Origin: Sulfurimonadaceae bacterium
GTDB taxonomy: Bacteria; Campylobacterota; Campylobacteria; Campylobacterales; Sulfurimonadaceae
DNA: 38,109 nt
Direction of reading: 5' to 3'
NCBI GenBank assembly: GCA_041571435.1
Contig: JBFFUI010000019.1
Span: 1 to 38,109 of the forward strand
Under the pieces are notes generated by a model. The model did no database searches. It saw only the letters and a program-made list of their open reading frames with translations, and was not told where the DNA came from. This document shows positions 1 through 38,109 of this stretch, piece by piece (position 1 is the first letter of the stretch; every line of letters begins with the position of its first letter). The position numbers and the translations under genes were made by a program.

Positions 1-17
1 ATAGGGGGGGGTGGGAC

Positions 18-410
18 ATGAAAAGATATAGGGACTGGGCAGTTTGGCTCTACATTGCTAACCTTTCACTTCTTGGGGTACACGAAATCGACTCAGCCTA
101 TTGGCATGAATGGGAAATGTTTCGTATGCCTGGAGGCATACAGCTGTTCCTCGTTCTTAACCTACTGCTCCTTTTTCTCCTAACCTACGGGCTCGTGCGA
201 GTTGCCCGTTGGCAGCCGGGCGCCAAGGTGCTCTCATTCGTCGTTGCCAGCACGGGAATATTCACCTTTCTTGTTCACACGCTTTTCTTGGTGATTGGGC
301 GTGACGAGTTTCGCTTGCCCATATCACTGATACTCCTGGGTGGAACCCTACTAGTTTCAATCGCCCAGATAGTCGTCGTAACCCGATGTGATAAGCCTGC
401 CGGGAAATGA
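18..410 (+). CDS. Small 4-TM membrane protein with HEIDSAYWHEW motif (resembles DUF6713, from memory); cassette gene
   Basis: 130 aa hydrophobic ORF, G-rich RBS, stop 3 nt before attC. Confidence 0.8.
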   Translation: MKRYRDWAVWLYIANLSLLGVHEIDSAYWHEWEMFRMPGGIQLFLVLNLLLLFLLTYGLVRVARWQPGAKVLSFVVASTGIFTFLVHTLFLVIGRDEFRLPISLILLGGTLLVSIAQIVVVTRCDKPAGK

Positions 411-413
411 GTC

Positions 414-477
414 GCCTAACAAGTCGCTTCAGCCGACGCAGGCCCTACGCCCGTGCGGCTGAGCTCCAGCGTTCTCA
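414..477 (+). repeat. attC site 1 (64 bp, GC-rich type)
   Basis: R'' GCCTAAC 414-420; GCTTCAGCCG pairs with CGGCTGAGC with one extra base; ends CCAGC-GTTCTCA (471-477). Confidence 0.85.
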
Positions 478-626
478 AATTCAGCCGCCACTCACCCGCG
501 GCCCGTTGTGTACAAAACAGGCTACCCTTCATCTAATTTTGTCTGGTTGTATGTTTTGTCCAAAACAGCTACAATTGAACAGCCCCTCACCGGTCGAGAT
601 TTTTTTATTGCCAAGGATAGGAAGTC

Positions 627-1481
627 GTGAAAACAATTTTCAGCATACTCGAAAACCGTACGCCGAAAACCATCACCAAGCTCTCATTCTTTTTGATCGT
701 GGTTTTGGGTGTCGTGCAGTTTATGGTAGGTGAAACCGTCAATATCGCTCCGCTCTATATTTTCCCGCCCCTCTTCAGCAGCTGGTACGGGTCGAGGACA
801 AGCGGTGTTTTGTCGGCTTTTTTGTCAACACTGGTCTTTGTCGTCATCGAAGCGTCTTTTGCCCGGGTTCCGCCGGCTTTTGACGGCCTGATGCTTTTTG
901 GTGCCCCCTATCTTGTCGCGTACGTCCTGCTGGCGATGCTCGTCATCAACTTCAGGGAGGTGCACCGCATAGAAGTGCATGCAGCCGATACCGACACGCT
1001 GACCGGCGTTCACAGCGCCAGAAGTTTTTATGCGGAACTCGCCAACGAGCTGCTACGTTCAAAACGATACGATCACGTCTTTTCATTGGCCTATATCGAT
1101 ATAGACAATTTCAAGAACATCAACGATTCGCTCGGGCACACCGCAGGGGACAGGCTGTTGAAAGAGGTGGCGGATTGCCTGGTGTCGTCGCTGAGGGCTA
1201 CCGACGTGATCGCGAGGCTGGGTGGGGACGAATATGCCTGCCTGCTGCCCGAGACGGCACAGGAAGAGGCAAAATCGGCGTTTTTAAAAGCCGCCGGTCT
1301 GTTGAAAAAAAGAATGAAAAAACATAAATGGGACGTGAGCTTCAGTATCGGGGTGGTCACCTTCGAGAATCTTCCGGAGGATATCAAAGAGGCGATCGAG
1401 ATCGCCGACAAACTGATGTATTCCGTCAAGAACGTAGCTAAAGACAATATCGCCTATCAGATGTACCAGGCAAACCTCTGA
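627..1481 (+). CDS. Membrane-bound diguanylate cyclase (GGDEF domain)
   Basis: N-terminal TM helices; DIDNFKNINDSLGH, RATD I-site, RLGGDEY. Confidence 0.92.
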   Translation: MKTIFSILENRTPKTITKLSFFLIVVLGVVQFMVGETVNIAPLYIFPPLFSSWYGSRTSGVLSAFLSTLVFVVIEASFARVPPAFDGLMLFGAPYLVAYVLLAMLVINFREVHRIEVHAADTDTLTGVHSARSFYAELANELLRSKRYDHVFSLAYIDIDNFKNINDSLGHTAGDRLLKEVADCLVSSLRATDVIARLGGDEYACLLPETAQEEAKSAFLKAAGLLKKRMKKHKWDVSFSIGVVTFENLPEDIKEAIEIADKLMYSVKNVAKDNIAYQMYQANL

Positions 1482-1529
1482 CAAAGCGGCTTTGCCCCGC
1501 ACGAGGCAGATCAAGAACAAGGAGTAGTT

Positions 1530-1985
1530 GTGAGTATCTCAAAATCTATCACCGAAAACATCAGCCGGACGGTCTACGGGATCATCAGTCTGTCACTCGG
1601 ACTTATCAGCCTCACCATGATCGGTTCCGCCCTCTACAATATCTGGGCTTCGATAAGCGAGCAAACACTGCTTACCAAGGCACTTCTCGACGCAGTCGGC
1701 TTCATTGTGATCGGGACAGCGGTTTTTGACGTCTCCAGATTCTTGATGGAGGAAGAAGTCTTCAAAATCCACGGCGAAGAGACGAGCATGAAACAGAGAA
1801 CGACGCTGATCAAATTTCTCATCATCATTATCCTCGCCGTCTCGCTCGAAGCGTTGGTATTCGTTTTTTCCGCTGCGAAAAAAGATGTCAGCTTGCTGGT
1901 CTACCCGACCTTTCTGATGTTGACCGCTGTTTTGCTGGTAGTCGGTTTGGGCATCTACCAGAAAATGACCCGGGAGGAACAGTGA
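1530..1985 (+). CDS. 4-TM membrane protein (PsiE-like topology, function unknown)
   Basis: AAGGAG RBS before GTG; four hydrophobic segments in 151 aa. Confidence 0.8.
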   Translation: MSISKSITENISRTVYGIISLSLGLISLTMIGSALYNIWASISEQTLLTKALLDAVGFIVIGTAVFDVSRFLMEEEVFKIHGEETSMKQRTTLIKFLIIIILAVSLEALVFVFSAAKKDVSLLVYPTFLMLTAVLLVVGLGIYQKMTREEQ

Positions 1986-2067
1986 TAATCGCTGTGAATG
2001 TTGTTGGCAGGCTATCAAAATTAAAAGTGTCACGTCAGCCATCCAGGCAAAGGATTTCACGTTTACT

Positions 2068-2139
2068 GCATAACACCCCAAAGGAGACCAATCAAAAAGC
2101 CACGGGCGGCTATATGACTGCTCATTTTAAACGTTGGGC
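2068..2139 (+). repeat. attC site 2 (72 bp, AT-rich family)
   Basis: R'' GCATAAC, inner GAGACCAATCAAAAAGCC...GGCTATATGACTGCTC imperfect palindrome, R' GTTGGGC. Confidence 0.88.
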
Positions 2140-2167
2140 AGAACAAATTCACTCTGAAAAACTATTG

Positions 2168-2173
2168 TATAAT
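2168..2173 (+). promoter_or_regulatory. Putative sigma70 -10 box inside cassette
   Basis: TATAAT ~30 nt upstream of ATG 2205 and its GAGGT RBS. Confidence 0.5.
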
Positions 2174-2204
2174 GAAATAATCCACATAGAAAAATGAGGT
2201 AGCT

Positions 2205-2915
2205 ATGACAGTTGACCAAAAAACAGTTACTAAAACTAGACCATCCCAATGGTTCAGTACAAGCATAATCTACATTTCCATACCCGCAATTCTACTGGTT
2301 TGCGGATGGGATCTCGGTTGGTGGCAAGCGTGGCTCTTTTTTGTGCTGATCGTTACGGCCGGCATAGGGGGACGCATATGGGCAGAACAGAGACATCCGG
2401 GGATTCTGGCTGAACGGTTTAAATATTCCAAGGCTCAAGGTATAAAATCCTGGGACAAAGTCATTGCCCCGTTGATGGCGTTCAGCCTCTCATTTCCACT
2501 TGTCATAGTCGCAGGCCTCGATCACCGTTTCGCATGGTCTCCACACTTGCCGATCTGGATGAATCTGCTCGGCTTTGTTCTGATCGCATTCGGATATGCC
2601 TTCGCCTCATGGGCCTTGATAGAGAATCGCTTCTTTTCCACGTTTGTACGTATCCAGAAAGAGCGTGAACATGAAGTGTGCAGTAGCGGTCCTTACGCAA
2701 TAGTACGGCATCCGGGCTACGCCGGGAATATGTTGGCCCTTCTAGGTATTGTCCTTGCTTTAGGTTCCGTCTGGACATTGATTCCGGTGCTCATGGCCAT
2801 AATAATTGCCGTGACAAGAACGGAACTGGAAGACAGAACCCTTCAAGAAGAGTTGAGAGGGTACAAAGAGTATGTACAAAAGGTACGATATAGATGGATT
2901 CCTGGGATATATTGA
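2205..2915 (+). CDS. Isoprenylcysteine carboxyl methyltransferase (ICMT/PEMT) family membrane protein; cassette gene
   Basis: Multi-TM; GPYAIVRHPGYAG, ED..L..EL.GY.EY...VRYRWIPGIY C-terminal motifs. Confidence 0.9.
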   Translation: MTVDQKTVTKTRPSQWFSTSIIYISIPAILLVCGWDLGWWQAWLFFVLIVTAGIGGRIWAEQRHPGILAERFKYSKAQGIKSWDKVIAPLMAFSLSFPLVIVAGLDHRFAWSPHLPIWMNLLGFVLIAFGYAFASWALIENRFFSTFVRIQKEREHEVCSSGPYAIVRHPGYAGNMLALLGIVLALGSVWTLIPVLMAIIIAVTRTELEDRTLQEELRGYKEYVQKVRYRWIPGIY

Positions 2916-2938
2916 TTTGAAAACATACTTATCAAGCT

Positions 2939-2972
2939 GTCCAACCAACCATATGAGCCCTATCAAAAAGCC
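2939..2972 (+). repeat. Truncated attC (left half only)
   Basis: GTCCAAC-CAACC-ATATGAGCCC-TATCAAAAAG-CC aligns without gaps to the first 34 nt of attC2 and attC3, then runs straight into ATG 2973. Confidence 0.8.
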
Positions 2973-3431
2973 ATGAAAAAACTTCTACCCATCTTACTGA
3001 TTATTATTGCTGTTATTGCTTACGCAGAAGAAGATTGTATATTTGATGAATCTACCTATATGAAATTTATCAAAGAGTACAGTGCAGAAAATAAAAACGC
3101 AAAAATCGGGCCTAATGGAAGAACACTCCTAATCAATAGGAATAATGAAGAGATCACCGTTCAAGGGGGTGGTTGCATCCACCTAGGGGTGGCCATCGAA
3201 TCAAGAACAAACCAGAACTATTCCGAGGAACAGTTTTTGCAAAAAGTGCTCAGTTTGTCCATCGAATTCGGCGACTGGTTAATAAACACCGAAGCATTGA
3301 AAGAATCTATTGAAAAAGGAAAATTCCAGAAAATAGATGGTGGTTATTTTATTGACGTTGATGCTATGACGGTGTTTGAAGCATCCTGCGACGATCAAGG
3401 TAAGATCAATGTCGATTTTTATATTAATTAA
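2973..3431 (+). CDS. Secreted hypothetical protein; cassette gene
   Basis: Signal peptide MKKLLPILLIIIAVIAYA; AT-rich; stop 6 nt before attC3. Confidence 0.82.
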   Translation: MKKLLPILLIIIAVIAYAEEDCIFDESTYMKFIKEYSAENKNAKIGPNGRTLLINRNNEEITVQGGGCIHLGVAIESRTNQNYSEEQFLQKVLSLSIEFGDWLINTEALKESIEKGKFQKIDGGYFIDVDAMTVFEASCDDQGKINVDFYIN

Positions 3432-3437
3432 AAGGGC

Positions 3438-3509
3438 GATCAACAAACTAAAGAAGCCCAATCAAAAACCCGCAGGCGGCTTTTTGATTGCTCATTTTAA
3501 ACGTTAATA
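3438..3509 (+). repeat. attC site 3 (72 bp, same family as attC2)
   Basis: R'' GATCAAC, CAATCAAAAA..CCGC..GCGG..TTTTTGATTG palindrome, CTCATTTTAAAC-GTTAATA. Confidence 0.88.
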
Positions 3510-3643
3510 CCCAATGTTACAAATCAAGTATCACGAAGAAAAAAGTCTATAATGTGCTAAAGTGTATAGTTGTAATGTAATGAAGAGTGCCACATCGCAC
3601 TTTTTTCTTCTAATTGAAATCTATAGGATTGGGAAGAAGACCA

Positions 3644-4336
3644 ATGTCAGAGACAGAAACAGAGCAAAGCATCAAGATCACAAAGAACGGCCCCCTCATA
3701 GTCAGAGGCCGTGTCCCGCTCTCCATACAGACGATCGGCGTCAACAGTGAAGGCGAAGCGGTCGAATGGATAGAGGGCGAGTGCTACCCGCTGAAGGAGA
3801 CCTATAGGCTCTGCCGATGCGGGAAGTCGAAGAGACACCCCTTCTGCGACGGGACGCACGCGAAAAGCGGTTTCGACGGCACGGAAACGGCTGACCGTTC
3901 GCCCGTTCTGGAACGTTCAAAGAGATATGACGGGCCGGATATAACATTGACCGACGCCAAAAGCCTCTGCGCCCTGGCCCGTTTCTGCAACCCGCACGGC
4001 GGGGTCTGGAACATGGTGACCATGTCGAACGACCCTGAAATAAAGCCGGTCTTTTTGCAAGAGGTGTGGGACTGCCCTGCCGGGCGGTTGGTTGCCTGGG
4101 ACAAGAAAACGGGAGAAGCCATCGAGCCGCATTTCGAGCCGTCCATTGTCCTCATCGAAGACCCGCATAAAAAGTGCAGCGGCCCCATATGGGTGCGGGG
4201 CGGCATTCCCGTCATCGGTGCCGACGGGACGCCTTACGAAGTACGAAACCGTGTCACACTCTGCCGGTGCGGGGCATCCGAGAACAAACCTTTCTGCAAC
4301 GGGAAGCATATGTTTACCCATTTCAAAGCGACATAA
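3644..4336 (+). CDS. CDGSH iron-sulfur protein (two CDGSH-type motifs flanking a ferredoxin-like Fer4_19-type segment)
   Basis: LCRCGKSKRHPFCDGTH and LCRCGASENKPFCNGKH; central C..ARFC...CPAGRL; ATG 3644 preferred over TTG 3614. Confidence 0.9.
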   Translation: MSETETEQSIKITKNGPLIVRGRVPLSIQTIGVNSEGEAVEWIEGECYPLKETYRLCRCGKSKRHPFCDGTHAKSGFDGTETADRSPVLERSKRYDGPDITLTDAKSLCALARFCNPHGGVWNMVTMSNDPEIKPVFLQEVWDCPAGRLVAWDKKTGEAIEPHFEPSIVLIEDPHKKCSGPIWVRGGIPVIGADGTPYEVRNRVTLCRCGASENKPFCNGKHMFTHFKAT

Positions 4337-4357
4337 GCATACCAAGGGGTGAAATCA

Positions 4358-4606
4358 ATGATCAAGTTACTTCATTTTAATACCATAGTAGGCACATTCT
4401 ATATCGTAAAAGCTACTGACGGCAGTTATCATCCCTATTTTGATGAGCACGACCTGGGCAGTTATCCGACTATTGTCGATGCCATTGAGGGTGTCGCGTA
4501 CGACACGTCTCTGGAACTGATCCATCCGGAGATGGGTGACCCGCTTGAGCCTACTGACCTGGGCATTCCTGATGACATAAGCGGTTGGCGTCCCGTTGAT
4601 GACTAA
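4358..4606 (+). CDS. Small acidic hypothetical protein
   Basis: GGGGTG RBS before ATG 4358; 82 aa, 21 nt after the CDGSH gene. Confidence 0.7.
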   Translation: MIKLLHFNTIVGTFYIVKATDGSYHPYFDEHDLGSYPTIVDAIEGVAYDTSLELIHPEMGDPLEPTDLGIPDDISGWRPVDD

Positions 4607-4664
4607 AGGGTCCCTCTAAACCTTTCAACGCTTTTAAGGCAGCCCCATCATAGCAGGAGGAGGC

Positions 4665-5000
4665 TCAGACTCTGGAAAGCAGGACGATGATAAACGGTAC
4701 AGGACGTTTTGGTGCGCCTGCCGCTTCAAAGACGTCACAAAACGTAGTGGCGATAGTTCTCATCATATCTTTGATGTATTCATGTTCGAACACTTCATCA
4801 AGAATTTCCATCGTTTTGTCGAGAACAGATTCAAATACGTTGGGATTGTCACGGTGAACTTCGTAAGCGGCGATGTTTTTGTCAAAACTGCAGGCGTGGT
4901 GAAAGATGTTGAAGTTCTGTTCGATCTCTTCATCGCTCAAGTCATTAAGCAGATTGTATTCGCGGACAAATTTAATGACCTCGTGTAGTTTGCAGACCAT
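4665..5000 (-). CDS. Hypothetical protein (111 aa)
   Basis: AAGGA RBS before ATG at 5000; protein-like helical composition. Confidence 0.7.
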   Translation of the reverse strand: MVCKLHEVIKFVREYNLLNDLSDEEIEQNFNIFHHACSFDKNIAAYEVHRDNPNVFESVLDKTMEILDEVFEHEYIKDMMRTIATTFCDVFEAAGAPKRPVPFIIVLLSRV

Positions 5001-5157
5001 AGTATTCCTTTTGTATTGTTTCTGGATAATATGCATAATCTGTGCAACATAGAACCTGTTCTACAAATATAGCTATGTCACAGTGTGTACATCTACCCAT
5101 TCATACTCCGGTATATTATTTCGATCTGCCATATATTTGGCATCTTTTTCTACACTT

Positions 5158-5166
5158 TGCTACAAT
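5158..5166 (+). promoter_or_regulatory. Extended -10 promoter for radA
   Basis: TGcTACAAT ~100 nt upstream of radA. Confidence 0.55.
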
Positions 5167-5263
5167 CATAGAACATTTCACTAAGGCATACGATTGAAGA
5201 GATTTTCCACCCTACCCTCATACATCAAAACCCTACCGTCAGAGTGCGCACACGAGGTGAAGA

Positions 5264-6610
5264 ATGGCTAAGAAAAAAGTTCTCTTCGAATGCCAGCACT
5301 GCGGTCTGACCTCGCCCAAATGGATGGGAAAATGTACCAACTGCGGGGCATGGGACTCCATGGTAGAGCTAAGTGAACAACAGCAGGAGATCGTCAAACT
5401 CACCTCCTCTTCACCGACAGGCAAGAGTAAAGCGCAGGCCATCAAAGATGTCACCAATACAGAGGTGTCCCGCTTTACAAGTAATGACATCGAACTCGAC
5501 ATGGTTCTCGGCGGCGGCGTCGTGCCCGGTTCACTGACGCTCATCGGCGGCAGTCCCGGGGTCGGAAAGTCGACACTGCTTCTCAAGATCGGCGCCAACA
5601 TCGCCAACGCCGGTAAAAACACCCTCTACGTCACCGGTGAGGAGTCGGAAGGTCAGGTCAAACTCCGGGCAGACCGTCTCAATGCCACAACAGAGAACCT
5701 CTACCTTCTCAGTGAAATACGGCTCGAACAGGTCCTTTTTGAGCTTGAACAGCGTGATTACGAGTTTCTGATCATCGACTCCATCCAGACCATGTACTCC
5801 GAGAACATCACCTCCGCACCGGGTTCCGTAACCCAGGTGCGCCAGATCACCTTCGATCTGATGCGCATTGCCAAGGAGCGGGGTATCGCGATCTTTATCA
5901 TCGGGCATATCACCAAAGAGGGGTCCATCGCCGGACCGCGTGTCCTGGAGCACATGGTGGACACGGTACTCTATTTTGAAGGGGACAGCTCTCAGGAGCT
6001 GCGCATTCTTCGCGGCTTCAAGAACCGTTTCGGTCCGACCAACGAGATCGGCGTCTTCGAGATGCGCAACGAAGGGCTTGTCTCGGCCAAAGACATCTCC
6101 TCGCGCTTTTTCAACCAGAGCAAAGCACAACCCGGTTCGGCACTGACTGTGGTCATGGAGGGGTCACGCCCTCTCATCCTAGAGGTTCAGGCTCTTGTCA
6201 GCGATTCACACTCGCCAAATGCCAAACGCCAGGCGACAGGGTTTGACAACAACCGTCTCAACATGCTGCTGGCCCTGCTTGAACGAAAACTGGAGATCCC
6301 GCTTAACGGGTATGATGTCTTCATCAACATCGCCGGCGGCATCAAGATCAACGAGACCTCTGCCGACCTCGCCATCCTGGCTGCCATCATCAGCTCGTTC
6401 AGAGACCGCACCATCTCAAAAGAGACGGTCTTCATCGGCGAGGTCTCGCTCGTCGGTGACATCAGAGAGGTCTTCCAGGTCGACACCCGACTGCGCGAAC
6501 TGCAGATGCACAACATCAACAAAGTCCTTCTTGCCAAAAAACCGAAAGATCTGCACGGTGTCAAATGCTACGAAGTCGACGAGGTCACCAAACTGATCGA
6601 TTGGATGTGA
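5264..6610 (+). CDS. radA: DNA repair protein RadA/Sms
   Basis: C4 zinc finger CQHCG..KWMGKCTNC, Walker A GSPGVGKST, KNRFG motif, Lon-like C-terminus. Confidence 0.98.
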   Translation: MAKKKVLFECQHCGLTSPKWMGKCTNCGAWDSMVELSEQQQEIVKLTSSSPTGKSKAQAIKDVTNTEVSRFTSNDIELDMVLGGGVVPGSLTLIGGSPGVGKSTLLLKIGANIANAGKNTLYVTGEESEGQVKLRADRLNATTENLYLLSEIRLEQVLFELEQRDYEFLIIDSIQTMYSENITSAPGSVTQVRQITFDLMRIAKERGIAIFIIGHITKEGSIAGPRVLEHMVDTVLYFEGDSSQELRILRGFKNRFGPTNEIGVFEMRNEGLVSAKDISSRFFNQSKAQPGSALTVVMEGSRPLILEVQALVSDSHSPNAKRQATGFDNNRLNMLLALLERKLEIPLNGYDVFINIAGGIKINETSADLAILAAIISSFRDRTISKETVFIGEVSLVGDIREVFQVDTRLRELQMHNINKVLLAKKPKDLHGVKCYEVDEVTKLIDWM

Positions 6611-6648
6611 GCTCGCCGAAAAGCCAACTGCTTGGCTTTTCGGCGAGC
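6611..6648. repeat. Perfect 17-bp inverted repeat (REP-like element or terminator hairpin)
   Basis: GCTCGCCGAAAAGCCAA-ctgc-TTGGCTTTTCGGCGAGC directly after the radA stop. Confidence 0.85.
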
Positions 6649-6778
6649 GCAGTTATCATACATCTCCAAAAGGTGTTCTACAGCAGACTCGTCCCCGCCT
6701 CTGGAGCAGATCACAAAATGATTACTAAACAGCGCTCCTCTTAAGCATATAAAAAGTTTAACACTATAATATTCATCT

Positions 6779-8635
6779 ATGAAGACAATCGAATCCTATA
6801 TTTTCCTGCGCAGACAGATCCCAGTAATGATCGGTCTTTCGATCATTCCAGGCCTAGGCTACATCTTTCTGGGCTGGATCAACAGTGTTGTCTTGCCTGC
6901 ACTTCTCTGGTATGCCCTGACGATTGTTGTGTCTGTTTACGGCTATCGCCTGTATAAGGCGTATCATCCCAACCGGATGAATACGCAGGAGATCAAATAT
7001 TGGTACGCCAAGATCACCATCTTTTTTCTCATGATCTTTTCTCTTTGGACGCTGATCTTTATCCTCTACATCACTGAAGAGCGCGGCCATATGAACTATA
7101 TCGCGATCTTTACGCAGATCGGCGCTTCCGTCGTCGCTTCTACGCTACTTTCCTCGGACAAGCGTCTATACGTACTGACTCTGTTGTTTCTGATGGTCCC
7201 CCTTGCTATCAGTTTCTCGCTCATCGGCGAGTTCTACGGTCATGTGCTTTCACTTTTTTCGCTTGTTCTGTTGGGCGTTCTTTTCTATGCATCCACCAGT
7301 AACTTCAATTTGATGAAAAAAAGCAATTATCAAGCCATCCATGACTATCTTACCGGACTTTTTAACCGTCGTTACTTTATCCGTTATCTGGATCAAAAGG
7401 TCAAAAATATCCGCGACTCCAAACAGTTCTCTTTTATCATGCTTATCGACCTGGACCATTTTAAATCGGTCAACGACTCCCTCGGACACGATGTCGGTGA
7501 TGAACTGCTTAAAATTGTCTCTTCACGGCTTAAACACCATACCAGCGAAGATCAGCTGATCGCACGCTTGGGCGGTGACGAATTCGTCATTATCTCCCAT
7601 GACTTCGAAAGCAGAGAGGAGGCGCTCCAGAACGCCATAACACACGCGAATACACTTTTAAACCGACTCAAGGAGCGCTTTGTCATCGGTCAGCACCATA
7701 TCTATATCAGTGCCAGTATCGGCGTTGAGATCATTGACTCCAAAACGTCGAGTGCCAACCGTCTCATAAAGGAAGCCGACATTGCCATGTACGAGGTGAA
7801 AGCACAAGGCCGTGACGGCGTTGTCATCTTCAATGATGAACTCTCAAAACGCATCGAAAGACATCTTCAGATCGAACATCATCTGCATATTGCCCTCCAG
7901 AACAGAGAGATCAGCCTTGTCTACCAGCCTCAGTTCAATGAGCAGAAAAATGTCATCGGCTGTGAAGTCCTGGCCCGATGGCACAACCAAACACTCGGTA
8001 CCGTAACGCCTGACAAATTTATTCCCGTGGCAGAACAGACAGGCCTCATCGTTGAACTCGGCAACTATGTACTGGAGGAGTCGTTTAAGACATTCGCAAC
8101 ATGGAAGGAAAACGGTATTGAACTTGAGCAGTTCTCCATCAACATCAGCGTACGACAGCTCTTTCACGGCAGCTTTATCACCGAGGTAGAGCGGTTAAGT
8201 AAAATGTATCTTACCCCTGAGCTTTCTGCAAAGATCATCTTCGAGATCACCGAAACGGTCCTCGCCGATGACATCGAAAGAGTCATCAAGGTCATGCAGG
8301 GTCTTGCTCATCTTAACATCAACTTTTCAATGGATGACTTCGGCACCGGCTACTCGTCACTGAGTTATTTGAAAACGATGCCGGTCTCTGAACTCAAGAT
8401 CGACCAGAGCTTCATAGCCAACCTGGGCAAGAACAGTTACGACCAGGCAATGATCATCACTATTTTGAACATGGCCAAGATATTCGATCTCAAAGTCGTT
8501 GCCGAGGGTGTCGAGACGCAAGAGCAGCTCTCATTTCTGCATCAAAACGATTGCCACCTCTATCAGGGCTATCTTTTCTCAGAACCACTCACATATGACG
8601 ACTTTGAACACTTTTACAAGACAAAACATCTCTAA
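6779..8635 (+). CDS. Membrane-bound GGDEF-EAL c-di-GMP cyclase/phosphodiesterase
   Basis: Multi-TM N-terminus; RLGGDEF; YQPQ..EVLARW; MDDFGTGYSSLSYL; AEGVE. Confidence 0.95.
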   Translation: MKTIESYIFLRRQIPVMIGLSIIPGLGYIFLGWINSVVLPALLWYALTIVVSVYGYRLYKAYHPNRMNTQEIKYWYAKITIFFLMIFSLWTLIFILYITEERGHMNYIAIFTQIGASVVASTLLSSDKRLYVLTLLFLMVPLAISFSLIGEFYGHVLSLFSLVLLGVLFYASTSNFNLMKKSNYQAIHDYLTGLFNRRYFIRYLDQKVKNIRDSKQFSFIMLIDLDHFKSVNDSLGHDVGDELLKIVSSRLKHHTSEDQLIARLGGDEFVIISHDFESREEALQNAITHANTLLNRLKERFVIGQHHIYISASIGVEIIDSKTSSANRLIKEADIAMYEVKAQGRDGVVIFNDELSKRIERHLQIEHHLHIALQNREISLVYQPQFNEQKNVIGCEVLARWHNQTLGTVTPDKFIPVAEQTGLIVELGNYVLEESFKTFATWKENGIELEQFSINISVRQLFHGSFITEVERLSKMYLTPELSAKIIFEITETVLADDIERVIKVMQGLAHLNINFSMDDFGTGYSSLSYLKTMPVSELKIDQSFIANLGKNSYDQAMIITILNMAKIFDLKVVAEGVETQEQLSFLHQNDCHLYQGYLFSEPLTYDDFEHFYKTKHL

Positions 8636-8714
8636 ACGACGTTGTGTCACGCACTTGAAGAATATCTAAATTTTTATGTTGTATAATCGAACTATATAAA
8701 AAAGAGGGTTTTTA

Positions 8715-8990
8715 ATGTCTATTCAATGTATCGATGCGGAATATAGAGGCGAGGAACGCTATACCAAAATTTCGTTAGCCTTTTCAAATGAAGAACAGCT
8801 TGCAGAGATCAATGCTGCATTAAAAACTGCACTTGAGGGCTGTACTCTTGAACACGACAGCTATATCAGCGATGTGTCAAACGGCCGTAGAGTGATCGTA
8901 ACAGAGTTCCATGATGATAATGACCGTGAAGGCGGTATTATTCTTGAGAAGCTGATGAAGATCCTCGGCATCAAAGAGTGTCAGAACTAA
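8715..8990 (+). CDS. Hypothetical protein (91 aa)
   Basis: GAGGG RBS, TATAAT at 8682-8687, just upstream of acpS. Confidence 0.8.
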   Translation: MSIQCIDAEYRGEERYTKISLAFSNEEQLAEINAALKTALEGCTLEHDSYISDVSNGRRVIVTEFHDDNDREGGIILEKLMKILGIKECQN

Positions 8991-9015
8991 TAGCCTTCGT
9001 TATTAGCCTGCAGAT

Positions 9016-9366
9016 ATGATAGGAATAGATCTTATAAGAATCGATCGGATGAAAAAACTGATCGAGAAATATGACACCAAGTTTTTAGAGAAGTTCCTGT
9101 CGCCCGAAGAGGTCGCACTCGTCAAGAACTACCGTACAGCTGCCGGCTTTTGGGCGGCTAAAGAGGCCGCATCTAAAGCGTTGGGCTGCGGTATCGGTGC
9201 GGAGTGCGCCTTTCATGATATCATCATTACGAAGACAGCGAAAGGTGCACCGATCCTGGAACTTTCCGACAGTGTCAAAAAACATTTCGGCATAGACGCA
9301 TCAGCCCTCTCCATCACACACGACGGCGATTACGCTATTGCTGTCGTCACGCATCAAAAACGCTAG
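9016..9366 (+). CDS. acpS: Holo-ACP synthase
   Basis: IGIDL, AGFWAAKEAASKALG, LSITHDGDYAIA. Confidence 0.97.
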   Translation: MIGIDLIRIDRMKKLIEKYDTKFLEKFLSPEEVALVKNYRTAAGFWAAKEAASKALGCGIGAECAFHDIIITKTAKGAPILELSDSVKKHFGIDASALSITHDGDYAIAVVTHQKR

Positions 9367-9369
9367 GGC

Positions 9370-9570
9370 TCACCCGCCGCCGACAAAGTCCAGAAGTTCC
9401 AGTTTGTCATTGTCGTTCAAGACATGGACATCCCACTGATCTTGCTTGACGATCTCCATATTGACCGCGGCCGCCATCACCTTGCCTTCCAGGTCCAACT
9501 CTTTTAGCAGTGCAAGCAGGGTCGCACCCTCTTCTATTGTTCGCTCATTTCCGTTTACGATGACTGTCAT
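9370..9570 (-). CDS. thiS: Sulfur carrier protein ThiS
   Basis: 66 aa, IVNG..., AVN.EIV, C-terminal FVGGG. Confidence 0.95.
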   Translation of the reverse strand: MTVIVNGNERTIEEGATLLALLKELDLEGKVMAAAVNMEIVKQDQWDVHVLNDNDKLELLDFVGGG

Positions 9571-9820
9571 CTTTTGTTCCCTGTTATTTTATGATTTCGA
9601 TCTAAATATCTCGCTCTTTTTGTATGGTATTGTATCCATTATAAATTTCAAGCCTCTGAAAAAATGCGTGGCAAAGTATGTGTTCAGACAAAATTGAGAA
9701 GTGCAGGTATTTTTGACGAGGTCGTATTAAAGCGCTTTATAAAAAAGAGACCGGATCATACAAATCATCTGTTTTGACCGGAAAGTCCGATCAGTAAAGA
9801 AAAACGGCAGCGATGTCCGC

Positions 9821-10267
9821 TTATTTGCAGATCTGTATGCTGCTTTGCTTACAGACCCGCCCATCCGGCCAAATGGTGCCACCGAGTTTGGTGTGATCGA
9901 GCTTGACCCCTTTGATGTTAGCACCTGTAAGATCTGCCCACTGAAGGTCGGCCGAAGAGAGGTCTGCATTGCGCAGATCGGCACCGTGCAGTGAAACATG
10001 ATGCAGGTTCGCACCGTGAAGATGGGCACCTGAAAGGTTGGCATCGGTGAGTAGTACATTCCAGAGGTTGGCGCCGTGCAGATCGGCTTCGGCGAGGTTG
10101 GCACCGGAGAGGTCGGCAAAGGAGAGGTCGACACCTCTCAGCATGCTTCCGGCCAGATTGGCACCTCTCAAATCCGCCCCTTTCTTGATGACATAACCGT
10201 TTACAACGGTTTCGGCAGCGAGACAAAGCAGAGAACTCAACATGATCGTGATCAGATATTTATACAT
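9821..10267 (-). CDS. Secreted pentapeptide-repeat protein
   Basis: Signal peptide, tandem A(D/N)Lxx repeats, C-terminal WPDGRVC...C; AGGAGG RBS. Confidence 0.93.
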   Translation of the reverse strand: MYKYLITIMLSSLLCLAAETVVNGYVIKKGADLRGANLAGSMLRGVDLSFADLSGANLAEADLHGANLWNVLLTDANLSGAHLHGANLHHVSLHGADLRNADLSSADLQWADLTGANIKGVKLDHTKLGGTIWPDGRVCKQSSIQICK

Positions 10268-10377
10268 AATAAACCTCCTGTTTATATTTACAGTATATCA
10301 AAAAATGTAGTAATCTTGATTGTGATCCGCTTTTTGTGATGCCGCACTGGATATAGACAAAGAACGTTGTGTGGCTA

Positions 10378-11373
10378 TCACCCCTCTTTACGAAACTTTA
10401 TCATCTTAAAACGTTCACCCAGGAAGTCAGGCAGGATCAGTGTCTTGACCTTTTCGAGCTCCTGTTTGTAGATGTCGTTGTCGACATTCGCCCGCAGCAT
10501 CTCCAGAAGTTCCAGAATGCCCATGTTAATCAGTGCTGTCATCTGCGCCTTGAGCTCGACGAATGTCACGCCGGCCTCCTCGTAAGCGTCTTTGACATGC
10601 TCAAACGTGACATCATAGGTAATGTCCGTTGTGCCGAAGGCCTCTGTACGGTTCAGCTCTTCGTCAAAGAAGGGGTAGACCTTGTGTTTGTCGTAGACAC
10701 GCAAGGAGAAATCCGGACGGGCCATCATCTCACCGTAGTCGAAGCTCATAAACTCAAAGCGCTTTGCCGCCGCAGCCATCTCTTTGGCAAACACTTCGTA
10801 GCCGACGGCGATCTCGCCGCGGTCTTTATGGTACTTTGCCGCCTTCTCACTGACCCATGCGTCGTCAAGATCAAACTCGACATTTCCCTCTTCATCCACG
10901 CGCCCCGTTTTGCCTTTGAAAAAGAGTTCGCAGGGAAAGGCATCGAAGATCTCATTGGCAATAAAAAAAGCGTTATCGACATTGAGCTCACTTAGACTTT
11001 TGACGTGTGAGAGAGTAATAGCGTCCCCGAAGCATTCTTTCAAGTAGTTACGCTGCTGCTCCTGCAGAGCATCAAAACGCTCCACGATGACAAAGTTGAA
11101 ACTCTTCAGCAGCTCCGGCCGCAGCGTGTAGATAAACTCAATGACATCGGCGGTAAAGTAGCCGTGATGGGCACCGATCTCGCAGATTGTGGCATCGCTC
11201 TTTAAAAAGCCTTCATCCACAAGCGCGATGATGTGTTTGGCGATCGTCCCGCCGAAAAACTTTGACGTCGAGACCGCCGTATAGAAGTCGCCCTCTTTAC
11301 CGATGGCTTTGTACGTCGCGTAGTACCCCTGCTCCCCATAGAGCCACTCTGTCATATAGTTACTGAACGTCAC
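10378..11373 (-). CDS. SAM-dependent methyltransferase, MidA/NDUFAF7 family
   Basis: LY..GYY, GDFYTA, EIGA, ANEIFDAFP, FDYG, DITYDV. Confidence 0.92.
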   Translation of the reverse strand: MTFSNYMTEWLYGEQGYYATYKAIGKEGDFYTAVSTSKFFGGTIAKHIIALVDEGFLKSDATICEIGAHHGYFTADVIEFIYTLRPELLKSFNFVIVERFDALQEQQRNYLKECFGDAITLSHVKSLSELNVDNAFFIANEIFDAFPCELFFKGKTGRVDEEGNVEFDLDDAWVSEKAAKYHKDRGEIAVGYEVFAKEMAAAAKRFEFMSFDYGEMMARPDFSLRVYDKHKVYPFFDEELNRTEAFGTTDITYDVTFEHVKDAYEEAGVTFVELKAQMTALINMGILELLEMLRANVDNDIYKQELEKVKTLILPDFLGERFKMIKFRKEG

Positions 11374-12691
11374 TGCTCATCTTTTCATACAGGGTCAACA
11401 GTTCCAACTGTTTGTCGATCTCGTAGATCTTCTGGTTGATCGTTTCGATCTTCATAGAGTTGTTGAGGATGTCAACATCATATTGTGTTTTATAGCCGGC
11501 TCTGAAGAGATCTTTCGTGTCGGCCAACAGCACCTCGTACAGTTTTCTGTTCTCTTCGGAAAGCGCGATCTTCTTGTCAAATTTGATCAGGTTTTGCATC
11601 ACCTGGTCAAACAGCAGTTTAAGCTCACGCTTTGTATCGTCGATAACGACGCGTGATTTAAGATAGTCAACCTTGGCCGCTTCAAAATCGTTGTAAGCAT
11701 TGATGTCCAATGGCATCGAGGCACTTAAACCGTAACGGTAGTAATTTGTTTCTGACGTGTTTTTAAAACCGGGGCTGAAGTAGGAGTCCTGCTTTTGCCA
11801 GTTGTATGAAGCCTGGACGTTAACCGACGGAAGGTACTTGACCAGTGTGACATTTTTATAAAGTCGGCTCTTTTCGCTCTCGCTCTCTGCCAGCTTGACA
11901 TCGATGTTCTGTTCGAGAAATCTGGCTTCGTCTATGATTGCAAGAAAAGGTATCTTGGCCGTTTTAGGATCAAGGTCACTCAACTTCTTAAACTGAGCAA
12001 TGATCTGTGCATCACGCGTCTCGAGATCGAAAAGTGTCTGCTTGACCAGGTTCAACTCGATGATGGCATTGTTCAGGAAACCGGAGTCAAGTTGACCTGT
12101 CAGATACTGCTCACGTTTTTGCTCAAGGTTGATCGCGGAGTTTGCGACCTGAAGCTTCTGTTTTTCCAATGAGAGCGCTGACTGTTTTGCCTGCATCAAC
12201 AGATCGATCGTCTGTTTGATCATGATCCGTTTCTGCTGATCGATGCTGTAGTCGGCATACTCGCGTGATGCATTGGCAAATTTCACACCGTAGATGATCC
12301 CGCCGCTTTGAAAGATGGGTTGATCGAGCACAATTGCTGCGTTCTGGCTTTCTGACTCGCCATTGCCAGCCTCATTGTAAGGGTTTGAACGGTTGATGGT
12401 GTATTGCAGCATAACCGGGCTGATCCATGAATCACGGAGTTTGGTACTCTCCTGATCGCTCTTTTCATATTCATAGCCGAACTGTTTGCGTTTGAGCTCG
12501 GAAAGGTAGTCGTCAAGCGAACCTGTCGATGCTTCCTGCGGGCTCATCTGCTGATCGTCAAAAATAACGGTAGCGTTATGCTCGCTGTTGTTGAGCTGTG
12601 CCGTAAGATTAGCATCGTCAGCCGCCAGCAACGTGGCAAGGACGATACTAAAGGCTGCTGATAGCTTTTTCAAGTCGTGCAAAGCCTTCAT
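11360..12691 (-). CDS. TolC-family outer membrane efflux protein
   Basis: Signal peptide, duplicated helical-barrel halves, LDQPIFQSG, YLPSVNV. Confidence 0.88.
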   Translation of the reverse strand: MKALHDLKKLSAAFSIVLATLLAADDANLTAQLNNSEHNATVIFDDQQMSPQEASTGSLDDYLSELKRKQFGYEYEKSDQESTKLRDSWISPVMLQYTINRSNPYNEAGNGESESQNAAIVLDQPIFQSGGIIYGVKFANASREYADYSIDQQKRIMIKQTIDLLMQAKQSALSLEKQKLQVANSAINLEQKREQYLTGQLDSGFLNNAIIELNLVKQTLFDLETRDAQIIAQFKKLSDLDPKTAKIPFLAIIDEARFLEQNIDVKLAESESEKSRLYKNVTLVKYLPSVNVQASYNWQKQDSYFSPGFKNTSETNYYRYGLSASMPLDINAYNDFEAAKVDYLKSRVVIDDTKRELKLLFDQVMQNLIKFDKKIALSEENRKLYEVLLADTKDLFRAGYKTQYDVDILNNSMKIETINQKIYEIDKQLELLTLYEKMSSDVQ

Positions 12692-13817
12692 CCATCTCTT
12701 CCTTTGTGATTGTTAACGGCGGTAAAAAGCGCAGCGTGTTACGGCCTGCGCGCAGTACCATGACACCATTCTCACGTGCCAGGTTGATGAGTCTCGCCAA
12801 GGTCTCGGCATCGACGACACGCAGACCGCGCATCAGACCGAAACCGACGGCTTCGCTGAAGATGTCGCTGTGTGCTTTCTGGACCGCTTCGAGTTTCTCG
12901 GCAAAGGCAATGATCATCTCGTCCAATGCGCCACTCTCTTTATAGTGGTTTAGAAAATCGACCACGGTCATAGCTGCCGTGCTGGAGAGGTAGTTTCCAC
13001 CAAAAGTCGAGCCGTGGTCGCCTGGACCCAGTACATCTTTTTTACCGCTCATCACAACGCCGATCGGTACACCGCCGCCGAGACCTTTTGCGAGGGTGAT
13101 GATATCCGGTTCAATCTCATAGACCTGTGACGCTGTGAACTCACCGGTTCGATAGACACCGGTCTGTACCTCATCAACGATCAACAGAACGTCTTTCGCT
13201 TTTAGAAATGCCGCAAGTTCTTGGACTTTCGCCTTGTCGATCGGCTGCACACCGCCCTCGCCCTGGATCAGTTCGATCATAACGGCGACCGTATGGTCAT
13301 CCACCTGCCCGGCAATATCATCGATCGTATCGGCATAGACAAAACCGTCCGGGAATGGACCGAAATAGTTGTGCATCGCCTCTTGACCTGTCGCTTTGAC
13401 CGTTGTAATGGTACGACCGTGAAACGAGTGTTTCAGCGTGATGATCTTGTAGCGTTTCGGCTGCCCGTCGACTTCGCCGTACTTTCTGGCGATCTTGATA
13501 GCACCTTCATTGGCTTCGGCTCCCGAGTTGCCGAAGAAACAGTTCATATCGTAACCGCTGGCCTCGACGATCTTCTTTGCCGCGCGCTCCTGCTGTTCGA
13601 TGTAATAGAGGTTGGAGATGTGAATGATCTTCTTGGCCTGATCGCAGAGCGTCCGCGCAAGAACATTGTCACCATGGCCTATGCTTACGACACCGATACC
13701 CGATGTAAAGTCGATGTAATCACGTCCTTCACTGTCCATAAGCGTTGCATTGTCACCCGAGACAAACGCGATGTCTGCTCTTGCATACGTTGGCATTACA
13801 TAAGATTTTTCTAACAT
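12648..13817 (-). CDS. argD: Acetylornithine aminotransferase (class III PLP)
   Basis: NSGAEANEGAIK, SFHGRT, EGGV, DEVQTG, TLAKGLGGG, HGSTFGGN. Confidence 0.92.
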   Translation of the reverse strand: MLEKSYVMPTYARADIAFVSGDNATLMDSEGRDYIDFTSGIGVVSIGHGDNVLARTLCDQAKKIIHISNLYYIEQQERAAKKIVEASGYDMNCFFGNSGAEANEGAIKIARKYGEVDGQPKRYKIITLKHSFHGRTITTVKATGQEAMHNYFGPFPDGFVYADTIDDIAGQVDDHTVAVMIELIQGEGGVQPIDKAKVQELAAFLKAKDVLLIVDEVQTGVYRTGEFTASQVYEIEPDIITLAKGLGGGVPIGVVMSGKKDVLGPGDHGSTFGGNYLSSTAAMTVVDFLNHYKESGALDEMIIAFAEKLEAVQKAHSDIFSEAVGFGLMRGLRVVDAETLARLINLARENGVMVLRAGRNTLRFLPPLTITKEEMDEGFARLEKAISSL

Positions 13818-15553
13818 TTTTCTACCTTTACCTTGTTTTCTTGATACGCGGCATTTTTGCCTTCGTAGCTTAGCTTACTATCACTTAACACATTGACCCC
13901 CGGGGTCCCCGAATAGATCAGGACAGAGTCATCCCGCAGACGGTCGTCTATGGATGCTTCTAAAGTTAAGGCGCCGTTTTCCGAACTAATACGGACACGC
14001 TCTCTCGCATCGATACCGTGCGAGCCGTTAAGATAGACCTTGTTCTCCCGGTCGAACTGCGAGTTCAGACTCTTGGCACTTTTAGGGGTGAGAAGAAAGA
14101 GACCATCGTCCGCTTCGACGTTCAGATCATACTCTTCCAAAAAGCAGAATTCGTCGTCATCCGTGTCAAAGCCTTCGCAATAGGGAATCTCCTCCCGGCC
14201 TTTGACAACGCTATCAGTCGCCCTGATTTCGCCAAAGTCCCTAAAATGTTCCAGGTAGGTGAGCTCGCTGTCGATATCGATGTCAAAAGCCTTACAGAGG
14301 GCGGCTGTCAGCGCATATTCGCTAATACCGATGTCACTCTCAGAGACCATCGGCATCTCCAGAAGTCCCGGGTGGCCGTATGAACTGCGGATATCATCTT
14401 TTTCCAAAAAGGTCTTGGCCGGGATGACCAGGTCTGCGATCTGTGAGGTCTCATTCTCATAGAGACCGTAATAGACGACAAAGGGATTCTTCTCAATCGA
14501 AGCACGGACTCTGTTGGTATCCGGCATCTGATTCAGCGGATTGGCACCCTGAATAAAGGCCATCTCGAAACGGCCGAACTCTACATCGCCGACGGCGACA
14601 GGTTTGACCCTGTTTTTAGTCGTAAAAGGCATTGTGATCCCCTCTTGCGAATTCCCCAGGAAATTGACCCCGCACCCCTCTTTGCCGAAGAGACCCAGCA
14701 GTGCACCGAAACCATCGATCGCACGTATCACGTCCGCACCGTGGCGATATTTCTGAACACCGACACCGGCCAGGATCACCGTTCGCTTGCCATTGACAAG
14801 GTCCAGGATCTTGCCGATGTCGCCCAGGGTCACATCGATACTCTCCAATACGGCTTTGATACGTACCGTCTGTGTCAGCTCATAGAAGTCTTCATATTCG
14901 GTCGCATACTCGTCCAGAAATGCTTTGTCTTCCATACCGTTGATAATGGTAAACCGGCTTAAAAGCAGCGCCAAAAAGAGATCGCCTTTGGGTTTTATCT
15001 GCAGGTGGAAGTCTGCGGTTTCGGCTATTTTCGTCTTGACAGGGTCGATCACGATCACGGTCTTATCTTTCAAAAACGGCAACAGATGCGCGTTCGTTGT
15101 GTGGATATTACGGCCCCAGACAATAATGACTTCCGCTTTATCGATCTGCTCCGGAGGAAGCAGTCTGTTCGCGCCGCGCCCTTCGATGACACCGGCTTCA
15201 CCTGCCCCGTCGCAGAGCGACCCTTCTGTCAGCGTGGCGCCGTAGCTGGCGAAAAAATGGTCCGTTACCTGCTGCATCAGACCAAAATTACCATGCCCGC
15301 GGTAATGGAGGATCTGTGAAGGGTCGGAGACACGTGCACTTTTCTCTTGCAGAAGATGCAGCGCCTCTTCCATCGTGATCTCTTTGCCTTGATAACGCGC
15401 TGCAGTGATGCGTTCATGCTTTTCATAATGGTTGAGATGCGGGCAGAGGTAACCGTGTGTATAGGTGTCCTTTCGCCCTTTCAACGTCCCATCTGCCACA
15501 TCGATGCTGCAGGCATCATAACAGTCTAATGGACAGGCAGTTGTTTGGCTCAT
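13811..15553 (-). CDS. Cytoplasmic molybdopterin (bis-MGD) oxidoreductase, substrate unknown
   Basis: N-terminal CPLDCYDAC...LC Fe-S motif, GSLCDGAG, WGRN, ADLVIPAKTFLEK; no Tat signal. Confidence 0.9.
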   Translation of the reverse strand: MSQTTACPLDCYDACSIDVADGTLKGRKDTYTHGYLCPHLNHYEKHERITAARYQGKEITMEEALHLLQEKSARVSDPSQILHYRGHGNFGLMQQVTDHFFASYGATLTEGSLCDGAGEAGVIEGRGANRLLPPEQIDKAEVIIVWGRNIHTTNAHLLPFLKDKTVIVIDPVKTKIAETADFHLQIKPKGDLFLALLLSRFTIINGMEDKAFLDEYATEYEDFYELTQTVRIKAVLESIDVTLGDIGKILDLVNGKRTVILAGVGVQKYRHGADVIRAIDGFGALLGLFGKEGCGVNFLGNSQEGITMPFTTKNRVKPVAVGDVEFGRFEMAFIQGANPLNQMPDTNRVRASIEKNPFVVYYGLYENETSQIADLVIPAKTFLEKDDIRSSYGHPGLLEMPMVSESDIGISEYALTAALCKAFDIDIDSELTYLEHFRDFGEIRATDSVVKGREEIPYCEGFDTDDDEFCFLEEYDLNVEADDGLFLLTPKSAKSLNSQFDRENKVYLNGSHGIDARERVRISSENGALTLEASIDDRLRDDSVLIYSGTPGVNVLSDSKLSYEGKNAAYQENKVKVEKC

Positions 15554-16344
15554 TTAAGCTCTACTTTCATCAGCTCCGAAAAGTACTTCGGTGCCTTGAT
15601 GATGATCTCGGCCTTGTAGCTTGAGAGGTGCGTTGCGTCCGCGATTTCCCATAGGCGGTCGATCCGGTAATCCGTCTTTTTGCCATTGAGATAGACCGTC
15701 TTCTTTTTGGCGTTTTTCATGTCCCCTGCATTGAGGAAAATAGTCAGTTTCGCCTTTGAGATGTTGGCGACTTGAGAGAGTTCCATACCGGGAGAGACCA
15801 CCTGTCCCTCTTTGACGCTCAATGCATAGAGCACATAGCCTTTGGCGCTCAGGGATTTGTCCGCAATACTCTTTCTAAGCTGCGCAGCACGGAGGTTCAG
15901 GTCATTGATCTGGACTTTGAGGTTATCGACCTCTTTTTCCGTTGTAATCAGGGTATTCTGTGTCGCAACGAGATCGTAGAACTCTCTGTCTTTGTCGATC
16001 ACCGACTTGGTCTTCAATGTTTTGATGTTGTCATAGTTCTTCTGCTTTTTGGCCAGGATCTCTTCATAGTTTTTCTGCATCGCCTCGTTTAGCTTTAATG
16101 TGTTTTTGAGCAGTGCGATTTTTTTATCGACGTTGGTCAGTTCGATGCGGTCAAGTTTGTCGTCAATCTTGACATAAGCGTTTGCATTAAGGACTTTTCC
16201 TTCTCTCTTCTCATCCGCAAACGTGACCTGACCCGACACATTGGACGAGATCGTCCGAATCTCATACGGTTCAACCTTGGAGTAATACTCTTTGGCAAAC
16301 AGTGCCACCCCTGAAAGCAGCAGCAGTGTAAAAATCTTCTTCAT
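15550..16344 (-). CDS. Efflux periplasmic adaptor (MFP/HlyD family)
   Basis: Signal peptide, SNVSGQV lipoyl half, coiled coil, VKEGQVVSPG. Confidence 0.88.
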   Translation of the reverse strand: MKKIFTLLLLSGVALFAKEYYSKVEPYEIRTISSNVSGQVTFADEKREGKVLNANAYVKIDDKLDRIELTNVDKKIALLKNTLKLNEAMQKNYEEILAKKQKNYDNIKTLKTKSVIDKDREFYDLVATQNTLITTEKEVDNLKVQINDLNLRAAQLRKSIADKSLSAKGYVLYALSVKEGQVVSPGMELSQVANISKAKLTIFLNAGDMKNAKKKTVYLNGKKTDYRIDRLWEIADATHLSSYKAEIIIKAPKYFSELMKVELK

Positions 16345-16418
16345 CTATCAAACCTTACTTTATTTATCTTCTTATTTTACCAAACTTCCACAAACAGCAT
16401 CCTCGGATGCGCTGTTTT

Positions 16419-19400
16419 CTATCCGTTCGGCACGTTCTCTTTTCTCGCTGTTGCAGGTTTATCCGTGATCTTGTTGACCATCGCATAGAGCGTCGGCAGA
16501 TAGAAAAGGTTCATCACAGTTCCCCAGATAAGACCAAAACCGAGCGAGATCGCCAGCGGCTGCATGATGATCGCCTGCCCCGAAGCAAAGAACATCAATG
16601 TCGAGAGCCCGACAAAGGTCGTGACCGTCGTGATCACAATAGGACGCAGACGCAGCTTTGCCCGATAGTAGAACTCTTCGGGTTTGTGAGTGCCATGCAG
16701 GAAATCTAGCATGATAATACCGTCGTTGATCACAACGCCGGCCAGGCCCAGGATACCGATGACCGACGGCATCGCCAGGTTGATGTCCATTATGAGGTGG
16801 CCCAGCAGTGCGCCGAAGATCGAAAACGGGATGACCGAGAGGATCATCAAGGCATATTTGATCTTCGGAAAGATCAACAGCAGCAGGATCAGCATGATGA
16901 CCAGTGCAAATGCCGCCGCTGTCAACATGTCGCTTTTTAACTGCTGGTTCTTCTCTTTCTCACCCAGGATGTCGACACGTATCCCCTCTTTCTCAACCGC
17001 TTCGATCGTCGGCGCTATGACATCGAGGACCTGTGTGGCGGTCGTGACCCGTTTATCAACATTGGCGCTGACCGTTTTGACAATATCGCCGTTCTCTTTT
17101 TCAATGATCTCATAGTCCTGGACCTTGATAAACTCGGCCACATCTTCGAGTTTGACAAAACGCCCGTCGCGCAGAGGGATCTCGAATTCATTAAGCGTGG
17201 CAAGTCTGTCTTTTTGTTCATATTCGGTGGTAATATCAACCACCCCGTCGCTGCCGAAGGTCTGTGCCTTGCGGCCGCCCAGGAAATAACCGCTGAGCAT
17301 CTGGGCAACACTCCCTTCTGAGAGTCCAAGATGCTCGCCGTAAGCGTTGAGCTTTATCTTATACTCCATCTTGCCAAGCTGGATATTGTCGATGACCTCC
17401 TTGACCCCTTTGACCTTGTGCAGCTCGTTTTCAAGCAGTGCAATCGCTTTTTGTATCTTGGCATCATCGCCGCCGATAAGGTTAAGCTCGATTTCGGTCT
17501 TGACGATTCCCGCTCTTCGCTCCACTACAGCCAGTTCATCGATACCGTATTGTGCTTCCAGCGGCTGGATCAATTTACGAAGTCGTGCGGCGACTTCGGA
17601 AGAGGAGATAGTGCGTATCTTCTCGGGCGGATTGAATTCAAAAGAGAGGTCCAGGATCGGGTTAACATAGTGGTTGACCCAGTTTTGGGGCACCTGCTCT
17701 TCAAGTTCCAGAGAGATGTAGAAGAGGTTGGTACCCGTATCCCAGGAGTTGGAGAGACTGCGGCGCATCCCGCTCAGCATCGAGGTACTCTTGACATAAA
17801 GTTCCTCTTTGTGATCGAGGATCACTTTTTCGATCACATTGGCGACTTTGTAGGTCGTCTCCAGGTCCGTGTTGATGTTCATCTTGGCTGTGATGTTCAT
17901 CGTTCGGCTGTCAAAAGCCGGAAAGAGCTGAAAGTGAAGTGACTTTAGTGTCCAGACCGTCAATAACGGCACAATGATGAAAAAGAGTGCCAAGGTCAGC
18001 TTCTTATGGTGGATCAGCTTATGCAGCACGACCTCATAACGGCGTGTCACGGGGGACCAGTCCAGCGATTTACTGCCCCGTTTCAACAGCTCCTTGGAGT
18101 GCAGCGGCAGAAAGAAGAAGCTCTCTATCAGCGAACCGAAAAGCACCATGATAACCACGATAGGGATCAAGACGATCATCATGCCCATCTCGCCACTGAG
18201 CATAAAGATCGGCATAAAAGCCGCTACCGTTGTCAAGGTCGCCATCGTGATCGGCAATATCACCTCTTTCACCCCGATGACGGCAGCCTCGGCAGGTTCC
18301 ATTCCCTCATCGATGTGACGCTGGATATTCTCCGAGACCACGACCGCATCATCGACAGCGATACCCACGACAAGGAGCGCACCGACTAGAGAGATCATGT
18401 TTAGCGAATAGCCGCCGGCATAGATAAAGAGCAGTCCGATTATAAACGCAAATGGCACTCCCATCGTCACCACGATCGCCGTATTGTGGTTGATGAGGAA
18501 GTTCATCGTAAAAAAGATCAGGATCAGCCCGAATGTCAGGTTGGCGATGATAATGCTCAGACGTTCATCGATCGGTTCGGAAGAGTCTTGAAAAAAGTCG
18601 AAGATCAGATCAGGGTATTGGGGTTGGATCGTCTCTTTGACATACTCTCTCAGCTGTTTTGAGAGCTCTATCGAATTACCGGCGGTCTCTTTTGAGATCT
18701 TCAACACCAGGTTGTATTCACCGTTAAAGGTCGACAAGGTGACATCCTGCGGATGATAGAAGCGGACAGAGGCGATATCTTTGAGATAGAGCTGTTTTCC
18801 GCCGATATCCAGCAGACTGTTCTCCCACTCCTGTATGTTCGCCTTGCCGTTGGCAGTCGAGACGTAGATGAAGTTATCGACATCATCGATATCGCCGATC
18901 GGATAGATGTAGGAGAGGTTCTGTATCGCACTGAGAACATCACTGGCACTCAGTTTATAGGCGCTTAGCGCATAATCATCGATCTTTATCTCCAGCTTCT
19001 GCTCCGAGTCGCCGTAGATGATCACTTCAGAGATATCCTTGATCTGCGATATCTTGCTTTTTATCTCTTTGGTCTCTTCAAGCAGCGTCTCGAAATCGGC
19101 CGTTTTAGACGCGACGGAAAGCTTAATAAGGTCCCGGCTTCTGTCGACGACCGTTGCCACCGGCTCGTTCATGTCCGGCGGAATGTTCTGGCGGACATTG
19201 GCAAGCTTGTCTTTGACCTTGTTCAATACGACATAGCTGTCTGCATTGTCATCGAGTGTCAGTACGACCGAAAAACGGCCCGGTCGGATCACGCTCTCGA
19301 TCTTGCTGACCCCGCTGACGGAACCGACATCATCTTCGATATCGCGCACCACCATCTTGTCAAGCGTGTTGGCGCTTGCCCCCGAGTAGGCACCCGAGAT

Positions 19401-19541
19401 AAGAACCATGTTAAGCGTGACATCCGGAAAGATCTCTTTGGGAATCTTGATATAGGAGAGGACCCCGGCCATCAGCAAGACGGCCAGCAGCATATGGTTC
19501 AATGAAGTGTTGTGAATAAAATATTTGATAAACTTTGTCAT
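16419..19541 (-). CDS. RND efflux permease (AcrB/AcrD/AcrF family)
   Basis: 1040 aa, RND TM pattern, GIAVDDAVVVSENI, RLRPIVIT. Confidence 0.96.
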   Translation of the reverse strand: MTKFIKYFIHNTSLNHMLLAVLLMAGVLSYIKIPKEIFPDVTLNMVLISGAYSGASANTLDKMVVRDIEDDVGSVSGVSKIESVIRPGRFSVVLTLDDNADSYVVLNKVKDKLANVRQNIPPDMNEPVATVVDRSRDLIKLSVASKTADFETLLEETKEIKSKISQIKDISEVIIYGDSEQKLEIKIDDYALSAYKLSASDVLSAIQNLSYIYPIGDIDDVDNFIYVSTANGKANIQEWENSLLDIGGKQLYLKDIASVRFYHPQDVTLSTFNGEYNLVLKISKETAGNSIELSKQLREYVKETIQPQYPDLIFDFFQDSSEPIDERLSIIIANLTFGLILIFFTMNFLINHNTAIVVTMGVPFAFIIGLLFIYAGGYSLNMISLVGALLVVGIAVDDAVVVSENIQRHIDEGMEPAEAAVIGVKEVILPITMATLTTVAAFMPIFMLSGEMGMMIVLIPIVVIMVLFGSLIESFFFLPLHSKELLKRGSKSLDWSPVTRRYEVVLHKLIHHKKLTLALFFIIVPLLTVWTLKSLHFQLFPAFDSRTMNITAKMNINTDLETTYKVANVIEKVILDHKEELYVKSTSMLSGMRRSLSNSWDTGTNLFYISLELEEQVPQNWVNHYVNPILDLSFEFNPPEKIRTISSSEVAARLRKLIQPLEAQYGIDELAVVERRAGIVKTEIELNLIGGDDAKIQKAIALLENELHKVKGVKEVIDNIQLGKMEYKIKLNAYGEHLGLSEGSVAQMLSGYFLGGRKAQTFGSDGVVDITTEYEQKDRLATLNEFEIPLRDGRFVKLEDVAEFIKVQDYEIIEKENGDIVKTVSANVDKRVTTATQVLDVIAPTIEAVEKEGIRVDILGEKEKNQQLKSDMLTAAAFALVIMLILLLLIFPKIKYALMILSVIPFSIFGALLGHLIMDINLAMPSVIGILGLAGVVINDGIIMLDFLHGTHKPEEFYYRAKLRLRPIVITTVTTFVGLSTLMFFASGQAIIMQPLAISLGFGLIWGTVMNLFYLPTLYAMVNKITDKPATARKENVPNG

Positions 19542-19580
19542 TGATTTTCCAATCGATTAATATGTAAATTGTAGCCAATA

Positions 19581-19618
19581 CGCGTTAAAAAAAGCAGAAA
19601 AATGCCCTTTTTAACACG
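19581..19618 (-). terminator. 16-bp RNA hairpin after thioredoxin-fusion gene
   Basis: Minus-strand CGUGUUAAAAAGGGCA/UGCUUUUUUUAACGCG; all 3 non-Watson-Crick positions are G-U. Confidence 0.55.
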
Positions 19619-19619
19619 C

Positions 19620-20447
19620 CTATCTGCTGCTGTCCGTTTTAATTGTATGTAAAAACTCCTCTTTGCTGTTGTAGCCGAGGAGACTCTTATAACTTTGTTC
19701 CGTTCGATAGTCGATAAAATGTACTATCGGGGTGAATGCCTTGTCGAGATTTTTTGGAAACGGGTCTTTCTCTTTGTTGATGATCAGCGGGATGTAGTTC
19801 TTTTGGATCACTGCATCGACCTCTTTTTTCAGCAGTACACGCTGCTCGAACTTCCGGCACCAGGGACAGTAATTTGAGACCAGTACAAGCATGATGTTCT
19901 TTTGCGCTTTTTTGCCTTTCATGAGCGCCGTTTCATAATCCGTTTCATACCCCATTGCGGCCGCAAAACTGTTGTCATCGACGGCAACTTTGGCGATCGC
20001 CCTGTTCTCTTCGCCATACTGCTCCGAAAACCTTGCCAGAAGCTCATCCAGGGCATCTTCGAGATGCTCCTCAATATCTTCGTCTGCCGTAAAATGCACC
20101 GCATCTTCATACGTCAAAGCAAAGGTCTTCTCACCGGAATCAAGACGTTTCACCTCTTCACCTATGACTAGCCGGACCTTTATCACAACGCTATTGCCAA
20201 TATAGAGTTCATTGACAAGCAGAGCCAGTGATCTGGGGTCATACCCCTCAGTATCAAGTCCAAGTGCATCGGCGGTCTCTTTTAATTGTGCCATGATGAC
20301 CGATTTATATTTCTGATGTACTTTCTTGCCCCCTATCTCGACAACGGGATAGATTTTGTCAATGCCCGACAGTGTGTACATCGTACCGGCGCTAAGCAGC
20401 GTGTTAAGAAAAAACAGTGCAGGCAGAAGATATTTTAGATGCATCAT
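19620..20447 (-). CDS. Secreted protein: unknown N-terminal domain plus SoxW/thioredoxin-like domain
   Basis: Signal peptide, CPWC motif, FTP cis-Pro loop. Confidence 0.85.
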   Translation of the reverse strand: MMHLKYLLPALFFLNTLLSAGTMYTLSGIDKIYPVVEIGGKKVHQKYKSVIMAQLKETADALGLDTEGYDPRSLALLVNELYIGNSVVIKVRLVIGEEVKRLDSGEKTFALTYEDAVHFTADEDIEEHLEDALDELLARFSEQYGEENRAIAKVAVDDNSFAAAMGYETDYETALMKGKKAQKNIMLVLVSNYCPWCRKFEQRVLLKKEVDAVIQKNYIPLIINKEKDPFPKNLDKAFTPIVHFIDYRTEQSYKSLLGYNSKEEFLHTIKTDSSR

Positions 20448-20702
20448 AGTGTTGGCTCCGGACAGCAAAACGCTTGTACGTCTCTGTCTTGAATAAAGGG
20501 GTTCGCACTACTATAATCTGAGATAATTTTAGTCATTTGTTTTCCTGTCAGTCTATAAGAGAAATAGTAGCCAATGAACGTTAACCTACTGTTAAGCTGC
20601 AGACGTACAATACGCGCTTTAAAACAAGTAATGTAAGAGAGCAACAAAAGTCGGCAGAGTCTTGGCTGCACCTGTAATGATATATTGCCGATAGATGCCG
20701 AC

Positions 20703-21248
20703 TCAAAACTTGACCACTTTTGTCCGCTGCAGAAATTTGAGCACCCCGATCACTATTACAACAGCCAGCAATCCCCACTGCAGAGGACTGAGTACTTTTT
20801 GTGCCATGACAAAATGGGTACTCGCCATAATCAGCGCCGCATAGAGAAGCCTGTGGTATTTGTAATACTTTGAAAAGAGTGACGGCAGCGAGGTGACAGC
20901 CATAAAAAACAATATTGCGAAGGAGAGCACCCCGAGGTAGATAAAGGGTTTGTCCACGGTCTCTTTAAGAGCGGAAACGGGGTCAAGCTCCATATCCAGT
21001 ACGACAAAATTGCTCAGATGCAACAGGGCATAAAAAAAACCAAACAGTCCGACCAGCCGCCGATAACGCACAAGGTTCACTCTCCTCTGCAGTATCGAGA
21101 TAGAGGTCGTTATGAAGATCAGGGTCAATGCCGTACCGCCGGTAATGCTATAGATATACTTGATGGGGTCTTCCGCACCGACTAAGAAAAGCCTGTAGAA
21201 CAAAAACGACAAAGGCGAGAGCAGCAGCAGCCAGATAACAATACGCAT
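20703..21248 (-). CDS. msrQ: Methionine sulfoxide reductase heme-binding subunit
   Basis: RRLVGLFGFFYALLH, AVTS, HRLLY...H; 1-nt overlap with msrP. Confidence 0.93.
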   Translation of the reverse strand: MRIVIWLLLLSPLSFLFYRLFLVGAEDPIKYIYSITGGTALTLIFITTSISILQRRVNLVRYRRLVGLFGFFYALLHLSNFVVLDMELDPVSALKETVDKPFIYLGVLSFAILFFMAVTSLPSLFSKYYKYHRLLYAALIMASTHFVMAQKVLSPLQWGLLAVVIVIGVLKFLQRTKVVKF

Positions 21249-22207
21249 CAGAAGAACTTTCCAAGATCCATGCCCCGGTAGAGGTGGCCGACCTCTTTCT
21301 CGTAACCGTTAAACATCAGCGTCTGCTGTTTAAAGAACTGTCCCAGCAGACGTTCGCGCTTTTGGGACCAGCGCGGGTGGTCGACGTTGGGGTTGACGTT
21401 GGCATAAAAGCCGTATTCGTCCGGGGCCGTTTTCTGCCAGCTGTTGAGCGGCTCGCTGTCGGTAAAGCTGATCTTGACGATAGACTTGATGCTTTTGAAG
21501 CCGTATTTCCACGGAACGACAAGCCGCAGAGGCGCCCCGTTTTGCGGCGGCAGGGAGTGGCCATAAAGGCCGACGGCCATGATAGCAAGCGGATGCATCG
21601 CCTCATCCATACGCAGCCCCTCGACATAAGGGTAATCCAGCGCCTTGAAAAAGCTACGTTTCTGGTCGGGAAACTGCTCGGGATCATAGAGGGTCTCGAA
21701 ACGGATATATTTGGCACCGCTCAAGGGCTTGGCGAGCCGAACGAGCTCGGCCAGCTCGAATCCGATCCAGGGTACCACCATGGACCACCCTTCGACACAG
21801 CGGAAACGATAGATACGCTCTTGCAGTGTCACCTTTTTAAGCAGGTCGTCAAACGCTATCTCGAAGGGTTTTTCGACCAGTCCGTCGATGCGGATCCGCC
21901 ACGGATCGCTCTTGAAACCCTTTGCCAATGGTTTGACCGCTTTTTTGTCGGTGCTGAATTCATAGAAGTTATTGTAAGAGGTGATCTGATCGTAGCTGTT
22001 TGGTCTGAGTTTTAGGGGGTTGGTATCTTTGCGGCATACAAGGTCGGGTTCCGGCGTAAAATCCTTGGCAGCAAGTGTCATCACAGCCGATGTACTCACC
22101 ACCATGGCCGCTCCCAGTTTGAGAAAATGTCTGCGATCATTAAACAGATGTTCATCGGTCACAAACGTCTCACCGATCTCCCACTTCTCTTTTTTAAGGT
22201 AATACAT
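21248..22207 (-). CDS. msrP: Periplasmic methionine sulfoxide reductase catalytic subunit
   Basis: Tat [40 protein letters not shown]. Confidence 0.97.
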
Positions 22208-22361
22208 AACGACTCCTTTATAGCGGAGAATATGACTCTACCACCATAATAGTACGTTAAGGAGTTAAAACAGATCAAATCGGAACACTAGCCTGAAAAA
22301 TAAAGGAATGGTCCATTCGTCGGAAGGAGGTTCTTTTATGCGGCGCGCGACAAAAGGAGGC

Positions 22362-22682
22362 TCATCTTATGTCGCTAAAGTCATACATCCGTTCTTTGAA
22401 ATCAACGATCACGCCTTTCTCCACAACCACACCCTCTTGTGTCAGTAGTCGGATCTTTTCGGCGATACCGCCCTCTGCTGAATAGTTGCCGACTTTGCCG
22501 TCAGAGAGGACAACACGGTGACAGGGTACTTTCGGCGCATAGGGATTTTTGCCGATAGACGTGCCGACAGCACGTACTGCCTTGGTCCCCAGGTATTTTG
22601 CTACCGCACCATAGCTGGTGACCGAACCTTCTGGAATTTTTTCTAAAGCCTTATAGACCTTCTCTTGAAAAAATGTCGGCAT
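22362..22682 (-). CDS. MGMT-family methylated-DNA-protein-cysteine methyltransferase (single domain)
   Basis: IPEG.V.SYG, RAVG, NP...VPCHRVV. Confidence 0.9.
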   Translation of the reverse strand: MPTFFQEKVYKALEKIPEGSVTSYGAVAKYLGTKAVRAVGTSIGKNPYAPKVPCHRVVLSDGKVGNYSAEGGIAEKIRLLTQEGVVVEKGVIVDFKERMYDFSDIR

Positions 22683-22691
22683 GCTCAATCA

Positions 22692-23588
22692 CTATTGGAA
22701 CTGCTCTTTGAGCTCTTTTAAGGCCCGGCGGAAATTGTGCATATGTTTTGCGATCACAGCCGGGTCATCCGATGTTTTCATATAGGTGTTGAAATCGACA
22801 AGTACGTCGGCTACACCGCCTGTTCCGAGATTGGTAGCGGAACCTTTGAGCATGTGCGAAATATCTTCGATCCTCTTACTGTCATTGGCACTTACAGCCT
22901 CTTCCAGCCCCGGCAACTCGCTTTCAATCTGCTGGATCATGTCAACAATAAAGTCATTCGCCTCTTCTTTGGAGAGTCCGAACTCCTCCATTGTACGTGC
23001 ATTGTCGAAAGGTGCATAGTTATAAGGTTCCTCTTCTATCACCGGTTGCGGTTCTGCGATAACCTCTTCCGGTACCTCGACAACTTTTTCACGCGGTACC
23101 TCTTCACGCGCAGGAAGTTCTTCTATTACCGGGGATATCTCTTCAACAACGGGTTTTGGCTCGGTAACGGGCGCAACGGTACTTTCTGCTTCAACAGGCT
23201 CATCCAAAGCAATAAACGGTATCTCAGCAGATGCAGCAGGCGTCTCTTGCAGTGGTGCGACTTTTGCCGTTTCTTTAGAAACAGAAGGTTGCGATATAGG
23301 AGCGATCACAGGCTCTTGATGTTTTGGCGTCTCTTTAACAGCCTGCGGCTTAGGCTTTTCAGCTTTGGCTTTCTTTTTCGCCTTGATTTTTTTGGGCTCT
23401 TTTTTCGGTTTCGGCTTTCGTTTCTCTTTCGGACTGCGCACTACCGAATGTGAGGAAGTTCGTATCGTGGATATCAGTATATAAATAAGTAAAAATATAA
23501 ATAGGACAATCGGAACAAAAACAAACCAGAACATAGCAGACTCCCTTGCTATCACCACAGCGATATACATTGATGTACTGTCCATCAT
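22692..23588 (-). CDS. Membrane-anchored Hpt-domain protein
   Basis: N-terminal TM, Lys-rich then Glu/Pro-rich linker, SHMLKGSATNLG. Confidence 0.88.
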   Translation of the reverse strand: MMDSTSMYIAVVIARESAMFWFVFVPIVLFIFLLIYILISTIRTSSHSVVRSPKEKRKPKPKKEPKKIKAKKKAKAEKPKPQAVKETPKHQEPVIAPISQPSVSKETAKVAPLQETPAASAEIPFIALDEPVEAESTVAPVTEPKPVVEEISPVIEELPAREEVPREKVVEVPEEVIAEPQPVIEEEPYNYAPFDNARTMEEFGLSKEEANDFIVDMIQQIESELPGLEEAVSANDSKRIEDISHMLKGSATNLGTGGVADVLVDFNTYMKTSDDPAVIAKHMHNFRRALKELKEQFQ

Positions 23589-23675
23589 AATATAAATGTC
23601 TGCTTGACAAACTTAAGGCACTGAGATCGGCTCTATTTTGTAAAAAATGTGGTAAAAAAGTAAAAAATGAGAGAG

Positions 23676-23698
23676 CAGACGGTGGATACCACCATCTG
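23676..23698 (-). terminator. Putative terminator of oadGAB
   Basis: CAGAUGGUGG-uau-CCACCGUCUG hairpin followed by U-rich tracts on the minus strand. Confidence 0.6.
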
Positions 23699-23707
23699 TA
23701 ACAGGAA

Positions 23708-25042
23708 TTATCCGAAGATAGAGATCATCACACCTGCTGCAACAGCAGAACCGATAACACCGGCAACGTTAGGCCCCATCGCATGCATAAGAAGCATGTT
23801 AGAGCGGTCATATTCCATACCGACCTTGTTGGAGACACGTGCCGCCATCGGAACAGCCGAGACACCGGCCGAACCGATAAGCGGATTCACTTTTGAACCA
23901 GGGAAGAGGTTCATGATCTTTGCCATAAGAACACCTGCCGCTGTACCAATAGAGAATGCGATTAGACCAAGGATCAAGATCGCCAGTGTATCGACGACAA
24001 GGAACTGATCTGCCGCCAGTTTGGAACCAACACCAAGCCCAAGGAAAATCGTGACGATGTTGATCAGTGCATTTTGAAGCGTATCGCTCAGACGTTCAAC
24101 CACACCCGACTCTTTCAGGAAGTTACCGAACATAAACGCACCGATCAGAGGTGTAGAGTCCGGAAGCACCATGATCGCAAGTGTAAGTACCATAACAGGG
24201 AAAACGAGTTTCTCCAAACGGCTGACGTGACGAAGTGTCGTCATCTTGATCTTACGCTCAGACTCTGTCGTCAACGCCTTCATGATCGGCGGTTGAATGA
24301 TCGGGACAAGTGCCATGTAGGAGTAGGACGCAACCGCGATCGCTCCTAGCAGTTCCGGAGCCAGTTTTGTTGCGATGAAGATCGAGGTCGGACCGTCTGC
24401 CCCGCCAATGATCGAGATCGCAGCCGCCTGTTGCAGCGTAAAGTCAAATATGTCCGTATATTGCGAAAGAGCTACGGCACCGACAAGCGTACCGAAGATA
24501 CCGAACTGTGCCGCTCCGCCGAGCAGTGCCGTTTTAGGGTTTGAAAGCAGCGGCCCGAAGTCCGTCATCGCTCCCACACCCATAAAGATGATGATCGGGA
24601 ACATCTCATTGGCAAGACCCATGTTGTAGATAACACCCAGGAAACCGTGAGCACCTGCAATGTTCGCTACCGGTATGTTGGCCAGAAGACCGCCAAATGC
24701 GATCGGCAGCAGCAGTAATGGTTCATACCCTTTGGCAATTGCCAGGTAGAAGAGCAAGAAGGTGATCAAGATCATCAAGACACGGCCCCATGACTTGTGG
24801 AAGTCGCTCATCGGCGCACCGTGCGCGTTCACCTCATTTGGGTCCGGATTCAAAATAGCGTTGACGCCTGTTGAAGCCAAAAAACCGATCGTCATCTCAG
24901 CAAATGTCTGAGGCTGATAGGTCTCTTCCTTGTGTGTGCTGCTTGTAGGCTCACTCTCTGCTGCAGGCGAATGCGCCTCCGAAGCGTGTAGAGTGAGGCT
25001 AAAAAGCACCAATGCAAAAAGTTTAAGTACAAATGACTTCAT
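23708..25042 (-). CDS. oadB: Na+-translocating decarboxylase beta subunit
   Basis: [36 protein letters not shown]-like, [13 protein letters not shown]. Confidence 0.96.
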
Positions 25043-25045
25043 AAC

Positions 25046-26827
25046 TTATCCGATAACTGCGACGACTTGGCCTTCGACCACTTTGTCATTGATAGCAACA
25101 TTGATAGATTTGACAACACCGCCCTTTGGTGCAACAACATCGATCTCCATTTTCATTGATTCAAGGATCATGATCGTGTCACCTTCGGCAACACTCTGGC
25201 CCGGATTGGCAACGATCTTCCATACCGCACCCGGAAGAAGTGCTTTGATATCCATACCGACACCTGTTGGTGCATCTACCGGTGCTGCACTCTCTCCCTC
25301 TACACCGATGACTTGAATATCACCGCTGCCTTCTGCTACCTGAACACTGAATTTTTGACCGTCTACAACGACTGTATAGTTACCACTTGCCATATCTTTT
25401 TCCTCCTCGTTTTGCATATCTGAATTTTTACGTACGTTAACTTCTGCCTCGCCTTTCAAGAAGGTAATACCCTTCTCCTGGCACGCTGCTGCAATGAAGA
25501 TGTTCTCTTCAGTCGTTTCGATCCCCTCTTCTTTCAAGATGTTCTCCCAGTGCGCCAATGACTTGGTCGGGTCAGCATCTGTCAGTTCAAGGACTTTGGC
25601 CGTTGTCGGCTCAAGGTTCATCTTCTCTGAAGCGATCTTTACGATCTCAGGATCCGGTGCGACCGGTGTCTTACCGAAGTAGCCCAGTACCATCTTTCCA
25701 TAACCCGGTGCAATCGCTTTCCAAGGGCCTTGCATCACGTTGTTGAGTGCCTGTTGGAAATAGAACTGAGAGACCGGTGTTACGGATGTACCGTAACCAC
25801 CGCGCTCCACCACTTCACGCATCGCATCGATAACATCCGGGAAGCGCTCCAAAATACCGTTGTCGCGCATCATCTGCGTATTGGCTGTCAAGGCACCGCC
25901 CGGCATCGGCGAGAATGGAATCAATGGAGAGACCATGGTCGCTTCCGGCGGCATGAAATAGTCTTCTAGACAGTGTTGTACCTCTTTCTCATACTTGAGG
26001 ATCTTGTCGATCTCCAAACCGCCGAGATCATAGTCCATACCTTTAGTAGCGTGAAGCATTGTCAGGATATCAGGCTGGGACGTACCGCCTGAGACCGGTG
26101 CCGCCGCCATATCGATACCGTCAATACCGGCGTCAAGTGCCGCCATATATGCCGCTACGGAAACACCAGCTGTCTCGTGTGTATGAAGACGAAGGTGTGT
26201 CCCTTCCGGTACTAGAGCGCGTGCCATCTTGATGGTCTCATAGACTTTTTTCGGGCTTGATGTGCCGGAAGCATCTTTGAAACAGATAGAGTCGTAAGGA
26301 ATACCGCTGTCGAGGATCTCACGAAGTGTCTTTTCATAAAACTGTACATCATGTGCACCGAAACATCCCGGTGGAAGGTCCATCATCGTCACAACCACTT
26401 CGTGTTTCAGTCCATAATGGCTGATACGCTCACCAGAGTACTTGAGATTCTCAACATCGTTCAGTGCATCGAAGTTACGAATCGTCGTCGTACCGTGCTT
26501 TTTAAACATCTTTGCATGCAGGTCGATCAGTTCACGTGAACCCGTATCGAGCATCACCGTGTTGACACCGCGTGCGAGTGTCTGCAGGTTCGCATCCGGA
26601 CCTACGATCTCACGGAAACGGTCCATCATCGTAAACGCATCTTCGTTCAGGTAGAAATAGAGCGACTGGAAACGTGCTCCTCCACCGAATTCAAAGTGTG
26701 TGATCCCTGCCTCTTTCGCTGCAGCTACCGCAGGGAAAAAGTCATCCATCAATACACGACCGCCGAAAACAGATTGGAATCCGTCACGGAAGGTCGTGTC
26801 CATAATGTCAATAAACTTCTTTGCCAT
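25046..26827 (-). CDS. oadA: Oxaloacetate decarboxylase alpha / pyruvate carboxylase B (carboxyltransferase plus biotin carrier)
   Basis: DTTFRDGFQS, FKDASG, HTHET, VTPVSQ, biotin motif ESMKME. Confidence 0.93.
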   Translation of the reverse strand: MAKKFIDIMDTTFRDGFQSVFGGRVLMDDFFPAVAAAKEAGITHFEFGGGARFQSLYFYLNEDAFTMMDRFREIVGPDANLQTLARGVNTVMLDTGSRELIDLHAKMFKKHGTTTIRNFDALNDVENLKYSGERISHYGLKHEVVVTMMDLPPGCFGAHDVQFYEKTLREILDSGIPYDSICFKDASGTSSPKKVYETIKMARALVPEGTHLRLHTHETAGVSVAAYMAALDAGIDGIDMAAAPVSGGTSQPDILTMLHATKGMDYDLGGLEIDKILKYEKEVQHCLEDYFMPPEATMVSPLIPFSPMPGGALTANTQMMRDNGILERFPDVIDAMREVVERGGYGTSVTPVSQFYFQQALNNVMQGPWKAIAPGYGKMVLGYFGKTPVAPDPEIVKIASEKMNLEPTTAKVLELTDADPTKSLAHWENILKEEGIETTEENIFIAAACQEKGITFLKGEAEVNVRKNSDMQNEEEKDMASGNYTVVVDGQKFSVQVAEGSGDIQVIGVEGESAAPVDAPTGVGMDIKALLPGAVWKIVANPGQSVAEGDTIMILESMKMEIDVVAPKGGVVKSINVAINDKVVEGQVVAVIG

Positions 26828-26835
26828 TTTTATCC

Positions 26836-27072
26836 TTATTTACTTACTTTTCTGTGGTGCATGATCGCACCCGTAATCGCTGCTACTTTTTTAGCGGTAT
26901 TCTCTTGAGCAGGTGATGGTGTGTTCTCAACATCATTCGGCTCAGGAAAAAAACGGTGAACGATTTTTGACATGATGTTCATCATGACGATCATCACGAT
27001 CAGGAACGAAAAAACCGTTCCCATACCTAGCATCATGATTTTCAAGCCTTCAAATACATAATTAACATCCAT
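26836..27072 (-). CDS. oadG: Na+-translocating decarboxylase gamma subunit
   Basis: LGMGTVFSFL TM, VAAITGAIMHHR. Confidence 0.92.
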   Translation of the reverse strand: MDVNYVFEGLKIMMLGMGTVFSFLIVMIVMMNIMSKIVHRFFPEPNDVENTPSPAQENTAKKVAAITGAIMHHRKVSK

Positions 27073-27378
27073 ATTTGGCCCTTTACACTGAAATTTGCTT
27101 ATATTAGTACAAAGCCCTTTAAACTCTTATATTCTTACTTTAATGGGCTTTTATAATAAGCAAGGTGTTACTTTATTGCGCTATAGCAACTGGGTTTTGT
27201 GGACAGCTGTTTATTAATATTAATCTTCTTCTACCATACCTAAATTACCACCTCCGTCCAATGATATTATGAGCATCTTTTCGATAAAATTTAGACCAAA
27301 ATAAATTGAACATTTTATGCTTGTAATGGATCGTTGATCTCGAAGATCCAAAAAGCGTAATGACTACATGGAGACATT

Positions 27379-27675
27379 ATGATCGCAGGGATATATGAAC
27401 AGGATCTGGCCGCAATCGTACTTTTTGGCATAATCTTGAACTTTCTTTTCTCATTTCTTTTCAGCTGGTACCTCAGCATCAACATCGGGGTAGAGGAGAT
27501 GATGCTCTCCAAAGGAGACAAAAAACAGCCCTCCTGGATGGTCTTGACACTCCTTGTCCCATTTCTCAAAATGCTCATCACACTCTACCGTGTTACCATT
27601 TTACAACTCTATTTTCTCAATCAAGGCAGAACCCATAAAGACTATTGGATCTATCTCACCGGAGAAAACAACTAA
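27379..27675 (+). CDS. Small membrane protein
   Basis: GGAG RBS, two hydrophobic segments, 98 aa. Confidence 0.8.
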   Translation: MIAGIYEQDLAAIVLFGIILNFLFSFLFSWYLSINIGVEEMMLSKGDKKQPSWMVLTLLVPFLKMLITLYRVTILQLYFLNQGRTHKDYWIYLTGENN

Positions 27676-27831
27676 ATTCAGGGCTTTTGCCTATTCTGCA
27701 GCTGCCCGTTTCTTACGGTAAACCTTCACACAAAAAAAACTGCTTTAAACACAGATATAACATTTTCTAATTTCCCTTAAGCATTGTCCGATAGAATAAT
27801 TTCACTTTTTTAATAATCAGGAGAATATGTA

Positions 27832-28941
27832 ATGTTTCGTGTTGCATTTGTAGCAGTCAGTTTGATCGTCTCTGTATGGGCCGCGCCCACGCTTCAGACA
27901 ATGAAAAAAGAGCACCGCGTTGCCATCGTCGTCGGTAACGGTAATTATGATGAGAATGCAATCGACCACGCAGTGGCGAATGCACGCAACGTAAAAAAGC
28001 TTCTGGAAGATAACGGATTTTACGTCTACTACGGTGAGAACCTGGACAAGCGCAACTTTGTGCGTCTGCTTAGAAAATTCAACAAGAACCTGCACCCCAA
28101 CGGTATCGGCCTTGTCTACTACTGTGGACATTCGGTGCAGACAAAGGGCAAAAACTACCTTCTCCCCGTAGATAACGGCATATTAAATGAATCCATGATC
28201 GCCCGTAAAAGCATCTCTCTCAACTCCATCTACAGCAATATGGATGAGAGCTATGACCGTCTCAATATCGTCGTTTTGGACACCGCTTACGATGCCCCCT
28301 TTGGCACACTTTTTACACCGAAGAAAAAAGGGCTGGCCAAGATCAAGTCCCCCAAAGCCCAAGTGACGTTTATGGCCACCCCTCCCGGCACTTCCAACAG
28401 CTCAACAACCTTCACAAAAGATTTTTTACAACTTGCCAAAGAGAAAGGGGTTGAGTTAACAGCACTGAAAAGCAAGCTGATACAGATGCGTCAGCCCAAA
28501 CCACAGGTAAATATCGTCAGAAATCAGCCCTTTTACTTCGTACTCCCGGACCACTTGCCAACTGCCGATGAACTGGCCTACAGTAAGATCCAAAGCAGTG
28601 ACACCAAAAGTGCGCTGGAAAAATTTATCAACACCTATCCAAAAAGCCAATTTACCCCAAAAGTCCGGGCACGGTTGGATGCAATAACGCAACGGGAGTT
28701 GGAGGCCCAGGCCGCCGAAGCGACACGTCTGGTAAAAGAGAGAGAGGAAAAAGCAGCCAAGGCGAAAGCAGCTGCAGACAAAGAGTCTGAAGCCAAAATC
28801 GTACAAGAGGGTGAAGCAGCGAAAAAAGCGGCTGAAGAGAAAAATGACATATCCTTTATTCTCACAAACCCGGAAGATGTCGTCAAAACCAGCCCCGTCA
28901 AGCCCAAAGAGGGTGAAGAGCGTCAAATCCACTTAGAGTAG
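27832..28941 (+). CDS. Secreted caspase-family (peptidase C14) protein, catalytic Cys absent
   Basis: RVAIVVGNGNY, YYCGHS, NYLLPVD, IVVLDTAY; AGGAG RBS. Confidence 0.9.
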   Translation: MFRVAFVAVSLIVSVWAAPTLQTMKKEHRVAIVVGNGNYDENAIDHAVANARNVKKLLEDNGFYVYYGENLDKRNFVRLLRKFNKNLHPNGIGLVYYCGHSVQTKGKNYLLPVDNGILNESMIARKSISLNSIYSNMDESYDRLNIVVLDTAYDAPFGTLFTPKKKGLAKIKSPKAQVTFMATPPGTSNSSTTFTKDFLQLAKEKGVELTALKSKLIQMRQPKPQVNIVRNQPFYFVLPDHLPTADELAYSKIQSSDTKSALEKFINTYPKSQFTPKVRARLDAITQRELEAQAAEATRLVKEREEKAAKAKAAADKESEAKIVQEGEAAKKAAEEKNDISFILTNPEDVVKTSPVKPKEGEERQIHLE

Positions 28942-29010
28942 ATTTTTATCATCCACTGTAGGCCCGTCAGGCAATCATGAGCTCTTTCTCTCTGTCCGAT
29001 ATCCGGATTC

Positions 29011-29019
29011 TGATATAAT
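29011..29019 (+). promoter_or_regulatory. Extended -10 promoter of USP gene
   Basis: TGaTATAAT. Confidence 0.6.
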
Positions 29020-29076
29020 AGAAATATTTACAATGCTATACAAACCGATCATAAATCTACATCGAGGAGCAAGACG

Positions 29077-29940
29077 ATGAACCGAGTCCAGCAAATCCTA
29101 GTCGCAATCGACATGTCTGCAATGGCCATAGAGGCACTCAAACGCGCCATCTCCATAGCCTGTGACCAAAATGCCCAGCTTATCGTCATCCACGTCATCG
29201 AGCCTCTTTTTATGGAGTCGCCGTTGGCAAAGTCGGCCGATGAAGAGGCAATCAGACAAACACTCGTCAAACTGATCGACCGATTCAATAGTGAGGCCTG
29301 CGTCGAGTACATGCTCTTTATCGAGTCCGGCGAAGCAGCCGAAACCATTATGCTTACGGTCAAAAAGACCCAAGTCGACCTCATCGTGGTCGGTTCGCAT
29401 GGAAAAGACGATGTCGACAGCAACCATTTCGGCTCAACGACCTTGAAACTTGTTCAAAAGACCAAACTTCCCGTACTTATCATCAAAAACAGAGTCAACA
29501 CAGCCTATCGGCATATGCTTGCACCGACCAACCTCTCTGCCCACTCCAAAGAGAGTATACTCTTCGCCAACACCCTTTTTGCCGAAACGACCCGAAAATA
29601 TCTTTATGCTTATGAGACGATCAGCAAGGCGCAGGCTATGTCCTATCACTTCAGCGACGAAGAGGCCGAAATGTTCAGAACTCAGAAGAGATCAATCGCA
29701 AAAATGGCATTGGAGACTTTTGTGAAAGAGGTGGGTCCGGGAGAGATGACACTCATTGACTACAGCGCATCCGTCAACGAGGACCTGCTGGAATATATCA
29801 TCAATGACAATGCCGACCTGCTTGTGCTTGGTTCCAAAGGCGTTGAGAACCTGAACTCGTTTGTGTTCGGCTCGACAGCATCTTACCTGGTACAGCGCTC
29901 ACCTGTTGATGTACTGGTCTATGTTCCGCCAGAAACATAA
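29077..29940 (+). CDS. Universal stress protein (tandem USP domains)
   Basis: ILVAID.S, DLIVVGSHG...FGSTT; DLLVLGSKG...FGSTA. Confidence 0.95.
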   Translation: MNRVQQILVAIDMSAMAIEALKRAISIACDQNAQLIVIHVIEPLFMESPLAKSADEEAIRQTLVKLIDRFNSEACVEYMLFIESGEAAETIMLTVKKTQVDLIVVGSHGKDDVDSNHFGSTTLKLVQKTKLPVLIIKNRVNTAYRHMLAPTNLSAHSKESILFANTLFAETTRKYLYAYETISKAQAMSYHFSDEEAEMFRTQKRSIAKMALETFVKEVGPGEMTLIDYSASVNEDLLEYIINDNADLLVLGSKGVENLNSFVFGSTASYLVQRSPVDVLVYVPPET

Positions 29941-29964
29941 AAGAGCCTGACAGGCAGAGAGTCA

Positions 29965-30212
29965 ATATAGTCTTATAGACACTTGAATCGTTTTTTTATG
30001 GTGTTCCATCATCAACGATGTCATCTATCTGGAGTGGGTACTCTTTTTGATGTTCTCACCCAACTTCGTCTATCGTCTGCAGAGACGCTGGTTGCCTGTA
30101 CCACGGGAGAACTATTACATTGTCATGTACGTACGCTCTGCTCGGGGTATTCAATATCTTTTATATCTTCTTTAACGTTGTGCCTTATCTTGCACTGGTG
30201 ATCGTCAACTGA
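29965..30212 (+). pseudogene. Frameshifted small membrane-protein gene (resembles DUF6868, from memory)
   Basis: Reading TLESFF|WCSIIN...YRLQRRW...IVMY|ALLGVFNIFYIFFNVVPYLALVIVN* needs +1 T at 29991-29997 and removal of a GTAC duplication at 30127-30134; no intact start. Confidence 0.75.
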
Positions 30213-32793
30213 CAACCACACTTCTGCCTCTTTTTCGAAAGAGTTTCTCCAGCTCCATCATAACGACAAGTCCCAACGCGATCGTAAAAAGGGTCATCCA
30301 CATCGTCAAACTGACTGGTTCGACAGACAGTATCTTCTGCATCGCCGGTATAAACATACAGCTTATGTGAAGCAGCTGTGTAAAAAGCACCCATACTATC
30401 AGCAGCAGACTCTCACGGTACTGGATCTTGTGAAGGAAATGGTATTCACTTCGGGCGTTGAAGACATGCACGTTCTCAAACAGCACCATCAGCAGCAGGG
30501 TCCCGTTACGCGCACTGAACTCACTGTAGCCCAGCTGCAGTAGGGTCACAAAGACGAGGTAGGACATAAGTGCGATGTAGAGCCCACCGACAACGACCCG
30601 ACGGACCATGACCGGGTTGAATATCCGCTCTGTAGGGGGTCTCGGACGGCGTTTCAGAATGCCCGGTTCAGCCTTTTCCAACCCCAGCATAACATCTTCC
30701 AAGCCATTGGTGACCAGGTTGAGCCACAGCAGCTGAACCGGAAGCAACGGCAGCGGCATGCCGGTCAAAAATGCCAGCATTACCAACACGATCTCTGCAA
30801 ACCCGGTAGAGACCAGCAGGTAGATCACCTTGCGGATGTTGTCGTACGCGCGTCTACCCTCCTCGATGCCGTTGATGATGGAGGCATAGTTGTCGTCGGT
30901 CAAAATCAGGTCCGCACTGCTTCTGGCAATATCGGTGCCCCCTCTTCCCATGGCGATCCCGATATTGGCGAATTTCAGTGCCGGTGCGTCATTCACCCCG
31001 TCACCGGTAACGGCGACAAAATGGCCCAGTTTCTGAAAAGCCTCGACGATCGCTTTTTTCTGCTCGGGAGAGACTCTAGAAAAGACTTTTTTACCGGCGA
31101 TCACCTCCGGGTCGGCACCGTTTTGCTGCCATTTCGACAAGGCCCTTCCCTCGATCACCTCCTCCTCGTTTTCTGCTATCCCCAGCTGCTGCGCAATGTA
31201 GAACGCCGTATTGGGATGGTCCCCCGTGATCATGACAGTCTCGATTCTCGCCTTTTTGGCCGTTTCCACCGCCTCTTTCGACTCTTCACGGATCGGGTCG
31301 ATGATCGCCATGAAGCCAAGATAGACAAAGTTCTCCAGCGATATCGTCTCACCGACCTCTATTTTGTAGGCCAAAGCGATATTGCGGTACCCTTTTTTTG
31401 CCCAGCTGTCGACATCGGCAAGCAGCTGCGCCTTCTCCTCCTCTGAGACGTTGCAAAACTCCAACACCGTCTCCGGCGACCCTTTGACAAATTCGTAAAT
31501 ACGACCGTCATGTTCGACCTGAACAGCACTGTAACGGTTTTGGGGTTCATAGGGGATCTCGTTGACTTTGACATGGTTTTGAACCGCCAATATATAGGCC
31601 TCGTCTGCGCTTATAGCATGCGTGGCCAATGCCACATCAACCTGGTCGCCAATGTATTTCAGTGCGGCAGCATCCTCTTGGATCTGCATCTCGCCACAGA
31701 GCACCGAAGCAAGCCTCGTCACATGGACCAGGTCAGCATTCGTGTCATGGTCTTCTCTCTTTGGGATAAAATATTCGACGCTGAGCTGATTCTTGGTCAA
31801 GGTGCCCGTCTTGTCACTGGCGATCAGCGTACACGAACCCAGTGCCTCGATGGCTGAAAGTTGACGTACGATGACGTTGCGTTTGGACATCACCAACGAC
31901 GCCGAGGTCAACGCCACCGTAATCGCGACAGGGAGCCCTTCGGGTATTGCAGAGACCGCCAAAGCAACCGAAAAGAAAAAGAGCTCGTAAAGCCCCATCC
32001 CTTTAAAGATTCCGATCGCGAACAGAAGAACGATTATGGCACCGACAGCTTTGGCGATCGTAAGGGAGAGTCTCTCCATTCGGATTGTCAGCGGGGCTTT
32101 GCCCTCTTCGGCAGAGGCCAGCATCATGGCGATCTTGCCGATCTCGGTTGCCGTTCCGACCGCCGTAACAACACCCTCGGCACGCCCGCTGGCAACATAG
32201 CTGCCGGCATAGAGCATGTTAATCCTCTCGGCCACCGGCAGCATTTTGTCCGCAGAGACAAAGGCCGCTTCTTTATGGACTTCGAGCGATTCACCGCTTA
32301 TCAGAGACTCATTGACCATCAGGTTGGTCGAGGTAACCAGACGGAGGTCAGCCGGTATCTTGGTACCAGATTCAAGTTTGACGACATCACCGACTGTAAG
32401 AAGTGCGCTGTCCAAAGTTGTACTCTTGCCCTCCCGTACAACATTGACCGTGGTTTTGATCGCTTTTTTCAGCCCCTCCGCTTTAATCGCTGCCGTATAC
32501 TCCTGATAGGTACCGATAGCCGCATTGAGCAGAAGGACCGCCATAATAAAATAACCGTCGATATACTCTTCTATTACAAAGGTGACAATAGCGGCTATCA
32601 GAAGGATGTAGATGATCGGACTTTTAAACTGCAGTAAAAAGATCTCATAAAGATGCTGGACCCGTTTTCTCGGCAGCGTATTCGGTCCGTACCGCTTCTG
32701 CCGTCTGGCAGCTTCCTTAGCGGTAAGACCCTGTTCTGTACTCTCCAGTAGCGCCAGACTCTTTTGAACAGAACAGGTGTGAAACGCTTCCAT
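30205..32793 (-). CDS. P-type cation-transporting ATPase (type II-like)
   Basis: SGES, PEGLP, DKTGTLT, KGSPE, MITGDH, TGDGVNDAPALK. Confidence 0.96.
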   Translation of the reverse strand: MEAFHTCSVQKSLALLESTEQGLTAKEAARRQKRYGPNTLPRKRVQHLYEIFLLQFKSPIIYILLIAAIVTFVIEEYIDGYFIMAVLLLNAAIGTYQEYTAAIKAEGLKKAIKTTVNVVREGKSTTLDSALLTVGDVVKLESGTKIPADLRLVTSTNLMVNESLISGESLEVHKEAAFVSADKMLPVAERINMLYAGSYVASGRAEGVVTAVGTATEIGKIAMMLASAEEGKAPLTIRMERLSLTIAKAVGAIIVLLFAIGIFKGMGLYELFFFSVALAVSAIPEGLPVAITVALTSASLVMSKRNVIVRQLSAIEALGSCTLIASDKTGTLTKNQLSVEYFIPKREDHDTNADLVHVTRLASVLCGEMQIQEDAAALKYIGDQVDVALATHAISADEAYILAVQNHVKVNEIPYEPQNRYSAVQVEHDGRIYEFVKGSPETVLEFCNVSEEEKAQLLADVDSWAKKGYRNIALAYKIEVGETISLENFVYLGFMAIIDPIREESKEAVETAKKARIETVMITGDHPNTAFYIAQQLGIAENEEEVIEGRALSKWQQNGADPEVIAGKKVFSRVSPEQKKAIVEAFQKLGHFVAVTGDGVNDAPALKFANIGIAMGRGGTDIARSSADLILTDDNYASIINGIEEGRRAYDNIRKVIYLLVSTGFAEIVLVMLAFLTGMPLPLLPVQLLWLNLVTNGLEDVMLGLEKAEPGILKRRPRPPTERIFNPVMVRRVVVGGLYIALMSYLVFVTLLQLGYSEFSARNGTLLLMVLFENVHVFNARSEYHFLHKIQYRESLLLIVWVLFTQLLHISCMFIPAMQKILSVEPVSLTMWMTLFTIALGLVVMMELEKLFRKRGRSVVVS

Positions 32794-32811
32794 TACATTC
32801 TGCCTCAGACG

Positions 32812-35199
32812 CTAGAGACGCGCTTCCAGTTCTACGACGACCTGGCGCATCTTGAGCACCGAATCGGGGTTTAGGGAGATGGAGTCGATGCCGTTTTCTA
32901 CAAGGAACTCCGTGATCTCGGGGTAATCAGAGGGGGCCTGACCGCAGATACCGATGTATTTGCCCTCTTTTTTACAGGCGTCGATGGCCATTTTCAGCAT
33001 CCGTTTGACCGCTTCGTTGCGTTCGTCAAAGATGTGGGCGACCAGCGCACTGTCACGGTCGACCCCCAGCACCAGCTGCGTAAGATCGTTTGAGCCGATA
33101 CTGTAGCCGTCGAAAACTTTAAGAAACTCGTCGGCGAAGATCACGTTGCTCGGAATCTCGCACATCGCGTAGATCTCAAGCCCGTTCTCTTTTTGTACCA
33201 GCCCCATCTCGTTCATGATCGCAATGACCTTGCGCCCCTCCTCCGGAGTCCGCACAAAAGGAAGCATCAGCTTGACGTTGGTCAGCCCCATCTCATCGCG
33301 CACTTTTTTAAGCGCCTCGCACTCCCACTTGAACGCCTCTTTATAGGCCTCGGAGTAGTAGCGGCTCGCCCCGCGAAAACCGATCATCGGGTTCTCTTCA
33401 TCTTTTTCATACGCTTCGCCGCCGAGCATGTGTTTGTACTCGTTGGACTTGAAATCGCTGGTACGGACGATCACCGGGTTAGGGTAAAAGGCCGCCGCGA
33501 TCATGCCGACGCCCGCAGAAAGCCTGTTGACAAAAAAGGTCTTGGGATCACTGAAGCCCTGCATCAGCGTCTCGATCTCACTGCTCCCCCCGACCTCTCT
33601 TCCCTGTGCCATGTCGTAGAGCGCCATCGGGTGCGCTTTGATATGGTTGTTGATAATGAACTCCATCCGTGCGAGCCCTACCCCCTGATTGGGAATGGTC
33701 GCCAGCGAAAAGGCCTGTTCGGGGTTACCGACATTCATAAAGAGTTTTGTCTTCGGTTCTTTCATCCGGCTCAGGTCAAACGACGTGACTTCAAAATCGA
33801 GTCTGCCCTCGTAGACATGCCCCTCTTCCCCCTCTGCACAGCAGACACTCACCTCCATGCCGTCTTTGAGCAGCTCCGTCGCATTGCCCGTGCCGACGAT
33901 GGCGCTCACCCCGATCTCTCTTGCCACGATCGCCGCATGGCAGGTTCGCCCGCCTTTGTTGGTCACAACGGCAGCCGCCTTTTTCATGAGCGGTTCCCAG
34001 TCCGGGTCGGTGATGTCGGCAACCAATACCTCGCCCGCATTAAACTTGGACGCTTCGCTGAGATCACGAATGACCCTGACCACGCCGACACCGATCTTTT
34101 CACCGATCGCACTCCCCATTGCCAGAACCGTACGTTTGGAGGTCTCCTCTTTGATGCTGTATTTCTCGATCTGCGTTACGTTCTCTTTACGTGCCTTTGA
34201 GTGCACGGTCTCCGGACGCGCCTGTACAATATAGAGTTGATGGTTTTGCCCGTCTTTTGCCCACTCGATATCCATCGGTGTCTTATAGTGCTCTTCGATC
34301 GCGAGCGCATACCGCGCCAGTGTCATGACCTCCTCATCAGTAAGGCTGAACGATGCCCGCTCGCTCGGCGTTGTTGCCACATTAAGGGTCTTATGCGCAT
34401 CGTCGTAGAGCATCTTCATCTCTTTGGAACCGAGTTGACGCTTGATGATCGCCGCTTTATCGATTTTCAGCGTCGGTTTAAAGACAAAGAACTCATCGGG
34501 ATTGACCCGCCCGCCGACAATGTTCTCGCCCAGACCGTAGACCGAGTTGATCATGATGATGTTCTCACTGCCGCTCTGGGTGTCGAGTGTAAACATCACC
34601 CCGCTGCTCGCCTCGTCACTGCGTATCATCTTCTGCACACCGACACACAGGGCGACACTGCGATGGTCAAAACCGCGGCTGAAGCGATAACTGATGGCAC
34701 GGTCGGTAAAGAGTGATGCATAGCAGCGCTTGGCATAGACGATCAGTGCTCTTTCGCCCTGAACGTTCAGGTAACTCTCCTGCTGCCCGGCAAAACTGGC
34801 ATCGGGAAGGTCTTCTGCAGTGGCAGAGGAGCGCACCGCCACATCGACCGCACTGCTGCCGTATTGTGCAGAGAGTTGCCTGTAGGCATCTATGAGCTCT
34901 TTCTGGAGTGCGTCGGGGAGCTGTTCATTGACGATCATTTCGCGCACCTGCTTACCGACCGCCTGAAGCTGCGCCACATCTTCGACGTCCAGCTCTGCTA
35001 TGAGACGGTCGATCCGCTCACCCAGACTGTTTTGCGCAAGCAGCAGCATGTAGGCATCTCGTGTTGTTGCAAACCCATTGGGAACGTTGACCCCGGCACC
35101 GGAGAGATGCCGATACATCTCGCCCAGGCTGGCGTTTTTGCCCCCGACGAGACCAACATTCTTGATGCCGACTGTTTCAAAGAATCTGATGTACTTCAT
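32812..35199 (-). CDS. ppsA: Phosphoenolpyruvate synthase
   Basis: [59 protein letters not shown] before ATG 35199. Confidence 0.97.
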
Positions 35200-35356
35200 A
35201 AGTGCTCCTTGCGGTTTACTCATGTAAAGGATAGCATGAAATCTCCCTCTTTACATAGGTTTATGAAAAATAGATCAAATAACAGCTTTTTCTGCAGAAG
35301 CAACATAGGCACTCTGTTTTTTTTTCGGTCCACCCCTATGCGACTATAGTCACCCT

Positions 35357-36424
35357 TTACGGTAGCTCGATAGTTATCAGTTCGTCAGGATTGTTTTTTT
35401 GCGATGCCGACGACGGTTCTGCTTGGTAAATCGCATCAAGATCTCCACATGCAAATTTGTTTTCACCCCTGCGACAGGCTCTGTCAATCAGACGGACACC
35501 TTCTTGTTTATCAATATCATCATGATACAGAATCAAACCGGCATGCCAGCAGGCAAAACGTGCGCGTCCCGCTTCGCATGCTTTCTTGTACAATGCCAAA
35601 CTTTTTTCCTTGTCCACTTTCACGCCGCGCCCCTCCATATGATAATTGGCGAGCTCCTCACATGCATCGGCCAGACCGTTTTGGCAGGCTTTTTCTGCTA
35701 TTTCGGCATTGGTTACATTGTCTTCCTGCTTAGCGGTGATGCGCCAATACGTACAATCCAGACCGGCCTCACAGGTTTTTTTCGCGGCAAACAATAATCG
35801 ATCCTCTTCGGCCTTCAATTGTTGAAAACGTGCGGCATTGCTATAGTGACGACATGCCACCGTATAACCGTTTTCACAGGCCTTGTAGATCAGTCTTTCC
35901 CCTTCAACAGGGTCTTTATCGACGCCGTTGCCATTGAGATATATCTTGCCAAGATTCAAACAGGCAGGCGCGTATCCGTGCGAACAGGACTGCTCCAAAA
36001 GCTCTGCCCCGTGTTTTCTGTCAATTGTGCGCTTTTTTAAACCGTCGATATAATAATTCCCCAGCAACGTACACCCGGCATCATCACCGGCATCGCATGA
36101 GGATTCTAGCAATGCGGACGCTTCGTCATATTTTTTTTGTTTGGTGAGCGCCCTAGCCAGCAAAGCCTTGGCAGTGGCATCGTCCGGATGCTCCGCTAGC
36201 CTTTGTCGGCAAGCGTCAACAGCCCGTTGGCTGTAAAGCTCTTCAAAACGAACACCTTTAAAACCGTATTCCGGCTGAGGCAATACCCCCGCTTCTTTTG
36301 TGCATGGGTCTAGAACCTCTTTCTGTGCGACTTTGTCGACTTGGCTTTCCAGACAACCGGACAAAAACACACCGATCAGAGCGCTCAAACCAAAACAAAT
36401 ATCTTTCTTCCTAAACTTGTGCAT
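35357..36424 (-). CDS. Cys-rich Sel1-like repeat lipoprotein
   Basis: Lipobox LSGC; repeated AC..G...AC..LG..Y..G.GV. Confidence 0.9.
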   Translation of the reverse strand: MHKFRKKDICFGLSALIGVFLSGCLESQVDKVAQKEVLDPCTKEAGVLPQPEYGFKGVRFEELYSQRAVDACRQRLAEHPDDATAKALLARALTKQKKYDEASALLESSCDAGDDAGCTLLGNYYIDGLKKRTIDRKHGAELLEQSCSHGYAPACLNLGKIYLNGNGVDKDPVEGERLIYKACENGYTVACRHYSNAARFQQLKAEEDRLLFAAKKTCEAGLDCTYWRITAKQEDNVTNAEIAEKACQNGLADACEELANYHMEGRGVKVDKEKSLALYKKACEAGRARFACWHAGLILYHDDIDKQEGVRLIDRACRRGENKFACGDLDAIYQAEPSSASQKNNPDELITIELP

Positions 36425-36471
36425 AAAAAGATCCTGTTTTTGCTATTGTACATTTTCCTATATAATACAAC

Positions 36472-37476
36472 ATGCAAAAACGATTTACACCATTCATTTT
36501 ATTTGCCATTTGTCTCTTTTTGTCGCCGCAAATGCTGGCGCATCCATGGAAACACGAATATAAACTAACCAATGCAAAACCGGTACATATCGATAAACTA
36601 AACGATCAGCCTGTCGCAGCCATAGAGTACATACCGAGAACGCATGATGTTTACGTATTGACAAAAAACAAACATCTTTATACTTTCAATTTTAAAACCG
36701 GGAATCTTGACAAAGAACATCTTTTAGCTTTTCTGGATGAACCTGTCGATATAAAGTGCCGTGAGAACGCATGTATGATACTAAATGCATCCGGCGGCCA
36801 AAAAGAACTCTATCATGTTGATTTTACCGACTATTTAGACGGCTTAATAATTGTCAAATGGGCCATTTTGGATGATGCATCCATCAACCAGATCGTTTCA
36901 AGCAATACCAGTCATTACGGCGGATATTCGACACAGGAACTTATTCTGAAAAACACATCCAATCAGCTGTCGTACATGACCTATAGGCTCAATACTCCCG
37001 ACAGTTACTTCACCCGAATGACAAGTATTTTAAAAAAAGGGGTTTATGTGGACGGCGTCAAGAAAATTTCCCTTGACAGACATCAGATCCCGGAGCATGA
37101 AAACCGTCTACAAAACCTGTTCAAAGCCTATAAAATCGATTCGATGGAATTGGATAAGGATTTTCTGGAAGATATGCTAACCATCATCAACAACAAGACT
37201 ATCACTTACGCGAACACGTACGCATCAAAAGAAGAAGACTATCGAAAAGATACCATTCATCCCGATCGTGTCTATGTTATCAATCATCATCAACAGATCA
37301 AAGACGTTGTTCTTAACCTCGAGAACGAAGTGACCGATAAGGTTATTTTCCTCTCCGGTCGTGACCATCTGCTTTATTCCGCAGAGGTGAAAGAAACACT
37401 CACAAAAAAATCGATGGATACTGTTGAAGCAATGATCGGTGTTATCGCCTATTACGGAATCGCTATTTTCGAGTAA
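36472..37476 (+). CDS. Secreted hypothetical protein
   Basis: 334 aa ORF, signal peptide ending QMLA, AT-rich. Confidence 0.8.
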   Translation: MQKRFTPFILFAICLFLSPQMLAHPWKHEYKLTNAKPVHIDKLNDQPVAAIEYIPRTHDVYVLTKNKHLYTFNFKTGNLDKEHLLAFLDEPVDIKCRENACMILNASGGQKELYHVDFTDYLDGLIIVKWAILDDASINQIVSSNTSHYGGYSTQELILKNTSNQLSYMTYRLNTPDSYFTRMTSILKKGVYVDGVKKISLDRHQIPEHENRLQNLFKAYKIDSMELDKDFLEDMLTIINNKTITYANTYASKEEDYRKDTIHPDRVYVINHHQQIKDVVLNLENEVTDKVIFLSGRDHLLYSAEVKETLTKKSMDTVEAMIGVIAYYGIAIFE

Positions 37477-37566
37477 ATACCAGATACCAGTGCATTGGGC
37501 AAGACTTGTAATAAAGATGATCATTTTGCTATCCTGTAACTAGACATGCCATATAAAGGGGATAAG

Positions 37567-38109
37567 ATGCGAGTCAGAGTCAACGACATCATGGTTGGGT
37601 ACAGTGAACAGGGAGCGTCCGATGCGCCGGCAGTCATCTTCATCCACGGCTTTCCTTTCAACCGGTCCATGTGGCGGGAGCAGATGGATGCGCTCGCTGA
37701 AGAGTGGCGTGTGATCGCCTACGACGTCCGGGGGCACGGGGAATCTGGCGGTGGGGAGAAGCCCTTCTCCATCAAACTTTTTGCGCAGGACCTGATCGCT
37801 CTGATGGACACCCTTGAGATCGAAAAAGCGGTGCTTTGCGGTCTTTCCATGGGCGGCTACATCGCACTCAATGCCATCCTGACCCATCCCGACCGCTTCA
37901 AAGCGCTTGTACTCAGTGATACCCAGTGCGGTGCCGACACGCCCGAGGCGAAAAAGAAGCGCCTGAACGCGATAGAGAGCATCGAAAAAAACGGTATAGA
38001 GGCATTCACCGAAGCAGGCCTGCCAAACTTCTTTGCACCCGAATCACTGCAAAGCCAAAAAAGCACGCTCGAACACGTACGATCGATGATGGCCGCCACC
38101 CCCGAAACG
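37567..38109 (+). CDS. Alpha/beta hydrolase (enol-lactonase-like), runs off window end
   Basis: Manual translation: MRVRVNDI...FIHGFPFNRSMW...YDVRGHGES...GLSMGGY; absent from the ORF track because it has no stop in the window. Confidence 0.92.
   Translation, partial: MRVRVNDIMVGYSEQGASDAPAVIFIHGFPFNRSMWREQMDALAEEWRVIAYDVRGHGESGGGEKPFSIKLFAQDLIALMDTLEIEKAVLCGLSMGGYIALNAILTHPDRFKALVLSDTQCGADTPEAKKKRLNAIESIEKNGIEAFTEAGLPNFFAPESLQSQKSTLEHVRSMMAATPET

Follow-up and report, generated by a model that had tools for sequence, protein, structure and literature searches.

A cassette array beside radA in a Sulfurimonadaceae bacterium as the probable distal end of a sedentary chromosomal integron with attI-headed satellite arrays

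Positions 1-3509 of the window (the whole stretch of 38,109 nucleotides that was analysed, on contig C19 of a 66-contig assembly, G000, rated 100% complete) are very likely the distal end of the sedentary chromosomal integron (SCI) array that the genus carries between ftsY and radA. It is one of several arrays in G000 that have an attC family in common and that probably all received their cassettes from one type of integrase. The first-pass annotation had proposed the distal end of a chromosomal cassette array from Campylobacterota, and the gene order ftsY-intI-attI-array-radA in relatives bears this out. The features of the array and its downstream border are as follows.

1-413 (+): body of cassette 1, with a DUF6713 membrane-protein ORF at 18-410 (130 aa, Pfam PF20460)
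414-477 (+): attC1, 64 nt, GC 0.66, from structure heuristics and fold; begins 3 nt past the stop codon
478-504 (+): 27-nt remnant, 70% like 428-454; the contigs of runs X3 and X5 depart from the window sequence at 504
505-2067 (+): likely a two-ORF cassette encoding two membrane proteins, one with GGDEF (627-1481) and one of 151 aa (1530-1985)
2068-2139 (+): attC2, 72 nt, a family member whose stem contains mismatches, 65.7 bits
2205-2915 (+): methyltransferase cassette gene, ICMT/PEMT family (236 aa, Pfam); the cassette begins at crossover 2133
2939-2972 (+): half attC, left arm only, abutting the start codon of the 152-aa ORF
2973-3431 (+): 152-aa ORF, function unassigned, GC 0.37
3438-3509 (+): attC3, terminal site of the array, 72 nt, 80.3 bits
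3513-5120 (no strand): non-cassette block from the array end to the radA promoter, holding two small ORFs besides a CDGSH protein (3644-4336)
5264-6610 (+): radA (TIGR00416), which by synteny marks the conserved distal border of the integron locus

As first described, the + strand carries three full attC sites and a half site, all of them right behind or shortly behind a co-oriented ORF, and attC2 and attC3 are equally long and identical at 54/72 positions, with a longest common run of 17 nt at 2119/3489. Instead of the IntegronFinder model we used a covariance model trained on 27 sites from relatives only, window sites excluded, which finds attC2 (E 1e-14) and attC3 (E 1.5e-18) on the bottom strand; the only other matches in the 38-kb window, two in number, are echoes of attC2 and attC3 on the opposite strand. 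Both show the architecture expected of attC on the bottom strand, with core triplets pairing at both ends, an unpaired spacer, and an inner stem with extrahelical bases. Fold alone says little for attC1 and attC2, as 9/200 and 13/200 shuffles fold equally well (0/200 for attC3). For attC1, structure was assessed by heuristics and fold only, and the family covariance model does not match it. attC1 does not belong to the 72-nt family and is an exception to its homogeneity, and its cassette likely stems from another lineage. Neither this deviating type nor the cassette boundary at 505 had been recognised in the first-pass annotation.

The cassettes can be followed from junction to junction. A check upstream of base 1 was possible with a contig of run X2, which extends 36 nt beyond it and carries the right end of a 72-nt-family attC, so the array continues there, off the contig and toward the intI slot. 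This places the 5’ crossover of cassette 1 some 12 nt before base 1, where the right box of the upstream attC and the left box of attC1 are complementary at 7/7 letters. Runs that had only a small share of words in common were left out of these comparisons. The 27-nt remnant is probably what a deletion left of a cassette or an attC. For the following cassette, a junction at 505 agrees with the attC2 left box at 2/4 letters plus two transitions, against 1/4 for an alternative at 471; the cassette was not found in the 15 genus relatives searched, and the look-alikes of its 151-aa ORF are all unnamed. The methyltransferase cassette also occurs, with a full attC, in the arrays of G003, G004 and G009 at 76-87% DNA identity. 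The half site, which run X5 also shows in a related strain, matches the left arm of the full attC of this cassette at 28/34 positions in two of the three relatives examined for it and 20/34 in the third, and its left box agrees with crossover 2133 at 3/4 letters plus one transition. By these alignments it reads as the left arm of the methyltransferase cassette’s own attC, joining two cassettes into one unit. The 152-aa ORF behind it has no match in Pfam, NCBIfam or PADLOC; relatives at 73-74% lie on two metagenome contigs, flanked by other attC-like sites, which marks it by context as a cassette gene elsewhere. In agreement with the first reading, no resistance family was found among the five cassette ORFs (Pfam, NCBIfam), and PADLOC matched none of eight proteins for defence. 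The window has no tRNA or Rfam matches, and a promoter scan stayed at chance level (7 vs 7.2).

At its downstream end, attC3 aligns with the last attC before radA in G005 up to 3512 (93%, 71 nt). The covariance model finds no family attC in the block 3513-5120, which G003 and G005 lack between their last attC and radA, and 4343-5283 is common to G000 and G002. A -10-like motif at 3552-3571 was considered as an attI and rejected, scoring 1.9 bits with our attI profile.

The order ftsY-intI-attI-array-radA stands on single contigs in G005 and in G003, the only closed genome in a set otherwise of drafts, and ftsY-intI-array in G002. The array is flanked by both core genes in G003, G004, G005 and G006, and partly in G002 and G009. 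Related species thus keep it at one and the same chromosomal place between core genes, by which SCIs are recognised. An intact intI, with attI at the array head, is present in G002, G003 and G005, a 19-codon stub in G004, none in G006, and none was found in G009. A mobile resistance integron was rejected on the core-gene context and the lack of Pfam or NCBIfam resistance families, as was an attG insertion (SALIN) at this locus, where relatives have an integron platform and where satellites keep attI homology.

As the first-pass annotation stated, no integrase is in view in the window, and we found none in the assembly either; the two tyrosine recombinases of G000 were rejected as IntI, being Xer-like and lacking the IntI insertion. 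The array had for this reason been called a CALIN, and it does hold at least two attC sites. That classification remains unproven, because the intI slot is unassembled: ftsY is truncated at the end of contig C31, the window starts at the edge of C19, no contig end overlaps base 1, and by synteny the relatives’ intI place, between ftsY and attI, would fall in the gap between the two contigs. Relatives show both states. We regard it as an even question whether intI has been deleted from this slot, leaving a genome without integrase in which all arrays are frozen and decaying. The lack of IntI from an assembly rated complete speaks for such a loss, as do the losses at the same slot in G004 and G006, the missing gene in G009, and decayed sites at C44, at C7 and in the window itself. 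Conversely, the completeness rating counts marker genes only, the slot lies in the unassembled stretch, the closest relative G002 (RadA 99%, FtsY 97%) keeps an intact intI there, and four attC sites of G000 score 84-96 bits. Loss of the integrase would be compatible with our preferred explanation and bears only on the present state of G000.

The attC family had been described as the array’s own. This does not hold: it comprises 11 distinct sites at seven loci on six contigs of G000 and occurs across Campylobacterota, and is specific to neither the array nor the genome. In its structure 11/21 pairs carry two-sided changes, and 91% of cells are paired vs 35-55% when slid, both counted on related sequences from which the structure itself was derived. 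A genome-wide structure heuristic gave 105 matches, mostly noise, and was therefore replaced by profiles.

Elsewhere in the genome are several attI-headed arrays without intI, which the first-pass annotation did not cover. Our attI profile, built from 14 intI-linked sites of relatives, finds five sites in G000 at 22.7-34.7 bits, against a reversed-genome maximum of 16.0; attI itself was assigned from position and conservation. A typed attI pattern was discarded for wrong spacing, missed known sites and a score near the reversed control. Attached to its upstream DNA (conserved over 200-330 nt), attI-like sequence heads five to six further loci without intI in G000 and five in G003, which has a single intI and an attI head at 5/6 of its outlying attC places. 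No head was detected at G000 C7:6.8 kb or G003 1.117 Mb. Among 31 intI-less heads, 25 align over at least 85 nt with the intI-attI spacer of complete integrons, and heads of unrelated loci are identical at up to 44/45 positions; the counts of 25 and 31 leave out L198, L207, L216, L219 and a weak match in the G003 main array, whose attI is partial or weak. The first junction is fully complementary (4/4 variable letters, a raw count) in 14 of the 25 intI-less heads with a downstream attC, and falls short in the other 11, among which are decayed heads and cases where the models overlooked the first attC. Only one of the 31 retains an intI stub, so that loss of intI is shown at just two loci; at ftsY-radA and at the shikimate-kinase locus, intI is present or deleted at one and the same place.

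At truD, four genomes align gaplessly between the core gene and the crossover and diverge straight after, and these orthologous platforms have no first cassette in common. Different first cassettes that diverge exactly at the crossover suggest IntI action in trans on the satellite attI sites. Integrase-less sites probably still take up new genes through an integrase encoded elsewhere. Our literature search found no description of intI-less, attI-headed loci that change their first cassette.

The satellites might instead be relics without any action in trans, whose lineages lost intI after their cassettes had diverged, or to which homologous recombination spread an intI-less head. Two genomes do carry two intI genes each, at different loci, and the 200-330 nt upstream of attI could act as homology, or may be conserved as the promoter of a divergent core gene. 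We nevertheless consider this unlikely, since the gapless alignment at truD makes one shared loss of intI simpler than four identical ones, and since one G003 satellite has four near-consensus attCs with all four junctions fully complementary. More improbable still is that the outlying cassettes, or the window array, are attG insertions beside resident promoters, with the attI-like heads being merely promoters. Insertion at attG is documented (10.1101/2022.09.11.507474), the head motif contains a -10-like box, and the two headless places would suit it; against this stand the spacer alignments, the near-identity of heads at unrelated loci, and the window locus bearing intI in relatives. For headed loci the spacer alignments largely refute it, and it could apply to headless single sites. 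Finally, there is next to no chance that a generic repeat between genes, such as a terminator or a REP-like element, explains the 72-mer, despite its GC-hairpin core with T-runs and one terminator-like listing, as it is strand-asymmetric in the covariance search, always lies behind cassette ORFs, fills arrays beside intI in relatives and forms complementary junctions along them.

SCIs are described as having a fixed core-gene locus, divergent intI, attI, unrelated ORFs of unknown function and homogeneous attCs (PMC8618304, PMC4889954). The locus shares these traits across the genus, but its arrays are short, with some 20 family sites in the main array of G003 and fewer in others, loss of intI is recurrent, the attC family is found at many loci and across Campylobacterota, and in G000 intI and attI would fall in the unassembled stretch. 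A program would call the window contig and the satellites CALINs or single sites, given at least two attC without nearby intI. In the account of Cury et al. 2016, CALINs are defined regardless of attI, which was unsearchable in most integrons, and split arrays are discussed as severed from Pc (PMC4889954); the satellites, by contrast, retain attI and the upstream promoter region, and their first cassette changes. In Xanthomonas (10.1101/2025.06.18.660453), too, the main integron adjoins a core gene, intI is often lost, and additional arrays sit at conserved loci across species, but we found no attI heads or cassette turnover described for its secondary loci. Like SALINs, the satellites would hold cassettes placed outside the main integron by an IntI encoded elsewhere; however, attG is dissimilar to attI (10.1101/2022.09.11.507474), whereas the satellite targets are attI homologues with 85-300 nt of intI-attI spacer.

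How could such arrays have arisen? IntI would add cassettes at the array head by recombining a folded-strand attC with attI, so that the distal cassettes of the window would be the oldest. Their mismatched attC2 stem, 27-nt remnant and the deletion fusing two cassettes would then reflect decay. Satellite platforms may have formed when whole integrons became established at new loci, shed intI and retained attI with its promoter region; there, IntI encoded elsewhere would have continued to insert or excise cassettes.

By itself, the window is an ordinary integron tail. The wider result cautions that an array called a CALIN where a contig ends may owe this label to the assembly, and it bears on the open question of how arrays without intI arise and whether they are active. 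Here most retain attI, probably descend from whole platforms, and seem still to change cassettes, so that named sites are at hand for a direct test of action in trans on attI. Furthermore, an attI profile is supplied for a phylum where our literature search found none. We lean towards a distributed integron, in which each chromosome inherits some five to ten attI-plus-promoter landing pads without an intI of their own, at fixed loci beside truD, acnB, a tRNA cluster, shikimate kinase and the htpG region, served in trans by one integrase. If true, the window would be the tail of the locus that usually retains this integrase, and every pad would provide an extra strongly expressed first position, so that several cassettes could be expressed simultaneously and moved from one locus to another.

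The window opens contig C19 of its source assembly (G000; 66 contigs, 2.16 Mb), and its first 3,509 nt carry five ORFs, all in the same orientation. The features up to radA are the following:

18-410, DUF6713 ORF
414-477, attC1, a shorter, GC-rich type compared with the 72-nt family
627-1481, membrane GGDEF protein
1530-1985, 151-aa membrane protein
2068-2139, attC2, 72-nt family site
2205-2915, ICMT/PEMT-type methyltransferase
2973-3431, 152-aa ORF of unknown function
3438-3509, attC3, 72-nt family site
3513-5120, non-cassette block ahead of the radA promoter
5264-6610, radA, which marks the locus

The first-pass annotation described an array with two sites of equal length, and this description holds: attC2 and attC3 are identical at 54/72 positions with a common run of 17 nt, and both are matched on the bottom strand (65.7 and 80.3 bits) by our own covariance model, which was trained on 27 sites from relatives only, leaving G000 out. 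Across the whole window, this model found nothing beyond attC2, attC3 and their echoes, and did not match attC1. The 27-site alignment shows two-sided changes at 11 of 21 pairs, a count from related sequences under an author-assigned structure and not a probability, while 91% of its cells are paired versus 35-55% with slid partners, again not a probability. The fold alone argues only weakly for attC1 and attC2. Elsewhere in the window, a caspase-domain (PF00656) protein adjoins an AT-rich stretch (27832-28941) with no family attC close by according to the covariance model, and a strong hairpin lies directly 3’ of radA (6608-6651); the relatives’ DNA 3’ of radA matches G000 contigs C24 and C3, perhaps as a dispersed repeat.

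The family does not, as was first proposed, belong to this array alone. G000 holds 11 distinct sites at seven loci on six contigs (17 matches, six of them echoes), 11 of 16 genus genomes carry the family, and a species collection yielded 113 stretches, with a Campylobacterota label on 75 of the 80 listed; these are mostly Sulfurimonadaceae, but also Sulfurovum, Sulfurospirillum, Sulfuricurvum and Arcobacter. Five of the 80 listed loci, all with the exact attC core (L067-L069, L103, L108), are labelled as an archaeal bin, Smithella or Prosthecochloris, reflecting either misbinning or cassette transfer. On G000 contig C38 (19999-20039), a 41-nt family attC keeps both ends while its central stem is gone.

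The first interpretation is partly supported: synteny favours the view that the window shows the distal end of a chromosomal array in a Campylobacterota genome. The last attC before radA in the relative G005 matches attC3 through 3512, and since only the non-cassette block follows, attC3 is the last site of the array. In the closed genome G003 and in G005, ftsY, a divergent intI, attI, the array and radA all lie on one contig; in G002, ftsY, intI and the array share a contig and radA lies on a different one; G004 has ftsY, a 19-codon intI stub, attI, the array and radA; and G006 has ftsY, attI, the array and radA without such a stub. The stub of G004 (L044:5520-5620, contig C26) is the start of intI, between ftsY and attI, and the other intI of this genome (C14) carries disrupting frameshifts.

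In G000, contig C31 ends within ftsY (364 of about 374 aa), and because the array is likewise cut at the start of C19, the intI slot, judged by synteny, corresponds to the gap between the two. That no integrase was in view applies to the window and to the G000 assembly, with the slot itself in the unassembled gap: the only recombinases in the assembly are two Xer-like ones, which score 58 bits where the cut-off is 265 and have no IntI insertion, and a tblastn search with the IntI proteins of relatives (14 queries) found no fragment in it. IntI matches occur in 8 of 15 genus genomes and in 19 of all 61 searched, with catalytic residues intact in G002, G003 and G005. Whether the array is a CALIN, as first proposed, with intI deleted from the slot, and G000 itself is frozen, its arrays lacking an acting integrase, is in our view evenly balanced. 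A flank orthologous to the second intI locus of G002 (G000 C7:6826-14990) yielded neither intI nor attI; a full attC and a partial one, both downstream, were all that turned up.

A true cassette has, just past its upstream crossover, letters that complement the left box of its own attC. A contig from sequencing run X2, whose study may have supplied this assembly, reaches 36 nt past base 1. The added stretch shows the right end of a family attC that fits the attC1 left box at 7/7, so the array continues further upstream, the contig having ended at a repeat. Contigs from runs X3 and X5 (two studies) diverge from the window at 504, and this junction fits the attC2 left box better (2/4 plus two transitions) than that at 471 (1/4), which makes it likely that the GGDEF unit begins at 505, preceded by a 27-nt remnant. 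The proposed half site proved to be the left arm of the methyltransferase cassette’s attC (28/34, 28/34 and 20/34 identity in three relatives); arrays of G003, G004 and G009 contain the same cassette with its attC complete. A deletion took the right arm and the few leader letters of the following cassette, so that the methyltransferase and 152-aa ORF cassettes would now form one unit between attC2 and attC3. Across the half site, the methyltransferase stop codon and the next ORF share one reading frame (2913-2975; open frame of 171 aa), and a related strain preserves this frame by two compensating indels. Since the 152-aa ORF lacks an evident ribosome-binding site, and the ORFs related to it likewise begin only ~8 nt past their crossover, translational coupling of the two genes is possible. 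The 152-aa gene is followed by another attC type in two metagenome contigs (L225:1950-2030, L226:1613-1700) versus the family attC at 3438-3509, suggesting that its attC was replaced upon entry into this lineage.

A profile of attI, built from the head sequences of 14 intI-linked arrays of relatives, features a -10-like box, a conserved box and the crossover triplet. In G000 it detects five sites (C7, C44, C1, C12, C46; 22.7-34.7 bits), against 17.2 bits for the next match and at most 16.0 in the reversed genome. BLAST adds a sixth head on C48, and no intI adjoins any of these six. Among 16 genus genomes, nine of the ten near-complete ones have at least 4-10 matches and the tenth at least one, some training sites included and with 150 candidates scored per genome, so that counts are lower bounds; this compares with 0-2 intI genes per genome. 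The closed G003, with one intI, has a correctly oriented head at five of six outlying attC places. Counting attI-like matches alone, 22 of 41 family genomes have them, up to 12 per genome; by the same count, G065 and G066, from other genera of the family, have 12 and 6.

Of 31 intI-less heads from G000, G002, G003, G004 and G006, 25 align over at least 85 nt with the stretch that separates intI from attI in complete integrons, four over less and two not at all; one keeps an intI stub. The first junction is fully complementary in 14 of 25 and at 3/4 in three more (raw counts for heads with an attC in the fetched stretch, some first sites having been missed). At truD, heads of four genomes are 77-93% identical along the 1.5-1.8 kb that lead to the crossover and diverge directly beyond it. 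Further orthologous pairs lie at a tRNA cluster (96% over 1,474 nt), at the C48 head of G000 and its G002 counterpart (91%) and at acnB (88%), and three more have gaps in the flank. These orthologous heads bear different first cassettes, and within 1.5 kb downstream they share no match longer than 90 nt. The shikimate-kinase locus includes intI in G010 and the head only in G002 and G004. The truD spacer upstream of attI (L228:480-840) has 87% column identity in four genomes, conserved above expectation in the absence of intI, and holds short inverted motifs that also occur upstream of intact intI genes; a regulator site in the intI-attI spacer is possible.

While sites, junctions, synteny, heads and cassette differences are direct observations, the history behind them would be as follows. 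Circular cassettes would have been inserted by IntI at attI, which makes those of the window the oldest of their array, now presumably decaying. Whole platforms may have settled at several loci, lost intI, retained attI with its promoter, and kept exchanging cassettes through IntI encoded elsewhere. The main alternative takes the satellites as relic arrays shuffled by homologous recombination; we regard this as rather unlikely.

Earlier papers define CALINs (attC arrays without a nearby intI) and their origins, treating attI as not searchable in most integrons (PMC4889954), describe attG insertion and SALINs (10.1101/2022.09.11.507474) and Xanthomonas CALINs at conserved loci (10.1101/2025.06.18.660453), state that CALINs can be used in trans (PMC9668308), and already list integrons in Campylobacterota (PMC8618304). 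The literature searched, which covers few subscription papers, contained no account of this lineage’s integron, nor of multiple platforms that keep attI but lack intI, which does not prove novelty. Taken alone, the window is an integron tail of the ordinary kind; what goes beyond this is the multi-platform layout to which it leads, in which the integron of the genus is probably distributed over about 5-10 attI-plus-promoter pads per chromosome that have no intI of their own and would be served in trans by one integrase.

Follow-up and report, generated by a model that had tools for sequence, protein, structure and literature searches.

Between an ICMT methyltransferase gene and a gene for a putative secreted protein, an attC array of a Sulfurimonadaceae assembly carries half of an attC site. 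We consider it very likely that this is the attC of the ICMT cassette, that its right arm was lost by deletion, and that two cassettes were fused as one unit. The window, i.e., the whole 38,109-nt stretch of DNA that was analyzed, is the complete contig C19 of a 2.16 Mb assembly in 66 contigs. The host genome probably belongs to the Sulfurimonadaceae; the nearest ICMT homologues that carry names are those of Sulfurimonas and Sulfurovum. All features described below lie on the forward strand.

An attC site is recognized in single-stranded, folded form, with R'' paired to R' and L'' to L'. The first site of the window, attC1 (414–477; R'' GCCTAAC at 414–420, R' GTTCTCA at 471–477), is an attC-like imperfect palindrome of a sequence type other than that of the two sites discussed next. 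It is located directly 3' of a DUF6713 ORF (18–410), and its bottom strand folds with −15.1 kcal/mol; no repeat of the attC1 type occurs in the genome beyond this single copy. attC2 (2068–2139; R'' GCATAAC at 2068–2074, R' GTTGGGC at 2133–2139) and attC3 (3438–3509; R'' GATCAAC at 3438–3444, R' GTTAATA at 3503–3509) are full attCs of one 78-nt family. A repeat search finds them as 64-nt direct repeats, 83% identical, at 2072–2135 and 3442–3505, with a start-to-start spacing of 1370. A covariance model built from seven copies of the family matches attC2 at 2064–2141 with 81.1 bits and attC3 at 3434–3511 with 87.8 bits. attC3, the final attC of the array, folds with −13.0 kcal/mol (z −3.27). In attC2, where crossover is expected between G2133 and T2134, substitutions in the right arm weaken the stem, and the fold is −8.7 kcal/mol (z −1.08).

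The covariance model places about 12 attC sites in the genome, on contigs C7 (3), C38 (3), C1, C48 (2), C44 and C19 (2). Each is directly 3' of an ORF and co-oriented with it, and the next ORF follows close behind. The ends of the 78-nt family read RYYYAAC...GTTRRR, where AAC and GTT are invariant in six of the seven aligned copies and ATT is found in the remaining one. The consensus hairpin consists of 20 pairs, with two unpaired columns in the left arm and an unpaired region of 9 × 9 nt. Compensatory changes are seen at none of the 20 pairs in the seven-copy alignment, so the structure is supported by conservation alone, and a search of the whole window with Rfam at gathering thresholds gave no matches. 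attC2 and attC3 thus combine core ends, a foldable palindrome and placement in an array in an integrase-bearing lineage, as is expected of attC sites. A heuristic based on constrained AAC...GTT folds was also tried for counting attC-like sites and was dropped as not discriminating, the genuine attC2 reaching only −3.1 kcal/mol.

Between these two sites, the segment from 2939 to 2972 has the R'' core (GTCCAAC, 2939–2945), the spacer and the left stem of an attC, and is without loop, right stem and R'. The sequence-only reading had described a gap-free match of this segment to the left arms of its neighbors, and the match is borne out: identity is 24/34 with attC2 (2068–2101) and 25/34 with attC3 (3438–3471), and no other match to the 34-nt left arm exceeds 20/34 on either strand of the window. 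A 25-nt repeat family likewise has its three copies at 2078–2102, 2949–2973 and 3448–3472, with identities of 84% and 80%. The similarity ends, as also described, at the last stem pair ahead of the 4-nt loop. The ATG at 2973–2975, which is the earliest start codon of its frame, abuts the segment.

The resemblance is specific in the genome as a whole. A position weight matrix of the left arm, made from seven full attCs of this genome, gives 2939–2972 a score of 34.0 bits and rank 9 among some 4.3 million positions on both strands; the eight positions above it are full attCs. The runners-up score 18.1 bits (C1 55343) and 16.5 bits (C44 1279), and both are attC-like, the latter lying inside a weak covariance-model match; all remaining positions are at or below 15.9 bits. 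The missing half is not found nearby. The right arm of attC2 was sought in 2960–3437, where the best gap-free match is 19/38, and there is no AAC...GTT candidate upstream of ATG 2973. The bottom strand of the region has no fold of note, with a DNA MFE of −1.0 kcal/mol that 199 of 200 shuffles equal or better. Without pairing of R'' to R', the segment would be a remnant rather than a site, and, being unable to fold, it should be dead as a recombination site.

The gene upstream of the remnant is an ICMT ORF of 236 residues (2205–2915), the product of which is a membrane methyltransferase of the ICMT/PEMT family (PF04191, 6.2e-13; PF04140, 4.7e-11). The protein is present in 29 of 201 genomes of the family, the window's genome included, and the window's ICMT is 83–89% identical to stand-alone cassette copies in genomes of the same genus. 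The best 19 loci from the 29 gene-bearing genomes were examined. At five of them (L047, L048, L049, L053 and L057, with 68–89% protein identity), the ICMT stop is followed by a spacer of 22–23 nt and then by a full attC, for which the covariance model gives 25.6, 49.3, 82.9, 79.6 and 92.8 bits, respectively. The other 14 loci have no such attC directly behind the gene, and several of them resemble an ordinary chromosomal gene.

The remnant occupies the exact orthologous position of the full attC in these five relatives. The window's ICMT-attC spacer (2916–2938) is conserved with L048, L049, L053 and L057, with one 1-nt indel and few substitutions. From there the window tracks the relatives' ICMT-attC alignment as far as the edge of the loop, beyond which it departs into the downstream ORF. 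The remnant is identical at 28 of 34 positions to the left arms of the ICMT-cassette attCs of L049, L053 and L057, which identifies it, as judged by this alignment, as what is left of the ICMT cassette's own attC. The cores point the same way. R'' is GCCCAAC in L049, L053 and L057, which complements without mismatch the GTTGGGC at the start of the cassette in both the window and L048. GTCCAAC of the remnant has a single mismatch to GCCCAAC, the reverse complement of GTTGGGC at 2133–2139, in agreement with the complementarity of 6/7 that had been claimed.

The gene downstream of the remnant (2973–3431) encodes a protein of 152 residues with an N-terminus that by inspection is signal-peptide-like, two invariant cysteines and a GGGCxHLG motif. 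The protein belongs to no Pfam family. Its AlphaFold model has a pLDDT of 87.6; the best Foldseek match to the PDB has an E-value of 0.048, and the best VIA-align Z, 5.8, is within the noise range. The gene was found in none of 200 other family genomes sampled, and 185 metagenomic homologues were found. One of these, P0002, is a full-length, 152-residue protein with 89% identity and the same MKKLL start. The window and P0002 share an extra AAA codon, giving MKKLL in place of MKLL.

Twenty-four other loci of the secreted-protein gene were compared, 21 from metagenomes and three from gammaproteobacterial MAGs. At L027, L030 and L074, the gene has an attC-like imperfect palindrome on either side, both of other sequence types, and the upstream palindrome ends in GTTAAAT, 3–4 nt ahead of the ATG. 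The search for each ORF as a separate cassette, which the earlier proposal had called for, thus succeeded for both genes. ICMT is beside the secreted-protein gene at none of the 24 loci, and a tblastn search with the window's proteins found no match to the secreted-protein gene in the 19 ICMT loci. TTAAAT precedes the start at six of the 20 loci with upstream flank.

The start of this gene calls for a qualification of the sequence-only reading, which had noted that the gene has no Shine–Dalgarno (SD) sequence and had proposed a deletion of its leader. The observation stands: AGGA, GGAG, GAGG and AAGG are absent from the 18 nt upstream of ATG 2973. None of the 16 homologous loci with a start aligned to that of the window has an SD-like 4-mer within 18 nt either, and the missing SD is thus not a deletion scar. 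By comparison of the loci, the family is natively SD-less and has a leader of about 10 nt; the ATG follows the R' core by 3–4 nt at the TTAAAT loci, so the leader lost from the window would have been only about 10 nt long. The start region is nearly structure-free in the window. For the RNA from 2933 to 3012 the MFE is −2.0 kcal/mol, a value that 191 of 200 shuffles equal or better.

To summarize, two complete and co-oriented ORFs, 2205–2915 and 2973–3431, lie between attC2 and attC3 with a remnant attC between them, and each gene is found independently elsewhere. This is the make-up of a fused two-gene cassette, which begins with the T next to the crossover G of attC2 and ends with the crossover G of attC3 (2134–3503; 1,370 bp). 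The proposal that the right arm and the leader had been deleted, locking two cassettes into one, agrees with the absence of the right arm and with the stand-alone relatives.

The ICMT gene has an SD, GAGG, at 2196–2199, and its cassette leader includes a TATAAT hexamer (2168–2173) as a candidate −10 box, a lead at the level of consensus only; the same position reads CATAAT in L048 and AATAAT in L049. A promoter scan of 400–5300 gave 7 promoter-like sites against 6.8 expected, which is chance level and supports no promoter. In a scan of the same segment, no terminator-like site was listed on the forward strand between 2915 and 2973. About 75 nt past attC3 there is a terminator-like hairpin with a T-run (3582–3605; 9 pairs, 3 of them G-C), which is a possible end for a transcript covering both genes. 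Translational read-through from ICMT into the secreted protein was considered and rejected: the two ORFs are in the same frame, separated by TGA and 19 sense codons, and this is judged a coincidence with an estimated chance of about 1 in 8.

The junction at 2972/2973 was checked by comparing Logan contigs of four sequencing runs with 2000–3700. Contigs of three runs bridge it: one from X1 (783 nt, 2 differences), one from X2 (712 nt, 12 differences) and one from X6 (508 nt, 29 differences and 2 gaps, about 94% identical). X1 and X2 belong to one study, possibly the source of the assembly, and X6 to a different one. A contig from X5, of a third study, covers 2831–2981 in 151 nt with 1 difference and has only 9 nt beyond the junction, which makes it weak evidence. 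As the X6 contig shows, a lineage at about 6% divergence retains the fusion junction. Depth in X1 is 63–168 over ICMT versus about 9 over the secreted-protein gene; it follows that ICMT cassettes are common in these samples and that the fusion is one variant.

A second contig from X6, of 906 nt, matches 2820–2925, continues with 37 nt by which the left arm is brought to full length (R'' GTCCGAC), and then matches 3464–3699. It thus has ICMT, a full attC and the window's downstream flank without the secreted-protein gene, and it is likely an empty-site allele, with the reservation that it crosses a high-copy repeat (attC bins have a depth of 440–460 in X6) and could be a graph chimera.

The search of the assembly yielded no integron integrase: the top match to TIGR02249 reaches 58.3 bits, and the cut-off is 265. 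Just two tyrosine recombinases are encoded in the assembly, on C11 and C2, and C19 has no match to PF00589 or TIGR02249. IntI is found above the NCBIfam cut-off in 50 of 201 family genomes, and eight of 15 genomes of the same genus have an IntI match at E ≤ 1e-30. As assembled, C19 does not hold a complete integron, i.e., an intI adjoining its array. The array has attC1, attC2 and attC3 within 414–3509 and no integrase nearby, and is thereby a CALIN. The contig itself starts inside the array, its 5' end falling within it, so the integrase end may be unassembled. A covariance-model scan combined with ORF context shows attC arrays reaching the ends of several contigs, and the arrays were therefore probably broken up by the assembly.

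These observations bear on the mobility of the fused unit. Insertion or excision by IntI would need an integrase that has been lost, is unassembled or acts in trans. The idea of one unit bounded by attC2 and attC3 is upheld by the remnant, which has no fold; the excision that was predicted along with it fares less well, since no integrase was found and the stem of attC2 is degraded. For the same two reasons, the mobility of the fused unit is doubtful, and the unit may have lost it altogether. attC3 is the sole intact site remaining to it.

We suggest the following course of events. The ICMT cassette would have been part of an attC array, and the secreted-protein cassette would have been inserted at, or would have stood behind, the ICMT attC. 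A later deletion of about 40–45 nt would have taken out the terminal loop together with the right stem and R', and also a leader of about 10 nt, so that the left arm came to abut ATG 2973. The size follows from attC2, where R'' to the crossover G covers 66 nt (2068–2133): 34 nt of this remain in the ICMT site, and a leader of the TTAAAT type has to be added to the loss. Insertion presumably came first and deletion second. The downstream boundary of the unit is canonical, attC3 ending G|TTAATACC, which fits ordinary insertion at the ICMT attC followed by deletion. The deletion was probably caused by slippage or breakage promoted by the hairpin. SbcCD, which has a preference for hairpin loops, was considered as the loop cutter and finds no support here, as SbcD (TIGR00619) was not found in this assembly at E ≤ 0.001 and the control was positive in 13 of 14 genomes.

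Both genes would then be co-transcribed, plausibly from the candidate promoter in the ICMT leader. The SD-less second gene may be translated by ribosome loading at its nearly unstructured start, or by re-initiation 57 nt past the ICMT stop. We caution against assuming that removal of the hairpin raised expression.

The same structure could also have come about by neutral decay of an array left without an integrase, and would then have nothing to do with operon formation; the loss of the arm would be of no consequence for expression, or the secreted-protein gene would be silent. We regard this as possible, if somewhat doubtful. In its favor, besides the lack of IntI in the assembly, are signs of decay in the attCs themselves. 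Three disruptive substitutions are found in the stem of attC2. The half site reads CTATC in place of CAATC at a stem position where the seven full copies do not vary. A second damaged site is located on C38 (19997–20043), where both ends are kept in 47 nt and the top of the hairpin is missing. Against this, the fused junction persists at about 6% divergence in the X6 contig, the downstream gene has in P0002 a full-length homologue with a shared MKKLL start, and there is unusually little structure around the start codon.

The opposite reading would make the loss of the arm a selected, hairpin-guided event rather than random decay, and we hold it to be unlikely. What counts toward it is that the break falls on the terminal loop's 5' edge. 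In stand-alone copies of this SD-less gene, moreover, the start codon is a mere 3–4 nt away from the base of the preceding attC stem. By this account, removal of the stem would have left a start region that is among the least structured possible and would have placed the gene behind a cassette that carries a promoter. If it were true, loss of an arm and adoption of the next attC would explain how one ORF family comes to have lineage-specific attC types, and the process would bear on how cassettes acquire their attC.

Insertion followed by deletion, our preferred reading, supposes an intermediate with ICMT, a full attC and the secreted-protein gene in this order, and none is present among the 24 secreted-gene and 19 ICMT loci. 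The lack of an intermediate with a full attC between the genes is what speaks for an origin in one step upon arrival of the secreted-protein gene, for instance through an illegitimate join of incoming DNA at the extruded hairpin loop or an aberrant integrase recombination inside the attC. We think such an origin improbable. It is at odds with the canonical attC3 boundary G|TTAATACC and with the X6 contig that lacks the secreted-protein gene, where the ICMT attC is followed by the same flank; the same flank behind both the ICMT attC and attC3 is expected of an ordinary attC × attC insertion. In addition, had the insertion occurred at a secondary site in the loop, the right arm of the ICMT attC should be found downstream of attC3, where it is absent.

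In an assembly of 66 contigs, several of which end in attC arrays, one might suspect that two contigs were joined into a chimera at a repeat. The probability of such an artefact is very small: the check for misassembly that had been advised yielded, from three runs and two studies, the three independently built contigs from X1, X2 and X6 that cross the junction and extend 61 nt or more to either side of it, and the half site has diverged from the high-copy attC consensus, so that it is not a shared repeat at which a graph could be mis-joined. Chance resemblance in an ordinary intergenic spacer, for which it can be said that the inner 25 nt taken alone have a genome-wide BLAST E-value of 0.56, is effectively refuted by the 34.0 bits of the half site against 18.1 bits or less at other positions that are not full sites, and by its orthology to the full attC of five relatives.

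It is proposed, then, that the loss of an attC arm fixes gene pairs in environmental attC arrays of sulfur-oxidizing Campylobacterota. The comparative record is unusually complete, in that both genes are found separately elsewhere, there is a likely allele without the second gene, and the fusion persists at about 6% divergence. The locus offers a natural substrate for asking if an isolated left arm is inert to IntI, and if removal of the hairpin alters the translation of an SD-less downstream gene.

Chromosomal integrons include two-gene cassettes, such as the toxin–antitoxin cassettes of Vibrio, which are functional couples with no attC remnant between the genes. The window resembles these in having more than one ORF between two attCs. 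It differs in its half site and in the stand-alone versions of both genes, which indicate that the fusion is secondary.

The setting has its parallels as well. A CALIN has been defined as at least two attC sites within 4 kb with no integron integrase nearby (Cury et al. 2016, PMC4889954), and the window, as far as that definition goes, conforms with three attCs within 3.1 kb and with IntI found neither on the 38-kb contig nor elsewhere in the assembly; it departs from the class in that the contig begins inside the array and the integrase end is perhaps unassembled. For Sulfurimonas autotrophica, an In0 and a CALIN are listed in a table of IntegronFinder results (PMC10295459).

Fused cassettes as such are already known from class 1 resistance integrons, and the window is an environmental example. 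They are described as rare and as known mainly from clinical class 1 integrons. Word searches of the open-access literature yielded no account of a fusion of this kind, be it from Campylobacterota or from a CALIN, which does not prove its absence. Nor is the formation of operons by loss of an attC a new idea, having been published for class 1 integrons, where the outcome is called "comparable to bacterial operons" in the relevant passages (PMC4670013, PMC8876359). As routes to fusions, section 2.4.4 of PMC8876359 names slippage during replication at attC stem-loops and illegitimate events of the integrase. The same section describes the blaOXA-10/aadA1 fused cassette, which is transcribed from its own promoter upstream of blaOXA-10. 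A first cassette that supplies the promoter for both genes is the arrangement we propose for the window, whereas the promoter of the window, compared with the one described there, is a candidate TATAAT hexamer, the position of which is kept in two relatives.

The closest comparison is with the blaGES-1/aacA4 cassette fusion of a class 1 integron of Pseudomonas aeruginosa (Fonseca and Vicente, PMC4670013). According to the account of that cassette, the truncated attC is not an integrase substrate, the pair is excised in a single circle and yields a single mRNA, and loss of the stem-loop is proposed to aid translation of the second gene (PMC4670013). In both systems, the attC of the first cassette is partly lost and both coding regions are intact. 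The blaGES-1/aacA4 pair, as described, is part of a mobile resistance integron with IntI1 and Pc, whereas the window is an integrase-less environmental attC cluster with non-resistance genes, known from sequence alone. The two also differ in the extent of the loss: by the same account, blaGES-1/aacA4 keeps only the 6-bp 1L core, 91 bp having been lost, whereas the window keeps the whole 34-nt left arm and breaks off at the loop edge.

The secreted-gene family (window ORF 2973–3431) is found with attC sequences that differ considerably between lineages, as seen when window positions 3432–3509, which include attC3, are compared with the homologous loci L025, L027, L030, L039 and L074. A few bases, extending from the stop codon into the R″ sequence, are similar across these loci; the remainder of the attC in the window is of the host genome's own 78-nt type. 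The pattern suggests replacement or homogenisation of attC interiors within a host, a process that bears on how cassettes acquire an attC.

attC2 (2068–2139), which bounds the fused unit on the left, may itself be decaying. Alignment and folding indicate that its right arm carries three substitutions relative to the family consensus and that these disrupt stem pairs. The predicted fold has an energy of −8.7 kcal/mol (z −1.08), versus −13.0 kcal/mol (z −3.27) for attC3. On the other side of attC2, the adjoining unit between attC1 and attC2 (472–2133; 1,662 bp) likewise contains two ORFs, encoding a GGDEF diguanylate cyclase (627–1481) and a membrane protein of 151 aa (1530–1985). Inspection of the sequence by eye revealed no attC remnant between these two ORFs.

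In the fused unit, the ICMT and secreted ORFs are in the same reading frame (2205–3431), separated by the ICMT stop codon, TGA 2913–2915, and a stop-free run of 19 sense codons. We judge this common frame to be a coincidence.

At L063, in one genome of the same taxonomic family (G021), an ICMT gene of 65% identity immediately follows a homologue (75% identical) of window ORF 4358–4606, with no attC between the two. In the window, this small ORF is positioned just outside the array. In several other genomes ICMT resembles an ordinary chromosomal gene. These observations may be a lead on how a resident gene is recruited into a cassette. Two further homologues of the ICMT cassette protein, P0122 and P0214, display 89% identity; the source records assign one to the MAG of a Thermoplasmata archaeon and the other to a Desulfocapsaceae MAG. 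Either the ICMT cassette has spread horizontally or the contigs are mis-binned.

The start of contig C19 (window 1–17) falls inside a cassette, and attC arrays reach the edges of two other contigs of the genome, at the end of C38 and the start of C48. The genome's arrays probably belong to a single larger array, or to a small number of them, split by the assembler at repeats.

A second damaged attC, of 47 nt, is present on the minus strand of C38 (19997–20043). It retains R″ (GCATAAC), R′ (GTTATGC) and the outer stem, and the top of the hairpin is gone. The C38 site displays a symmetric internal deletion, in contrast to the one-sided loss that characterizes the half attC between ICMT and the secreted gene (2939–2972).
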